Positions 1-64,000 of a stretch of DNA of 64,000 nucleotides are shown here, one piece after another (position 1 is the first letter of the stretch; each line of letters opens with the position of its first letter). The stretch covers positions 2,080,001-2,144,000 of the forward strand of contig CAWBKB010000001.1 of NCBI GenBank assembly GCA_963789265.1. Reading direction: 5' to 3'. Source of the DNA: an uncultured delta proteobacterium. Lineage in GTDB: Bacteria > Desulfobacterota > Desulfomonilia > Desulfomonilales > Desulfomonilaceae. The translations under genes were made by a program, and so were the position numbers. A model generated the notes under the pieces. The model made no database searches and was not told where the DNA came from. It saw nothing but the letters and a program-made list of their open reading frames with translations.

Positions 1-87
1 AGGCTTACTAGACCGCGTCACAATCTCCGCGCCACAAGCGCATCTGAAAACCGAATCCTGGAATTCGGGATGTATTCCTTTTTTCAT
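1..87 (-). CDS. rpmE: 50S ribosomal protein L31, 5' part (runs off the window)
   Basis: Manual translation MKKGIHPEFQDSVFRCACGAEIVTRSSKP; CxC motif; lies directly downstream of rho. Confidence 0.9.
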   Translation of the reverse strand, partial: MKKGIHPEFQDSVFRCACGAEIVTRSSKP

Positions 88-222
88 TCCCTTTTCTCCG
101 TCGATCAGTTTAAGTACTCAAGGTTAACATAGAATCGCCTCGCGAGAAACATAAAAGTGCTACGAGGCGATCCCTCAAGTTGCGGCCGCGGCAAATGTAA
201 TCATCTAAGCCCGGCCTTACGC

Positions 223-1476
223 CTATTTGTTCATTATCTCCAGAAATTCCCGGTTGGAATCGGTCTGCATTATCTTGTCCAGCAGGAATTCCATGGCATC
301 CACCGAGTTCATGTCCGCGAGCAACTTTCTCAGCAGCCAGATCCTCTGGAGATCTTGCTGGCTTAACAGGAGTTCCTCTTTGCGTGTTCCGGAACGGTTG
401 ATGTCTATGCACGGGAAGATCCGGCGTTCTAAAAGTCGCCGGTCTAAGTGTATCTCCAAATTGCCGGTTCCTTTGAACTCCTCGTAGATAACCTCGTCCA
501 TCTTACTACCCGTATCTATAAGAGCAGTAGCAATTATGGTCAGGCTTCCACCTTCCTCAATGTTACGGGCCGCTCCGAAGAAACGTTTGGGACGATGCAA
601 GGCGTTAGAATCTACACCGCCGGACAAAATCTTGCCGCTGGGCGGAACCACGGTATTGTGTGCCCGGGCGAGGCGGGTAATGGAGTCCAACAGGATGACG
701 ACATCTCTCTTGTGCTCGACGAGCCTTTTAGCCTTCTCAATGACCATGTCCGCTACTTGGACGTGCCGCTGAGCCGGTTCGTCAAAGGTTGAGGAGATCA
801 CCTCACCATGCACGGACCGTTGCATGTCAGTCACTTCCTCAGGACGCTCATCAATCAGCAGGACGATTAGATAGATTTCCGGATGGTTGCGGGTAAGGCT
901 GTTGGCTATCTGCTGGAGCAAGACTGTCTTGCCTGCCTTTGGCGGCGAGACAATGAGGGCACGCTGTCCTTTTCCTATTGGGGTGAGCAAATCCATTACT
1001 CTCATGGAATACTGCGTCGGCCCAATTTCAAGTTTCATTCTCTCTTCCGGATAGAGAGGCGTGAGGTTGTCAAAGAGAACTTTGTCCCGGACTTTCTCGG
1101 GATCTTCTGCGTTTATGTTCTCCACTTTGAGCAGGGCGAAATAGCGCTCCGTGTCTTTGGGAGGCCGAATATACCCCGAGATCGTATCCCCGGTCCGCAT
1201 GTTGAATCTTCTAATTTGGCTGGGGGATACATAAATGTCATCAGGCCCGGGCAGATAGTTGTAGTCGGGTGCCCTGAGGAATCCAAATCCGTCCGGGAGA
1301 GTCTCCAGCACACCTTCGCCTCTGATCGGGGCTTCCTTTTCGGTCTGTTGGTGGGCCTGGAGGATTGCGAAGATCAACTCTTGTTTGCGCATGCTACTTG
1401 CACCCTCGACCTCGAGGGAATTGGCAATAGCCAAAAGTTCACTGACCTTCTTTTCTTTCAGTTCTGCGACGTCCAT
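223..1476 (-). CDS. rho: Transcription termination factor Rho
   Basis: [27 protein letters not shown] and [12 protein letters not shown] motifs; start taken at MDVAELK after an AGGAG RBS. Confidence 0.98.
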
Positions 1477-1758
1477 GAGGTCTCCTGAATCTCTATTGTC
1501 AATGGGGACAAAGACGATCTTTTGAGGTTCCGTTCGAAGCTTTTTTCGAGATAGGCCAATCAGCGTACGGAGGCGGACATATTGTAAACGGCCCCTACCC
1601 TCTTCAAAAAAATTGTTCCTGCGGCTGGAAGCGTGCTCCTGGGAGGAAGTTCTCAATCGAGGCTATTACTTTTTTAATCAACCCCTGCCAATCTGTCAAG
1701 TCTTTTGTTTTGCAGTTCATGGTTGATTGCCTCACGGTCGCGTCCTATTATGTCACCC

Positions 1759-2493
1759 ATGACGCAACTTCTTCTCCCGCTTACGACTCCACCGCGTTAC
1801 ACCTTCGAGTCCCTGGTCATCCACGAGGGAAACCAAACCGCGGTGCAAACTATTAGGTCCGCATACGGAACAGGGGCACTTCCCCTGCCTCCTCTTTTCT
1901 TGCACGGGCCACCGGGGACCGGCAAGACTCATATACTTCATGCCGTGGCATCCCTGTTGGCAACCCGATTCGCTTCAGAAGACGCCGGCGTCAAATTCAT
2001 ATTGAGGTCGGACGAGCCCCCCGGGTTTCCTGAGCTGCGGGCCCTGGTCTCCGACCCTCAAAGTCCTGTACAGGGGTTGTTAGCGGTAATTTTGGATGAT
2101 ACTCACCTCGTGAGTGAAGAAGATTCAGCGCACCTGTGGAGCTTGTCCAATAAACTGACCCGTTCCGGGGCCCCTCTAATTATGGCCGGACGCACGCCAC
2201 CCGAAGAAGTTTTTCCGACCAACGCTCATCTGCACTCACGTATTCTTTCAGGACTCGTTCTAAGCCTTGAGCCGCCCGACGATCTCATTCGCCTGCTGAT
2301 TGTGGACAAGATGGCTAAAGACAAAAACGTGCGGATTTCACCCGAGGTCTGTCAGTACCTTGTGAGCAGGAAGTCACGAAATATCAAGGAGCTGGAAAGA
2401 CTGCTCTACCTCCTGGACAGGGCCTCTCTCGAACTCAAGAGACGGATTACCATCCCCCTTGTTAAGTCCCTGGAAAGAGAAGGTTTGCTGTAA
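1759..2493 (+). CDS. hda: DnaA regulatory inactivator Hda-like AAA+ protein
   Basis: N-terminal QLLLPL clamp-binding-like motif, YTFESLV, Walker A GPPGTGKT, C-terminal RRITIPLVK; no DnaA domain IV. Confidence 0.8.
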   Translation: MTQLLLPLTTPPRYTFESLVIHEGNQTAVQTIRSAYGTGALPLPPLFLHGPPGTGKTHILHAVASLLATRFASEDAGVKFILRSDEPPGFPELRALVSDPQSPVQGLLAVILDDTHLVSEEDSAHLWSLSNKLTRSGAPLIMAGRTPPEEVFPTNAHLHSRILSGLVLSLEPPDDLIRLLIVDKMAKDKNVRISPEVCQYLVSRKSRNIKELERLLYLLDRASLELKRRITIPLVKSLEREGLL

Positions 2494-2634
2494 TGATTCA
2501 CTTACGCGGCGGGATTGGCGAACTCCTGCCATTGCGAGGAGTCAAACGACGAATCAATCTAAATCCTTAGAGAAAGAGATTGCTTCGCTTCGCTCGCAAT
2601 GACAATCTTTCACCGCTCGTAACTGAATGTTTAC
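2490..2634. mobile_element. MITE-like element (GTAA..TTCA / CTGAA..TTAC ends) carrying a REP-like hairpin
   Basis: Imperfect terminal IRs gtaatgattcacttac / gtaactgaatgtttac; internal cattgcgag...gagattgcttcgcttcgctcgcaatgac, also seen near 9337-9365. Confidence 0.6.
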
Positions 2635-2835
2635 GGTCTGTTTTAACATCGGCTCATGCCCAGGGTCGATCTTCCGCCGGCGTTTTCACTTCCAGCCGGC
2701 AAAACAGAATCAGCTTGAACTACGTTCAGGAACACGATAAACAGGTCCTGGAACGGTTCGGTCGCCGACCGAATACCAGTGCGTCGACCGACGCGCCAAA
2801 TGATTCGGCACGCAGCCGAGGACGCATAGAAAGAT

Positions 2836-4224
2836 ATGAAGTTATTGACACTCTCCAAAGGCCGACTTCCTTGCATCGCAATAGCAGGTGTTTTGGGCAT
2901 TCTCCCTTTCTTCAAGAGTGTGGAAGATCCGAGCGCAGCCCTCTCACGCTTCGTCAAGGTCTTCACAGCGCAGGACGTCGCAGGACTAACAAAGATCATC
3001 CAACCGGAGATAATAACCGATGCGGACGTCAGTACGAAAGATGTTGAACGTTTTCTGAAGAGATTCCGAGGTAATTCCTTGAGCCTCAAGCGTTCAACCA
3101 TTGACAAGAGACTGAAGTCCGAAGACGGCAAAACTGAAAGATTCCAAGCGACTGTCTCATTCCGCGGGCCAGTGCTCGCTGCCAAATACCCGGATCCCTC
3201 AACCCTGGACATGACCCTGCTTTGGGTCATGCAAGACGGAAAGTGGTGGCTCGAACGGCCTCTGTCAATAATGTACTTGGTCAAGTCCCTCGACGCATAT
3301 CCGACCGAAGCCCAAAACGAAATGGCCACACGCTTTGAAACATCCGTCGCGATTCTGGACAAGCTCGGCATCCCCGGCAAGGAGGATTTGGCTTGGGTGG
3401 ATTACCCATTCAACGGTGAGGCGATAGCAGAATACAAGGAATTGGATAGGCTGTATGTGCAAGAACGTGGCCCCAAGGGCGTAGATCCAAAGTCCTCAGG
3501 AGTCCGGGTGCTGTTGAAAGGAGCGAGCCGGAGCCGCAGCGGTCTTCTCCAACTGTACCACGGGGATTTCCCCAGCGGTCCGAAAGACAAGCGGCGACCT
3601 GTTCCTTGGGGCGCGTTCAGGGACTACGCCGAGGCCGCGATCAAACTCGGACACACCTTCGAGAGTCAATCGAAGCCACGAGAGGCAGAGAGGATTTATC
3701 GCCGTGTCATTTCTCTTGGGCGGCAATTCCTGGATGAGCCGGGCGGGTACCAATTTGTGACCTGGGGCATAACTTTTCAGAAACAGGGAGCAGAGGCACT
3801 AGCTCGATTGCTTACCTCAAGTCGAAGTGCAGAAAAAAAACAATTATCAGCCTTTGTGAACCTGGAGTCCCGTAGGCTCGACCTGCTTCAGACCGCTTTG
3901 AAATCTCTGGACGATATGGCTGACTACAAATCTCTGAAGGCTGCGGTACTTGCCGCACATCGAACAGGAGACCCGACATTCGGACCTTGGGGAATTAATA
4001 CGTTGGCCATATTAGCCCTTAAAGGCGCGCCGGCCTGTCGACAGGCCATGAATGCAGCGAGAAGCATGGTGTTGGTTAAGAACTCCGTCATGGAAAAGAA
4101 GGCTTTGGAATCCCTGGATGAACTCGTGTCGGAACGATCGGGAACCGTGACATCATTCATAAAATATCAAAAGGACTGGGTCCGCAGCCATCGGGTTTAT
4201 GGATCGGTCCGGGCTTTCCGTTGA
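2836..4224 (+). CDS. Hypothetical protein with N-terminal hydrophobic segment
   Basis: 462-aa ORF; no recognised family motif. Confidence 0.75.
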   Translation: MKLLTLSKGRLPCIAIAGVLGILPFFKSVEDPSAALSRFVKVFTAQDVAGLTKIIQPEIITDADVSTKDVERFLKRFRGNSLSLKRSTIDKRLKSEDGKTERFQATVSFRGPVLAAKYPDPSTLDMTLLWVMQDGKWWLERPLSIMYLVKSLDAYPTEAQNEMATRFETSVAILDKLGIPGKEDLAWVDYPFNGEAIAEYKELDRLYVQERGPKGVDPKSSGVRVLLKGASRSRSGLLQLYHGDFPSGPKDKRRPVPWGAFRDYAEAAIKLGHTFESQSKPREAERIYRRVISLGRQFLDEPGGYQFVTWGITFQKQGAEALARLLTSSRSAEKKQLSAFVNLESRRLDLLQTALKSLDDMADYKSLKAAVLAAHRTGDPTFGPWGINTLAILALKGAPACRQAMNAARSMVLVKNSVMEKKALESLDELVSERSGTVTSFIKYQKDWVRSHRVYGSVRAFR

Positions 4225-4293
4225 GCCAATCGATCACCGCGGAGAATTCTTTTTTTGCTCGTCTATGTGATGGAGCACTGCAAATTCCGGTCT

Positions 4294-4425
4294 GTGACCG
4301 TTCGGGCAATGCCTGCCTGACCATACGCGCCTGTGACTGACGTGGAGCCGGATAAGCCGGATTCTCGCTCTGCGGTCTCGCCGCATCCAGCGTCTCGTGG
4401 GTCTGATTGCCCGCTGAACGGTAGC
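4294..4425. mobile_element. MITE-like or structured element upstream of recO
   Basis: Ends gtgaccgttcgggcaat / attgcccgctgaacggtagc can pair and resemble the ends at 2490, 9181 and 55250. Confidence 0.45.
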
Positions 4426-4449
4426 TGATGAGCATCAGCGGCGGGGCTT

Positions 4450-5196
4450 ATGGCGAAATCAATCATTCTAAAGAAATACGACTTCGGAGAAGCCGATGAA
4501 CTGGTTGTTTTCCTGAGTCGTGAACTCGGATGGTTGCGGGGAATCGCAAAAAATGCGAAGAGGAGCCGTGTGCGTTTCGGCGGCCATCTCGAACCACTTT
4601 CTCTCGTCGATCTCAGTCTGAGGCCCCGCAAGAGGGACGACCTGATTTGGATAGACGAATCTCAGGTGGTTCATGGCTTTTTGCCGATTAGATCCGACAT
4701 TGCGAAAGTCGCCCGTGCGCAATACTTCCTTGAGCTTTGTTCGGTCTTCCTTCCTGAGGATCATCCGGATCCGGCATTGTTTGACTTCATTGTGGACTTT
4801 CTCAAACGTCTTGAAACCGCCCTTCCGAACCCCGTACGGCTGCTCTTGGACGAAATCCGGCTACTGGCAATCCTCGGATACGCTCCACGATTCGACCTCT
4901 GTCCGGCCTGCGGCAAATCGTTCGCTCGCGGGGAGGGTGTCTTGTTCGTGCCGCGCTTGGGGGGCGCGTGTCATCCGACATGCGCGGGACCTAAAGAGAC
5001 GGGCACTGTTCCATTGTCACCAAACACATTGGCAATAGTGCGAAGGGGTCTCGAGGTTGGGACCGAGGTTGTCGGCCGGTTGAGGCTCAACAGACCAGGA
5101 CTTCACGAACTCAGACAGGCCCTTTCCGCTTTTGTCCGGTATCAACGGGGAGAGGAAATGAATTCCCTTCTCTTCCTGGAACACATGGGCTTCTAG
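4450..5196 (+). CDS. recO: DNA repair protein RecO
   Basis: GEAD, AKNAKRSRVRFGGHLEP and LGYAP..CPACG Zn-finger motifs. Confidence 0.95.
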   Translation: MAKSIILKKYDFGEADELVVFLSRELGWLRGIAKNAKRSRVRFGGHLEPLSLVDLSLRPRKRDDLIWIDESQVVHGFLPIRSDIAKVARAQYFLELCSVFLPEDHPDPALFDFIVDFLKRLETALPNPVRLLLDEIRLLAILGYAPRFDLCPACGKSFARGEGVLFVPRLGGACHPTCAGPKETGTVPLSPNTLAIVRRGLEVGTEVVGRLRLNRPGLHELRQALSAFVRYQRGEEMNSLLFLEHMGF

Positions 5197-5210
5197 AGGG
5201 GGGAGAATGC

Positions 5211-5596
5211 CTTGGTACTCCATTTCGCAAATACGGTCTCGTATTCTGGTACAGTAGCCGTCATTACCGCGCACGCGGGAATCCAGTAGGACCGGCCTCC
5301 GTGCCGGTTTTCGCGAAACGCCGGCAGGGAGAAACTGTCTCAAAACTATCTTGATGCCCAACATCGTGCCACGATTAGGTCTCATTCGTATAGTTGTTAC
5401 ACTCACCCCAACCCTCTCCCAGAGGGAGAGGGAGCTGTACCAAAGAGGCTATTGGAGTCCCCTCGCCCTTTGGGAGAGGGTCAGGGTGAGGGGATTTCGT
5501 GTTACGATTTCGTCCTGTTCAGGGGGTTTTGAGACAGTTTCGGGACGCCGGCGCTACCGTGCAATTGGCACCGTAATTATGAAATCCCGTACTTAG
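5211..5596. mobile_element. MITE-like element ending GTACTTAG, interrupted by a nested IS1182-type MITE
   Basis: Clear homology with 60252-60408 (ttcgcaaatacggt.tcgtattctg ... caattggcaccgta.ttatgaaa...gtacttag). Confidence 0.7.
5331..5541. mobile_element. Non-autonomous IS1182-type MITE, 211 bp
   Basis: Perfect 16-bp TIR GAAACTGTCTCAAAAC matching the left end of the IS at 44932; 4-bp direct repeat GGGA on both sides. Confidence 0.85.
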
Positions 5597-5598
5597 CC

Positions 5599-6633
5599 CT
5601 AGAAAAGACCGGGCATCTGACTCGATTTGCCGGAAGCTTTTGAGCCTTGGAGAATGCTTTCAATCGGGGAAGGATTCTCCTCTTCTCCGGCCGAGGAGGC
5701 ATTTTTCCCCGCCTTCAAGCGCCGGCTGAGCTTAGTCAGTTTGGCTTGCAGATTTCGACTCTTCTGCTTGGAATGTTTTGCGTCCGCGGCCAGCGCCTCC
5801 GATTGCTGCCGGCAGTGATGTAATTCTTCCTGGGACCGAACGGCCTGATTTTGTAGCTCTCCAACATTATTACGCAATTGGTCTGCTTGTTTGACGGCGG
5901 CTTCGGCTTGGCGGGTAGCCTCCGCAAGTTCCGACTGGAGTCGGTTAACCTCATTTTCCGCATTAGATTTAAGTTTCCTTGCATCAGCCACCGAGTTCTT
6001 TAGCGTCTTGACCAACTCGGTGTTCTCTGCCAATTGCCGATTTAGCCGATCCGCGGCTGAAGACCGCTCTTCCAAGTCCTTGCCGATCTTCTCCAGTTTC
6101 GCCTGAAGTTCTGAAGTGCGAGTCTTATCGGTGGCCTGAAGCGATTCAATTTGGCGACTTAGGTCGGCTACCTGGTTGTCCTTGGCCTTACCATCCCGTT
6201 TGATGGCCGCCAATTCTTGCTCCTTCAACTCCAGATCCTTGCTGAGCTCATCAATGCGCTTGCGCAAACGCTGTGCCTTGTACTCTGCAACCGCTTTGGC
6301 CCCCATGAGAGCGATTCGATCTTCGTTGCGGCTGCCTTTAGCTTCAGACGCTCTTGTCTCGGACCGCTCTTGGCCGAGCTTCTCCGCGGCCCCTTTATTT
6401 GCCATCGTCTCTTGCTCACGCAGGGATCGCAGTTTTTCAACCAACGGCTTGTTTCGGTCTTCACATGTGGACAGTGCTTGTCGGGCCTCATCAAGCTGTG
6501 TTTGAAGATTCGCCAGCGATTTCTCGAGCTGCTGTTTTTGGGTGATGCTGTTTTCAGATTTGGATCCGCCGCATCCTTGGAGGACGAGGGCTAATCCCAG
6601 GATTATCATGACGCTGTAGCTTCGTGGGTTCAT
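5599..6633 (-). CDS. Long coiled-coil lipoprotein, function unknown
   Basis: Signal peptide with lipobox LQGC followed by a long E/K/Q/L-rich heptad region. Confidence 0.75.
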   Translation of the reverse strand: MNPRSYSVMIILGLALVLQGCGGSKSENSITQKQQLEKSLANLQTQLDEARQALSTCEDRNKPLVEKLRSLREQETMANKGAAEKLGQERSETRASEAKGSRNEDRIALMGAKAVAEYKAQRLRKRIDELSKDLELKEQELAAIKRDGKAKDNQVADLSRQIESLQATDKTRTSELQAKLEKIGKDLEERSSAADRLNRQLAENTELVKTLKNSVADARKLKSNAENEVNRLQSELAEATRQAEAAVKQADQLRNNVGELQNQAVRSQEELHHCRQQSEALAADAKHSKQKSRNLQAKLTKLSRRLKAGKNASSAGEEENPSPIESILQGSKASGKSSQMPGLF

Positions 6634-6794
6634 GGGCGAGTTCTCCATTTTCAACGGGCCGCGAAACCAGGCATCAGGTACTTCTGCACGAAGTCGTGGC
6701 GAAAATGATTGAAACTCAGGGAGCATGCGCACAGATTTTCAATTAACATTGTAATGAACGAGAACCATTTTTGTCAATAAAAATCAACCAAATA

Positions 6795-7107
6795 GTTTCT
6801 CCGCATCTCGGTAGGTGTCCTTTTTTGTTTCAACGCACCCATAAGACTTGCAATTGGCTGCCATGAAGCATCTGAGGGGTAGGCCGGGCCATGCCTGATC
6901 CCGTGAAGCGCGGGACGGCGGCCACGGGCCGCCCTACTCGATGCGCGCGTACGTCGGCGCGACGACGGGCTGGGTGCCATCCCGCGTGCCGTAGGAGGCT
7001 CTGGAAGGTCCGTGCTGTATATGTCGTTTGATCGCGACCTGGTCTACATACCGGTAAATATGGATTCGGAATTGTCATAGAGGTAGAATTGCAGATGCGT
7101 AAGAAAC
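6795..7107. repeat. Degenerate MITE-like element with REP-like hairpin
   Basis: Ends gtttctccgcatct / agatgcgtaagaaac; internal gtaggccgggcc...ggccgccctac. Confidence 0.35.
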
Positions 7108-7292
7108 GGTCCAATCAGTTTCCGGAGGCGCTCGTAAAGGAGAAGCATTTGTATGTGAGTAGCCCCGTACCTGTCGCGCGGGGATTCACTTACAAATGCT
7201 TTTAATTCAGGAACTCGTATATGATCGTGGTCAAGAGCAGAAAATTAAGACCGTGTTGATGCCCGAGTACGTCCGCACCCCTTCTCCGGCGC

Positions 7293-7595
7293 TCAATCGA
7301 CAAGCGGGGAGCCAATCGGCTCGGTAGTGAGACGAATAGCCGGTCTTGGGAGACTCGTCTTGCTGCGAGTTTGGAGCCACCTCCCAATTCCCCAGGTTAT
7401 GGTCAGGCAAAGGGGCAAAAAGAGCAGGACGCCGCAAAACGCGCCCTGCAAGGGGTTTTTCGCCAACATGGCATAAGCCACTGCGCCTAGCAACAGAGCG
7501 CCGACAGGCCCGAGAATCAGCATCCACGTGACCATCATGGTTGTTCCCATTGACTGGACAATACTTCTTCTAAAGTCTGCTTCACTTTCCATCAT
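7293..7595 (-). CDS. Small membrane protein (2 predicted TM helices)
   Basis: AAGGAG RBS before ATG; two hydrophobic stretches. Confidence 0.6.
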   Translation of the reverse strand: MMESEADFRRSIVQSMGTTMMVTWMLILGPVGALLLGAVAYAMLAKNPLQGAFCGVLLFLPLCLTITWGIGRWLQTRSKTSLPRPAIRLTTEPIGSPLVD

Positions 7596-8009
7596 TTCTC
7601 TCCTTAATGATTTGGGGGGGACCGTTATCCCGTCCCTCTATCGGTTCACCTACCAGCCTGACTGCTATAAATTTTCTCCGTCAGTGAGATCCCGTCATAG
7701 CGGCCCCTCCAAGCAACGGGGTTGGCCGTACCTGTTTGCACGCTCTGTACCAAACAGGATCGGCAGATACGAGCTGACAAGTATCTAGAGTGAACTCAAT
7801 ATGATGAGAGATGGGAGAGTTGTTGAACAGACTTACCGCTCACCTGCAGACTGCCTTACCCCAATAAGTGAAAATCACCGACGCATTTGCAGCCTCACCG
7901 AAAAAATCTTGTAAATGCCATATATTATCGCGCAGGCGAAATTCACCCTTGGGCCGGCCATATTCACCTGTACCGCATTTACGCCCCGCAAGTTTTGCAT
8001 TGATACTTG

Positions 8010-8400
8010 AACGAATGGACTGTTTTGCAGGATGTGATGCCCCCGCAGGACGCGGAAGCACCGTCGCGATCGCGAAGAACTCAGCCGAAAAGTTCCCGGA
8101 CGGTCGAGACGCGGGTCCCGTATTTCACGGGACGGTTCGTCCAGCGGGAAAGCAATCTTCTCTTGCCGGTTGGGAGATTGCCAAGGACTTACGCTCTCGC
8201 AATGCCAATCGTACTATTCGCCTAGAGAACAGTTCCGTTTTTTCTCGCTCCCAGTCCCGCGAATCGCGAGACCACCTGGAAATGCCTGCATTGGAGGCTC
8301 TGCCTCGACTATGATAGCGAGATACGGGTAGCCTGCGGGCATAGTCGGGCGTTCCGCGGGATTCCCAGGCTGAGCCTCCGCCTGGGAACCGGAAAACATG
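8010..8400. repeat. Cluster of REP-like hairpins
   Basis: gcaatct...gagattgc...ctcgcaatg and ttcccaggct...cctgggaacc motifs; the latter recurs at 30331. Confidence 0.45.
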
Positions 8401-8434
8401 TACGCGACCCTTCCCCCAGCTTTCTTGACAAAGC

Positions 8435-9130
8435 TCACTCGCCTTTCTTAATTTGCCGCTTTATCAGGTTGATCTCCTTGGTTACGGGAATCTCCTTGGG
8501 ACAAACCCTGGTGCATTCAAGGTGGTTGACGCAACCCCAGACCCCATCGGGATAATCCAACTGCTTCAGCCTCTCTTCACGCTCTTCGTCTCTGGAATCA
8601 AAGATGTGCCGGAAAGCTTGCACTAGGGGCGCGGGGCCGAGATATTTCTCATTTTCATTGGAAACAGGACAGGCGCCCACACAGCACGCGCACAATATGC
8701 AACGGATGGATTCGCCCATTCTGCCTCTCTCCTCGTCCGATTGCTTCCGCTCTTTCTCCGGCGGGTTGGAGGCGACCAGATAGGGGCGAACCCATTCAAC
8801 TCTCTCGAAGAATGGATCTAAATCCACGACGAGATCCTTGAGGACCTTAAAGGTAGGCAGCGGTTCCAGCACTACTTCAGAGCCCTGGTAGTCCTTCACC
8901 AATTTTTGGCATGCCAGGGCGCATCGGCCGTTTATCCTCATAGCATCCGAACCGCAGACTCCGTGCGCGCAAGACATGCGATAGGCCAGAGTACCGTCCT
9001 GTTCCCATTTGATTCTGTTCAAGCAATCGAGGAGCCGCTCCCAGGGTTCGGCCTGAATGCTGTAGCTTTTAAAATACGGTTCGCGGTCCTTTTGCGGATC
9101 AAAACGCAATATTTTGAATTTCATATCCAT
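8435..9130 (-). CDS. sdhB: Succinate dehydrogenase/fumarate reductase Fe-S subunit
   Basis: SCAHGVCGSD, CILCACCVGACP and CVNHLECTRVCPK cluster motifs. Confidence 0.93.
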   Translation of the reverse strand: MDMKFKILRFDPQKDREPYFKSYSIQAEPWERLLDCLNRIKWEQDGTLAYRMSCAHGVCGSDAMRINGRCALACQKLVKDYQGSEVVLEPLPTFKVLKDLVVDLDPFFERVEWVRPYLVASNPPEKERKQSDEERGRMGESIRCILCACCVGACPVSNENEKYLGPAPLVQAFRHIFDSRDEEREERLKQLDYPDGVWGCVNHLECTRVCPKEIPVTKEINLIKRQIKKGE

Positions 9131-9180
9131 TGTAGTATTCCCCTGGGCTAATTGACCCATTTGACTCTGTAACTGGCTTT

Positions 9181-9396
9181 GCAACCGCTCAGTTACGCGG
9201 AATAACCGCGATTATGTGTCGTTGTGAGGAGTGAATAGTGGGACAGGCTTCCAGCCGTCGCTGGCGGACGGGCAAGATGCCCATCCCCACTGCAAGATGC
9301 CCGTTTTCCATCGGAACTCCAGGGGTTGGTCGTGCATGAGATTGCTTCGCTCCGCTCGCAATGACAAGCTCTTGGCGCCCCTGACTGAAGGATTGC
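9181..9396. mobile_element. MITE-like element between sdhA and sdhB
   Basis: Ends gcaaccgctcagttac / tgactgaaggattgc; contains gtggga...tcccac-like and gagattgcttcgctccgctcgcaatgac REP-like units. Confidence 0.55.
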
Positions 9397-9434
9397 CTAC
9401 TTTCTATCGTCTTGCATTCTCCAATACACGAAAA

Positions 9435-11158
9435 TCAATAAGTTCGTTCCTTTGGCTGAAAACGAGTGATCCTCACCGGCTTGTACCGAGATTCGCGGGC
9501 TGTCGTCGGTTCTTTGAATCAGGGTGTGTTTCAACCAATTAGCGTCATCTCGTTTGGGATAATCTTCTCTGAAATGCGCACCTCTACTTTCCGTCCGCGC
9601 TATGGCCGACAAGAGCATGGTTTCCGCCAAACCCAGTAAGGATTCCAGCTCGCAAGCCTCCATGATGTCCGTGTTGAACAAATTCCCGCGGTCGTCTATT
9701 GAAATCTCCCGGTAACGCTCCTTCAGCGAACCAAGTTCGGACAATGCCTTTTGCAGGTCTCTCTCATTTCTGAAGACCGAACACCACTCCGACATAAGTT
9801 CTTGCAGAGATTTTCTTATGTGAGCGACCTTCTCACCTTTGCTCTTTTGCTTGAGTTTCTCCAACTTCTGAGAAAATCTGCTCTCCGGGTGATCGGGCAG
9901 TTCCTTCCAATCCAATTGTTCAAGGTCTCGAGCAATGAGTTTGCCCGCGCGACGCCCGAACACCACAAGGTCGACCAGGGAATTGCAGCCGAGCCGGTTG
10001 GCGCCGTGAACTGAGATGCACGCGCATTCGCCCGCAGCGTACAGACCTCGAACAGGCTCCCCTTTCTCGTCGAGCACAGCGCCGTCAACATCCGTGGGGA
10101 TGCCGCCCATCATGTAGTGGCACGTCGGCTTCACAGGGATCGGATCGGTGGCCGTGTCCAGCCCGAGATAAATGCGAACGAACGATGAAATGTCAGATAG
10201 CTTCTCGGCCAACTGTTCCTTGCCTATGGAAGTGAGATCCAGATGGAGATAATCGCGTCCGTCGATGCCTCTTCCTTCACGTATTTCCGTCATCATTGCC
10301 CTGGAGACCACATCCCTTGCAGCGAGATCTTTTATCACGGGGGCATACTCTTCCATAAATCGCCTACCATCATTGTTACGAAGAATACCGCCCTCCCCTC
10401 GCGCGGCCTCACTGATAAGTCACTCCCAACCCGTAGATGCCTGTTGGGTGAAACTGGACGAATTCCATGTCCTGTAATGGAATTCCGGCGCGATATGCGA
10501 AATAGACGCCATCGCCCGTGTTGGCAAAACAGTTGGAGGTTGTTTGGTAAAGCTTGCCGAATCCTCCGGTGGCCAACAAGACTGCACGAGCCTGAAAAAC
10601 ATGTAGTTTGCCCGTTGCAAGCTCATAAGCGATCAGGCCGTTCACGCTGGATCCTTCCTTGATCAAGTCCACGAGACAGAACTCGGAGTAAACCTTGATG
10701 CCTTTCATTAGGGCGGCACCGGCTAAGGTGTCCAAAATCACCCAACCGGTCCGATCCGCCGCGTAGCAGGCTCTTTTTATTGCAGCTTCACCGAAATTTC
10801 TGGTGTGCCCCCCAAACGCTCTCTGAGCAATAGTTCCTTCCGGAGTTCTGTTGAAGGGTACCCCCATGTGTTCCAACTCGTAAACGGCACGCACCGCGTC
10901 TTTGGCGAGCACTTCGGCAGCATCTTGATCGGTGAGGTAATCGCCCCCCTTCACGGTATCGTACATGTGCCATTCCCATGAATCCGGTTCTTCATTTCCC
11001 AGAGAAGCGCCAATGCCTCCCTGTGCGGCCCCGGAATGCGACCTTGTGGGGTAAACTTTGCTGATTACCGCAACATCCAGGTCGCCGGCCACCTCAAGCG
11101 CAGCCCTCAATCCGGCCAAACCCGTACCTACTATTACGACGTCATGTTTTAAGGTCAT
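9435..11158 (-). CDS. sdhA: Succinate dehydrogenase/fumarate reductase flavoprotein (apparent frameshifts near 10420 and 9485)
   Basis: [38 protein letters not shown] and ESRGAH motifs over two ORFs; C-terminus [16 protein letters not shown] in a shifted frame. Confidence 0.92.
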
Positions 11159-11285
11159 TTGCTGTGTCCTGTACTATTCTTGTCATAATCTTCCAAACCT
11201 TGCCCGGATATTGAACGTCCGCCGGGTCCGAGTTCGTAATTACCGCGAGCGAGCAAAATGCCGGAACTGGAATTACAGACCGCTT

Positions 11286-12467
11286 TTATGCCCTTGCCTC
11301 AACCGGTTCATACACGCATCCCATCAGACCGCAATATTGGCCCACGTACTCGGCCTGGGGACGGTAAAGTGCAGGTTTCTCTTGAGCCTCCGCAAACTTT
11401 TCCTCAATTATGTGACTACACCAACCGGCAATCCTGGACATCGCAAAAATAGGCGTGAACAAGTCTCGGGGAATCCCCATCATGTGGTAAATCGGAGCGC
11501 TGTAAAAATCGACATTGGGCCTAATTTCAGTCTTACCGCGGCTGTCGAATTCCTTTATGGCAACGTCTTCGACCGTCTTTGACAACCGATCCCATTTTTC
11601 CAGGTCAGTGATTTTAGCGATTTGAGTAGCCATCTCGCTGAGAATTCTCCCCCGAGGATCCATGGTCTTGTAAACGGCATGCCCCATGCCCATGATTCTT
11701 TCGCCCCGGTCAATGCGGTCTTTCACCCACTGAGCGACGTCTTTTTCGGATTCCAGCTCCATGAGCATCTCCATGACGCGAGTGTTCGCTCCTCCGTGAA
11801 GGCTTCCAGAGAGAGCGCCGACTCCGGCCGCTGCGGCTGCATACATGTGAGCTCTGGTGGAGCACACCTCACGGCAAGCAAATGTTGACACGTTGAAGGT
11901 GTGGTCTGTATGAAGAATCAGGCAGACATCGAGGTCATGTGCAACCTCTTGATTGGGTTTCTTACCTGTCAACTGCCACAGGAAATTAGCCGCGTGTGGA
12001 AGTTCCTTATCGGCCGGAACGGGCTCCAGATTGTTACGAATTCTTTCCCAAGCGGCAGTAACAGCCGGAATGCGAGCAATAAGTTTTGTCGCCATACGAA
12101 CATTCGCATCTCTGGTCTCCCCGTTCAGATCGGGGTCGGCCATGGCCAGCACAGGTACCGAGGCCTGAAGCACGTCCATCGGACTTGCGTTCTTAGGTAG
12201 CTTCTCAAGGCAAGCATATAGGTAATCCGGGACTTCTCTGGCCGCTTTCACCTGATTATCAAAATCCTCGAGCTGCCTCAAATCCGGCAGGTTCCCATTC
12301 AGAACCAGGTATGCGGTTTCCATGAATGACGATCTTTCGGCCAACTCTTCGATGCGATAGCCCCGATAAATGAGGATCCCCTTCTGGCCGTCGATGAAGC
12401 TGATTTTAGTGTCAGCAACTTTAACGCCCCGCAGACCGATATTTTTCACAGAGACTGTTTCTGTCAT
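11286..12467 (-). CDS. gltA: Citrate synthase
   Basis: LHGGAN, MGMGHAVYK..DPR and PNVDFYS motifs. Confidence 0.93.
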   Translation of the reverse strand: MTETVSVKNIGLRGVKVADTKISFIDGQKGILIYRGYRIEELAERSSFMETAYLVLNGNLPDLRQLEDFDNQVKAAREVPDYLYACLEKLPKNASPMDVLQASVPVLAMADPDLNGETRDANVRMATKLIARIPAVTAAWERIRNNLEPVPADKELPHAANFLWQLTGKKPNQEVAHDLDVCLILHTDHTFNVSTFACREVCSTRAHMYAAAAAGVGALSGSLHGGANTRVMEMLMELESEKDVAQWVKDRIDRGERIMGMGHAVYKTMDPRGRILSEMATQIAKITDLEKWDRLSKTVEDVAIKEFDSRGKTEIRPNVDFYSAPIYHMMGIPRDLFTPIFAMSRIAGWCSHIIEEKFAEAQEKPALYRPQAEYVGQYCGLMGCVYEPVEARA

Positions 12468-12498
12468 GTTCCCCTCTTCCTCCGCCGGGAGCGGATAG

Positions 12499-12693
12499 AC
12501 CAATTGCCAAGAATGATGACCGTGTCGTAATCGACCGTGCGAATTTTGGGAGGATTACCGTGGCGGACCTTTTCCCGTCATTCCTGCGAAAGCAGGAATT
12601 CAGTCCCGCGGCTTCGCGGGATGGACCCCGGATCAAGTCCGGCGTGACCCCGCGTTTCGCGGGGCAACTCGGCCAAAAGAATTGGCAATTGGT
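12499..12693. mobile_element. MITE-like element with a REP-like pair inside
   Basis: Perfect 12-bp IR ACCAATTGCCAA; internal gtcattcctgcgaaagcaggaat...ggatcaagtccggcgtgac. Confidence 0.6.
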
Positions 12694-12795
12694 GTGCGTG
12701 CCCGATTACTTGAAGGAGCGGTTCCGGCTCCAGGCGGTCCACTCCTCCCCGTAATCGCGGACACGTCAGTTAGAGTCCTTCAAAATCAAACTACG

Positions 12796-13299
12796 TCAGT
12801 TGGCCTTGAAAAAGGCTTCTTTCTTCGCCGCGCAGACGGGACATACTTCCGGCGGCGAGCCCGCAATTGTGTAGCCGCATTTCTCGCAAATGTAATAGTC
12901 CTTTTCCGGTACCGTCCCTCCGGCTTCCAATACTTTAATTGCATCATCGTAAAGAGCGCCGTGGCCCTTTTCCACCTCATTCGCCCAGTGAAAACTCTTT
13001 GTAGCAGCCCCGATCTTTTCTTCTTTGGCTTTTGCAATGAACACGGGATACATCTTTGTGAACTCGTAATGTTCCCCGCCGTATGCTTCCTTTAAATTTT
13101 CCAGTGTAGAATTAACTCCCTTGAGCACTTCCAGATGGTTATGGGCGTGAATCGTCTCCGCGGCTGCGGCTGCGCGAAAGAGTTTAGCGACTCCCTTGAG
13201 GCCGTCTGCCTCGGCCTTCTTGGCAAAGGCAAGGTACTTCCGGTTGGCCTGCGACTCCCCTGCAAAGGCATCTCTCAAATTCTTTTCAGTCTCGCTCAT
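12796..13299 (-). CDS. rbr: Rubrerythrin
   Basis: AFAGESQANRKY, ETIH and EKGH diiron motifs; C-terminal CEKC...CPVC. Confidence 0.95.
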   Translation of the reverse strand: MSETEKNLRDAFAGESQANRKYLAFAKKAEADGLKGVAKLFRAAAAAETIHAHNHLEVLKGVNSTLENLKEAYGGEHYEFTKMYPVFIAKAKEEKIGAATKSFHWANEVEKGHGALYDDAIKVLEAGGTVPEKDYYICEKCGYTIAGSPPEVCPVCAAKKEAFFKAN

Positions 13300-13390
13300 A
13301 AATTCCTCCCTTCTTTGACGGAGTATGAAATTACCACCAATTACTACCGGATCTTACCGAAGCCCGGAGGACCCGGATTCACCTCGAACG

Positions 13391-13404
13391 GTAACAAAAT
13401 TTAC
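13391..13404. promoter_or_regulatory. Candidate PerR-type operator upstream of rubrerythrin
   Basis: Palindromic GTAA-N6-TTAC about 90 bp upstream of the rbr start. Confidence 0.35.
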
Positions 13405-13523
13405 GACACTTTTATTACAAAACAGTTTAGCCTCATTTTCCATTTTATCATAGCATCATTTCTATGCCGCTGGCTTGCCTATATTACAGGCGGGCCCGTG
13501 GCTCCTCTGATATAGGTATGTAC

Positions 13524-15257
13524 TCAACCTCTACTGACCCTGGGCGTTATCATGTGATGGTGAGGACAAATGGACGCGGGGTTTTGGTATGCGCAGTGGA
13601 CAAATGCCACCATGTACTTGCGCATCTCGGGAAAGGGAACGACTTCGTCCACAAATCCTCTTTTGGCACAATATACGGGTCTGGAATTGTCATAATACTG
13701 TTGGGCCAAGGCATTCATCTTGTCAATAACGGGTTGAAGCGGTCGCTCCGCATCTTTTTCTTTGACCAGCCGCCTGGCAAAGGAAGCGGCTGCGGCTGTC
13801 TCGCCGTGCATCACGTATATCTCGGTAGACGGTGTGCCCAAAGTGAAGACCGTATGGTTGTTGGCGGTGGGACCGCCCATGATGTAATGCGCCGCGGCGG
13901 TCCCTTTGCGGAGAACGAAGAGCATCATCGGCACCGTGGTCTGTTCGATGGAATATATTAGAGATTGGCCCAAACCCAGCAGTTCCGCTTTTTCCGCTAT
14001 GTCGCCCACATCTATGCCGGAAGTGTCCTGAAACCAGACAATTGGGATGCGGTCTCTGCCGCACAGAGTGACAAACTCATTCATTTTGATGAGCCCTTGT
14101 CTGTAAAGTTTCCCACCAATGCCCGGATAAGGCGCGTATTCCGGATAGCCTTGACCTAAAAAACCTTGTTTGTTTCCTATGACCCCGAGTAGAAACCGTC
14201 GATCTTGACCAGACCCGTGTACACCTCCGGACCGTATTCAGGACGAAATTCCAAGTGCTCGCTGTTGTCTGTCAACCGGGCGAGCACCTCTTCGAAGCTG
14301 TAAACCACTTTTTGATTCATAGGAACTATGACGTTCAGGTCGTCTCCGCTGAATCGCGGCTCCGCGGGCTCCGCCACCCTGAAGAATTTAGGATCATAGG
14401 AGGGGAGAGTTTTCATATAATCTTTCAGGGCGTCCAGCGTGGCTTCTTCCGTATCAAAGACTGCTCTGAAAAAGCCTGTAGAATCATAGTGAATCTTCAC
14501 GCTACCAGGTGGCACTTCCTTGAAATGTCTCGTGGCTTCGATAAGTTGTTCGGCCCCTTCTTCGTCGAAAAACCCTTTGGGGCTCATTCCGCTCACAATT
14601 CCCCCTCCGCCCACGGCAATGTTCGCGTTTTTGTGCGCCAGGAGGAGTGTAGGGCTTATCCCCTGATAACCTCCCCCGGCTGGATTCGTGCCGTAAATGG
14701 CGGCCAAAACTGGGATACCCAGCTTCTCGAGCTCCCGCGTGTCGGAAAAAGGTCGTTCCGCCTCCTCTTCTGTCCGGATAAACCTCTTCCTGCTCGGTGA
14801 GCTTCACTCCCGAACAGTTCACCAGCCACACCAGAGGCACCCTCAGAAGCTTAGCCATATCTGTGGCGCGGAGAATGTTTTCCGATTGTCCCACGATCCA
14901 GGCTCCGGCAACAACCTTGTTGTCAAATCCTATTATTACAGCCCACTTTCCGTTTATTCTCCCCAGTCCGTCTATGACCCCGGTTGTTCCCTCTTCATTG
15001 TTCGCGGGATCGAAAATGGAATGAAGTGGACACCATGTCCCGCGATCCACCAGATACTCGAGTCGTTGCCAGACGGTCAGTTGTCCCCTCTGGTTAATCT
15101 TCTCCGAGGGAAGGCCGGCAGACTTAACTTTGTCCAACGCTTCGGAGAGTTGTTTCTCGACTTCCTTGATCTTGGCTATATTGTCTTCGCCTTGTTTGAT
15201 CTTGGATTGGCTAAGAGATTTGCCTATCTGGGTCATCTTCTCGAAGTACGGTCTCAT
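13524..15257 (-). CDS. gcdA: Glutaconyl-CoA decarboxylase alpha-like carboxyltransferase (apparent frameshifts near 14735 and 14190)
   Basis: MRPYFEKM start; LVNCSGV, GTNPAGGGY, FQDTSGIDVG and RKGTAAAHY motifs across three ORFs. Confidence 0.82.
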
Positions 15258-15425
15258 CCCATTTCCTCCGTGTATTTTCATAAAGGCGTAAACGTTCAAA
15301 GCATTAACAATAACAACTTGCCTCAACGTTTTCAAGAAAGAGAATGCAGGATTGGGGGGAAGGCGCGAAGTGAAAACAGCTTGCCCTAATCCGCGGGGCG
15401 CTGATAGGGCAAGCTGAATGCGGAC

Positions 15426-16238
15426 TTAGAATCGTCGGCGATCGTCCTCATCCGATTGTTCGGATGACTCTCTCAGTTCGTCAGGCGAGAACTCGATTTT
15501 CTTGGGGGGGATGCTCCTCAAAGCGGGGAAAAGGCCCTTGAACCGCGGAGAATGCTGTTCCATTTGATCCGGAGCATGATGTGACCAGTATGGAGTGGAG
15601 TCTTCTTCTTCTATCAGCACAGTAAGCAATAGAGCAGGATATCGGTAACGAGGGTTGTTGCCCAAAAAAGTGAGCACTTCCCGGGCGCGCAGGAATTCGC
15701 CTCTGCGCCTGTTGATTTCCCCAAGCAGGTATATCACCATGCCGGGATCGCCTTTGGTCAGGCCCCGACGGAGAGCGTCATCAAGATAGCGGTCGGCCAT
15801 CTGGAGCAATTCCGTCTCCGTGGCTAGACTACCAAGCTCCCGGGCCCCCCACGAACCGCGTAGGCTCATGACTCCGAGGTCCCTGGGATTGAGGCCCCTC
15901 GTATCCAGGAGAGAAACCAGCGCAAGCCAACTTCTCGCTGCAGAATCTTCCTGGGGACCAGCTTGAAATAGTTTGATATATTTTTGTGAACCGACCGTAT
16001 CCTTGACGTGTCCGGGCACTCGGCGATTATAATCTTGCGCACGCGCAGTAAACAGGCATGCGGGACAAGTTGCAACGTCGGACGAGCGATTGCAGTCCCT
16101 CGGAACAGCACGAAAATCCAACCCATAGCCGAAGACCGACGCGCTCACGCCGTCGGCTTCCCGGCAATGGGAAAAATGATGAAAACAGAGAGGGCAAGCA
16201 AGAACCGTTGCTGAATTGTTCACACAATCCTCCTTCAA
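15426..16238 (-). CDS. DUF2225-like Zn-ribbon/TPR protein
   Basis: CPLC...LDFR...CPACLFT, LRGSW and YLLGEINRRRG motifs. Confidence 0.65.
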   Translation of the reverse strand: MKEDCVNNSATVLACPLCFHHFSHCREADGVSASVFGYGLDFRAVPRDCNRSSDVATCPACLFTARAQDYNRRVPGHVKDTVGSQKYIKLFQAGPQEDSAARSWLALVSLLDTRGLNPRDLGVMSLRGSWGARELGSLATETELLQMADRYLDDALRRGLTKGDPGMVIYLLGEINRRRGEFLRAREVLTFLGNNPRYRYPALLLTVLIEEEDSTPYWSHHAPDQMEQHSPRFKGLFPALRSIPPKKIEFSPDELRESSEQSDEDDRRRF

Positions 16239-16388
16239 AACTCTTTGACCCGAATGTCACTCCCCTAAGAACCCGCGACGGACATACCATATCATAAATG
16301 ACCGCTTTTGACCACGCTTTTCTTCAAGACAGGCTTTTTCTCTTCACAAAAACATTCCAGAATGATTAACTTAACTGGCGAGCGTACA

Positions 16389-18314
16389 ATGAAACATTCT
16401 GTGTCTGACTGCATTGATTACGAAAGGGAGTTGAATCCTGCGCAACTCGAAGCCGTTACCGTTCCTTCGGGACCGGTGTTGGTTATCGCAGGCGCAGGAT
16501 CAGGGAAGACCCGAACCATCGTTTACCGGGTTGCATGGCTTGTAGAGCACGGTGTAGACCCCGGTTCCATCCTGCTGTTGACCTTCACGAGGAAGGCTGC
16601 GGAAGAAATGCTCGGCCGCGCGGCTCAGCTCTTGGACCGTAGCGTTTCAAGAGTCGCGGGAGGGACGTTTCATTCGACCGGAAACTTGCTCATGCGGAGA
16701 TACGCGAGCTTACTCGGATTTGACTCCTCGTTTTCCATTATGGATCAGGGAGATTCCGTAGAAGTATTTGAACATTTCAGGAAGAGTGTGATCGCGCCTG
16801 AAGATCTAAAGGGCTTCCCAAAGGCAAGAACCATTGCGGAAGTTGTGAGCAGAAGCGTCGGCAGTGGCAGGACTATTCGGGAAGTACTGGAGCAGCGATA
16901 TCCTCATTTCGGCGAATACGCTGCGGACCTGGATAAAATTCAGAGGTTATACGAGGAGCACAAGCGCTCCAACAATCTGACGGATTATGACGATCTCCTC
17001 GTCAACCCCATAAAGCTTCTTGAAGAGCACGAGCATGTCAGGAGAGATGTTTCCACCCAATGGCAACACATTCTTGTGGACGAGTACCAGGACACCAACA
17101 GGCTTCAGGCCCGCATCGTGCAACTGCTCGCTTATGTTCACGACAATGTGATGGTGGTAGGAGACGATTCCCAGAGTATCTACTCTTTCAGGGGGGCTGA
17201 CTTCACCAACATCATGGAATTCCCCAAGATCTTCAAGGATACCAAGATCATCAGACTGGAGGAGAACTACAGGAGCACGGCGCCTATCCTGTCAGTGACC
17301 AATTCCATCATAGAACGGGCCGTAAACGGCTATCCTAAGAGACTCTTTACGCGCAAAGCAGGCGGGCCTCTGCCGTTGGCCGCCCGTTCTTCCAGTGAAC
17401 GAGAACAGAGTCGATTCGTAGTTCAGTGCGTCAGGGAGCTACGCGATCACGGAGTTCCCTTGAGCGAAGTCGCTGTCCTGTTCCGCGTGGGCTTCCACTC
17501 CTTCGATCTCGAGGGAGAGCTGACTCGCAATAATATACCCTTCGTGAAATACGGCGGATTCAAGTTCTTGGAGAGCATGCACATCAAAGATGTGCTGGCC
17601 CATCTCAAGGTCTTCAATAATCCGAAAGATCGTTTGAGTTGGATGAGAATTCTCAGGCTCCTTCCGGGGGTGGGAATTAAGACCGCAATGAAGATCGCGA
17701 GCAGAATCGCCGACGAAGGGATTCCAAAGAGACCAACCGATCTGCTAACCGGGGACCCAAAATACAAGAAGGACTTTGAAGCCTTGTTGGGTCTCATCGC
17801 AGACCTTGAGCAGCACAAAGGTCCGATTTCCGAAAAGGTGGAACGGATAAACCTTTATTATTTCCCGTTCCTGAAGGAGAGGTACGACAACTATCCCAAA
17901 AGGATGCGGGATCTGGAGCACTTGGCCGATCTTACGGTCTCTTACAAAAGCTTGAATCGTTTTCTGAACGACATGGCCTTGGAGCCGCCGGATGAGGAAC
18001 GATCCAGCGTCGCCACGCCGAATGAAAACCTGGTGTTGTCCACGATTCATTCGGCCAAGGGGCTTGAATGGCACACTGTAATCATCATTTGGGCCGCGGA
18101 AGGGCGAATCCCCTCCCCCATGGCCCTTGATTCACCAAGCGACTTGGAGGAAGAGCGAAGACTCCTCTACGTGGCAACGACGCGCGCCAAACACAATCTG
18201 GTCGTAGTGGCTCCTTTGACCCTATTGGACCGTCGCCTCGGACAGGTCCCGGTGCGACTTTCACGATTCTTCGAGGAGATCCCACCGGAATACTTCCGCA
18301 CTTATTCGGTTTGA
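16389..18314 (+). CDS. UvrD/PcrA-family SF1 DNA helicase
   Basis: AGAGSGKT, LVDEYQDTN, VGDDSQSIYSFRGA, STIHSAKGLEW and EERRLLYVATTRA motifs. Confidence 0.95.
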   Translation: MKHSVSDCIDYERELNPAQLEAVTVPSGPVLVIAGAGSGKTRTIVYRVAWLVEHGVDPGSILLLTFTRKAAEEMLGRAAQLLDRSVSRVAGGTFHSTGNLLMRRYASLLGFDSSFSIMDQGDSVEVFEHFRKSVIAPEDLKGFPKARTIAEVVSRSVGSGRTIREVLEQRYPHFGEYAADLDKIQRLYEEHKRSNNLTDYDDLLVNPIKLLEEHEHVRRDVSTQWQHILVDEYQDTNRLQARIVQLLAYVHDNVMVVGDDSQSIYSFRGADFTNIMEFPKIFKDTKIIRLEENYRSTAPILSVTNSIIERAVNGYPKRLFTRKAGGPLPLAARSSSEREQSRFVVQCVRELRDHGVPLSEVAVLFRVGFHSFDLEGELTRNNIPFVKYGGFKFLESMHIKDVLAHLKVFNNPKDRLSWMRILRLLPGVGIKTAMKIASRIADEGIPKRPTDLLTGDPKYKKDFEALLGLIADLEQHKGPISEKVERINLYYFPFLKERYDNYPKRMRDLEHLADLTVSYKSLNRFLNDMALEPPDEERSSVATPNENLVLSTIHSAKGLEWHTVIIIWAAEGRIPSPMALDSPSDLEEERRLLYVATTRAKHNLVVVAPLTLLDRRLGQVPVRLSRFFEEIPPEYFRTYSV

Positions 18315-18334
18315 CAGATTGGGACCAAAAAGCC

Positions 18335-18363
18335 TTGACATTAGCCCTGCTCGCCAATAAGCT
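18335..18363 (+). promoter_or_regulatory. Sigma70 promoter for tRNA-Ser
   Basis: TTGACA-17 bp-TAAGCT about 20 bp upstream of the tRNA. Confidence 0.65.
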
Positions 18364-18382
18364 GTTATTGTCGAGCCGCCGC

Positions 18383-18475
18383 GGAGAGATGACCGAGAGG
18401 CCGAAGGTGCTCGCCTGCTAAGCGAGTGTAGGGTGTTGAGCCTTACCGAGGGTTCGAATCCCTCTCTCTCCGCCA
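18383..18475 (+). tRNA. tRNA-Ser(GCT)
   Basis: GGAGAGA/TCTCTCC acceptor stem, anticodon arm CTCGC-CTGCTAA-GCGAG, long variable arm, GGTTCGAATCC, encoded CCA. Confidence 0.97.
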
Positions 18476-18598
18476 TAACATTTTGGCCGTCCCGAAATGC
18501 AGGCAAACAGCGACCGACAAGTACCGCAATATATGTATGCCCCGTTTGATGGCAGCTCTTTCGGCTCCTAAAGCCATTCGCGTCTTCTCCTTGCCTGA

Positions 18599-19141
18599 TC
18601 ATCCGAAGAACAACCAGCAGACCGCAATCGCAGCTATGATCCCCACTGCATCGGCTATCAGGCCCGCATGAATTGCATACCGAACTCTTGTCACCAACAC
18701 AGCCCCAAAATACACTGCCACGACGTACAGCGTAGTCTCGGTGCTCCCGATAATTACGGAACCGAGCCTCGCTTGATAAGAATCAGCTCCGTGAGCAGTG
18801 ACGATCTGTCCCAGTAGCCCGAGCGATGCGGCCCCCGAGAGGGGCCGTATCAAGATCAGGCTCAAGACATCCGGTGTCAAGCCGAGTCTGTTCAGAACTC
18901 CCGGAATGGCTTGCGTAATGAGGTTCATGGCGCCCGACGCACGGAACATGCCCACAACTACAAGTATGGCCACAAGATAAGGAATAATTCGTACGGCGAC
19001 TTCGAATCCTTCCTTGGCCCCGTCCACGAACGATTCATACACCTTGACTCCTTTGATGAAGCCGTACAATGGAATTCCCACGAGAAATGAGAGGAAAATC
19101 ACATTTGAAACTATGGCCGAAAGATCTTGCATTCCTTTCAT
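18599..19141 (-). CDS. spmB: SpmB-like gate-domain membrane protein
   Basis: VYESFVDGAKEGF, RPLSG and GSTETTLYVVAVYFG motifs. Confidence 0.88.
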   Translation of the reverse strand: MKGMQDLSAIVSNVIFLSFLVGIPLYGFIKGVKVYESFVDGAKEGFEVAVRIIPYLVAILVVVGMFRASGAMNLITQAIPGVLNRLGLTPDVLSLILIRPLSGAASLGLLGQIVTAHGADSYQARLGSVIIGSTETTLYVVAVYFGAVLVTRVRYAIHAGLIADAVGIIAAIAVCWLFFG

Positions 19142-19749
19142 GGCGCGGTCCTTTCTTCGGGCTCCTCACGAAATCGCCTGAGTCTCGCAAGCCATCGCGC
19201 TGCAAGAATACCGGCCAAAGTTGAAGCGCACGTTGCGATCAACGCGGGTAAGACCACCACGGTAGGATCAGAAGATCCGCCGGCGGCGAGCAACGCTATC
19301 GCACTTGCCGGGATGAGTTGAACGCTGGAAGTGTTAACGGCCAGAAACATACACATCTCATCCGTAGCTGTCCCTTTGCTAGGGTTCAGAGAGTCCAAAT
19401 CCTTCATGGCCCGAATTCCCAAAGGTGTTGCGGCATTGCTGAGTCCGAACATATTGGCCACTATGTTCATGGCCATACTACCCATGGCAGGGTGGCCGTC
19501 AGGCACTCCCGGGAAAAGGAATCGCATGACGGGGGCAATCAAGAAGGTGAAGGCGCTTATCAGGCCGCTGTCTTCTGCTATTCTCATGATACCGAGCCAC
19601 AAGGCCATGATCCCCGTGAACCCGAGGGCCAACCTGAAAGCAGTCCCAGCGCTCTCAGTGGCCGCTACCACTGTCTCTCTCGTGTGACCCGTCAACACTG
19701 CTATTACGGTGGAACCAACCAAGAGGACGAGCCAGATGATGTTCAACAT
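19138..19749 (-). CDS. spmA: SpmA-like gate-domain membrane protein
   Basis: MLNIIW, LWLGIMRIAE, NMFGLSNAATPLG and NTSSVQLIP motifs. Confidence 0.88.
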   Translation of the reverse strand: MLNIIWLVLLVGSTVIAVLTGHTRETVVAATESAGTAFRLALGFTGIMALWLGIMRIAEDSGLISAFTFLIAPVMRFLFPGVPDGHPAMGSMAMNIVANMFGLSNAATPLGIRAMKDLDSLNPSKGTATDEMCMFLAVNTSSVQLIPASAIALLAAGGSSDPTVVVLPALIATCASTLAGILAARWLARLRRFREEPEERTAP

Positions 19750-19828
19750 CGCTACATGACCCCCTGTCCATCACGAAGGGCATCTTGAATCAGTGGGCCT
19801 TGGACGCGCCTTGCGAGCCATCCACTGA

Positions 19829-20974
19829 TCATGCCTGGCTTTTTATGAAGGAGATGCTGGAGACTGGAATAGTATAAAGGTGCTGCCCAGATTCAACGCC
19901 GATAAGGCCGTTCTCATTCCAGATGAGAATTCCATTGATATGCTCGTTTGAACCCACCAGTGATATCTCCACTTCGGCCCGGGCAGAAGATAGTCTTGCC
20001 AGTACACTGCTGGTGGTTGAAGCTGCCGGAACGCCCCGAGTTGCGCCTACCGACAGCTCCACTTGATGGGCTGAGTGAGACATTTCCTGAGTCTGCGATC
20101 CATACCGACCGGGTTCGGTTGACGATATGGGCGCTTCCAGGGCTACGCTGGCAGTCATAGAAATATCATCTATCAACTCATCAATTATGGTCTCATCGAG
20201 AACCAGGGAATCGTCGATTGACTGACTCTGAGCCATTGAAGATTGGTATTGGGTCTGCGCGGGCTTGTCTCGCGGAATTGCAGTGGAAGTGGAGAGACCG
20301 GCAGAGCGAATGGGGCCTGCCGCAGGCACGGATGGTTGCGGGACCACAATTCGCTGGCCGAGGTTTTCGAAGTCTTGGAGGGTATAGCGAAAGTTGGGGT
20401 TGATAAATTTTACGTCGCAGGCCACCGTCTTTCCGGCGATTTTCGTGTTAAAAGTCTCCGGAAGCCTGAGAACAGTATCCAGGCTTACGTCCGTATCACA
20501 TTGAAGGTGGTCGCTGATGGTCCTGATGACCCGTTTTAATTGCTCCGGGTCCTTAACTTCGTTCACTTCCTTCAGGAGCCAGTAAAGGTGAGCCCCTCGC
20601 CCTGATTCCACTATGATGGAAGGAGCCCTTGGAAAGCTCCTGATGGCCTTCGCCGCCTGCTGGGGACCTTCATAGTAAACCTTCTTCTCCTCATGGCCTT
20701 CTGACCCGATGTCCAGATCAGCCCACAATGCCACCAAGAAATGTATGTGCTCTTTCTCGGCTTTCATCCGCTCTCGCGGGCAAATCCCGAAGTAGACGTC
20801 TCTTTCTTCTCCGTAGTGTTCTTTGGCAAGAATTTCGATGTTTGGGAAATAACGAGTGCTCTGCTTTGGGTCGCCCCGCTTAAAACTCTTTACAAGAATG
20901 AATCCCCGGTACTCTTTATAATATTGGGCAAAGATTGCCTCGAGAAAATCTTTGCGTGTAAACTTGGGGACCAT
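19829..20974 (-). CDS. RepB-type (AEP) primase domain + acidic linker + Sm/Hfq-like C-terminal domain
   Basis: VYFGICPR, WADLD, IIVESGRGAHLYWLL and VLRLPETFNTK motifs; last ~60 aa follow a helix + five-strand Sm pattern. Confidence 0.75.
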   Translation of the reverse strand: MVPKFTRKDFLEAIFAQYYKEYRGFILVKSFKRGDPKQSTRYFPNIEILAKEHYGEERDVYFGICPRERMKAEKEHIHFLVALWADLDIGSEGHEEKKVYYEGPQQAAKAIRSFPRAPSIIVESGRGAHLYWLLKEVNEVKDPEQLKRVIRTISDHLQCDTDVSLDTVLRLPETFNTKIAGKTVACDVKFINPNFRYTLQDFENLGQRIVVPQPSVPAAGPIRSAGLSTSTAIPRDKPAQTQYQSSMAQSQSIDDSLVLDETIIDELIDDISMTASVALEAPISSTEPGRYGSQTQEMSHSAHQVELSVGATRGVPAASTTSSVLARLSSARAEVEISLVGSNEHINGILIWNENGLIGVESGQHLYTIPVSSISFIKSQA

Positions 20975-21195
20975 TGAAAAACCTAAGCCGCTTGAATTTA
21001 GGGTAAATTTTTCCCGGTTATTCTATTCGCGGGTCTCTTGAATGTCAATGACGGTCTCGCTGTGCGCGGGTCCAATTAATTCGGGGTTATTGGGGTGAGA
21101 CGCTACTTCGCCCGGAAAAGGGTGGATTCTACGCCAGGAGACCGGGGTAGGACGAGGCCCCAGGAATCTTCTCCTGACACGAGAAACTGGCGAGA

Positions 21196-22624
21196 TCAGC
21201 CCTGCTTGCTCTTCTTTTTCTTGGGAGTAATTCCCTCACGTTTCTCTCCTTTTGCGTTGCTCTTCTGCCTCGCCCTGGCCAGGTTCTCCTGGATGACTTT
21301 GTTGCCCGGCGCGAGTTTGGCGGCCTTGGCCAACATGCGGATCTCTTGCTTGCTATCACCCTTCTTGCCGAGTGCAACCGCTCGATCGTTGTATGCTTTG
21401 GCAAGATCAACCTTGATCTCGGCGCTGGACGGGGCGAGGCTCAGCGCCTTTTCCAAGAGCCGAATCTCCTCTTGCTGTTTGCCCGCGTCCCCTTTCGTGA
21501 GGGCTTCATTGTGGTATGCCGCTGCCAGATTTGTCCGGGCTAATTGATTCTTCGGATCGATCTTGATTGCTCGCTCCAGTAGCTCAATCGCCTTGGCAGA
21601 AGCCCCGGTCTTAAACTGCCGTACAGCCTCCTTGGCTAAAAGATTGCTAAGATTTCCGACGGTAGCCTGATTCTTCGGATCCAGTTTCAGCGAGGTCTCC
21701 AGGTCGGATATTCTTTCGGCGAATTGCATATTTCGACTTTCGTCTACCGCCAGGTTGTTGTATGCAGCGGCAAGGTTTCTTTTTCGTTACAGAGTCGTTG
21801 GGAAAGATTTGCAGAGCTTCTTTCAATACAGCGATCTGCCCGGTCAAATCACCGTCCTTTCCTTTGATGACTGCCGAATTTGATAAGGCCCTTCCCAAAT
21901 TCTCCTTAATCAGCGGGTCTTTCGGGGCTAACTTCAGAGCAGTCCGAAGGAGTTCGATCTCCTTCTCATCCGCGCCCGCTTTACCTTTTGCCAATGCCAG
22001 GTTGTAATAAGCTGTACCAAGATTCTTCTTAATTTTGGGATTCCCCGGATCTAATGCCGCGGCCTTTTCGAGCGCAGCCACCTCCTGGTCGTGCGTACCG
22101 GCACGGCCTTTGACCACGCCGAAGTTGTTCAGTAGAGCGGCCAACATTTTGCGGCCGGAAGCATTCTCAGGGTCGATCTCCGTTACTTGACCGAGAAAGG
22201 CAATCTTGTCCGCGAGGTGTACCTTTTCTTCGGGCAATGATGCAGCTTGCAATGCAGCGTTTATGAAATTGAACCGAATATCCTTGTCCTCCGGCGTAAG
22301 GCGTACCGCTTTTCCCAAAAAGCGTACGCCCTCCGTCGAATTTCCTTCTCGAACGAGCTTAAGTCCGAGATTGTTATACGCAACTGCAAGCACATTCTTA
22401 TACTTGAGGTTTTGTGGGGCAAGTTTTGCTGCCTTCTCAAGTGCCGCTATAGCTGCAGATATGTTGTTACGAGATAGTAGATTGCTGCCGCGGAAAAACG
22501 CATTCTCAGCCTGAACGGCGTCGGAAGGTTCGACGGCAAGTGAAGGCAGGGACGTGAGACACAAAACTACTACTAAAAGGGTCTGAGATAACGTACACAC
22601 CGTTCCTCTAGATCGCGTGGCCAT
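21196..22624 (-). CDS. Exported TPR-like repeat protein (apparent frameshift near 21780)
   Basis: Signal-like N-terminus; repeated NLA.AY.N...LEKA..L.P units continuing across two ORFs. Confidence 0.8.
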
Positions 22625-22826
22625 GCATCGCCCCTCGCAGTCACCATTTACGGAAAGAGAAGCTCTCCCCGATAAGTGGACACATACCATGAGAATTTCA
22701 GGGGGTCAATTTAATGAGGCCATAGCGTGGCAATGCAGCCGCTCTTCTGCAAGAGCGGCCCCGGGGAGGTTGCGGCGATGATCGGCCCTATGTCCAGGAG
22801 GATATAGGGCTATTCGATCACCGGTA

Positions 22827-24911
22827 TCACGCAGTTGCAACACTTTCGGATATCTCAATTTCTGCGCTGGTCGAGGCGGTTAAGGACTCTATGCGCACCG
22901 CGCTCACCTTATAATCAGGTGTCTTGCACACCGGATCTAGAGACGTACCCAGCAAAACATTGGAATTCGCCTCTTCAAAGTGGAAATCCATGAATATGGC
23001 GCCCGGCGGGACGATATCGCCAGGTCGGACGGCTATGACCAGTTCTCCGCGCCTGGATATCACCCTGGCCAGGTCACCGTCTTTCAAGCCCAACTTTTCG
23101 GCATCGACATAATTAATCTGCGCAAACGGCTCCGGCATTTCCTTGTGCAATGATGGACAGTTCCCGGTCTGGGTACGGGTATGATAGTGCATCCATCGTC
23201 GTCCAGTCGTCAGCAGGTAAGGATACTCATCGTCGGGCATTTCCTCCGAGGGACGGTAATCGATGACGTGGAAAAGGCCCTTGCCTCGTGTAAACCTGCC
23301 TTCGTGAAGAAAGACAGTACCGGGATGATCCGTAGACGGGCAAGGCCACTGGATTCCCTCGCCTTCGATGCGATCATAGTTGATGCCACCAAATATTGGG
23401 GAAAGACTTGCCAATTCGTCCCAAATCTCTTTCGGCGAATCGTAATTCATGGAGAGCCCCATTCTGGAGCCGAGTTGGCAAAGGATTTCCCAGTCCGGTC
23501 GAGTTCCTTCTAGAGGCTCAACAGCCTTGCGTACGCGTTGCACTTTTCGTTCGGTGTTGACGAAAGTACCGTCCTTTTCGGCCCAGGAAGTTCCTGGGAG
23601 AACTACGTGCGCAAGCTTGGCGGTCTCGGTCAGGAATATGTCTTGCACCGCCAGGAATTCCGCTGACTTCAAGGCGTGGATAATGTGGTTCGTGTCCGGA
23701 TCACTCTGCGCGGGATTTTCTCCCAAGACGAACATCCCCTTGACCGAACCGTCAATGAGCCCGTACACCATGTCGGGAATGGTGTAACCCACCCGGTCCG
23801 ACAGTTCCGCTTGCCAAGCCTTCTGAAATTTGGCACGAACATTTTGATCGGTCACCACCTGGTACCCGGGATAAACATTCGGCAAACCTCCCATGTCGCA
23901 ATGCCCCTGGACGTTGTTCTGACCTCTGAGAGGATTGACCCCCGACGAACGGCGACCAATGTGCCCCGTAAGCATGGCAAGGTTCGCCAAGGACTTCACA
24001 TTGTCAACGCCATGAGAGTGCTCGGTGATGCCAAGGGTATAAAGGATGGTCGAGCACGGCGAAGTGGCATAGATCCGCGCCACGCGCTCGATTTCCTCCG
24101 GGGGTACCCCACATATTTCCGAAGCTTTCTCAGGTGGAAACTTTTCCAGATGCGCCTGAAGCTCAGCAAAACCTTCTACCCTTTCAGAGATGAAATCCGA
24201 ATTGTGCCAGTTGTTCTTCAGAATCGCATGCATCATTCCGTTGATGAAGGCCACATCCGAACCGAAGTTCAAAGTTATATGAATGTCGGAGATCGATGTG
24301 AGTTGGATCTTGCGAGGATCTACCACGATCAGGGTCGCGCCTTTCTGCTTGGCCCTGAACACTCTGTGCGCGATGAGAGGATGAGCCTCGGTGGTATTCG
24401 ATCCGACTACCAGGACAACCGATGCATCCTCGATCTCGGGGATAGAATTTGTCATCGCTCCGCTTCCGAATGCGGCGGCAAGACCTGCCACCGTCGGCGC
24501 GTGTCAGAGACGGGCGCAGGCATCTACGTTGTTGGTTCCAAAGCCTGCCCGGCAGAATTTCTGGAGAAGGTAGTTCTCTTCATTGGTGCATCGGCCTGAT
24601 GAGAGGAACGCGAGGCTGTCACCGCCGTTTTTGTCTTTGATCTCTTTCAGCCGGGAGACCGTGAAGTCCAGAGCCTCGTCCCAGGAGGCTGCTTGCAGCG
24701 CGCCGTTCTTACGCACCAGCGGAGTGGTCAGCCTGTTAGGGCTGTCAACAAATTCGTGGGCATTCCAGCCCTTAATGCACAATTTGCCGTCGTTCATCGG
24801 CGCTTTCTTGAGCGGCACGGTGCCGATAAGCTTCCCATCAAGAACTTCGAGAAGCATTTGGCAGCCGCAGCCGCAAAAGGGACATGTGGTCTTTACGAAT
24901 CTATAGTCCAT
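22827..24911 (-). CDS. fdhF: Formate dehydrogenase alpha subunit, selenocysteine-containing, FdhF-like
   Basis: CPFCGCGC..C cluster; ACARL-UGA-HAPTVAGL active site in frame at 24504-24506; LRGQNNVQG. Confidence 0.93.
24470..24503 (-). promoter_or_regulatory. Bacterial SECIS element
   Basis: Hairpin CGGTGGCA-GGTCT-TGCCGCCG about 10 nt after the in-frame UGA, resembling the fdhF SECIS. Confidence 0.85.
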
Positions 24912-25522
24912 CGCTGGCTCCTCAAGTAAATATGCGATCCTGGACGTTGCTGCCGGGCTTATGTCCTGGTCTGCACGAATCTACGCGAATGAAGAAACAT
25001 AATCTTCAAGCCATTACCATAGTAATATCCGAAACCAAGTGACAAGTTGCAAAAGTATCGTCCGGCTTCAGGACATGTCCGGGGAGGCGCTGTATGAGGC
25101 TAGAGTTCGTGGAAGAAACTTTGCCTTCCCATTTTTCCGCCAACGGTAGATGCGCAGGTTTACAGTTTGCTGAGAATAACGTCCGTAGTGTTCCATTGTG
25201 TCTGGAATGGCATAGCCATATATCATAACTAAAACGACCTCAGGGATTTGTCAACACATCACCGTTGCCTGTCCTGTTTAAGGTGTCATAACAGTGTCTT
25301 CCGATTATACCAGGCGTCGCTCCGCAATTCCCGATCCCAAAAAATCCGAAGTCTTGGGAACCCTGCGGGTCATTTGGAGTCATGTAGGGGTTAGCCCGTT
25401 TGGTTGAGGCCCCAGGGGGCCTCGGAACCGAAGTGAGGCTGCCGGCCAAAAGCCACTCTTGACAAAGTTCCATCGAGTAGTATGAAAAAGGTGCTTGAGA
25501 CAAGGTCCAAGGAGGATAGCCG

Positions 25523-26512
25523 ATGATAGAAGTGGAAGGGCTGACCAAGTATTACGGTCGGCTGGCTGCTATCTACGATGTAAACTTTCGCGTGGAATCA
25601 GGCGAGATTGTGGGCTTTCTGGGCCCCAACGGCGCGGGAAAAACCACCACCATGCGGATACTTACATGCTTTTGCCCCGCATCCGCGGGAGAGGCCCGTA
25701 TTCTGGGCATGGATGTGCGGGACGAATCGCTGAAGATCAGAGGAAAGGTTGGCTATCTGCCGGAAAACATTCCTCTTTACGACTGGATGCGTGTCAGGGC
25801 ATACTTGGAATTCGTGGCCCGGGCCAAGGGGGTTGCCGCGGCAAACCGGACCGCCGAGGTCGACAGAGTCGCCGAATCGGTCGGCCTCGCTCACGTCATG
25901 GACAAGATTATTCGGTGGCTCTCCAGGGGCTACCGCCAGCGAGTAGGACTTGCTCAAGCTCTCATAGGCGACCCGCCTATTCTCATCTTAGATGAGCCTA
26001 CAATCGGTCTGGACCCGAAACAGATTCGAGAGATTCGCCACCTGATTAAAAGCTTTTCTCAGAACCGCACCGTGATTCTGTCAACGCACATACTACCGGA
26101 GGTGAGCGAGGTTTGCGACCGGGTAATAATAATCAACAAAGGCTCCATCGTGGCCGAAGATTCTCCCCAAAATCTCACTAGAGGCCATGACAAATCTTCA
26201 CGGACGCAAATCGTGGTGAGAGCGCCTGCGGACCAAGTAAAGGCGCTTCTTTCGGCGCTGAATGGTGTTCGGTCGGTTCTGCCTTCGGAGCCGGCCACCG
26301 ACGGCGAAACAGAGCTGGTCGTCGAGGCCGCGGCCGACGCCGATATGCGCCCGGAATTGGCCAGAGCCATATTGAGCAAAGGATGGGACCTCCTCGAGTT
26401 GCGGCCTATTCATGTCAGCCTGGAGGATGTATTCATTGATTTGGTCACTGAAGAGACCGACGAGGATGAGGCTACTGTTGAGCCCGTCGATGAGAAGGGG
26501 GTGGCCTCATGA
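25523..26512 (+). CDS. ABC-2 type ATP-binding protein (GldA-like)
   Basis: GPNGAGKTT, LSRGYRQRVGLAQA, LDEPT and STHIL motifs. Confidence 0.92.
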   Translation: MIEVEGLTKYYGRLAAIYDVNFRVESGEIVGFLGPNGAGKTTTMRILTCFCPASAGEARILGMDVRDESLKIRGKVGYLPENIPLYDWMRVRAYLEFVARAKGVAAANRTAEVDRVAESVGLAHVMDKIIRWLSRGYRQRVGLAQALIGDPPILILDEPTIGLDPKQIREIRHLIKSFSQNRTVILSTHILPEVSEVCDRVIIINKGSIVAEDSPQNLTRGHDKSSRTQIVVRAPADQVKALLSALNGVRSVLPSEPATDGETELVVEAAADADMRPELARAILSKGWDLLELRPIHVSLEDVFIDLVTEETDEDEATVEPVDEKGVAS

Positions 26513-27279
26513 GAGGATTCTGGGCGATATTCCGCAAAGAGACTGCGAACTACTTTATTTCACCCATCGCTTATACGGTGATAGCGAGCTTCCTTCTTAT
26601 TTCGGGATTTTTCTTTTGGGCAAACGTGTCGTTCATGAGTCTCGTCAGCCTTCAGGCGGCCAATAACCCGACGATAGCTCAGCGCATAAACCTGACAGAC
26701 GTGGTCATCCGGCCTCTGATGCAGAACATGAGCATCGTGATGCTTTTTGTGATGCCCCTCCTGACTATGCGGCTCTTCTCCGAGGAAAAGAAGACCGGGA
26801 CTATCGAACTTCTGCTCACTTACCCGATTAACGATTGGGCCGTGCTTTTCGGCAAGTTTCTCTCTGCGACCCTGGTGCTTCTTATCATGCTGGCAAGTAC
26901 TCTGCCGTTCATGGCCCTGCTTTTCGGCGTCGGCAGTCCCGATCCCGGAACGTTGTTGAGCTGCTATCTCGGCCTTCTTGCGATGGGAGCGGCTTTCATG
27001 GCTTTGGGTATTTTTATATCTTCACTTACCGAAAACCAGATTGTCGCTGCTGCCGTTTCGTTCGGATCGGCACTCTTGTTTTGGGTTTTGAGCTGGAGCT
27101 CCACTCTTACAGGGGAAACGGTAGGTGCAGTTCTTCGGCAGTTGTCGATCTTGGAGCATTTGGAATCTTTCAACAAGGGTATATTGGCTTTGGCCGATGT
27201 GTCCTTCTTTCTCCTGTTCACTGCGTTCTTCCTATTCTTGTCGCTGCGCTCTCTCGAAACCAACAGGTGGAAAGGGTAA
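26509..27279 (+). CDS. ABC-2 permease (GldF-like)
   Basis: LTMRLFSEEKKTGTIELLLT and SSLTENQIVA motifs; multiple TM segments. Confidence 0.9.
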   Translation: MRGFWAIFRKETANYFISPIAYTVIASFLLISGFFFWANVSFMSLVSLQAANNPTIAQRINLTDVVIRPLMQNMSIVMLFVMPLLTMRLFSEEKKTGTIELLLTYPINDWAVLFGKFLSATLVLLIMLASTLPFMALLFGVGSPDPGTLLSCYLGLLAMGAAFMALGIFISSLTENQIVAAAVSFGSALLFWVLSWSSTLTGETVGAVLRQLSILEHLESFNKGILALADVSFFLLFTAFFLFLSLRSLETNRWKG

Positions 27280-27282
27280 AGA

Positions 27283-28762
27283 ATGAAGATCAACGATTCG
27301 TACAGAAAGATTCTTCTTGGAGGCGGCACTGCTGTCGGCATCCTGATCTTTTTAGCCATAATCGTGGCAATTCAGTACATTGTCCTGGAGCACCCGGAGA
27401 GGTGGGACTTGACTCGGGCAGGAAAGCATACTCTCTCGCCTCAAAGCAAGAAGGTGCTCGACACCTTCAGACAGAAGAAGCTGCCCATTAACGTGCTGGC
27501 GTTTTACGACGCCAAGGATACCCGCGCCCGCGACACTCTTCGAGATTTGCTGGACCGATACAGGGACACGTACGGCGAATTCACATATTCGTTTATCGAT
27601 CCGGATCAAAATCGAGCACTTGCCATTCGGAACAAGATTGATACGTACCCCTCTATCGTCTTAAAAGCAGGAAAGAAAGACGAGCGGATCGCCACAGCGG
27701 ACGAAGAGTCCGTTACGAATGCTTTGGCTAAACTTCTCAGGAACAACGTCAAGAAGATTTATTTCGTTAAAGGTCACGGAGAATCCGCACCGGACGCCAC
27801 CGATCCCGCCGGATTCAGCATCGCCAAACAGCAAATTGAAAAGCAAAACTACAAGGTCGAACAGATAGTGCTGATGCAGACAGCGTCAATACCCGACGAT
27901 GCAACGGTGCTTGTTATTGCAGGTCCTAAAACTGATCCGATGGATAACGAACTGGAACTCATACGCAATTACATCAAGCGGGGCGGCAGTGTCTTTGTGT
28001 TGCTCGATCCGTTCAAGACACCCAAGCTCGCCGCTTTCCTGAAGACCTATGGATTCCAAACCGCCAATGACATAGTGGTTGACCGCATGAGTCGCGTGTT
28101 CGGCGGAGACTACCTGATGCCGGTGATTACCACGTATATAAAATTCCCCATTACCAGGAACTTCAATCTCGCCTCCTTCTTTCCTGAAGCCCGGTCGGTT
28201 CAAGCTGCCAAAAAACCGGTACCCAATGTGACAGATCAGAGCCTTGCCCTCACAAGCCCTGTCTCATGGACGATCAACGAGGAGCAACTCAAGTCGGGAA
28301 AAGCCAACTTCGACGAAAAGACGGGCAAGAAAGGTCCTATTTCAGTAATGGCCGTATCGACATACTCCGTCCCTCCGGACAAGAAAGAGGCAGACAAGAA
28401 AACCAGCGCAACAGCCCAATCCGCTAAGGCCTCTGCCCAGCCTAAGGTCGCAAAATCCCAAAGAAAACCGGCCAAGACTGTCAAAGCACGCATCGTTGTA
28501 GCAGGAAGCGCTCTGTTCGCCTCTAATAAGTTCTTCAAATTACAGGGCAACGGAGACTTATTCATGAACACGGTGTCATGGCTGGCCGAAGATGAGAACC
28601 TCATTGCAATCCGCCCGAAATCTTCCAAATCCCAACCTATTGTTTCTGACGGGAAACGAGTCTCTTACAATGCTCCTGGTGCCTGTGGTGTTTGTTCCCC
28701 TCGCCTGGATTATAGCGGGAGTTGCGGTTTTCTTGTATCGCAGAAGGACTATCGCGGTCTGA
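27283..28762 (+). CDS. GldG-like ABC auxiliary protein (apparent frameshift near 28645)
   Basis: RWDLT...HTLSPQS, IYFVKGHGE and GNGDLFMNTVSWL motifs; C-terminal TM plus RRR found in the shifted frame. Confidence 0.85.
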
Positions 28763-28841
28763 AAGAGCCGTGAGGATTGCAAAGATTTAACCACGGCGGA
28801 TTGTCGGTTGACGCCCAAACTGTTTCCGGGAGGTTTCAGGA

Positions 28842-30329
28842 ATGAAGCTGAATAAAATCCTGATCTACCTATCAATTTTGGTAGCCTTGGTGGCGTACGT
28901 CTATTTCGTGGAGATAAGACATAAGCGGAATAAGCAGGCGAGTGAAGAAAAGGCCGCTAGAATAGTTCAGATGGAAAAGGATAAGATAGTACGAATAGAG
29001 CTGGCATCACACGACAAAGGAAAGATCGAGCTCAAAAAGCCTGCCAAGACATGGGTTTTGACATCACCGATAAAGACAAAAGCCGATGAAGCCGCGGTGG
29101 CTTCTCTTCTCCAGTCCATTGCGGATGCCAAATCGGAGAAGGTCGTACTGAAGAAAGGTGCCAAATGGGCCGAGTACGGACTTGATAAGCCTGAATTCAG
29201 TGTCAGCCTTGCCACCAAAGACAAGACCGCGGACGTCCATTTCGGTTCGGCTAATCCGGCCAAGACTTCCTACTATGTCAGAGTCGACGACCAGCCCAGG
29301 CTTCTGCTGGTGCCTGACACCTTGAAGATAAGCCTTAACAAATCGGCTTTTGATTTGCGTGACAAGACGGTTGTAAGTATATCCCCGGATCAGGTGGATC
29401 GAATCGCCGTAAGTACGAAGGGTAAGGAAATAGAGCTTCAGCGTGAAGCCAAGGACAAGTGGGCTATGGTGAAGCCTGAACGGATTCGAGTGAAGGCTAC
29501 ACTTGTAGCCGGTGACTTGAGGACCCTCACGAACCTGACGGCTAAGAGCATCATAGACAATCCGACCAAGGAAGGAGACCCATACGGCCTGGACAACCCT
29601 GAGGAGACCATTCTTATGGCGGGCAAGAAGCGGGAACAAACCCTCCTAGTAGGGGCCCCTGAAAAGAAACAAGACATCAAGGGTACCGTACCGAATCGAT
29701 ACGCACGCATAAAGGGCCGTGACGATGTCTACGTCATCGACGGTCAGTCACTGAAGAGCCTGAAGACGGGGATCGAGGAACTTAGAGACCGGTCATTGCT
29801 CACCTTCAACCCCGGAGACATCGAAAAGCTGGAAGTGACTCTGGGTGGCAGGACCTGGCTAGCGTTCAAAGGTAAGGATAACAAGTGGCTTTTGGAGAAA
29901 CCTGTAAAGAAGGAGAAGATGGACGCCTGGCCGGTGACCAGGATACTCTGGGATCTTAAAGACTTGCAGTGGAAGACCGAGACAAAACCCGCGCCGGCGG
30001 ACTTGGCTTCGGTCCACCTTGACAAGCCGCAGCTCACAGTGTCTCTTTTCAAGAAGGGGACAAAGGAACCTTTGATTTTGAAAGCGGGCTGGGAAGTCCC
30101 TGCCGTCAAAGAAGAACAGGGAAAGAAATCTCAGCCTTCAGGAGAAAAGAAGGCCGAAACTTCAGCCAAAGCAAAAGGTGTCAAGGAGTTACCCGCAAGC
30201 GCGAAGGTCCCTGAGAAGGTCAACGTCTTGACTCAACCTTCATTGGAGCAGGGCGCGATATTCTCCATAGATAGCGGTTTCGTTACAGGTCTGCGTACGG
30301 ATCTCAAGCGATTGACTGAAAAGAAGTGA
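28842..30329 (+). CDS. DUF4340-like membrane-anchored protein
   Basis: N-terminal TM; repeated YGLD.P and LRD(K/R) units; typical position after gldG. Confidence 0.8.
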   Translation: MKLNKILIYLSILVALVAYVYFVEIRHKRNKQASEEKAARIVQMEKDKIVRIELASHDKGKIELKKPAKTWVLTSPIKTKADEAAVASLLQSIADAKSEKVVLKKGAKWAEYGLDKPEFSVSLATKDKTADVHFGSANPAKTSYYVRVDDQPRLLLVPDTLKISLNKSAFDLRDKTVVSISPDQVDRIAVSTKGKEIELQREAKDKWAMVKPERIRVKATLVAGDLRTLTNLTAKSIIDNPTKEGDPYGLDNPEETILMAGKKREQTLLVGAPEKKQDIKGTVPNRYARIKGRDDVYVIDGQSLKSLKTGIEELRDRSLLTFNPGDIEKLEVTLGGRTWLAFKGKDNKWLLEKPVKKEKMDAWPVTRILWDLKDLQWKTETKPAPADLASVHLDKPQLTVSLFKKGTKEPLILKAGWEVPAVKEEQGKKSQPSGEKKAETSAKAKGVKELPASAKVPEKVNVLTQPSLEQGAIFSIDSGFVTGLRTDLKRLTEKK

Positions 30330-30482
30330 CGAGGCGGAGCCTGGGAACCAGAAAAAAACTGCACTGACCTGGTGCCAGAATGGCACTCTGGTCAGTGGCA
30401 CCCAATATCTCGCCAACATCTGATCTTGAGTGGCTCCCGCCTGGAATGCCTGCCGTCATCCCCTCGTACGCGGGGACCAATT

Positions 30483-30696
30483 GTAGGGGCGGGTTTAAAA
30501 CCCAATGCTGTTGACTTAAGCCGCATGCCCCTTGTCCAGGAACTTTTCCTTCGACGGGCCTTCACCTCGTCATTCCGGCGGAGGCCGGAATCCAGGTTTT
30601 CCTAATCTCCCCTGGACCCCGGCCTTCGCCGGGGTGACGGTGGGGTAGACGGAGGTCCCTTAAGTCAACAGCATTGGGTTTTAAACCCGCCCCTAC
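30483..30696. mobile_element. Nested element: MITE inserted in a GTAG-type REP hairpin and carrying a second REP pair
   Basis: Perfect 38-bp IR gtaggggcgggtttaaaa-cccaatgctgttgacttaag; internal gtcattccggcggaggccggaatcc...ggggtgac. Confidence 0.75.
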
Positions 30697-30741
30697 CGAG
30701 GACTCGATATGATCTGCTTGAAGCAGACATTTTATTGGGCT

Positions 30742-32404
30742 TCAGTCGTTCTTCCCCTTTTCAAGTTTCCGGCGCTCCTCGTCGCGTATCTCGCGGCGGA
30801 GCAGCTTGCCTACTTTGGACTTGGGCAGCATGTCGCGGAATTCTGATGTACGACGGCACCTTGTAAGAGGCCAGCCGCTCGGAACAGAAATTGATGAGTT
30901 CTGCCGCGCCCACGCCCTTGGCGTCATCCTTCAACACTACAATGGCCTTGATGCGCTCGCCCACCTTCGGATCCGGGACGCCTACTACGCATGCCCCTAC
31001 CACCACCGGGTGATCTTGCAGGACAGCTTCGACTTCCGAGGCGGACACTCTGTATCCTTTGTGCTTGAGAATATCCGCTGACCGCTCAACGTAAAAGATC
31101 TCGCTGTTGTCTCCGAGTCGCACAAAATCACCCGTCCGATAATATATCTCCCCGTTAATATCCACGAAGGACGCTTCTGTTTCGGCGGGCTTATTGACGT
31201 ACTCCTTGACGGTGAACTTGGACGTGACCAGAAGCTCACCCACCTCACCGGCAGGCAAATCTTCCAGAGTGATAGGGTCAACCACCTTTACCTTTCTCGA
31301 CGGCAAGGGGAGCCCTATGGACATGGGGTCCGGTTCCCCGGCATCCAGTCGAGAATAGGTGACGTGTCCAGCTTCGGTGGAGCCATAAACCTGATATATC
31401 GGCACACCCACACGTTTTTTCCATCTGGCCAAAACTTCCCTGGGCAGGACATCGCCACCGCAATAGCAGTATCGCAGCGAGCCCAGCTCGTATGTCTCCT
31501 GCCGGTCGTTTTCCAGTATCATACGGTAGAGCGCGGGAACCCCCAACATTATGCGCACACGGTACCTTTCTATGGCAGACAAGATGGCATCCACCTGAGG
31601 CACCGGCATCAGGACGGTTGTGTTCCCCTGATTGAGGCCGACGGCCATCATCAACCCCAGCGCCATGATGTGAAATAAAGGGTTTATCGCGATGTAGACA
31701 TCTTCACCCGGCCTCAGGTGACCGGCAAATACATGGTCGCTGACGTCGTTCACATACGAAGTGTGCCCCCAGTGGTTGCCGGGTACCCCCTTGGGAAAAC
31801 CCGTTGTACCACCGGTATACAACATATAGGAAAGATCTACCGTCGAATCGATTGTTACACTTGGCGGCTGCGCGGCATTCTTGAGCAAGCTCTTGAAGGT
31901 GATAGTTTCCGAGCCGCCTTGCACTTTGCCGTGAGGGGCCTTGTCAAACAACAGGGCCACAGATCTCTTGTGCCACGAAACCAAGTCCAAGAGATTGGTA
32001 ACTATGACATGCTTTATGCCTGTCGTGGGCAATATCTCCCTGACGTAACCGTAATTGGTATCATGACAAATGATCGTGCGAGCCCCGGAATCTTTGACCA
32101 TGTACGCGACTTCATGGGAGGTGTAGATGGGAGAGACCAGAACGACTACGGCCCCGATCTTTTGTGCGGCAAGGAATGCGATCACAAACTGCACCGAGTT
32201 GGATAGATAAATGAGTATGCGGTCCCCCTTTTCAATCTCCAGTCCAGCCAGTCCTGTAGCAAAACGATCGATCTTGTCTTTAAGATCCCGGTACGAGAAT
32301 TTGTCGCCGAGGAAAATAATTGCCGTGCGATCGGGGTACTTGGCGCAGGCCTCCTCGAACCGAGTGAAAGTGTACTCTTCCTGCAAAGAACTCCTCCTCG
32401 TCAT
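30742..32404 (-). CDS. AMP-forming acyl-CoA ligase (apparent frameshift near 30845)
   Basis: YTGGTTGFPKG, YGSTE and YRTGD motifs; LPKSKVGKLLRR in the shifted frame. Confidence 0.92.
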
Positions 32405-33147
32405 GTCCCGAAGTATGCCGATTTCACGTCAGGATTGCCCATCAATTCTTCTTTTGTTCCTTCAACTACAGAAGCCCCGTTTTCCAGGATGTACCCATAG
32501 TCGATGATTGGCATAATGGGCCTTGCGTACTGCTCTGAGACTATTATGGATGTGCCGCGTTGGTCTCTGATTTCTTTAATGGCTTTGGCCAACAAATATT
32601 GAATGGCAGGGCTTAGCCCCAGGAGAGGCTCATCGAGAAGCAAGAGCTTCGGTTGTGCCATCAGGGATCTACCGATCGCGAGCATCTGCTGTTCCCCTCC
32701 GCTGAGGAATCCGCCAAGACGACCCGTCAAACGTTTGAGTGGAGAAAAAACGGTGAACACATAGTCGAGAGTTTCTTTGGCCTGTTGCCTGGTTGCCAGG
32801 TAGGCGCCTATTTTGAGATTTTCCAAGACCGTAGCCTCAGGAAAGATCCGGCGTCGCTCGGGGCAAAGGATAATACCCGCGCGAGCACGTGCCGAAGGCT
32901 TGCTGAACATTACCGACTTACCCTGGAACACAATTTGGCCGCGAATGGTGATCCTTTCGCCACCCGCCATCTCTTCCTTTCGCTGGATATCCTGCATGAT
33001 GCCCGAAAGGGTGTACATCAACGTAGACTTGCCGGCACTGTTGGCCCCGAATACTCCAACTATCTGATTCTGTTCGCAGCGCAGGCTGACGTTGTTCAGC
33101 GCAAGCATATTCTCGTAAAAGACCATCAGCCCCTGGGCTTCAAACAT
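32401..33147 (-). CDS. Liv-type ABC ATP-binding protein (LivF-like)
   Basis: GANSAGKST, LSGGEQQMLAIGR and LDEP motifs. Confidence 0.9.
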   Translation of the reverse strand: MFEAQGLMVFYENMLALNNVSLRCEQNQIVGVFGANSAGKSTLMYTLSGIMQDIQRKEEMAGGERITIRGQIVFQGKSVMFSKPSARARAGIILCPERRRIFPEATVLENLKIGAYLATRQQAKETLDYVFTVFSPLKRLTGRLGGFLSGGEQQMLAIGRSLMAQPKLLLLDEPLLGLSPAIQYLLAKAIKEIRDQRGTSIIVSEQYARPIMPIIDYGYILENGASVVEGTKEELMGNPDVKSAYFGT

Positions 33148-33943
33148 AACTGAACACCTCCTCCGATCCGAAGTAAGCCTCCTTGACTTCCTTGTATTCC
33201 ATTACTTCCTCGGAGGTGCCGTCCGCGATTTTGCAGCCGAAATTCAAAACGACGATTCGTTTGGCCAATCGAAACAGCTCGCGCAGTCGGTGTTCCACCA
33301 TAACCAGGGTTATGCCTTCCATCTGTAGCTTTTCTATGAGTGGCACCATGCTCGCCATCTCACTCATGCTCAAACCGGAGAGCGCCTCGTCGCAGATGAT
33401 GACTTCAGGTCTTAGCGCCAGGCAGCGGGCCAACTCTAGCCGTTTAAGGTACCCGGTGGGCAAAGAAGATGCGACCTTGTAGGGGATGTAGGAATCCCTT
33501 TCAAAGCCTATCTCTTCAAGAATGTCTACGGCCACCGTGTCGCGGCTGCCCATTTTTCCTCCGCCCCTCCATCCACCGGTACGGCGGGCGCGTGGAGAAA
33601 AGAGAGGCACTATGAGATTCTTGAACGCAGGTAAGGTGTAATAAGGCCGCATAACCTGGAAAGTTCGCGTGAGCCCCAGGTCGGCGATTTTGCTCGGACG
33701 CCAGTTGGTTATGTCGGTTTCCTTGAATAGAACTGTGCCTGTGTCGGCTCGGATAAAGCCCGTGATTGTGTTGACCAGCGTCGTTTTGCCGGAGCCGTTG
33801 GGGCCGATAATTCCCACAATGTCGCCTCTATTCACTTCAAGGCTCACTCCGGAAAGCGCCAGGACACCGCCGAATTTCTTGCTCACGTTATCAACGACAA
33901 GCAACGGCTTTGTTCTCGCCGCTTGGTCCGCGCCAGCAGACAT
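33140..33943 (-). CDS. Liv-type ABC ATP-binding protein (LivG-like)
   Basis: FGGVLAL, GPNGSGKTT, RTFQ and VKEAYFG motifs. Confidence 0.9.
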   Translation of the reverse strand: MSAGADQAARTKPLLVVDNVSKKFGGVLALSGVSLEVNRGDIVGIIGPNGSGKTTLVNTITGFIRADTGTVLFKETDITNWRPSKIADLGLTRTFQVMRPYYTLPAFKNLIVPLFSPRARRTGGWRGGGKMGSRDTVAVDILEEIGFERDSYIPYKVASSLPTGYLKRLELARCLALRPEVIICDEALSGLSMSEMASMVPLIEKLQMEGITLVMVEHRLRELFRLAKRIVVLNFGCKIADGTSEEVMEYKEVKEAYFGSEEVFSYV

Positions 33944-33969
33944 GCCTATACTCCTCACGCCGATTCGAG

Positions 33970-34080
33970 GTCCGTAGCAGCAGACACAAAGTCTGCCCTC
34001 TTGCGGGCACCCACGAGAGGTGTCCCCACAATGGGTTCCCGTTTGGGTGCCACTGCTGGGCAAGCCAGCAGTGGCACTCG
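33970..34080. repeat. REP-like hairpin cluster inside the ABC operon
   Basis: Similar in reverse complement to 48412-48468; followed by gtgccactgctgg...ccagcagtggcac. Confidence 0.65.
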
Positions 34081-34167
34081 CAACTCAAATCATGATTACC
34101 CTCAAGAACTGTTCCAAGCCCAGGCCCCGTCAGCAGGCTATTGCCTTTTTCAGCGTTTCGCCTGCCG

Positions 34168-35189
34168 CTACACTTCAACCCATCTCTCGAACTGTTCATA
34201 TTTCCGTGTCGCGTAGTTCATGATCCCTTCACTCTTGAATACGATGAACAGCGTTAGAATGATGGCATAGACCGCAATACGCAACGTGCCGAAATCACGC
34301 AACAATTCAGAAATGGGAACGAGAATGAGGCTACCGACCACCGGGCCGATAAGCGTCCCGCCTCCTCCAACAACTGTTGCAGCAATCGGAATGATCGAAA
34401 AATCCAGAGCGAATTGGGAGATACCGGCCCACATATAAATGTGCGCGAGACACGCTCCGCCGAAGCAGCCCAGTGCTGATGCGATATACACACCGATCGC
34501 CTTGTAGGTGATGATGTCTATCCCAGATGCCTTTACTGCCTGGTCATTGTCCTTGACCCCCCGAAATACCAGCCCGATATCCTCTTCCACAAGTCGCCGC
34601 AGAACAAAGACGAATATCAAGACACTCCCTATCAGAAGGTACCGTTCAACCCATGCATTCGGCAAGCCGTCAACCCCGATTATGCCGTCAGTGCCTCCGA
34701 AGATGTCCAGTGCTTCGATAACCCGGGCCGCCAGTAACGGATACATGAGACTCACGATCGCGAAATAGACGCCCCGCAGCGGCAGACACGGCAACAGCAG
34801 CACGGTGCAAACGGCTGCACCGCATACGGTTGCCAGAGGTATGGTGAACACCGGTGAAAGACCCAGATTCACATTAAGAAGCGCTGCAATGTAGGCTCCC
34901 ACCCCAACATAAAATCCGCCACCCAGCGAAACCAACCCGACGTAGTTGGCAAGAAAATCGAAACTGATGGCCAGGAGAGGTCCACGCACACTATGGAGAA
35001 CACTCTTTGCCAGTAGGGGAAATTGTGCAGCAAAAGCGGGGCAGCGGCTAGGCCGACGATGAAGAGCAGCCGAGGTGCCAACAAATAACTCATCTCTCGC
35101 CAAGAGGAGACAGCATAAACCCCGTCACACCGCACCTTTATTCCGCGGTCAATCCGCTCCTTGCGGCCGCTTGTCTTGTCCACAACCAT
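34168..35189 (-). CDS. Liv-type permease (LivM-like; apparent frameshift near 34980)
   Basis: GLVSLGG, LRGVYFAI and VVGGGGTLIGP motifs; N-terminus lies in ORF 34869-35189. Confidence 0.87.
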
Positions 35190-36056
35190 TTAGACTCTCT
35201 CCTCCAACTCTTTTTGACGACCGAAAAGTCCGCTGGGTCTTAATATCAGGGATATGATAATGGCGCAGAGCGCGACCACTATTTGATAGTTAGTCCCGAA
35301 GTATGACACGGTAAGAATCTGGGCGAATCCGATCAGGAAAGCGGCCAAGACCGCGCCGGTCCAACTCCCCAGCCCACCGACGATGCAAACCGCCACTGCC
35401 ATGACCAGCACATTGTAACCGGCTTCCACAACTATGTTCCCGAGCGGCAGCAAGATCAATGCAGCCGCTCCTGCCAGTACGGATCCGAGGCCCATTGCCA
35501 CCACAGCCATACGGTCGGAGTCGATCCCCAGGGTAAGAGCTGCCCGCTCGTCCTGAGCCATTCCCGTGAGGGCAAGCCCAAGCTTGGTCTTGTTGACAAA
35601 GAGCCACAGTAGCCCCACCAGCACCGCACCGCCCAGCACAACGATGATACGTTGGAAATCAACAGGTATGCCGGAGATTTGGATACTGCCCTCTATGAAG
35701 GGCCGAAGAATAAAGGTCCCACCTTTCAGGCCTCCCCAGCGCAAACCTTCTAGAATTGCCGAACCAATGGCATACGAGGCTATGATCTCGGAAATCGGCA
35801 TTCCACGCACGCGCACCAGGATCAGTTGGTACATGGCGGCACCGATGAGTCCTACAAAAAGCAGGGATAGCAGAATCGACAGCGGGTAGCTCAAATGCGC
35901 TCGATGTATAAGCAACCAAGCGATATAGCCGGTCAGCACGTACAGGGCGCCGTGAGCAAAATTAGGCAGCCGGCTCACCCCGTAGACCAGACTGAATCCA
36001 AGGGCCATCAGAGCTAGTGAGACGCTATTCACAATCCCATAGATGACTATTTCCAT
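35190..36056 (-). CDS. Liv-type permease (LivH-like)
   Basis: LMALGFSLVYGV..NFAHG, GGLGS and RPSGLFG motifs. Confidence 0.9.
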   Translation of the reverse strand: MEIVIYGIVNSVSLALMALGFSLVYGVSRLPNFAHGALYVLTGYIAWLLIHRAHLSYPLSILLSLLFVGLIGAAMYQLILVRVRGMPISEIIASYAIGSAILEGLRWGGLKGGTFILRPFIEGSIQISGIPVDFQRIIVVLGGAVLVGLLWLFVNKTKLGLALTGMAQDERAALTLGIDSDRMAVVAMGLGSVLAGAAALILLPLGNIVVEAGYNVLVMAVAVCIVGGLGSWTGAVLAAFLIGFAQILTVSYFGTNYQIVVALCAIIISLILRPSGLFGRQKELEERV

Positions 36057-36240
36057 GAAAGAGCCTCAAGGCAGCAGATCACAGGAATATCACGAGATTG
36101 CCCCTGACACCTCTGCGTCAACCTGCCCGTCCGAGAGCGCCATTGGCATCGGACTGAACCAAACTGTGAATTAGATTGTGGAACAGGCTAAAGGCCTGAA
36201 GCCCGTTCCACAGAAGCGGATTGTCGTCCGATAGGCCGGG

Positions 36241-37519
36241 TCACTTCTTCATCCAAGGGGGCAGCAGCACTTTCCCCGTGGCAATGGACTCGGGAAATAC
36301 CACAACACGCTTTCCGGCCTGCCACTGGAAGATTGTGCCTACTGCGCCTTTTTTTGGGTCAAGACTGGGGATCACCTGATTGGTCTTGGGGTCGAAACCG
36401 ATTCGCCCGTACACTCCCATGAGATCGGTCTTCCTGAGCGCTTCGACGACCTTGTCAGAGTCGAGGGTTCCTGCTCGCTCGATAGCGTCTTTGAGCGCGT
36501 AGACCGCCATATAACTTGAGGATGTTCCGTAACCTTCCGGTTCCAATCCGTACTTCTTTTTGTAGGCGTTGACGAACTTCATGGTCCACGGCGTAGCTTT
36601 ACAGGGGACATTGCCGGCATTAACCACACTCGCCATGCAGTACTCACCCTTGCCTTCAGTAGCTTTCCAGAATCCAGGCTGTTCCGCGGCCGAAAGGATT
36701 GTTCCGAAAGGTAGTGCCGGAACTTTCAGGCCGTACCATTGCTTCAGAAGGATAGAGGATTCCGGCATATCCATCCAAATAACGATCACCTGGGCCTTCT
36801 GTTTCTTTGCCTCCAGCAGCCCCATAGAATAATCGGTGGTTCCTGTGGGGAAGACAATAGGATCGCCTAGAAACCTTCCATCCCTTTTTCGACATCACCT
36901 TCTTCAGGATGGCTCCGCCCATCCGCGCATGGGCCACATCCTGAATCATAATCATCAGGCGGTTCAGGCCGTATTGCTTGCCTATCCCTTCGAGGCAAGG
37001 CACCATCTCGCCCAAGACCATCCACTTGGCTTCTCCGGAAATCCGGAACAGATACTTATACTTCTCGGGGTTGCTCGCTATTATTGCGCTGTACTTGGGT
37101 GTGAGAGCGCCCGTAGTCAGTATTGAGATCTTTTTATGCTTCACAAGAGTAGACATGGCTGCCAAGGCCGCCTCCGAGCGAACGGGGCCGCCAACAATGA
37201 AGTCAGCTTTCTTTTCAAGGATCAGTTTCTCCACAGCAAGGAGAGCCTCGCTCACCGGCACCCCCGGCTCCAGGTCTCGAGTGTCGATGACTTCCAGCGC
37301 AAACGGCCGCTTTTCATTTCCTACCTTTACGCCGCCTGCAGCATTTATTTCTTCCACTGCAAGCTTAAAGGCCTTGTCCGCGTCCCAACCGTACAGGAAG
37401 GACATAGCCAGGGGGGCGCCGAGAACAATGGGCTTCTGCGCCCTCGCCGGTGAACACAGACAGTTCATTGCTACCCAAATAGACACCATTGCCAGCAGAA
37501 CTCGCGCCTTGAAATGCAT
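36241..37519 (-). CDS. Liv-type periplasmic substrate-binding protein (apparent frameshift near 36870)
   Basis: Signal peptide; LAVEEINAAGGV and AIERAGTLD motifs; two overlapping ORFs. Confidence 0.87.
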
Positions 37520-37857
37520 TTTTTTCTCTCCCTTCGAGGACGTTGTATCCGATCGAATTCTCGCTGAAAGGCTATGGAATAAAGAATCTTTGAATTTGAC
37601 GCCGGCTTGTTTAAAACTCGCCGTATGTTTATGAGCTGCCAGCTCGATGATTTATCATGCTAAAAAGTTGACGGAGGAATGAGGTTATGAGGACGTGGTC
37701 ATAATGCCGCGCAATCGCCCCGTACCGATCGCGGCCGTCTCACGTGTATTACAACACTCCGGGGCAACAACGACATACTCTGAACTCCAGAAGCTCACAG
37801 TATTTCTAAAAGTGCCAACCCAATCATAAGCGCCTTGCCTACCTCCGGACTGGAAGA

Positions 37858-37874
37858 AGCAAGTCTTGTGCCAC
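37858..37874 (-). promoter_or_regulatory. Sigma54 (-24/-12) promoter of the ABC/CoA-ligase operon
   Basis: TGGCACAAGACTTGC on the minus strand matches the TGGCAC-N5-TTGC consensus. Confidence 0.85.
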
Positions 37875-37960
37875 GCTCAAGGCAAATGCAGCATGATCTG
37901 ATACAGTCGCTCAAACACGCCGGTTCACGTGAGGCCGGAGGACTACGAAAACGAGACCGT

Positions 37961-38000
37961 TGCAAATTTTCTTTGCAGTAAGTGGAAAGGTTCTTTCCAC
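37961..38000. promoter_or_regulatory. Tandem palindromes, candidate enhancer (bEBP binding) sites
   Basis: TGCAAA-N5-TTTGCA and GTGGAAAG-N3-CTTTCCAC, 90-130 bp upstream of the sigma54 site. Confidence 0.6.
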
Positions 38001-38022
38001 CACAGCTCCAAGGTTGACGGAA

Positions 38023-39375
38023 TCAGGACTGAACTTGGTATTGGTTCAGCCGTTTTCGCAAGGTGGGTCTCGAAATCCCCAGCGCCTTGGCGGTGGCTGA
38101 AATATTTCCACAGTACCTCGCAAAAGCCGTCAGAATATGTTCTCTTTGCACTTGTTCCAAGGTACGCAGTTCGGAAATATCCGGCAATTCCGTGGATGAT
38201 CCGGCGAGAGCCGCCTCTACGGCATCTGCGAAAAGAAGTGTTCCCCTCGATTCCAGGACCGCTTTCGTGAGAACGTTCTTAAGTTCTCTCACGTTGCCGG
38301 GCCAGGAATAAGATTTGAGGGTGTCCATGGCCTCTTTTTCAACTTTTGCCACCTTCGTGCAGAGGTCCCGATTGATCTTGGCCAAAAAGAATTTCACCAG
38401 TTCAGGCAGATCATCCATTCTCTCCCGGAGCGCGGGTACACGGATTGTAATAACTTTCAATCTGAAGAAAAGATCCTGGCGAAACCGTCCATGCTGCACC
38501 AGATCTTTCAGGTTCCTATTGGTTGCAGCAATAATACGTGCTTCGCATTGACGGGTTCGGTTCCCTCCCACTCTCGTAAAATCGCCATACTCCAGAAAAC
38601 GCAGGAACTTGGCCTGCAAAGGCAGAGGGAGTTCCCCCACTTCGTCGAAAAACAGGGTACCGGAACTGGCCAATTCCACCCTTCCCTTCTTTGATTCGAC
38701 AGCTCCTGTGAACGCTCCTTTCTTGTAGCCGAACAGTTCGGATTCAAAGAGACTTTCTACAAGGGTGGTGCAATCTATCGTAACAAAAGGCAGGTCCTTC
38801 CACAACGAAGATTCGTGTACTACCCGTGCCAGGAGTTCTTTGCCTGTGCCTGTTTCTCCTTCGATCAGGACTGTGGCACGGTTGCACGACAGTAGTCCAA
38901 TGAATTTGAATATAGAACGCATAGCCTTAGTGTTGCCTACGATACGTTTCCTCAGAATCCGGCCCTGGTCTTCATTCGTCAGAGACGGACATGAGAGGGA
39001 GGCTTTGGAAATGCGCATACTCTTGGTTATCGAACGATCCAACTCGCTAACACTCAACGGTTTCTGGATATAATCGTATGCACCGTATCGCATGGCTTCT
39101 ATGGCGCCTTCCATATCATGATACGCTGTTATCATTATTACTTTCTGATCCGGGCAGGTCTCCACAATGCGTCGAAGTATCTCGAGACCTGAAACGTCAG
39201 GTAATCGAATATCCAGAATGACAACTTGGGGATTATAGTCCAGGCAAGCTTTAAAGCCGCCATTCCCTGTGTCGGCGGTCCTCACGGCCAAGCCTTTTTC
39301 TTGGAGGTACATTTCCAATGACTCTTGGATAGAAGCGTCATCGTCTATGACAAGCACTCTGTTCATACCCTCCAT
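38023..39375 (-). CDS. NtrC-family sigma54-dependent response regulator
   Basis: Receiver domain, GETGTGKE, GAFTGA, WPGNVREL, Fis-type HTH. Confidence 0.95.
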   Translation of the reverse strand: MEGMNRVLVIDDDASIQESLEMYLQEKGLAVRTADTGNGGFKACLDYNPQVVILDIRLPDVSGLEILRRIVETCPDQKVIMITAYHDMEGAIEAMRYGAYDYIQKPLSVSELDRSITKSMRISKASLSCPSLTNEDQGRILRKRIVGNTKAMRSIFKFIGLLSCNRATVLIEGETGTGKELLARVVHESSLWKDLPFVTIDCTTLVESLFESELFGYKKGAFTGAVESKKGRVELASSGTLFFDEVGELPLPLQAKFLRFLEYGDFTRVGGNRTRQCEARIIAATNRNLKDLVQHGRFRQDLFFRLKVITIRVPALRERMDDLPELVKFFLAKINRDLCTKVAKVEKEAMDTLKSYSWPGNVRELKNVLTKAVLESRGTLLFADAVEAALAGSSTELPDISELRTLEQVQREHILTAFARYCGNISATAKALGISRPTLRKRLNQYQVQS

Positions 39376-40961
39376 GGCAACCTCATGACAAAAGTCGCGC
39401 CCGGCCCTTCGCGACCGAGCACCTCAACATTTCCTTCGTGGGCATCCACGATTCTCTTCACATTGCTAAGCCCCAAACCACTGCCCTGAGCCTTGGTCGT
39501 GTAGAACGGATCGAACAGACGTGAAATACCGGCAGGATCGACGCCTGGCCCGCTGTCGCTTACGCCGAGTTCCAGATATTGGATTCCGCCGATACGAATT
39601 GTCTTTGCGAACACAATTATGCGACTACCCTCTTCGGTGACGTCAACCGCATTTAGTATCAGATTCAGCAAAGCCTGCTGGAGCTTTTTCGCATCCAATT
39701 TGCACGATGGCAGAGATCGGGCGTAGCGCTGGACTATTTTCAGACGCTTCTCCGCGGTCTTTGGTTCCACTAGATCTACGCATCCCTGCACAAGCTCACG
39801 CACATCCACAAATCCTAGTTCGATGTCGACCGGTCGAGAAAGATCCAGCAGTTGTCTAAGGATATTTTCAACTCTGGACACCTCCCGAACGGTAATGTCC
39901 AGACGCCGCCGATCAAACCCGTCCAGGTGTAGCTTTTCGCTCAAAATTTGCAGATTCATGTTTATAGAAGAAAGTGGATTTCTGATCTCGTGGGAAAGTG
40001 ACGCTGCCAGATGGCCCACGTAGGCTAACCGCTCGTTTTCGCGGACTTTGCGCTCCATGGCCACGCGTTCGCTGATATCCCTGCACACGCCGATGGTTAC
40101 CGTCCCCTGGCCGAGATCAACCGTCTTCGCTCTGATTTCCGTCGCCCCTCTTTCGGGATCGCATCCGAGACGAGTGTATTCAATAGTGCTTCCTGTGAGC
40201 TTGCCGGCCGGTGCATCGACGTACGTGCCGCCCAGACGTTTGCGCGATTCGGGGGCCACAAATTGCAAAAACGGCTGACCCACGGCTTCAACCAGCGTGG
40301 TCCCGTGCATACGGCAAAACGCCTGATTCGCAAACACTATCCGGCCGTTTTGGATGACGAAATATCCGTCGTTAATCTCTTCCACCAGGGTCTTATATCT
40401 TCGCTCACTTTCGGCAAGTTCTGCTGTACGGCTGCTTACTTCCTGCTCAAGATTCTGAGCGTAATGCCTAATCGAAAGCTCGTGCATGTGCTGAAAATGG
40501 TCGGAAAAACGATGTATGGTGTACGAAAGACAGGCGTTTATGGCTTCGATGGACTGTGCCAGTAACTTCCGACGCCTTTCCGCCAAGAGCTTTCTTGTGG
40601 CAATACTTCTGAATAACTCAAATGCCTTCTGAACATCCGACAGGGGAAATCCGGCTGCCAAGCGCTTGTCAGTAATGTAGTCTATGAAACGCTGCATGCG
40701 GATGAGTCGGTCGTAAGATAGGAACTCTAAATCCGCCATGAAGGCTTCGGTCACTGTCCCTACAAGCTCTTCTCGGGGGCGCGCGGCATAGAACACGGAC
40801 AGCGTCGAAAGAGTGTCTACCCATTCTTCAATTATTGGGGCTGTCTCTCTCTTGAGCCATCGGAGCAAAGATATGGGAGTCGAAGTACGAAATGGAACTT
40901 GTGGATGGTTCTCTTCTTCGTTTCTTGAGCCGCCGCTTGTTGTAATTGTCAAATCCGGCAT
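39363..40961 (-). CDS. Cytoplasmic PAS sensor histidine kinase with helical RsbRD-N-like input domain
   Basis: SHEIRNPL H-box, NLILNA, DSGPG and GSGLGL motifs; PAS region; no TM seen; start uncertain. Confidence 0.9.
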   Translation of the reverse strand: MPDLTITTSGGSRNEEENHPQVPFRTSTPISLLRWLKRETAPIIEEWVDTLSTLSVFYAARPREELVGTVTEAFMADLEFLSYDRLIRMQRFIDYITDKRLAAGFPLSDVQKAFELFRSIATRKLLAERRRKLLAQSIEAINACLSYTIHRFSDHFQHMHELSIRHYAQNLEQEVSSRTAELAESERRYKTLVEEINDGYFVIQNGRIVFANQAFCRMHGTTLVEAVGQPFLQFVAPESRKRLGGTYVDAPAGKLTGSTIEYTRLGCDPERGATEIRAKTVDLGQGTVTIGVCRDISERVAMERKVRENERLAYVGHLAASLSHEIRNPLSSINMNLQILSEKLHLDGFDRRRLDITVREVSRVENILRQLLDLSRPVDIELGFVDVRELVQGCVDLVEPKTAEKRLKIVQRYARSLPSCKLDAKKLQQALLNLILNAVDVTEEGSRIIVFAKTIRIGGIQYLELGVSDSGPGVDPAGISRLFDPFYTTKAQGSGLGLSNVKRIVDAHEGNVEVLGREGPGATFVMRLPWRV

Positions 40962-40975
40962 CACGATCTTTGTCA

Positions 40976-41185
40976 AGCCATGAATACGCAGGATGACGCT
41001 TGAGGCCAAGCATTTAACGAGGTAGGTGGAACATTGGAATTGAGAAAGCCCTGATGAGAACGCGAGTGCGGGCCTCCGTTCTCGACCGCGAAGGGGGCAT
41101 CCCGCTACACGCCGTGCCCTCTACCTCCAAGGTTCCCAGATCAAGCCAGACGGACTTGGGCTAGACTATACATCATCTTTTGTAG
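40976..41185 (-). ncRNA. Candidate structured RNA / mini IS110-like element
   Basis: Promoter immediately upstream; several stems (AGCCC/GGGCT, GGGCA/TGCCC, GAGAACG/CGTTCTC); CT at both proposed borders. Confidence 0.45.
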
Positions 41186-41193
41186 TTATCCAA
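41165..41193 (-). promoter_or_regulatory. Sigma70-type promoter
   Basis: TTGGAT-17 bp-TATAGT on the minus strand. Confidence 0.6.
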
Positions 41194-41198
41194 GAGTC

Positions 41199-41379
41199 GG
41201 CAGTGTCCCAATTTTGGACACCATCAGCCATTTTCACAACTAATCACCCAAGACCCCAATGCGGGCAGTAGCGCCGGCGTCTCTGCCGGTGGCTCATAAA
41301 CTACCGGCACGGAGGCCGGTCCTACTGGATTCCGGCGGACACCGGAATGATGATCAACACACTGAATTAGGACACTACC
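41199..41379. mobile_element. MITE, 181 bp, with 8-bp target duplication
   Basis: TIR GGCAGTGTCCCAATT / AATTAGGACACTACC; CAAGAGTC direct repeat at 41191-41198 and 41380-41387; REP-like cargo related to 5260-5330. Confidence 0.8.
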
Positions 41380-41394
41380 CAAGAGTCGGCGGGT

Positions 41395-42585
41395 TCATTG
41401 CGTCGCGCAGACAGCAGTGCTCAAGTATTCTCTGCCAAATGGAGACATGGACCTCAGAAACTCGATTATTCCCGGAAGTTCTTGAATGACATACTCTATT
41501 TCGTCTTCAGTGTTGTACCTGGAGAGAGAAAAACGTATCGATCCGTGCACAGACGTGAAAGGAACGCCCATTGCTCTCAACACGTGGGAAGGTTCAAGCG
41601 ACCCGGATGTACAGGCCGATCCGGACGAAGCGCAGATCCCTTTATCGTCCATCCTCATTAGGATGGCTTCCCCTTCGACGAATTCGAAGCCTACGTTCAA
41701 TGTGTTCGGGAGACGGGATTCCACGCCGCCGTTAACTCGGGCTGCCGTGATGGCCGACAACAGACCTTCCTGCAAACGATCTCTTAGTTTCTTTACTCGG
41801 GAATTCTCTTCATCAAAATTCTTCAGTGCAAGTCGCGCGGCCTCTCCAAGGCCCACTATTCCCGGCACATTTTCCGTCCCGCCACGCCTGTCCGACTCCT
41901 GATGGCCTCCTATGACGAACGGCGAAAAACGGGTCCCTTTCTTGATGTATAGAGCGCCTATTCCTTTGGGGGCATGTAGCTTGTGGCCGGAGAGTGACAA
42001 AAAATTAATATATGACGATCCGAGCCGCATGGGAATCTTCCCTACAGCCTGTACTGCATCGGTGTGCATCAACGATCCATGTTCGTGCGCTATCTCCGCG
42101 ATCTCGCGAACCGGAAAAATTACTCCGGTTTCATTATTCGCCCACATCACGGAGACCACTGCGGTTTGATCGGTGATCTTTGCCCGGACCTCATCCATGT
42201 CCAGTATTCCATTTTTATCTACGGACAGCCATCGTATAGTGTAACCTTTGGTACGACCAAGATGCTTGCAAAGATTGAGTACCGCCGGATGCTCCACCCT
42301 GGTGGTTACAATTTCTCTGCGTTCCGGCATTGTTGCCAGGGCGCTCAGAATCGCAGTAGAATCCGACTCAGTCCCTCCGGAAGTGAAAATCACCTCCTGT
42401 GGGGACGCACCCAACAATTCAGCGAGTGCCTCCCTTGCCTTTACCACGTCGCGAGCCACATCTCCTCCGAAGGAGTGCATGCTCGACGGGTTTCCGTAGC
42501 GTTCCGTCAGGAAGAGACGAACAGCTTCGAAGACTTCCGGAGCCACCATGGTAGTAGCATTGTTATCCAGGTAGACTGTTTTCAT
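41395..42585 (-). CDS. nifS: Cysteine desulfurase NifS
   Basis: YLDNNATT, SGHKLH and SSGSACTSGSLEPSHVL motifs. Confidence 0.95.
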   Translation of the reverse strand: MKTVYLDNNATTMVAPEVFEAVRLFLTERYGNPSSMHSFGGDVARDVVKAREALAELLGASPQEVIFTSGGTESDSTAILSALATMPERREIVTTRVEHPAVLNLCKHLGRTKGYTIRWLSVDKNGILDMDEVRAKITDQTAVVSVMWANNETGVIFPVREIAEIAHEHGSLMHTDAVQAVGKIPMRLGSSYINFLSLSGHKLHAPKGIGALYIKKGTRFSPFVIGGHQESDRRGGTENVPGIVGLGEAARLALKNFDEENSRVKKLRDRLQEGLLSAITAARVNGGVESRLPNTLNVGFEFVEGEAILMRMDDKGICASSGSACTSGSLEPSHVLRAMGVPFTSVHGSIRFSLSRYNTEDEIEYVIQELPGIIEFLRSMSPFGREYLSTAVCATQ

Positions 42586-43430
42586 CCCGCCACCTCCTCA
42601 ACATAGAGATCAGGATGCACCAGTTCTTTCAGTTTGGATTCGATGCCGCCTTTTGTTAATGCTGAACTGGGGCAAGATGTACAAATGCCCCTCAGTGCCA
42701 CGACAACCCGATTCCCTTCCAGATCGATCAGCTCCACGTCGCCGCCATCCTGTTGAAGCATAGGGCGAATCTCTTTTTCCATAACTTCCTGAATTTTGGC
42801 GATCTTCTGAATGTTCGTCATTCGCTGTCGAGGCCGGCCATCAGTCGTCTCTTCCTGTTTGAGCTCTCCCCTCACTTCTGCTATGATTTCGGCGATTCTC
42901 TCCTGGCACTGCCCGCATCCGCCGCCGGCCTTGGTGTAATTTGTCACCTCTTCAACCGTAGAAAGATTATTTGCCCTGATCTCTCGCTTAATTTGCTCGT
43001 CCGTAACGCCGAAGCACTGGCACACCAGTTCGCCTTCTACTTCTCCTTCGAGTGCCGGCTCTTTGCGATAACAGGCCACGGCGGCATGGAACGCGTCACG
43101 CCCCATCACTGAACAGTGCATCTTCTGCTGAGGCAACCCGCCGAGATAGTCTGCAATATCCTGGTTCGTTATTTTCATTGCCTCGTCTACAGTTTTCCCT
43201 TTGACCATTTCAGTCAGCGCACTGCTGGATGCGATTGCGCTCCCGCATCCGAAGGTCTGGAATCGTACGTCAACTATCTTATCGGTCTCCGGGTCTATCT
43301 TCAGGAAAAGTTTCAACGCGTCCCCGCAGGCAATGGAACCCACCTCTCCAACGGCGCTCGCGTCCTCCAGCACTCCCACGTTTCTTGGGTTGAAGAAATG
43401 ATCTTTCAGTTTTTCGCTATATTCCCACAT
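42582..43430 (-). CDS. nifU: Fe-S scaffold NifU (IscU + BFD-like + Nfu domains)
   Basis: ACGD, FGCGSAIASSS, KMHCS, CQCFGV..GGCGQC and DGGD..CTSC motifs. Confidence 0.95.
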   Translation of the reverse strand: MWEYSEKLKDHFFNPRNVGVLEDASAVGEVGSIACGDALKLFLKIDPETDKIVDVRFQTFGCGSAIASSSALTEMVKGKTVDEAMKITNQDIADYLGGLPQQKMHCSVMGRDAFHAAVACYRKEPALEGEVEGELVCQCFGVTDEQIKREIRANNLSTVEEVTNYTKAGGGCGQCQERIAEIIAEVRGELKQEETTDGRPRQRMTNIQKIAKIQEVMEKEIRPMLQQDGGDVELIDLEGNRVVVALRGICTSCPSSALTKGGIESKLKELVHPDLYVEEVAG

Positions 43431-43820
43431 AGGACACCTCTTCCCTTCTCGCTAATCGTAACCGCCCCCCCCCCCAAAAAAATATCAAATCACCCCTGTC
43501 ACTGCAAGAATCAGGGTTTTGAACCTATCTACACTTTAGATGTCTCAGAGACCAGCGAGGTTCTGAATTATTGCACAGGTGGCGTGTCGAGCCATAAATT
43601 GCGTACAAAGGTTCTTGAACGCCGGGAGCGGCTATGTTATGAAAATGTCTTTCGTCGAGCCAAACCGTGGAAGAAGTAGTTCTCTCGAATTCATCGAAAA
43701 GCCTTGCGGTACGGTAGGCAAGATTAATACTTTTCGACCCCTTTGCAAGGAGATGGACGAGCGGGCCGGGTATTCAGCCGCATTTCGGTGCCGGGTGCCC
43801 GGATGTATGAATGGAGTCGA

Positions 43821-44609
43821 ATGGTGACCTTGAAGTTCAAAAAGATTTGCAAGTTTTGTGCGCCCGCTGTTTCTATGTTGCCATTGTTGGCAGCTTGCGC
43901 GATGAAGGCCCCCGCCGCGCCGGCTCATCTCGACAGTCTCATTAATGGGATTGAAAGAAAAGCCTACGTGGTGAACCAATTCCGTGCCAAGTTCGTCAAG
44001 ACACGCCACAGTGCCGTCTTCAACCGAGATCTTAGCGTTAAAGGCGACATTGTTTTTCAGAAACCCAACAGATTTTGGCTGGCCATGTCGGGAGACGTGA
44101 ACGTTGACATTCTTTCCGATGGGAAGGTCATTGCCGTGGTACACGATCACTCCGATAAGGAAGTGTACCACGTGGAAGGCGACCGCGACTTGTCCAAGTT
44201 CGCCGATCCGTTGGTGCTGATCATGCAAGGGATCGGAGAAGGGGCCTTACGAAGATTTGCTGTAGTGAAGAACCTGCGCGAAGGCAATGCAAATGTGCTC
44301 GATGTCGAGCCGAACAACGATAGTAACTTTGAACGGATAAAAGACATCTGGCTGAGTTTCTCGGACTTTGGAGAGATGAACAAGGTGTTTATTTTGTTCA
44401 AGAACGGCGACCGAGATGAAACCGTTTTCCAGTCCTGGGCCCTCCTGGTGCGCGATGATCCCGAAATCCTTAAGCTTAACAAGCGCCTGGAAGATATTGC
44501 CGCGCGACCGGCCCAAACTCGACCCAAGGACCGAGCGGGAAATGCACTTGCTGAAATGAAAGATCAGGACGTACCGCAGGTCGGTCAGGCCGGGACTGCA
44601 AAACAATAA
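43821..44609 (+). CDS. LolA-like fold lipoprotein
   Basis: Lipobox LAAC; G.IVFQKPNRF and ILSDGK motifs. Confidence 0.7.
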   Translation: MVTLKFKKICKFCAPAVSMLPLLAACAMKAPAAPAHLDSLINGIERKAYVVNQFRAKFVKTRHSAVFNRDLSVKGDIVFQKPNRFWLAMSGDVNVDILSDGKVIAVVHDHSDKEVYHVEGDRDLSKFADPLVLIMQGIGEGALRRFAVVKNLREGNANVLDVEPNNDSNFERIKDIWLSFSDFGEMNKVFILFKNGDRDETVFQSWALLVRDDPEILKLNKRLEDIAARPAQTRPKDRAGNALAEMKDQDVPQVGQAGTAKQ

Positions 44610-44931
44610 CCCTTCCCAATGATGTAACTTTCAAGCTTGTGACAGAGCAAGGTGTGGTGGGCCGGCGCCAATTTGGCGGCTCCCTTTCAAAAGGCCTGAT
44701 ACTAATTCGCATTCAAAATCCCCCCTCCCCCCATAGGCGTTAAAATAAGAAGGCACTCCGATTTTGTGAGCCCTAGACGGGCTCAATGACAGTAGCCCGG
44801 CAATTCATTGCCGGGTGACCCATGAGCAATGATTCAGTTCTTCGTCTCCGAAGGGCGCTCGAAGGATGAATCCTTCGAGCGCCCTTCGGAGACGAAGAAG
44901 GATCTCTCGGCCGTTCATTCCCGGCGATAAA

Positions 44932-46607
44932 GAAACTGTCTCAAAAGTCGATTTTGGGCTCGCGATTCTCAACCGATTCTACTAATGAGATGTGAAAAGA
45001 GAATCGGAGAGGGAAAGGATTATGCCGCAAATCAGAGCCGACTACAAGCAGGTGTTTCTGCTTCCGCCCGCTATAGATGACTGGATAGGGCCTGATCATC
45101 CAGCGCGCTTCATAGGAGACTTTGTGGATTCCTTGGATTTGGAGGTGCTGGGTTTTCGAGTTCCGAATGGCGAAACGGGCCGTCCTCCCTATAGTACCGA
45201 TCTTTTGTTGAAGGCATGGCTCTACGGCTATTTCAGCAGAATCAGGTCATCGCGCAAGCTTGAGAAGGCATGCATGGAGAACATGGGATTGATTTGGCTG
45301 ACGGGTATGAATGCAGCGGATCATAATACCCTGTGGCGATTCTGGAGGGACAACAAGAAGGTTTTCAAGGGAATATTCAAACAATCGGTTCAAGTGGCAG
45401 TCAAAGCCGAGTTGATAGGTATGGCGGTTCATGCATTGGATGGAACCAAGATCCCTGTCGGATCATCTCGGGAGAAGTTCAAGAACCAAGATCAGTTGGA
45501 GCGGATGCTTGAGAATTTGGACAAGTGCGTTGCCGACGTCATGACGGAGACAGAGAGGTGCGAGCAAGAGGAGGGTGGCGAATGGCGTCTTCCCGAAGCC
45601 CTGCAGGACGAGTTGAAACGCAAGGAGCGGATACAGAAGGCCTTGCAGGAATTGGATAAGACTGACAAGAAGGTCGTCCATCCCTGCGAGCCGGATGCCC
45701 GGTACATGAAGAACCGGCGGTCTACTGAGCCCTCTTACAATGCTCAAGCGGTGGCAGACCAACAAAGCGGCATGATTGTGGCTGAGGAAGTGGTCGACGA
45801 AGGCAATGACAATGGGCAGCTTGTTCCCATGCTGGATCGAGTTCAGGAAAATTTGGGCGCAACCGCAGAGGAAACCGTGGCGGACGCAGGATACTTCGCA
45901 TCGGCTCAAATCGCGTTGGCCGAAGAGAAGGAGTACGAGGTCTTGGTCGCCAAGTCGTCGGGAGAGTCCGCTGCGGAAAAAGGCGCTCAATGGGACCCTT
46001 ATCACGCTTCCCAGTTCGTCTACGACCAAGAGCGAGACGTCTGTATTTGTCCGCAAGGCGCATCGCTGAACTTTCTTCAGAAGAAAGTCACAGGAAAAAA
46101 CGGAAACGAGATCCGGCGGTATCGATGCCGGGACTACTTGACGTGTCCTGAACGGTGGAAGTGCAGCAAGAGCAAGAATGGCCGTCTCATAGACATTAAC
46201 ATCTATCGTGACGCAGTTGAGCGCCACCGCAAGAAACGGGAGGTCCCGGAAAGCAAGACGCTACTCCGAGCCCGCAAGGTGATCATTGAGCCGGTCTTTG
46301 CATGGATAAAGAGCCACTTGGACTTTAGACGGTGGACCGTGTCCGGATTATCCAATGCGAGGGCTCAATGGTCTTTGATGTGCGCCACCTTGAATCTCAA
46401 GAAGCTCTACAGCCATTGGCTGACGGGGCGTCTGGTGCTAACCGCGGCCTAAGACATCAGGACGGAGAGTGACTCATGGCTGCCTGAGGCATACTCATAG
46501 CCGGCCCCGGCTCGTCGGAGACAAGGGAGGCCAAGGTGCGAGATTAACCGCACCCTACCACCCCGAGAGTCGTCATCGTGCCACTACAACCGTTTTGAGA
46601 CACTCTC
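44932..46607 (+). mobile_element. IS1182-family insertion sequence
   Basis: TIRs GAAACTGTCTCAAAA / TTTTGAGACACTCTC around one transposase ORF. Confidence 0.9.
45022..46452 (+). CDS. IS1182-family DDE transposase
   Basis: HPARFI, GRPPY, SSRKLE, ALDGTKI, YNAQ, ADAGY and IEPVFAWIK motifs. Confidence 0.93.
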   Translation: MPQIRADYKQVFLLPPAIDDWIGPDHPARFIGDFVDSLDLEVLGFRVPNGETGRPPYSTDLLLKAWLYGYFSRIRSSRKLEKACMENMGLIWLTGMNAADHNTLWRFWRDNKKVFKGIFKQSVQVAVKAELIGMAVHALDGTKIPVGSSREKFKNQDQLERMLENLDKCVADVMTETERCEQEEGGEWRLPEALQDELKRKERIQKALQELDKTDKKVVHPCEPDARYMKNRRSTEPSYNAQAVADQQSGMIVAEEVVDEGNDNGQLVPMLDRVQENLGATAEETVADAGYFASAQIALAEEKEYEVLVAKSSGESAAEKGAQWDPYHASQFVYDQERDVCICPQGASLNFLQKKVTGKNGNEIRRYRCRDYLTCPERWKCSKSKNGRLIDINIYRDAVERHRKKREVPESKTLLRARKVIIEPVFAWIKSHLDFRRWTVSGLSNARAQWSLMCATLNLKKLYSHWLTGRLVLTAA

Positions 46608-46821
46608 TTTATCGCCGGGCTACTATGGTGCCGTCCCTCCGGGACGAAGAGGACTTGGAGCCTATTTTAACGCCTGTGGGGTTAGAGGGATTTCATTTCA
46701 ACTTTGAACGCGAATTCCTATGAAAACTTCCTTTATCGACCAGCAGTCCCGCGTTCCCGCGCAGGGCGTCGTCATCAGGTCATTTGCCACATCGGTCACA
46801 ACTCGTGAGAATCGCAGTATA

Positions 46822-47055
46822 TTACTTCCTACTCACGCGTATCTTGTCCGGAAAATAGAGCAGATCCGTCTCCATTTGTACGAATCTCCACGATTCACCC
46901 GCAAAGCACGCAAATTCCCATCCAAAATCGACGGGGCGGGCCCAAACCCCCTGTCGGGGGACCTTCAAATCTCCCTCAGGGAAAACGTCGCCCTTCCGGA
47001 AGAATCGGGCCTCCCATTTGATACCGTTGACAGTATAATAGCGGCTTGCGATCAC
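46822..47055 (-). CDS. Small hypothetical protein
   Basis: GAGG RBS with GTG start; 77 aa; co-oriented with neighbours. Confidence 0.5.
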   Translation of the reverse strand: MIASRYYTVNGIKWEARFFRKGDVFPEGDLKVPRQGVWARPVDFGWEFACFAGESWRFVQMETDLLYFPDKIRVSRK

Positions 47056-47136
47056 GGACGTTCCTCATAATGCTTTGATGCCAAATTCACGTTATGACAT
47101 TATCTTAGCAAGAAAACGAGCAGCCTGCGATGGGCC

Positions 47137-47352
47137 TCAAGGCCCGTCCCAACCGGGGGCAATCCCGACATGACTCCGACTGTTGCGGGAGGACTTTCGG
47201 CGGATTGCAACATATATCATTACAGGCGATGCAACAATAAGAGACAGGATGGCAACAAGTGCCGTCAAGCTCAGGACTGGAATCATTGCCACAAGGAATC
47301 CGATCGTTCTCGCCTTCGCTATCGTACGGGCTCGTCGATTTGCTCGTCCCAT
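47137..47352 (-). CDS. Small membrane protein
   Basis: Basic N-terminus and long hydrophobic stretch; directly follows the 47364-47714 gene. Confidence 0.45.
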   Translation of the reverse strand: MGRANRRARTIAKARTIGFLVAMIPVLSLTALVAILSLIVASPVMIYVAIRRKSSRNSRSHVGIAPGWDGP

Positions 47353-47363
47353 GTTCCTGGCCC

Positions 47364-47714
47364 TCAACGTCGAGATGCATCGACCATGACTTGGTACCCG
47401 TCTTTGGTCCTCAAGACCCCCACAAGGTGTCCCGCAGGTGTAAGGTTTCCCCAAAATCGATGACCGCTACCGTGGCTTGCAAAGACCTTGGCTCCGTTGA
47501 CCGTCCCCGTAAAATGGTACGTGTCTTTCTGGCCCAAGGGACTGTATACACGCGCTACGCCCGTGACGCGGTTACCATTTTGGTTTATTGTCGCCTGGAT
47601 GAGGGAGCCCATGACTCGGCCTTCCCAATTGCCCGAAAAGTTCGCCCCCGCCACCGCGGCCGAAAAACATAACAGGATTAGTATCGTAGTTAAGGCAACC
47701 AACTGCCTAACCAT
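47364..47714 (-). CDS. Small exported beta-rich protein
   Basis: AAGGAG RBS; signal peptide AVA-G; NFSGNWEG. Confidence 0.75.
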   Translation of the reverse strand: MVRQLVALTTILILLCFSAAVAGANFSGNWEGRVMGSLIQATINQNGNRVTGVARVYSPLGQKDTYHFTGTVNGAKVFASHGSGHRFWGNLTPAGHLVGVLRTKDGYQVMVDASRR

Positions 47715-47912
47715 TTGATCTCCTTTCAGTAAACTCTACAGATGAGCGCTCCGGACCTGGCTCAAAGGAGCCTGCTGAGCCAGGTGGATTGCACCAAAAG
47801 GGATTTTTCAGATTATGAATCAATAGGTTCCCTATGCCCACTCTTTGTTCCCTGATTGATGGCACCGGTGAAAGTGAGCCTGTCTAAAAGCACTCTGCGG
47901 CAAGTTTTTCCC

Positions 47913-48302
47913 TCAGGGGACATCCAACCGAATGGTCCCGGTGAACCACCGCACACATTGCCGCGCAAGGCGGACCGCGAAACGTGAATCACCCACTACT
48001 AAGGCACCGAATCGTCCGTCTTTGACCCTCACAATAAACAGTCCCCCGGTAAATTCTTTTCCCTCGTTCGCCCGCTCGATCTTAATGGTGCATTTGCTCA
48101 TCAGGACCACGCATTCCGGATCCAGTTCCTCCAGCGCCAAAAGGACACTCTGGGCAATTCCGAGCAAGAGGTGCCGATCAGGCCTGGGCAGTCCTTCATC
48201 GAGGTATATTTCAGGAGGTTGGTTCTCTTCCACCCGGATCGCCAGTTCTGCGTCCAGTGAAAAAAGAGGCAGCGAAGGCAACGGATCAATCAATATCCGC
48301 AT
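47913..48302 (-). CDS. Hypothetical protein
   Basis: 129-aa ORF co-oriented with neighbours. Confidence 0.6.
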   Translation of the reverse strand: MRILIDPLPSLPLFSLDAELAIRVEENQPPEIYLDEGLPRPDRHLLLGIAQSVLLALEELDPECVVLMSKCTIKIERANEGKEFTGGLFIVRVKDGRFGALVVGDSRFAVRLARQCVRWFTGTIRLDVP

Positions 48303-48317
48303 GAGACTTTGCCCAGA

Positions 48318-48554
48318 CTAAGCGTGATTCCGAAAAACTAGGCACACTGGTGCCTAAATTCGGTCTCGTATTCTGGTACCATTATGCATTCCCGAGCACA
48401 CGGGAATCCCTTGTAGGGGCACCTCTAGTGGGTGCCCGCAAGAGGGCAGACACAAGGTCTGCCCCTACGCGTCCCCGAAGGAAGTCCAGGGTGACGGTGT
48501 CGGATTAGTTTGCAAGCGCACACCGCATTGCCGGAAAGAAGATACTGTACTTAG
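48318..48554. mobile_element. MITE-like element ending GTACTTAG, with REP cargo
   Basis: Shares cggtctcgtattctggtac with the 5211 element; gtaggggc...gcccctac units. Confidence 0.55.
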
Positions 48555-48594
48555 GAAATCGAGTACTAAGCACCGATTTATCGAGAAAAACAAC

Positions 48595-49356
48595 TCAACG
48601 GCCGACCCTCATCCGCTGACGAAGCGCTTCTGCCAAAAGAATAGCCGTGGCTTGTGAAACGTTAAGGGAGCTAATTGCGCCCGTCATCGGAATGGAAACC
48701 ATAGCGTCGCATTTCTCACGTACGAGACGCCGAGTGCCTTTTCCCTCGGAGCCCAGCACAAATGCAAGCCTTCCTGTCAGGTCGGTTGTGAAACATACCG
48801 CCTGTGCTCCCGAATCCGTTCCGTATACCCAACATCCTGATTCTTTGAGCTGTTCTATCGCTCGTACTAGGTTGACCACCTTGGCCACCGGCACATGGGC
48901 GGCGGCTCCGGCAGATGTTTTCTCCACGGCGGGCGTAACCGCTACGGAACGATCTTTGCTCAGGATTACCGCAGCAGCGCCAAGGCATTCGGCGCTGCGC
49001 AAGATGCTTCCCAGATTCGCGGGATCTTGGATTGCGTCCAGAACGAGTATAGGGCGCTGCTCGCCGGCTAACGTTGAAACGATGTGCGAGAATTCGACAT
49101 ACGGAAAGGGGCCCACCCGAGCGGCAAGTCCCTGATGATTAGGGGAACCGGTTATGGAGAGCAACTCGTTGCCGGAGACTCTTGCCAAGGGAATCTGTGA
49201 AGCTTCAAGTTGCGCGGTCAGATTCCACCGAGGAGACGGATCCCTCGCCAGATATATCTCTTGAATTTGCCTTCGGCCAGCCTTCAGCGTTTCTACGACA
49301 GGATGGACGCCATAAATCACCGTACGGCCCGGCCTAGCAGGTTGCTTCCTCTTCAA
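48595..49356 (-). CDS. rlmB: 23S rRNA Gm2251 methyltransferase
   Basis: [27 protein letters not shown] and SLNVS motifs. Confidence 0.92.
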
Positions 49357-49598
49357 TCCGATTTCTTGTCCACGACCAGACTGTCTTTCTCATCAATTTC
49401 ATCCGGAGCGGGTAGTCGGCCCCCGACTTTCCCTTTTGCAATCTCACGGAGCGCCATGACCACTTCTCTGTTGTCTCTTTCATGAACCAACAGTGGAGCG
49501 CCTCTCTTCAACTCCTTAGTTCGCTTGGAGGCAAGAATAACCAAAGCGAATCGATTCTCCACCTTTTCCAGACAATCTTCAACAGTGACTCGTGCCAT
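49353..49598 (-). CDS. rpoZ: RNA polymerase omega subunit
   Basis: [17 protein letters not shown] and ALREIA motifs. Confidence 0.97.
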
Positions 49599-49613
49599 TT
49601 TTGATATCTCTCA

Positions 49614-50525
49614 TCATTCAATGTTTTGGGTCTGTTCTCTGATTTTTTCCAGCTCTGCCTTGATGTTTACCACATAGGATGCCACATTCGTCGAAGCGGA
49701 CTTGGAGCCCAGAGTGTTAACCTCCCTGTGGAGTTCTTGCAGGAGGAAATCCAATTTTCGTCCGAGCGGCGATCCTTCGGCACCAAAGACAAGGAACTGG
49801 TGCACGTGGCTCTCCAGGCGAGTAAGTTCCTCGGTAACGTCGGAGCGATCGGCTATGATGGCCACCTCTTGCAAAATGCGATCTCGATCTAGTTCCAGCC
49901 CGCCGATCAGTTCCTGCACCCTCTTCTCAAGTTTTTCCTTCGCCGCCAAAGTAACCTGATTCACCATCGGCCTGATGCTTCCGACCATGTCACGAATAGC
50001 AATTAGTCTGGCCTCGATATCTCTCCAAAGAGCAGTCCCCTCTACCTTCCTCATCTCGTCCAAAGCGGAAAGCGCCTGGCGCAAGCTGCGCTCCACCATC
50101 GGCCATTCCTGCTCGATCCCCTCTTCCCTTTCCAGCGGGACGATTATTTCCTTGAGGGTCAATATCTCTGAAAGGCTTATTTCACCGGATAGCCCGAACT
50201 TTTTTTTCAACTGCAACAGGCATTTATAATAGCCCTCCGCGAGGGGCTGATCCACCATCACGTCCATCAGACCGCCCTTGCCCCCTGTCCTATTGATAAC
50301 GACATCGAACTTGCCCCGTTCCACACTTTGAGCAACAATCTTGCGGATCTCGGGTTCAAAGCAATTATAGATTCTGGGGACTCTCAAAGAGATGTCCAAG
50401 AAGCGATGATTAACGGACCTAACTTCGGTAGCGATCTCCACCTCGCCGGCAGCATCCCTGCCCCGACCGAAGCCGGTCATGCTCCTCACCGAGCCGTTTG
50501 TGACGCTTGTTCCGCCAGCCTGCAT
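49614..50525 (-). CDS. yicC: YicC/YloC family endoribonuclease
   Basis: SMTGFGR, RSVNHRFLD, GRKLDFLLQE and REQTQNIE motifs; start uncertain. Confidence 0.92.
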   Translation of the reverse strand: MQAGGTSVTNGSVRSMTGFGRGRDAAGEVEIATEVRSVNHRFLDISLRVPRIYNCFEPEIRKIVAQSVERGKFDVVINRTGGKGGLMDVMVDQPLAEGYYKCLLQLKKKFGLSGEISLSEILTLKEIIVPLEREEGIEQEWPMVERSLRQALSALDEMRKVEGTALWRDIEARLIAIRDMVGSIRPMVNQVTLAAKEKLEKRVQELIGGLELDRDRILQEVAIIADRSDVTEELTRLESHVHQFLVFGAEGSPLGRKLDFLLQELHREVNTLGSKSASTNVASYVVNIKAELEKIREQTQNIE

Positions 50526-51032
50526 TTGTAACTTTCTCTGAGTCCGTTGAGGATTGCTATTAATTCCGAATCCGCGTAATCGGGATATGTCCATTCGAGT
50601 GGGCGATACGAGCCTGCCCGGAAAACCAGAGTTAGGTCTGCAAAAATCCCCTGCCCCAGGTAGATTCTGTGGGCATTATTCTTGCCGGTTGCGAGGACGA
50701 AATTCCCCAGCGTCAACAACCCGGGATCGAGATTGAACCTTCTCTTGCCCTCAATGGTATAGGCTTCTTCTATACTGTTAGTCAAGCACTTGATTCTGAC
50801 CAGTTCGTCCCGCTCCGCGAGATCGAGGAAGGACCAGAGCCATCTCAGGATGCCCGACCCCAATTCATCGTCGTAGTAAGAGGTATAATTAAACGCCAGA
50901 GGTCCTATCTCCGCGTCTACGGGGCCTAACTCCTGCACGAGCAACGATTTTGCAACATCCAGCACTTGTCGGTCCGGAAGAAAGTACGCTGACGATGACC
51001 CTGGCTGGTTCAGGGATACTGGGTAGACTCAA
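50486..51032 (-). CDS. DUF4416 family protein (apparent frameshift near 50975)
   Basis: TSYYDDELG, RRFNLDPG, LATGKN..HRIYL and WTYPDY motifs. Confidence 0.8.
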
Positions 51033-51149
51033 GGCACATCCTTGAACAAATTAGGGCTTATGCGCGGTTCGAGTCGTGAGGCCGTAAAGCGAAGCAATGA
51101 AGCCTCCGGGCCGAATTGGTGGGCACACTAAACGACCGCTGTGACGATA

Positions 51150-51830
51150 TCAATCAACATGCTTGTGGTTATTCTCCCCCGCTTCGAAGTCGATCCCCTC
51201 AAGCATTGCCTTTGGAACGGACTTGGGCATGGTCTCAAAAACTATGGGGGACTGCTCCCGGCGTCGCCGGATAACCTTCAACGGCTTCTGTATAGGGGCC
51301 GGAGCTACCGCTTCTGCATCAACTTTAGGGGTCCGCGCTCGCGGCATTTTCCGCGTTGAGACCACTCTGACAACCGGCACAGCACGCGGCTCTTGGGCGG
51401 GTGGGGCTTCTACCCGGGTTTCCGTCACCACCACAGGTGCAGGCTCTTCGACCGACTCCGGTTCTTCTACGATTTCGATCTGGCGCGACCTTAGAACAAG
51501 TATTTTGGGTACTCTTCCTTCAAGTCTCACTTTCTTGTTGGCTAGTCGGGGAATCTTGCGATTTGAAAGAGCGTCAAAACACACATGCGTTACCTTCTCG
51601 GATGTTTCGGATTCAAGCCTCTCTTCGGTCAGAGCCGCATCGTTCTCTGTGGCTCTTTGAGGGGCCGAGTTCTGCGAAATATACCACTCGCGGCCAACCT
51701 CTCGCATAAGCGACGGCGTTCGCGATTCGTATCCGAATGTCTTCTTTCCCGAAATGGGATCACCAAGATTTTCTCGGGGCAGTCCAATGCCTGCTCTGAG
51801 CATTTCTGCCCGCTCCTTGCCCCTTTTCAT
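51150..51830 (-). CDS. Hypothetical, largely disordered protein
   Basis: 226-aa ORF rich in E/P/R/V. Confidence 0.6.
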   Translation of the reverse strand: MKRGKERAEMLRAGIGLPRENLGDPISGKKTFGYESRTPSLMREVGREWYISQNSAPQRATENDAALTEERLESETSEKVTHVCFDALSNRKIPRLANKKVRLEGRVPKILVLRSRQIEIVEEPESVEEPAPVVVTETRVEAPPAQEPRAVPVVRVVSTRKMPRARTPKVDAEAVAPAPIQKPLKVIRRRREQSPIVFETMPKSVPKAMLEGIDFEAGENNHKHVD

Positions 51831-52248
51831 TTATTGCATCCTTTTGTTCGTATTTTTTTACTTCCGATTTAATCATAACGCATACTATATTTTTTTTCAA
51901 CAATTGCAGGGGCAATTCTCTTGTTTTTCTTGCGGAAACGCCTTTCAATATGAAGTTGACCTGTCCGGCTGTCAGAACGCATTATGCGGATCCTTGGGGC
52001 CTGCAAAGCCATTATGATCAACCGACGAAGTAATGTCGAATTGTATGTTGGGCCTCCGCTAGCAGCTAGATTCTAATTTATCAGAATGCCGCTTCGTTTT
52101 CCCCCTATGTTAGCCGGTTGACCGGAGGGACATACATTTCTTCGCTTGTGAGCCAAGTAATTCGAGATCGGTTTGTCTTTTCGAGATGAAAAAGAATATT
52201 ATCGCGCGGTCCGCGTTGCGCGAGCCTCTGCCCCCCGACTGCTTCTAC

Positions 52249-52623
52249 CTAAATTTTTCTGATCTTTTCCTCTTCTTCTTCGGAGGTTTTGCAATCAATG
52301 CAATGGGTAGTGACGGGCCTTGCTTCAAGCCGCTTGAAATCTATCGGTTCTCCACAAACCTCGCAAAACCCGAACGTGCCGTCCTCGATTTTCTCCAGGG
52401 TATTTCTTATCTTGTTGATCAGCTTGCGTTCCCTATCACGGATACGCAACTCGAAATTCCTATCCGATTCCATGGACGCTCGATCCGTAGGATCAGGAAA
52501 AGACTCCTTGCCTTCGGCCTCTGTCATCTCATCTACGGTTCTTCCTGCTCCCTTCACGAGTTCGTCCAATTGCTTCTGAAGTATTCCCTGGAAGTATTCC
52601 AGGTCTTCTTTTTTCAACTTCAT
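52249..52623 (-). CDS. dksA: RNA polymerase-binding protein DksA
   Basis: [16 protein letters not shown] and CEVC...CIDC motifs. Confidence 0.95.
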
Positions 52624-52779
52624 GACTGTCCTCCATCAACGCTTTCCATCACGGTAGGCGGCGATACTCGATCTGCTATAAGCCTATATTCTTCTAAACG
52701 TCCCCAACCCGGCCGGGAAGTCTTGACGATTCATATTGGTTATTCTCTACGCATCAGCCTCACTCACCTTGCGGCTCGC

Positions 52780-53781
52780 TTAAGGAGCAAAACGAACCTG
52801 TCCTCGCCCGAGAAGGTCGTGCAGGTGGATGATGCCTGTCAGTCGATTCTCTTCGTCCAGGACGGCGAGCCCGGTAATCAATTTCTCCTCCATGATCTCC
52901 AATGCCTCCGCGGCTGTTCTATCGTGTCGTATTGTCAGAGGATCGCAGGTCATCAGATCGCGTGCTCGGCATTCATAAATCCCTGCCCCCTTCTCAAGGG
53001 CTCGACGCAGGTCTCCATCTGTGATAATGCCCAATAAACGATCTCCCGCCGCCACCAGAGTAAAGCCCAAATTTTGCATACTGATGCTTAAAAGTATCTC
53101 ACTTAAGGAGGCCCCTTCACTCACCTCCGGAATCGCGAATCGATCCAGCATAATATCCCTGACTTTGAGACTCAACCTCTCGCCGAGGCTTCCGGCAGGG
53201 TGATGTCTCAAGAAATCTTCTCTGCGAAAATCCTTCCGAACCATCAGTGCAACGGCAAGAGCATCACCGAGAGACAGGGTCGCGGTGGTGCTTGCGGTGG
53301 GGGCCATGTTCAGCGGGCAAGCCTCACGCGGTACTCTACAATCCAGCACTAAGTCCGCCATGCGGGCCAATGTCGACGAAGTCCTGCCGGTAATTGCGAT
53401 AATTCGCGTTCCTCTTTTTCTAATGGTGGCCGCCAGGGACGTTATTTCAGCCGTCTCGCCACTGTTGGAAATTGCCAGCAAGGCATCATCTCGTCCCACG
53501 ATCCCGACGTCGCCATGAAGGCCTTCCAGCGGATGAAGAAAAATGGCAGGTGATCCCGTGCTGGTTAGAGTGGCGGATATCTTACGCCCTACTATGCCCG
53601 ATTTGCCTACTCCGGTGATGATAATCCTGCCACGCAGTGAGTAGAGCATATCCACACAGTCATCGAATCTCTCATCTAATCGGCCCATTACCGATCGGAT
53701 GCCCTCAATTTCCACCTCAAGGACCTGGCGGGCAATCTCAACAGCCCGGCCTTTGAGGTCACAAATTCCTGGAGATTGCAT
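52780..53781 (-). CDS. kdsD: Arabinose-5-phosphate isomerase (KpsF/GutQ)
   Basis: GVGKSG, HGD, APTAST and HPAGSLG motifs plus a CBS pair. Confidence 0.93.
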   Translation of the reverse strand: MQSPGICDLKGRAVEIARQVLEVEIEGIRSVMGRLDERFDDCVDMLYSLRGRIIITGVGKSGIVGRKISATLTSTGSPAIFLHPLEGLHGDVGIVGRDDALLAISNSGETAEITSLAATIRKRGTRIIAITGRTSSTLARMADLVLDCRVPREACPLNMAPTASTTATLSLGDALAVALMVRKDFRREDFLRHHPAGSLGERLSLKVRDIMLDRFAIPEVSEGASLSEILLSISMQNLGFTLVAAGDRLLGIITDGDLRRALEKGAGIYECRARDLMTCDPLTIRHDRTAAEALEIMEEKLITGLAVLDEENRLTGIIHLHDLLGRGQVRFAP

Positions 53782-55114
53782 CGGCCACCATTTCTACTAC
53801 CAGCCTTACTTCTTCTTCGTCTTGCCCTTCCGCCATTACCCGGCACAGAAGCTGAGTCCCGGAATAGCGCACAAGTAGCCGGCCCCGGTTTTTTCTCAGC
53901 CGCTCACCGGCTTCCTCCATAACTCGGCGAATTTCGGGGATTCCCTCCAGATCTCTCTTAACTCCGACCTCAACATTCTTCAAGATCTGAGGATAGAGCT
54001 TAACCCTTGCCGCCAACTCCGACAAAGGTTTGCCCGTCTCAATCATGACCCTCATCACTTGAAGAGCCGACAAGATTCCGTCACCGGAGGTGTTGTGATC
54101 CAAAAATATGAGATGTCCCGACTGTTCACCTCCAAAATTAAACCCCTCAGCCCTCATGCGTTCGACCACGTAACGGTCCCCCACAGGGGTCCGAACGACT
54201 GACGCACCCAATTCCTCCAAAGCGACGTCAAGCCCGACATTGCTCATGACTGTGGCCGCAACCGTGTTTCGTTTCAGATTCCGTCTTTTCATCATGTCCC
54301 AAGCGACAATGCCCATGATCTGATCGCCGTTTACCACGTTTCCCTTTTCGTCGGCGAAGATTACGCGGTCAGCGTCGCCGTCCAGAGCCACTCCTAATTG
54401 GGCCCCCGTCCGTCGCACCTCCCGGCAAACCGTCTCAGGGTGCAGAGAGCCGCACCGATCATTGATGTTATGTCCGTCAGGATGGATTCCAAGTGCCGTG
54501 ACGTCGGCGCCCAGTTCTTCGAAAACCAAAGGAGCAGCTCTGTAGGCAGCCCCGTTTGCGCAATCCAAGACTATGCGAAAACCATCGAGGGTCAAGCTTC
54601 GTGGAAAGGTATTCTTGAGAAAGACCACGTATCGTCCCAGGGCACCCTCAATGCGCGTAACTTTTCCAATGTTCTCGGCGGTGGGGCGAATCTTGTAGAT
54701 GTCGTCAGAACAGATCAAGCGCTCGATTTCCTCTTCAAGGTCATCAGACAGTTTAAACCCGTCCCCTGAAAAGAATTTAATTCCGTTGTCCTGGAAAGGA
54801 TTATGCGAAGCTGAAATTACCGCGCCCGCCGCGCATCTCATGTTAGTGGTGAGGAACGCGATTCCCGGTGTCGGCATGGGGCCAACGAGCAGAACATCTA
54901 CGCCCATCGAGCAGATACCCGAAGCAAGTGCCGTCTCCAACATGTAGCACGACAACCGGGTATCCTTACCCACCAGTATTTTGTGCCTTTTTCCAGGCTG
55001 ATTCAGTGTGGTAAAAGCCAAGGCCCGCCCCAGGCTGAGGGCGGTCTCGGCTGTCATTGGTTCAAGATTGGCCACTCCTCTTACGCCGTCTGTGCCGAAA
55101 ATTTTCTTTGCCAT
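53759..55114 (-). CDS. glmM: Phosphoglucosamine mutase
   Basis: FGTDGVRG, SASHNP, DGDADR and GGEQSGH motifs. Confidence 0.96.
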   Translation of the reverse strand: MAKKIFGTDGVRGVANLEPMTAETALSLGRALAFTTLNQPGKRHKILVGKDTRLSCYMLETALASGICSMGVDVLLVGPMPTPGIAFLTTNMRCAAGAVISASHNPFQDNGIKFFSGDGFKLSDDLEEEIERLICSDDIYKIRPTAENIGKVTRIEGALGRYVVFLKNTFPRSLTLDGFRIVLDCANGAAYRAAPLVFEELGADVTALGIHPDGHNINDRCGSLHPETVCREVRRTGAQLGVALDGDADRVIFADEKGNVVNGDQIMGIVAWDMMKRRNLKRNTVAATVMSNVGLDVALEELGASVVRTPVGDRYVVERMRAEGFNFGGEQSGHLIFLDHNTSGDGILSALQVMRVMIETGKPLSELAARVKLYPQILKNVEVGVKRDLEGIPEIRRVMEEAGERLRKNRGRLLVRYSGTQLLCRVMAEGQDEEEVRLVVEMVADAISRNL

Positions 55115-55249
55115 ACTAGTTACCCGGCGTTATCTTTAGTCGGCATTTGCTGCGGAAGTATTTCTCGCCGTTTTGTCGTCAAAAACCTTAATGAAACTTA
55201 TAAAATATCACGGGCTACCAGTGTTCACAAGTCTTTTTGCTGAAGGTCG

Positions 55250-55382
55250 GCAATCCTTCAGTCTTGTGGGGCAGTCCCCCGAGGCGCGGGACTGCCTGCC
55301 GGGGAAACCCCAGTTCAGTGGCGGGCTAGAAAGCCCACCCCACGAAGCAATCCGCAACTTCCGGCTGTAACTGAATGCTTAC
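55250..55382. mobile_element. MITE-like element (same end family as 2490 and 9181)
   Basis: Ends gcaatccttcag / gtaactgaatgcttac; internal gtgggg...ccccac hairpins. Confidence 0.55.
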
Positions 55383-55474
55383 GAAGGGCACTAATCCCTC
55401 AATCATGGGCGGCAGAAGATGGTCATTACGAGGCAAACCATTTGGTTCGAGAAAGCATACGAGTAACGTCCCTG

Positions 55475-57736
55475 TCACCGCAGCCGGTTGAGGATCTCCT
55501 TGAATCCGGGGAGATCCCTAATCGATTGGAAGACGGCATCGTTGGCCATTTTATCAGCATCACGATATCCTTTTCGAACCGCCAGATCGAGATAGTGCAA
55601 AGAATCAGCCGTATTGCCTGCAAGCGAATACATTCCCGCAAGATTATAATAAAGCTTCGGATCTCCAGGCTCTGCCTGAATGGCTTTGAGCATCCAAGCG
55701 ATTCCCTCGGAGGCCCGGCCGGACATGGCCAAAGCCAATCCGTACTGGCCCATAAGGAATGACGAGCCTGGGCTCTTTTGCAAGCCAAGCTTGAGCACTT
55801 TCAGGGCGTCTTGAACTTTTCCTTCCTCAAGGTAAATTCCGGCCAAATTGCCGCGGGCTTCCGGCATGTTATCATTTTGGTTCACAAGCTTACGGTAGAT
55901 TGAAACAGCCTCAGCTTTGGACCCGGCTTGGTAACAGGCTGTAGCCAGGGAAAACATCATCTTTGGATCATTCCCCGAAAGCTCAACCGCGCGGCGGTAT
56001 TCCTTGAGCGCCTTGTCATAAGATCCGTCGTCCAATAGGTAACCTCCGAGAAGTTTGTGAACTTCCGGATTGTCCTCCATCCTGGAGGCGGCCCTTTCCA
56101 GAGCTATCCGGGCCTCTTTCTTCTTACCGGCCCATTTCAGAGTCTTAGCAAGATTCATGTCTTTGGTGACGAAGAAATCTGCATCAAGGGATCTCATAGC
56201 CTTGTCGTAGAGCGCTTGTCGGTCTGATGAGGTCAGCTCCCGAGAAGGGTGCGCCAGGCCCATTTCCACTATCTTGTCGAAGAGCATCTCGGCCAGCCAT
56301 TGGTGAACGCCAATCGTTAGATGAACGTGATCCCACAAGCTCTCGTTACCTGGAATGCCGGACTTGTCTCCGGTATCGGAGAGTTTTCGCTCGAGCCTCG
56401 TCCGGAAAGGAACAAGTACTACCTTTTCCTCCAGGGCAACTTTGTCAAACCGGTCCTCCAGAGCTGAAATGGCCCTGAGTGGGCAGACATCCAGATCTCT
56501 GGCCTTGATGAAACTTTCTCGCGCGTCCGCGTTACGTCCAAGTCCGAGCAGGTCCTTTCCCTTCCAGTAATATGTTTCAGCATACAGCGGGTCGCGATTG
56601 ATCGCCTTCTCCAGGATAGTCAGGGATTCTTTGTACCGAGCAGTCTGGAAAAGTTTTATGGAGCGATCCAGCCAGCCTCTGTACTTGGCCTTCTCCGAAA
56701 CGGTCAGATCAGGGCTATGTTCTGACTTGAAAGGCGAGAAATCCTTGAGATTGGAAACCGGCTGAACCATGATGACCGGCACGCCCGCGTTTCGGCACAG
56801 AGCAATCGTGGCTCGCAGGTTGTAGGTGAAATGCGTCACCACAGCTTTGGAGAATGCTTCGTCCCTGTGGTACAGATCCAACCCCGCGCTACGGTCCAGA
56901 ATCGCTGTTACCTCGTCATGCAGAATCGGCTTTCCCGTCTGCCGTACCTGTGAAGTTTGCGTAGACGACCGTTGACCGACGCTGGTAGAAGCCTTTTGAG
57001 CAGCGTGGCTTCCTTGCTGGACACCAGCCCGAATGAGCAGAGGTTCGAGAATTTTTTTCAGCCCTTGATAGATGTGCAGTCGCTCCAGCAACGCCCGTAC
57101 GGTGAGCAATCTTTTTCCTTGACGAAAGAGAGTGGTATACGTTCTTCGCTCCAGAAATTCATTGTGGGCATCGGAGAGGATAATCAGATCGGGGTTGTAT
57201 TGGAGCGCTTCGCGCACGAGCGGCACAATTCGATATGATGCATAAGATATCCCTCCAGCATTGATAACCTCAAAATGCCTTCCTGGACACGATGCATTGA
57301 GCAGGTCTTGAAGCCATCGCGGAAACGCTGTCCTTCCGTCGAACGGGTGTCCATACGTAGTCGAGCCCCCAAAACAGAAGATTCTGGTTGTGTTGGGACT
57401 TTTCTTGACCGGGAATGAGGCTTTGTTAAAGAATCTGAGTTTGGCCGGGGCCGTAGACGCGATGCCGTTCTTCACCACGTATAGAGGGTGAAGCCCCGAA
57501 AACCCTACAAAAGGATCTGCTGCGGGATTGGCGGCAGACGGCACGCCGGCAATGCGCAAGGCTCCTTCGAGGACGGCAAAGAATAGAAAACAGACGACTA
57601 GTCCCATCGTCAAGTTGCGAATAAAGGAATGCCCGGCCGAGCCCTTTCCATCGGCAACCGGACGAACCTTCTCAGTTGATGCTTTGGAGCGCTTCGGCTT
57701 TCGGTTATTCTTCGCGGGCTTGCGTGAAGGGAACAT
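55475..57736 (-). CDS. Membrane-anchored SGNH-like hydrolase with TPR repeats
   Basis: TM helix; FGGSTTYG, INAG, HNE and DHVH motifs; C-terminal TPRs. Confidence 0.8.
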   Translation of the reverse strand: MFPSRKPAKNNRKPKRSKASTEKVRPVADGKGSAGHSFIRNLTMGLVVCFLFFAVLEGALRIAGVPSAANPAADPFVGFSGLHPLYVVKNGIASTAPAKLRFFNKASFPVKKSPNTTRIFCFGGSTTYGHPFDGRTAFPRWLQDLLNASCPGRHFEVINAGGISYASYRIVPLVREALQYNPDLIILSDAHNEFLERRTYTTLFRQGKRLLTVRALLERLHIYQGLKKILEPLLIRAGVQQGSHAAQKASTSVGQRSSTQTSQVRQTGKPILHDEVTAILDRSAGLDLYHRDEAFSKAVVTHFTYNLRATIALCRNAGVPVIMVQPVSNLKDFSPFKSEHSPDLTVSEKAKYRGWLDRSIKLFQTARYKESLTILEKAINRDPLYAETYYWKGKDLLGLGRNADARESFIKARDLDVCPLRAISALEDRFDKVALEEKVVLVPFRTRLERKLSDTGDKSGIPGNESLWDHVHLTIGVHQWLAEMLFDKIVEMGLAHPSRELTSSDRQALYDKAMRSLDADFFVTKDMNLAKTLKWAGKKKEARIALERAASRMEDNPEVHKLLGGYLLDDGSYDKALKEYRRAVELSGNDPKMMFSLATACYQAGSKAEAVSIYRKLVNQNDNMPEARGNLAGIYLEEGKVQDALKVLKLGLQKSPGSSFLMGQYGLALAMSGRASEGIAWMLKAIQAEPGDPKLYYNLAGMYSLAGNTADSLHYLDLAVRKGYRDADKMANDAVFQSIRDLPGFKEILNRLR

Positions 57737-57871
57737 GCCCCCTACTATAAGGCGACTTCCAGAGGAATTCCAGTGCCGATAAAGGCACCCGCCTCGTTTC
57801 TTCTTGAATTCTCCACCTATAAGAAGGTATGCTTGAAACCGGGGAAATCTGATCGAAGGAGGAGGCCCTCT

Positions 57872-58192
57872 GTGAAAACGAGGTTTATGATCGTCGCCGT
57901 GATCGTGATTCCGGCTATTCTTGTCTGCGTGTCGGCGTTCGCGCGGGACCCCATAAAATGGTCAGCCCCCATGAACCAATATCCTAATGCATGGTCCCCG
58001 ACTGCTCCACCGCCGACATATTACAACCCGTACGGGTATCAATATCCGTATGCAAACTACGGGTACGGCAACCCGAACGCATATTACGGGTACGGCGGCA
58101 ATTACGGCGCCGGATATTATCAAGGCACTTATCAGCAGCCTCAGCAAAGTGGCAACACCGGGAATCCTTACAGTTACTACTACAGGCAGTGA
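57872..58192 (+). CDS. Small exported Tyr/Gly/Asn/Pro-rich protein
   Basis: GGAGG RBS, GTG start, signal peptide AFA-R, low-complexity mature part. Confidence 0.75.
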   Translation: MKTRFMIVAVIVIPAILVCVSAFARDPIKWSAPMNQYPNAWSPTAPPPTYYNPYGYQYPYANYGYGNPNAYYGYGGNYGAGYYQGTYQQPQQSGNTGNPYSYYYRQ

Positions 58193-58390
58193 TTACGGCA
58201 ACGTAGCCGCATAAAGAAGCGCTTGGCGGATATCCTCGTCTTCAAGTTCAGGATATTCCCGGCGCAACTCGTCAAGATCATCGTAAACAGCCCCCAGCTT
58301 TGTGACAGGTCGCACGGTCAGACGCAGGCCGCGTATACAGGGCTGACCATTCATGCGAGCGGGATCCACGGTGATGCGGTCTAGTTTCAT
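58193..58390 (-). CDS. DUF433 family antitoxin-like protein
   Basis: RITVDP..MNGQPCIRGLR and YPELEDEDIRQALLYA motifs. Confidence 0.85.
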   Translation of the reverse strand: MKLDRITVDPARMNGQPCIRGLRLTVRPVTKLGAVYDDLDELRREYPELEDEDIRQALLYAATLP

Positions 58391-58516
58391 TTCATCATGC
58401 CTCCGGCTGTTATGATAGCATGTTCGGGCAGTTATGCCAAAGCAGCTTTGGGATTTGAAAAGTCGCCCAGTTCGGCCTGATTCTTATCGTGAACTTCTTG
58501 TACCGAGAGGTCAGGC

Positions 58517-60224
58517 TTACCACTCCTCCAGTGCCTTCCTCACTGCCTCAACTACTTCCGAGATCTCGACCAGTATCACTTCCTTTGTCTTTCGATCTCT
58601 CAGTTCTGCCTTGCCCTGAGCAAGCGCCTTCTTCCCTATGGTAACCCTAAAGGGTATCCCTACAAGATCCGCATCTTTGAATTTGACTCCCGGCCTCTCA
58701 TCCCTGTCATCCAAAAGAGCGTCGATCGAATTATTCCACAGGTCGCTATACACACGTTCAGCGGCCTCCTCTATTTCAGGACTTTTCGCGCCCACCGGGG
58801 TAACTATCACCGTGAAGGGAGCCAGTGCCGGGGGGAAAATGATCCCGTCGTCATCATTATTTTGCTCTATTGCCGCGGCAATTGTCCTGCTCACACCAAT
58901 TCCGTAGCAACCCATGATCATTGGCTTTTCCTGGCCTTCTGCATCAAGAAACCGGGCGTTCATTGCCTCCGAGTACCTTTACCCCCAGCTTGAACACGTG
59001 ACCGACCTCTATCCCCTTGGAAAGGAGCAACTTCCCATCACATCGGGGACACGGGTCGCCTGCCGCGGCAGCCCGGAAGTCTCCGTAATGGTCCGTACGG
59101 AAGTCGGACTGAGGATTCACACCCACAAGGTGAGCATCCTTTGCGTTGGCACCGACTACCGCCGAACTCATACAGCGAATCGCATAGTCCGCAAGAATAG
59201 TCACATTTCGCAATCCCACCGGACCGGAGAATCCAAGCGGCCCTCCGGTTACGGCCTCTATCGTGCGTTCATCCGCCAAATCCAGTTCGGATGCCTTGAG
59301 AAAATTCTTCACCTTGATCTCGTTCAGATCATGATCTCCACGTACAAGGACTGCGACAGGCCCTTTATCCGATCGCAGAATCAGTGTCTTGATCAGAGTC
59401 TGAGGCTGCACACTGAGGAATCGAGAAACCTCCTCGATCGTACTCATGCCGGGTGTATCCACTTTTCTCGGTGTGGCGCCGCTTGTTGCATCGACCGCAT
59501 CGCACGGCCGTATCTCCGCTTTTTCCATATTGGCCGCGTAGTCGCAGGAGTCGCACGAGACAATGGTGTCTTCACCGGTGTTTGCCAGGACCATGAACTC
59601 ATGAGAAAAGCTTCCTCCGATGGGGCCGGAATCGGCCTCCACAGCCCGAAAGCCCAGGCCGCATCGCTCGAAAATCTTCCGATAGGCTTCCCACATGAGA
59701 CGGTAAGATTCTTCCGCCCCCTGTTCCGTCGCGTCGAATGAGTATCCGTCCTTCATCATAAATTCTCTACCGCGCATGAGTCCGAACCGCGGCCGTATTT
59801 CATCCCTGAATTTGGTCTGGATCTGGTAAAGATTCAGGGGAAGATCGCGATAAGATCGCACATCGCGGCGTACGAGATCGGTAATCACCTCCTCGTGAGT
59901 GGGACCGAGGCAACATTCGTGGTCGTGTCTATCCTTGAACCTGAGCAGCTCACTTCCGTAAAGATCCCAGCGGCCGGATTCCTTCCAAAGTTCCGCTGGT
60001 TGGACCATGGGAAGGAAGACCTCTTGGGCTCCCGCGGCATCCATCTCTTCTCGTACGATCTGTTCCAACTTCCTCAAAGACCGATATCCAAGAGGCAAGT
60101 ACGAGTATACTCCGGCAGTAAGCTTTCTGATCATCCCGGCACGCACCATCAACCTGTGGCTCACCACTTCCGCATCTGACGGGTCCTCTTTCAAGGTCGG
60201 AATCAAAAGTTTGGACATTATCAT
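58517..60224 (-). CDS. proS: Proline-tRNA ligase (apparent frameshift near 58975)
   Basis: [19 protein letters not shown] and [11 protein letters not shown], then [10 protein letters not shown] and [10 protein letters not shown] in the next frame. Confidence 0.96.
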
Positions 60225-60251
60225 GCGACTTTCCACCTCAACCGACGAGAA

Positions 60252-60408
60252 TTTGGTACGCTTTTTCGCAAATACGGTTTCGTATTCTGTTCAATCGACG
60301 TCATTCCCGCGTACGCGGGAATCCAGGACCGGCCTCAGTGCCGGTTGTTCGCGAAACACCGGCAGGGACCGTACAATTGGCACCGTATTTATGAAACGCT
60401 GTACTTAG
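60252..60408. mobile_element. MITE-like element; uninterrupted homolog of 5211-5596
   Basis: Same ends and gtcattcccgcgtacgcgggaatcca cargo; lacks the nested MITE. Confidence 0.7.
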
Positions 60409-60563
60409 GTAAAGCGCTCACGACTGTAACCCAAGGGGTGCTACTCTATCAAGATTGTTTTTGTTTCAGTTACTTGTCAATGCACGCGTCTTCTCGGATA
60501 CTATGTATAAGAGAATCTTCCCAATCTCCTTATGGGAAAACCGGTCCGGCAGACAATAAGAGC

Positions 60564-61522
60564 ATGTCCCCTTTGTTGAAACATGATGAGATCCTTTTGA
60601 GAGTCCGTGAAGCGGAAAAACTGTCCTCTCCGTGCAGGCTTTGTCCACGCGCGTGCGGAGTAGATCGAACTTCCGGCGAAACAGGTTATTGCGGCGCGGG
60701 TCCAGATCCGTCTGTTGCTGCCGTCCTACCCCATTTCGGGGAAGAGCCGCCCCTTACCGGGTCAGGCGGTGCGGGCACGATCTTCTTTAGCCGGTGCAAT
60801 CTTCGCTGCGTCTATTGTCAAAACCATCAGATCAGCCAGGCCGAACTCGGCTGCATCATGAGTCCGCAGGAACTGGCGCTCCGAATTCTAAACTTGGGAA
60901 ATGTGGGCTGCTCCACGATAGAGCCTGTTTCACCGACCCATCACTTGCCCGGTCTACTCAAGGCTCTCGCCATATCCGTAGACCAAGGGATGAGCCTGCC
61001 GGTGGTTTATAACACGAACGGGTATGAGTCGATCCAAACTCTGGAGTTACTGGATGGTATTGTAGACATTTATCTCCCCGATCTGAAATACGCCTCCAAC
61101 AGACAAGCGATGAAATACTCGGACGCGCCCGATTATGTGACAACGGCCCGGCTTGCAGGTACCTGGCGATGCACCGACAGGTGGGCAACCTCGTGGTTGA
61201 CCTGCAAGGCACGGCGACGAGGGGCTTGATTTTGAGGCATCTCGTCCTCCCGGGAAACCTTTCCGGGACAGAAGAAACCTTGATCTGGGTGCGCGAGAAT
61301 CTTCCGCTGACGGTAACTCTATCTCTAATGGCCCAATATTCTCCCGTGCACAATAGTGCACGCTTTCCTCCGCTCGATAGAACGATAACCGGCGAAGAAT
61401 ACGAAAGGGTTGTAGATATTGCATGGGAATTGGGCTTCGAGAACGTCTTCGTGCAGGAGATGGATTCGAGACAATCAGGGATTCCGGACTTTTCTCTTAG
61501 TCAACCCTTCAACTGGGAATAA
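60564..61522 (+). CDS. PflX-like radical SAM protein (apparent frameshift near 61160)
   Basis: CRLCPRAC, HFGEEPP, CNLRCVYCQN and IYLPDLKY, then RHLVLPG and LMAQY. Confidence 0.88.
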
Positions 61523-61781
61523 CCAGGACGCATGATTCGCAACTATCGGTTGCGGCCGGCAGGGACGCCGGCCCTACCAAGCAGTAGCGATGGGCCTCCG
61601 TGCCCGTCGTCTCACATGTATGAGCGCGCATTGGTATTACTCCCTGCTCGCATCTCAAGTTGACAAGCGTCAACCCCGAAGTTACTCTTGACAGGCCCCA
61701 GGCACAAGAGAACGAAATGATTATCGATACAGCCTACTCGTATGACCGTCACCCGGTCTGTTCCGAGACTAGGAGGCATTA

Positions 61782-62321
61782 ATGGACGGACGAACTTTTG
61801 AGCTGGAATTCGCAAAGTTCATACAAAGGTTCCATGAGCAGATCAAGGATGCTTTCCTTGAAGATGCGTTCCAGCGGCGTGAGATCCTGTCGCAAACACT
61901 GCTTGGGAAAGAGATGGTCGAAGAGCTCGCGGAGGGCATCGTTTCGGAATTTAAGAATAACATTGACCGCAAAACGGCAGTGGAAACTATTGCCGACCGA
62001 TACGTACAGCTTGGAATCCGATGTTGCGAGGAAGGCTTTAGTTGCTCCGCAATAGTGCGGCTACTCATTCTGTTGAAGAGACACATCTGGCTATTCTTCC
62101 AGGAGAGTAACTTTGCGGGCCAACCATTTGATGTACGGTCGATCATTGCGTTGAACAACCGAACCGCTCTGTTTTTCGACCGTGCTATCTACTTTGTTCT
62201 TGTGGGGTACGAACGATCCTCTACTGCATACTCCGGTGAGCTGGAAACCTTGTATAAATCGTTCCTGAACAAGCTTCGGCGCGATCTGGGCTTGCAGAAG
62301 GGCAACGAGGAAACATCTTGA
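61782..62321 (+). CDS. Helical hypothetical protein (RsbRD-N-like)
   Basis: GGAGG RBS; YVQLG..EEGF and FFDRAIY..GYE pattern. Confidence 0.7.
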   Translation: MDGRTFELEFAKFIQRFHEQIKDAFLEDAFQRREILSQTLLGKEMVEELAEGIVSEFKNNIDRKTAVETIADRYVQLGIRCCEEGFSCSAIVRLLILLKRHIWLFFQESNFAGQPFDVRSIIALNNRTALFFDRAIYFVLVGYERSSTAYSGELETLYKSFLNKLRRDLGLQKGNEETS

Positions 62322-62467
62322 CTATCACGGGGATAATATGAGGTGAGGCTATTCGGCGGTCGAATCGAGAAACGCCGCGAATTTGATGACGTCCGGGCCA
62401 TTGCCGGGCGAACGAGTGTACCCGGCAGAGAGATCCTCTCCTGAGTCGATCGGGAACTCAATGAATG

Positions 62468-62503
62468 AAAAAAGAGGCGGCCCATTCTAATGGAGCGCGC
62501 CTC
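62468..62503 (-). terminator. Intrinsic terminator
   Basis: GAGGCG...CGCCTC stem followed by T6 on the minus strand, just after the 62531 stop. Confidence 0.7.
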
Positions 62504-62530
62504 GTCAATAATTTTGAGAGGGGGGGTCTT

Positions 62531-63367
62531 TTACTGGATTACCTGAACAGTGTACCCGAACTTCTCACCATTCTCCTGACGGTATTCGACCTTGACCTTT
62601 TCGCCCACAGCGGGTCGCCGGAAAGGTATGAACTTGGTCTTCAATCCGACACGGATATTTATAACCTCAGCGGCCTCTCCTTCCCCTGTGGTCCTTATGG
62701 AGAGGCTCTTTGGAGAAGAGGCCACGACTTCTCCGTTCAAAGTCTTGTACTTTTGCTCTTCTGTCGGCGGTTGCTCTTTGGCCGCTCCTTTCCCTTCGGG
62801 TGCGGTCTTGGTTACCGGGGGCTTCACTGCCTCTTTGTGCACGGCTGCGCGCTTCTTGGCAGCAGGAACCGGCTTCGGGACTTTCGGGGGAGCAACGGCA
62901 TGTTTGCGGGGAGACCAGGCTTTCTCAGTGACATAAGCAGGGGGCTTGGTAGAACAGACGGCCTTGGGTGACGGACAGGGTGTAACTGTGCTGGTTCCTT
63001 CCCTCACGGTCCTGCAAACCGATGTGCTGGGAGGAGGCGGGGGATAGCACCTGACTGAACCCGGATGCGGGGACAGGCCGACGACCTTGGTCGCCTTCAT
63101 ATACCCATCCTCGAGAATGAAATCAACGGCCACGCGCTCGCCAATGCAAGGCCGATGGTTCGGGATGTACTTCGTCCGCCAGCCTACGTTGACCTCCGCG
63201 CATTGTCTGCCGGATTTGACAGTCATGCTGCGCCAGCCATTGTCAATGACGGTACCTTTGAAGGTGCAAATTCGGTAGGCTTTTACCGGTGGAACAGCAA
63301 AGCATAAAAGGATAAGGGCAGCCGAGATTAGCACGACTCGGGCTGAAACGAAATACTTCCCAGACAT
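62531..63367 (-). CDS. Exported protein with two OB-like (DUF5666-like) domains and a Pro/Lys linker
   Basis: Signal peptide; internal duplication VG..TK(Y/F)IP..RP..GE.V.V. Confidence 0.75.
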   Translation of the reverse strand: MSGKYFVSARVVLISAALILLCFAVPPVKAYRICTFKGTVIDNGWRSMTVKSGRQCAEVNVGWRTKYIPNHRPCIGERVAVDFILEDGYMKATKVVGLSPHPGSVRCYPPPPPSTSVCRTVREGTSTVTPCPSPKAVCSTKPPAYVTEKAWSPRKHAVAPPKVPKPVPAAKKRAAVHKEAVKPPVTKTAPEGKGAAKEQPPTEEQKYKTLNGEVVASSPKSLSIRTTGEGEAAEVINIRVGLKTKFIPFRRPAVGEKVKVEYRQENGEKFGYTVQVIQ

Positions 63368-63613
63368 GGGGGACCTCCTCACTGGGGGGGTAAGGGATTC
63401 GCTTTCAATCAGGACGCCTCCTCGGATAGCTCCGAGAGTCCGGTAGCTTAAAGTTGCCTTTACATAGTAGGTTACATGAAAAAAGTCAAGTAAATTACAA
63501 AGTAAATTATGTTTGATCCTAATTCTACAGAGCATTGTATAGGAAACTACCTGAAAAACCCAACCTTGTCAACCTTCACTCGATATGGTATCAACCGAAA
63601 CTGGAGATTTGAA

Positions 63614-63964
63614 ATGGGAATGTTCCGGGATTCGGGATCCCAGGAAATCGATATAATAAAGGAGATGGCCGAAGGCCTGGGAAGTCAGGGCCTTAAGCTT
63701 GAAGATCTCCTGGAAAAAGCAGGCGAAGCCCGTGAACGCGTGCGCGAAATGCTGCGCTGTCAGCAAGAATCCGTGCCCGGTTTCCGGGGTTTTGACGCCG
63801 CGGTTATTAATGATGCCATCCGCGAGTACAATGGTCTCGTGGACAAGGCTGAGGATGCGCTCAGATGGCTTCTGATTACACGGGAGGCCTGCGGTTTCAG
63901 GACCCATCGAAACGTACACACTCACTATCCGATTCCCTTGAAAATGAAGCTCCTCAAGGCATGA
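63614..63964 (+). CDS. Hypothetical helical protein
   Basis: GGAG RBS; 116 aa; LLITREACGFR. Confidence 0.7.
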   Translation: MGMFRDSGSQEIDIIKEMAEGLGSQGLKLEDLLEKAGEARERVREMLRCQQESVPGFRGFDAAVINDAIREYNGLVDKAEDALRWLLITREACGFRTHRNVHTHYPIPLKMKLLKA

Positions 63965-64000
63965 GCCGCCCCTGTTTGTTCCCAATGGTCCGCTTCACGG

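Follow-up and report, generated by a model that had tools for sequence, protein, structure and literature searches.

The 64,000-nucleotide window analysed here, from an uncultured member of the Desulfomonilaceae, carries on its minus strand a gene for a 381-aa protein in which an N-terminal AEP primase-polymerase domain is joined through a long linker to a C-terminal Hfq-like Sm barrel. The open reading frame and its motifs are all as the original prediction had stated: WADLD lies at aa 84-88, SGRGAH at aa 124-129 and D166..VLRLPETFNTK at aa 166-178, and the C-terminal pattern SVLARLSS/EVEISL/INGILIW/GLIGVES/LYTIP/ISFIK is present. The features of the locus are as follows.

21020..21048, minus: sigma-70-like promoter candidate TTGACA-17-TAGAAT (11/12 consensus match), ~46 bp 5′ of the ATG
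19829..20974, minus: coding sequence of the 381-aa AEP-linker-Sm protein, stop codon included (ORF list)
20354..20974, minus: predicted AEP primase-polymerase catalytic domain, aa 1-207 (AF2 model, structure searches, PHROG)
20711..20731, minus: AEP motif I, ALWADLD, aa 82-88, with D86 and D88 (alignment)
20588..20605, minus: AEP motif II, SGRGAH, aa 124-129, with H129 (alignment)
20441..20482, minus: AEP motifs III and IV, LDTVLRLPETFNTK, aa 165-178, with D166, R170 and N176 (alignment)
20216..20353, minus: variable linker 1, aa 208-253, rich in P, S, A, T and Q (unconserved in the alignment; pLDDT <50)
20156..20215, minus: acidic motif DDSLVLDETIIDELIDDISM, aa 254-273, net charge -8 (conservation)
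20024..20155, minus: variable linker 2, aa 274-317 (alignment)
19832..20023, minus: predicted Hfq-like Sm barrel, aa 318-381 (predicted structure, profile matches)

The reading frame is real, and its architecture of an N-terminal AEP and a C-terminal Sm module is confirmed. Homologue searches returned 276 sequences with E≤1e-3, the best 120 of them at 57-100% identity, and an exhaustive search returned 3355 matches; with numbers of this size the observation lies far beyond chance. The N-terminus, M(V/I)xKFTRKDFLE, is kept across all aligned homologues. Counts given below for close homologues refer to the best 120 of the 276, motif counts for wider relatives refer to 76 sequences, and the family alignment comprises 20 members. 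Scans of the whole protein against Pfam and NCBIfam assigned no family (Pfam none at E≤0.1), and a PDB sequence search with the single 381-aa protein gave no match at E≤10. Shuffled sequence would be expected to give 3.1 sites like the promoter candidate, and the region has 3.

The flanking genes are those originally named, spmAB and a TPR gene, with the qualification that the TPR gene is split in this assembly into two overlapping ORFs in different frames; in the closest relative it is a single ORF of 496 aa. As a partner for the acidic motif the TPR neighbour was rejected: read from its sequence, the protein starts with a signal-peptide-like segment and is therefore probably not cytoplasmic. 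The statement that no helicase lies nearby needs qualifying, as a gene for a UvrD/PcrA-type SF1 helicase (16308-18314, plus strand) is found 1.5 kb downstream of the primase gene. It is convergent with spmAB, which stands between the two, and it is of the housekeeping type and no primase-coupled replicative helicase. A single tRNA gene (18383-18475) is found nearby, separated from the primase gene by spmAB.

The N-terminal domain

Modelled alone from the 76-sequence alignment, the N-terminal domain gave an AF2 structure with a pLDDT of 91.6; in the full-length AF2 model, built from a shallow alignment of 20 sequences, its pLDDT is below 50. In the VIA search with the N-domain model, ranks 1-21 were occupied by AEP structures throughout. 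The best match was S-2L PrimPol (6zp9_B; Z 17.8, 171 aligned residues of 185, 13% identity), RSF1010 RepB′ (3h20/3h25) came second at Z 14.8 (3h20_A) and 14.3, and other AEPs reached at most 9.8. Foldseek returned S-2L PrimPol and two RepB′ chains as its top three matches (E 1.2e-7, 9.9e-6 and 6.1e-5; probability 1.00 for each), and PHROG primase families matched the domain at E ~1e-9. These comparisons argue for a predicted AEP catalytic fold in aa 1-207, as had been proposed.

AEP motifs are defined as hhhDhD/E (I), sxH (II) and hD/E (III) in PMC5862659, where the motif IV pair R231/N237 of PolpTN2 is also described as functionally linked and R231A as abolishing PolpTN2 activity. In the 381-aa protein, motifs I (D86xD88), II (H129), III (D166) and IV (R170...N176, with the spacing of the PolpTN2 pair) are all intact. 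The catalytic residues are invariant or nearly so in 20/20 aligned family members, motif I being invariant in all 20. Among the close homologues, WADxD and SGxGxH are present in 120/120, as are D86, D88 and H129, and position 166 is D in 111 and Glu in 9. Wider relatives retain H129 in 72/76 and D166 in 50/76, with R170 and P172 in all 76 and N176 in 74. Profile alignment places SGRGAH with SGRGYH, and motif III/IV with VDxKRILRLPST, of archaeal (Pyrococcus) PriS. The original suggestion that a deviant third motif might alter activity was not borne out: R170 and P172 are universal in the wider set, the Asp of motif III and the R...N pair of motif IV are in place, and position 173 varies among the 76 relatives (34 with G, 18 with E, 18 with D). 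Judged by sequence, motif III is normal for its clade. Three surface motifs outside the catalytic set, PSIIVESG, LYWLL and LRLPxT, are conserved to the same degree as the catalytic ones.

The designation of the domain as RepB-type stood as regards the AEP fold and was imprecise as regards RepB′ proper, since motif II carries His, PriCT is absent and there is no Pfam RepB_primase match at E≤0.1. According to Kazlauskas et al. 2018 (PMC5862659), His in motif II is the all3500-like state and Gln that of RepB′-like enzymes; RepB′, which is plasmid-borne, has PriCT-1 after its catalytic domain, whereas here a variable, low-confidence linker follows aa 207. H129, R170 (76/76) and N176 six positions on (74/76) match the all3500-like family, in which S-2L PrimPol was placed by its authors, and the AEP domain appears closer to all3500-like than to RepB′ proper. 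In common with S-2L PrimPol (6zp9, all3500-like, PrimPol-PV1) it has its predicted fold, a His in motif II and the Arg...Asn pair of motif IV. That enzyme, however, is described as phage-borne, with PriCT-2 and VirE-like C-terminal domains of its own, whereas the protein studied here has an Sm barrel and no helix-bundle or helicase-like domain, is chromosomal and is vertically inherited. In distant relatives, D5_N/DUF5906 and DUF927 domains are found, in keeping with the description of all3500; by cluster look-up, almost none of these relatives is named. UniRef labels some family members "RepB-like DNA primase domain-containing protein".

The S-2L paper describes AEP proteins as often fused to, or interacting with, partners whose helix-bundle domains contact the template. 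No helix-bundle, PriCT or zinc module was found in the 381-aa protein, so that it may be unable to prime de novo or may do so only with the help of a partner.

The linker and the C-terminal barrel

The region between the two domains had been described as an S/T/P/D-rich linker of ~120 aa. Its variable stretches evolve fast, with dN/dS of 0.19-0.57 in linker 1 and mostly 0.14-1.3 in linker 2 (10/11 pairs, the remaining near-identical pair having no non-synonymous change). Overlooked between them was the nearly invariant acidic motif at aa 254-273, which is kept in 118/120 close homologues, and its dN is ~0 in 8/11 pairs.

The C-terminal domain is modelled with a pLDDT of ~90 as a helix (322-330) followed by strands at 334-339, 345-354, 357-362, 365-370 and 374-379, a predicted Sm/Hfq fold of N-terminal helix and five-stranded bent sheet. 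Compared with 48,161 chains, its eight best matches were all Hfq (Z 10.1-11.0, rmsd 1.3-3.4 over 57-68 residues), and SmAP and LSm proteins ranked next; canonical Hfq (PF17209) chains of Caulobacter, S. aureus, Thermotoga and Aquifex and 9lu5 are found at ranks 1-7, and cyanobacterial 3hfo scores Z 10.8. The proposal of an Sm-fold C-terminus is upheld by these models. In sequence, the two best PDB matches of the C-domain profile are cyanobacterial Hfq proteins (PF21979), Synechocystis Ssr3341 (3hfo, E 0.015) and Anabaena Asl2047 (3hfn, E 0.028), both in register. Pfam Hfq_1 is sub-threshold in 19/26 members (best E 0.0028), and none of the Pfam Sm/Hfq models PF17209, PF21979 and PF01423 exceeds threshold with the C-domain. 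Alignment of the C-domain profile with the genome's canonical Hfq by hhalign reached 27% probability over 24 columns, covering the helix and first strand only; ESM Atlas scores were all <0.9 and are to be read as leads only, pointing to DUF6897 and a cyanobacterial Hfq_1 cluster (0.88). Cyanobacterial Hfq is a stand-alone protein of ~70 aa, whereas the barrel here forms the C-terminal part of an enzyme, with similarity below every curated threshold. A search for stand-alone barrels among proteins of 37-121 aa yielded a single protein, 65 aa long and probably a fragment, from a contig of 1.1 kb.

Recruitment to RNA through the Sm domain, which had also been suggested, finds no footing in the residues of the barrel. 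In E. coli numbering, we take the Hfq proximal pocket to be Q8, F42, K56 and H57 and the basic rim to be R16, R17 and R19. In a MAFFT alignment with the genome's own Hfq, Q8 corresponds to T321, RKAR to S329-S330-A331-R332, FDSF to N353-E354-N355-G356, and YKH to non-basic residues. The F42 equivalent is thus G, two of the three rim arginines are replaced by S and S, and pocket and rim positions are non-basic with one exception. With a median pI of 4.7, the barrel is acidic, and it lacks the YKH motif, rim arginines and RNA-contact residues of canonical Hfq. An oligomer prediction for four copies of the C-domain, run without controls, gave a median score of 0.24 (mark 0.42), which speaks neither for nor against a ring.

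Distribution and inheritance

The gene is present in 45/70 Desulfomonilaceae genomes, representing 23/26 genera. Two genera (22 genomes, many >90% complete) are without it, and it is therefore not essential for the family. Outside the Desulfomonilaceae the gene was absent from the phylum sample, in which 6 of 393 genomes gave matches, all of them weak (25-36% identity) and in ORFs of 695-878 aa.

Across 28 species-level genomes the setting is conserved, with the TPR gene upstream in 26, spmA downstream in 23 and UvrD in 20. No integrase, transposase, helicase-primase or phage gene lies within 4-38 kb; the neighbours are housekeeping genes, and GC content is flat around the gene. The folded domains are under strong purifying selection: dN/dS ranges over 0.01-0.05 in the N-domain and over 0.02-0.23 in the C-domain (11 pairs were used for the linkers and the acidic motif). 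The gene is chromosomal, vertically inherited and non-mobile, and the claim that it was domesticated is borne out by the lack of mobile genes in those 4-38 kb, by the conserved flanks and by the low dN/dS of both domains.

Discussion

We interpret the gene as encoding an accessory primase-polymerase that is specific to this lineage, fixed in the chromosome and built of three modules under constraint, a reading that we consider about as probable as all others combined. The AEP domain, of the PrimPol-PV1 supergroup, would carry out template-directed nucleotidyl transfer on single-stranded nucleic acid, making primers and/or extending them. A predicted disordered tether would follow, bearing the nearly invariant, amphipathic acidic motif, which could serve as a partner-docking peptide or as a nucleic-acid mimic that fills the basic groove of the enzyme until displaced. 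By analogy with every characterised Hfq/Sm protein, the barrel would assemble into a ring and would therefore hold several AEP active sites on one hub. Given an acidic barrel without Hfq RNA-contact residues, such a ring would more probably serve oligomerisation or the docking of proteins than act as a canonical RNA chaperone. A precedent for docking may be seen in its nearest barrel relative, cyanobacterial Hfq, which docks on PilB1; in Synechocystis, Hfq acts at least partly through protein contact with PilB1, according to a review (PMC4390875). DnaG (404 bits) and a canonical Hfq (85.7 bits) are encoded elsewhere in the genome; the idea that the 381-aa protein replaces either was therefore rejected, and for this reason its most likely role is in a specialised DNA transaction, for instance repriming or the filling of gaps.

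Close relatives of the N-domain carry TIR or kinase-WD40 modules, which point to signalling or conflict and speak against a role in replication or repair. The AEP-like domain could sense nucleic acid that is foreign or aberrant, or could produce short oligonucleotides as signals, with the Sm form as the stand-alone member beside TIR- and kinase-fused versions and its ring serving signal-dependent assembly; we regard this as unlikely, while giving it real weight. Among 36 representatives scanned, 5 have a C-terminal TIR_2 and one has Sel1-Pkinase-WD40. One relative, P0122, is 66% identical over residues 4-291, shares the acidic motif, and then ends in a TIR domain with weak matches to ThsB and SAVED-TIR models; it nests within the Sm clade. 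Genes for CHAT-TPR, FHA-kinase and PP2C proteins flank a 1960-aa form, an AAA_21 ATPase gene precedes a 1605-aa TIR form, and a paralog in the same genome lies 3.3 kb from a CHAT-NACHT-TPR gene. However, no PADLOC model matches the AEP domain, the 381-aa protein or its paralog, and the gene itself sits among housekeeping neighbours. Typical defence genes are not known to combine fixed synteny, wide retention and low dN/dS, and in this they differ from a gene with constant flanks, 23/26 genera and an N-domain dN/dS of 0.01-0.05. The fused relatives, moreover, have mostly lost the catalytic residues (P0127 has WAKVY, P0163 WAEMY and no His, P0166 WANLD) that Sm-type proteins keep in 120/120, so the two groups probably work differently.

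The same losses bear on a reading in which the AEP fold only binds nucleic acid or nucleotide and the protein is a multivalent organiser. Several relatives are without catalytic residues, and a helix-type paralog clade, which co-occurs with the Sm-type and ends in an amphipathic-helix repeat, has G, S, A or T for the first motif I Asp throughout, yet is conserved and syntenic. The conservation of PSIIVESG, LYWLL and LRLPxT alongside the catalytic motifs would suit such a scaffold. A point against the enzyme reading itself is that two divergent Sm-type representatives have changed motif I sequences (WAHLD in P0123, WADVN in P0124), from which it follows that catalysis is not indispensable throughout the clade. 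Against a scaffold, Sm-type D86, D88 and H129 are retained in 120/120, and so is an acidic residue, D or E, at position 166; without catalysis, such retention over 23 genera would be difficult to account for, and we consider a purely structural role quite improbable. That the gene is what remains of a replication initiator from an integrated plasmid or prophage is close to refuted. The nearest phage and plasmid matches are annotated as primases, but these mobile relatives reach at most 31% identity over more than half of the domain, the 4-38 kb around the gene are free of integrase, transposase, helicase-primase and phage genes, the same flanks recur in up to 26/28 species-level genomes, composition is flat, and spmAB stands between the gene and the only nearby tRNA. 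Finally, a captured mobile-element primase domain may have given rise to a Desulfomonilaceae toolkit, comprising a ring-tethered catalytic form, a paralog with a crippled motif I and sensors fused to TIR or kinase-WD40, which we rate a long shot. In its boldest version, the AEP-Sm protein may make short oligonucleotides or prime aberrant single-stranded nucleic acid while the ring captures products or template ends, in the way that Hfq offers the 3′ end of Q-beta RNA to the replicase, and the enzyme, coupled to paralogous non-catalytic or TIR proteins, may form a new nucleic-acid surveillance or signalling pathway.

As an accessory primase-polymerase, the protein, of a type that plasmids and phages usually carry, would add a new domesticated AEP lineage to the few that, to our knowledge, serve host functions, namely the LigD polymerase domain, Prim-PolC and the CRISPR-associated Prim-Pol. 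Unusual are the very strong constraint on its folded domains, the absence of a helicase or helix-bundle partner domain, and the fusion to an Hfq-like barrel. The original prediction had not recognised this architecture as described, and we likewise found no account of a fusion between an AEP primase-polymerase and an Hfq/Sm module in the openly accessible literature. As precedent for an Hfq-like C-terminal fusion module encoded beside replication genes, there are zinc-finger-Hfq-like proteins of Thermococcales plasmids (PMC3543421); in that account the partner is a C2H2 zinc finger and not a primase, the proteins come from archaeal plasmids, and the AEP replicase is encoded separately. The system offers a natural test of an Sm ring organising a nucleic-acid enzyme, and it presents one captured catalytic domain that has diversified, inside one bacterial family, into a catalytic form, forms that are probably non-catalytic, and forms linked to TIR or kinase modules. 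Among the members is P0042, which carries the label Desulfomonile tiedjei and comes from a 6.5-Mb contig; if that is a cultivated strain, these questions are open to experiment.

A three-module protein of the Desulfomonilaceae

The predicted ORF at 19829-20974 (-) proved exact in its coordinates and encodes 381 aa, to which neither Pfam nor NCBIfam assigned a family. Residues 53-205 match primase and primase-polymerase PHROGs (E about 1e-9). A word-indexed search returned 276 homologues, the best 120 of which have lengths of 311-399 aa and identities of 57-100% and are almost all full length; the named ones among these 120 are labelled Desulfomonilaceae, Desulfomonile tiedjei or Thermodesulfobacteriota, and UniRef automatically names some homologues 'RepB-like DNA primase domain-containing protein'. 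An exhaustive search gave 3355 matches at E<=1e-3, 473 at E<=1e-10 and 75 at E<=1e-30. Segment borders were taken from 20 aligned family members (A1).

Segments of the 381-aa protein
aa 1-207: N-domain, extreme conservation in A1
aa 208-253: linker 1, variable in A1
aa 254-273: acidic motif DDSLVLDETIIDELIDDISM, near-invariant in A1, net charge -8
aa 274-317: linker 2, variable in A1
aa 318-381: C-domain, conserved in A1

The architecture comprises three modules. The original prediction of a linker of about 120 aa overlooked the near-invariant acidic motif, which is kept in 118 of 120 close homologues.

The N-domain is a predicted PrimPol-PV1 enzyme

The AlphaFold2 model of the N-domain (pLDDT 91.6, pTM 0.88; 76-sequence alignment A2) is predicted to adopt an archaeo-eukaryotic primase (AEP) fold. 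Among 48,161 PDB representatives it is matched best by the AEP domain of cyanophage S-2L PrimPol (6zp9_B; Z 17.8, rmsd 2.6, 171 residues aligned), and RSF1010 RepB' comes next (3h20_A, Z 14.8; 3h25_A, Z 14.3), with PriS, Prim-PolC, LigD-Pol and CAPP ranking below (Z 7.5-9.8). Foldseek agrees, placing 6zp9_B, 3h20_A and 3h25_A at E 1.2e-7, 9.9e-6 and 6.1e-5, and the A2 profile aligns archaeal PriS at SGRGxH and D..LRLPxT. Judged by alignment, the catalytic motifs are intact.

Catalytic motifs of the N-domain
D86-L-D88: motif I, intact
H129: motif II, intact
D166: motif III, intact
R170...N176: motif IV, intact

WADxD and SGxGxH are retained in all 120 close homologues, in which position 166 is Asp (111) or Glu (9). 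The available portion of the AEP survey of Kazlauskas et al. 2018 (PMC5862659) describes R231/N237 of PolpTN2, with the same six-residue spacing as R170...N176, and reports that R231A abolished activity. The same portion gives the motif II residue as Gln in RepB'-like enzymes and His in all3500-like ones. S-2L PrimPol was assigned to the all3500-like family by its authors, who point to RepB' as the nearest structural link in the part of their paper available to us. Because of the motif II His, and of this placement and link, the N-domain is best called PrimPol-PV1, nearest all3500-like and not RepB' proper; of the 'RepB-type' AEP first proposed, the AEP fold stands, and the type is imprecise, RepB'-like enzymes having Gln where this protein has H129. 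The deviation first noted in motif III is confined to position 173, which varies among 76 relatives (G 34, E 18, D 18) between an invariant P172 and a near-invariant T174.

The C-domain resembles Hfq

In the full-length model residues 320-381 alone are confident (pLDDT about 90), with a predicted helix (322-330) followed by five strands (334-339, 345-354, 357-362, 365-370 and 374-379). Hfq fills the first eight places among the structural matches of the C-domain model (Z 10.1-11.0, rmsd 1.3-3.4, 57-68 aligned), followed by YaeO (Z 9.4) and then by archaeal and eukaryotic Sm/LSm proteins. Sequence evidence is weak but convergent. The best two PDB matches of a profile of 26 C-domains (A4) are Hfq of Synechocystis (3hfo, E 0.015) and Anabaena (3hfn, E 0.028), in register; Pfam Hfq_1 is sub-threshold in 19 of the 26 (best E 0.0028); and an Atlas feature search includes an Hfq_1 cluster among its matches, as a lead only. 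Taken together, these structural and sequence matches support the Sm/Hfq fold originally proposed for the modelled C-terminus.

Recruitment to RNA through this domain, also proposed, fared less well. The median pI of the barrel is 4.7, and in a MAFFT alignment with the canonical Hfq of the same genome it carries T, G, non-basic residues and S/S at Q8, F42, K56/H57 and two of the three rim arginines, respectively (E. coli numbering). Since the barrel is acidic and RNA-contact positions are substituted, canonical Hfq-type RNA binding is unsupported. The genome encodes separate DnaG and Hfq proteins. According to the available text of the review PMC4390875, Hfq of Synechocystis attaches to PilB1 at its C-terminal part, and protein contacts are therefore a known mode for the cyanobacterial Hfq branch.

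The gene is vertically inherited and under constraint

Genes around the AEP gene
21196-21729 and 21647-22690 (-): TPR protein gene, two overlapping ORFs in different frames, upstream
after the AEP gene (-): spmA, then spmB, Gate domains
18383-18475 (+): tRNA-Ser(GCU), between spmB and the helicase gene
beyond the tRNA, convergent: UvrD-type helicase gene
beyond the helicase gene: DUF2225 gene

This order agrees with the spmAB and TPR neighbours first noted, and no integrase, transposase or phage gene lies at 4-38 kb of the window, where we find genes for RecO, Sdh/Frd, citrate synthase, rubrerythrin, carboxyl transferase, a formate-dehydrogenase-type oxidoreductase, ABC transporters and an acyl-CoA ligase. 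Neither an integrase nor a repeat points to use of tRNA-Ser(GCU) as an attachment site, and GC content is flat. A candidate promoter, by consensus match only, lies about 46 bp 5' of the ATG (TTGACA-17-TAGAAT). In the closest relative (L003:4288-5778) the TPR gene is a single ORF of 496 aa; the window has two further split genes, sdhA-like and carboxyl-transferase (9397-11158 and 13524-15335). All three splits are probably assembly indel errors, or else real frameshifts. In a molybdopterin oxidoreductase gene of formate-dehydrogenase type (22827-24911, (-)), an in-frame TGA (24504-24506; ...DACARL-TGA-HAPTVAGL...) is probably a selenocysteine codon and not a boundary between two genes.

Among 28 loci from species-representative genomes, 26 have TPR upstream, 23 have spmA downstream and 20 have UvrD. 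In five loci (L002, L020, L021, L022, L028) the AEP ORF is interrupted, yet the tblastn match spans its whole length; all come from one metagenome-bin series, and we suspect assembly indels. At E<=1e-5, 48 of 70 Desulfomonilaceae genomes match, and by our reading of the match table the Sm-type gene, full length or split, occurs in 45 of the 70 and in 23 of 26 genera. Two genera (g2, g4), whose genomes are smaller, supply 22 of the 25 genomes without it. Outside the family, 6 of 393 genomes match in a 401-genome phylum sample, weakly (E 3e-18 to 3e-11, identity 25-36%) and in ORFs of 695-878 aa; none of the 6 genomes of the sister family in the class matches. Phage and plasmid relatives, annotated as primases, reach at most 31% identity in matches over more than half of the domain. 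At G040:C45:344212-345355, G041:C13:131573-132737 and G050:C16:31891-33053 the gene consists of two ORFs broken in the linker, one with the N-domain and one with acidic motif plus barrel; each break is either natural or an assembly frameshift in sequence of low complexity.

Pairwise dN/dS (Nei-Gojobori) was computed for 11 pairs from 24 intact orthologous ORFs (23 loci and the window), leaving out the five loci with a broken ORF; pairs with saturated dS gave no ratio. Values were 0.01-0.05 for the N-domain, about 0 in 8 of 11 pairs for the acidic motif and 0.02-0.23 for the C-domain, and mostly 0.14-1.3 for the linkers, with linker 2 unchanged in one near-identical pair. The three modules are under strong constraint, and the Sm-type gene is inherited vertically and confined to the family. 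Synteny and dN/dS both bear out the proposed domestication, and a mobile-element remnant is nearly excluded.

Relatives carry other C-termini

Among 150 listed representatives, a C-domain HMM found the barrel in only 10, of which four are full-length proteins and six are fragments. Most family genomes also have a 300-400-aa paralog, with 40-55% N-domain identity, whose C-terminus is an amphipathic-helix repeat of type ADKIVDKVVEKL with no Sm barrel. The paralog in the same genome (P0271, 340 aa; G000:C3:652142-652750, L031:8768-9790 (-)) has WAGMD in place of WADLD. In an N-domain tree (FastTree, midpoint-rooted, n=127, matches covering <185 profile positions excluded) the paralogs form a separate clade, with G, S, A or T throughout in place of the first motif I Asp; the paralog adjoins astB in this genome and in 5 of 10 others fetched. 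Of 28 helix-type representatives, 5 (P0129, P0131, P0133, P0134, P0160) have a short F-E/M-P-V/L-P-Y-E motif in their disordered linkers, possibly a docking peptide separate from the Sm-type acidic motif.

A TIR C-terminus occurs in 5 of 36 scanned representatives, and Sel1-kinase-WD40 in one. In the same tree the TIR protein P0122 is nested among the Sm-type proteins; it retains the acidic motif, which stays with the N-domain even where TIR replaces the C-terminal module. Catalytic residues are lost in P0126 (WAHVD), P0127 (WAKVY), P0163 (WAEMY, without the His) and P0166 (WANLD). Fused AEP-like relatives in the family are found at L046:5993-10810, L049:1635-4421 and L048:6035-11917, and as P0122, P0126, P0127, P0163, P0166 and P0170. 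CHAT-TPR, FHA-kinase and PP2C genes border the 1960-aa form.

A proposed accessory primase-polymerase whose barrel may form a ring

We infer as most likely, at roughly even odds, a role as an accessory primase-polymerase in which the Hfq-like barrel assembles into a ring. The ring would hold several AEP active sites together and would be a hub for assembly or docking, not an RNA chaperone of the canonical type. The role of the acidic motif probably lies with the enzyme domain, as a partner-docking peptide or an autoinhibitory nucleic-acid mimic. Helix-bundle, PriCT and zinc modules are all absent, and the protein may be unable to start primers unaided. Partners bearing template-contacting domains of helix-bundle type are frequent among AEP proteins, by fusion or by interaction, as stated in the available part of the S-2L PrimPol paper.

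The main rival, a role in signalling or conflict, draws on the TIR and kinase fusions among relatives, and two of the five gene contexts examined resemble a neighbourhood of this kind, unlike the other three; no PADLOC model covers the AEP domain. We consider this rival unlikely. A purely non-catalytic scaffold is more doubtful still, because all 120 close homologues retain the catalytic residues.

The literature searched, including the available portion of the main AEP survey (PMC5862659), yielded neither an AEP-Sm/Hfq fusion nor any reference to this family, in line with the earlier impression that the architecture was undescribed. PrimPol-PV1 AEPs are already known as a kind; what is new is the domain architecture built on a domesticated one. 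As a precedent for fusion of an Hfq-like domain, the closest found, in the portion of its source available, is the zinc-finger-Hfq-like protein of Thermococcales plasmids.
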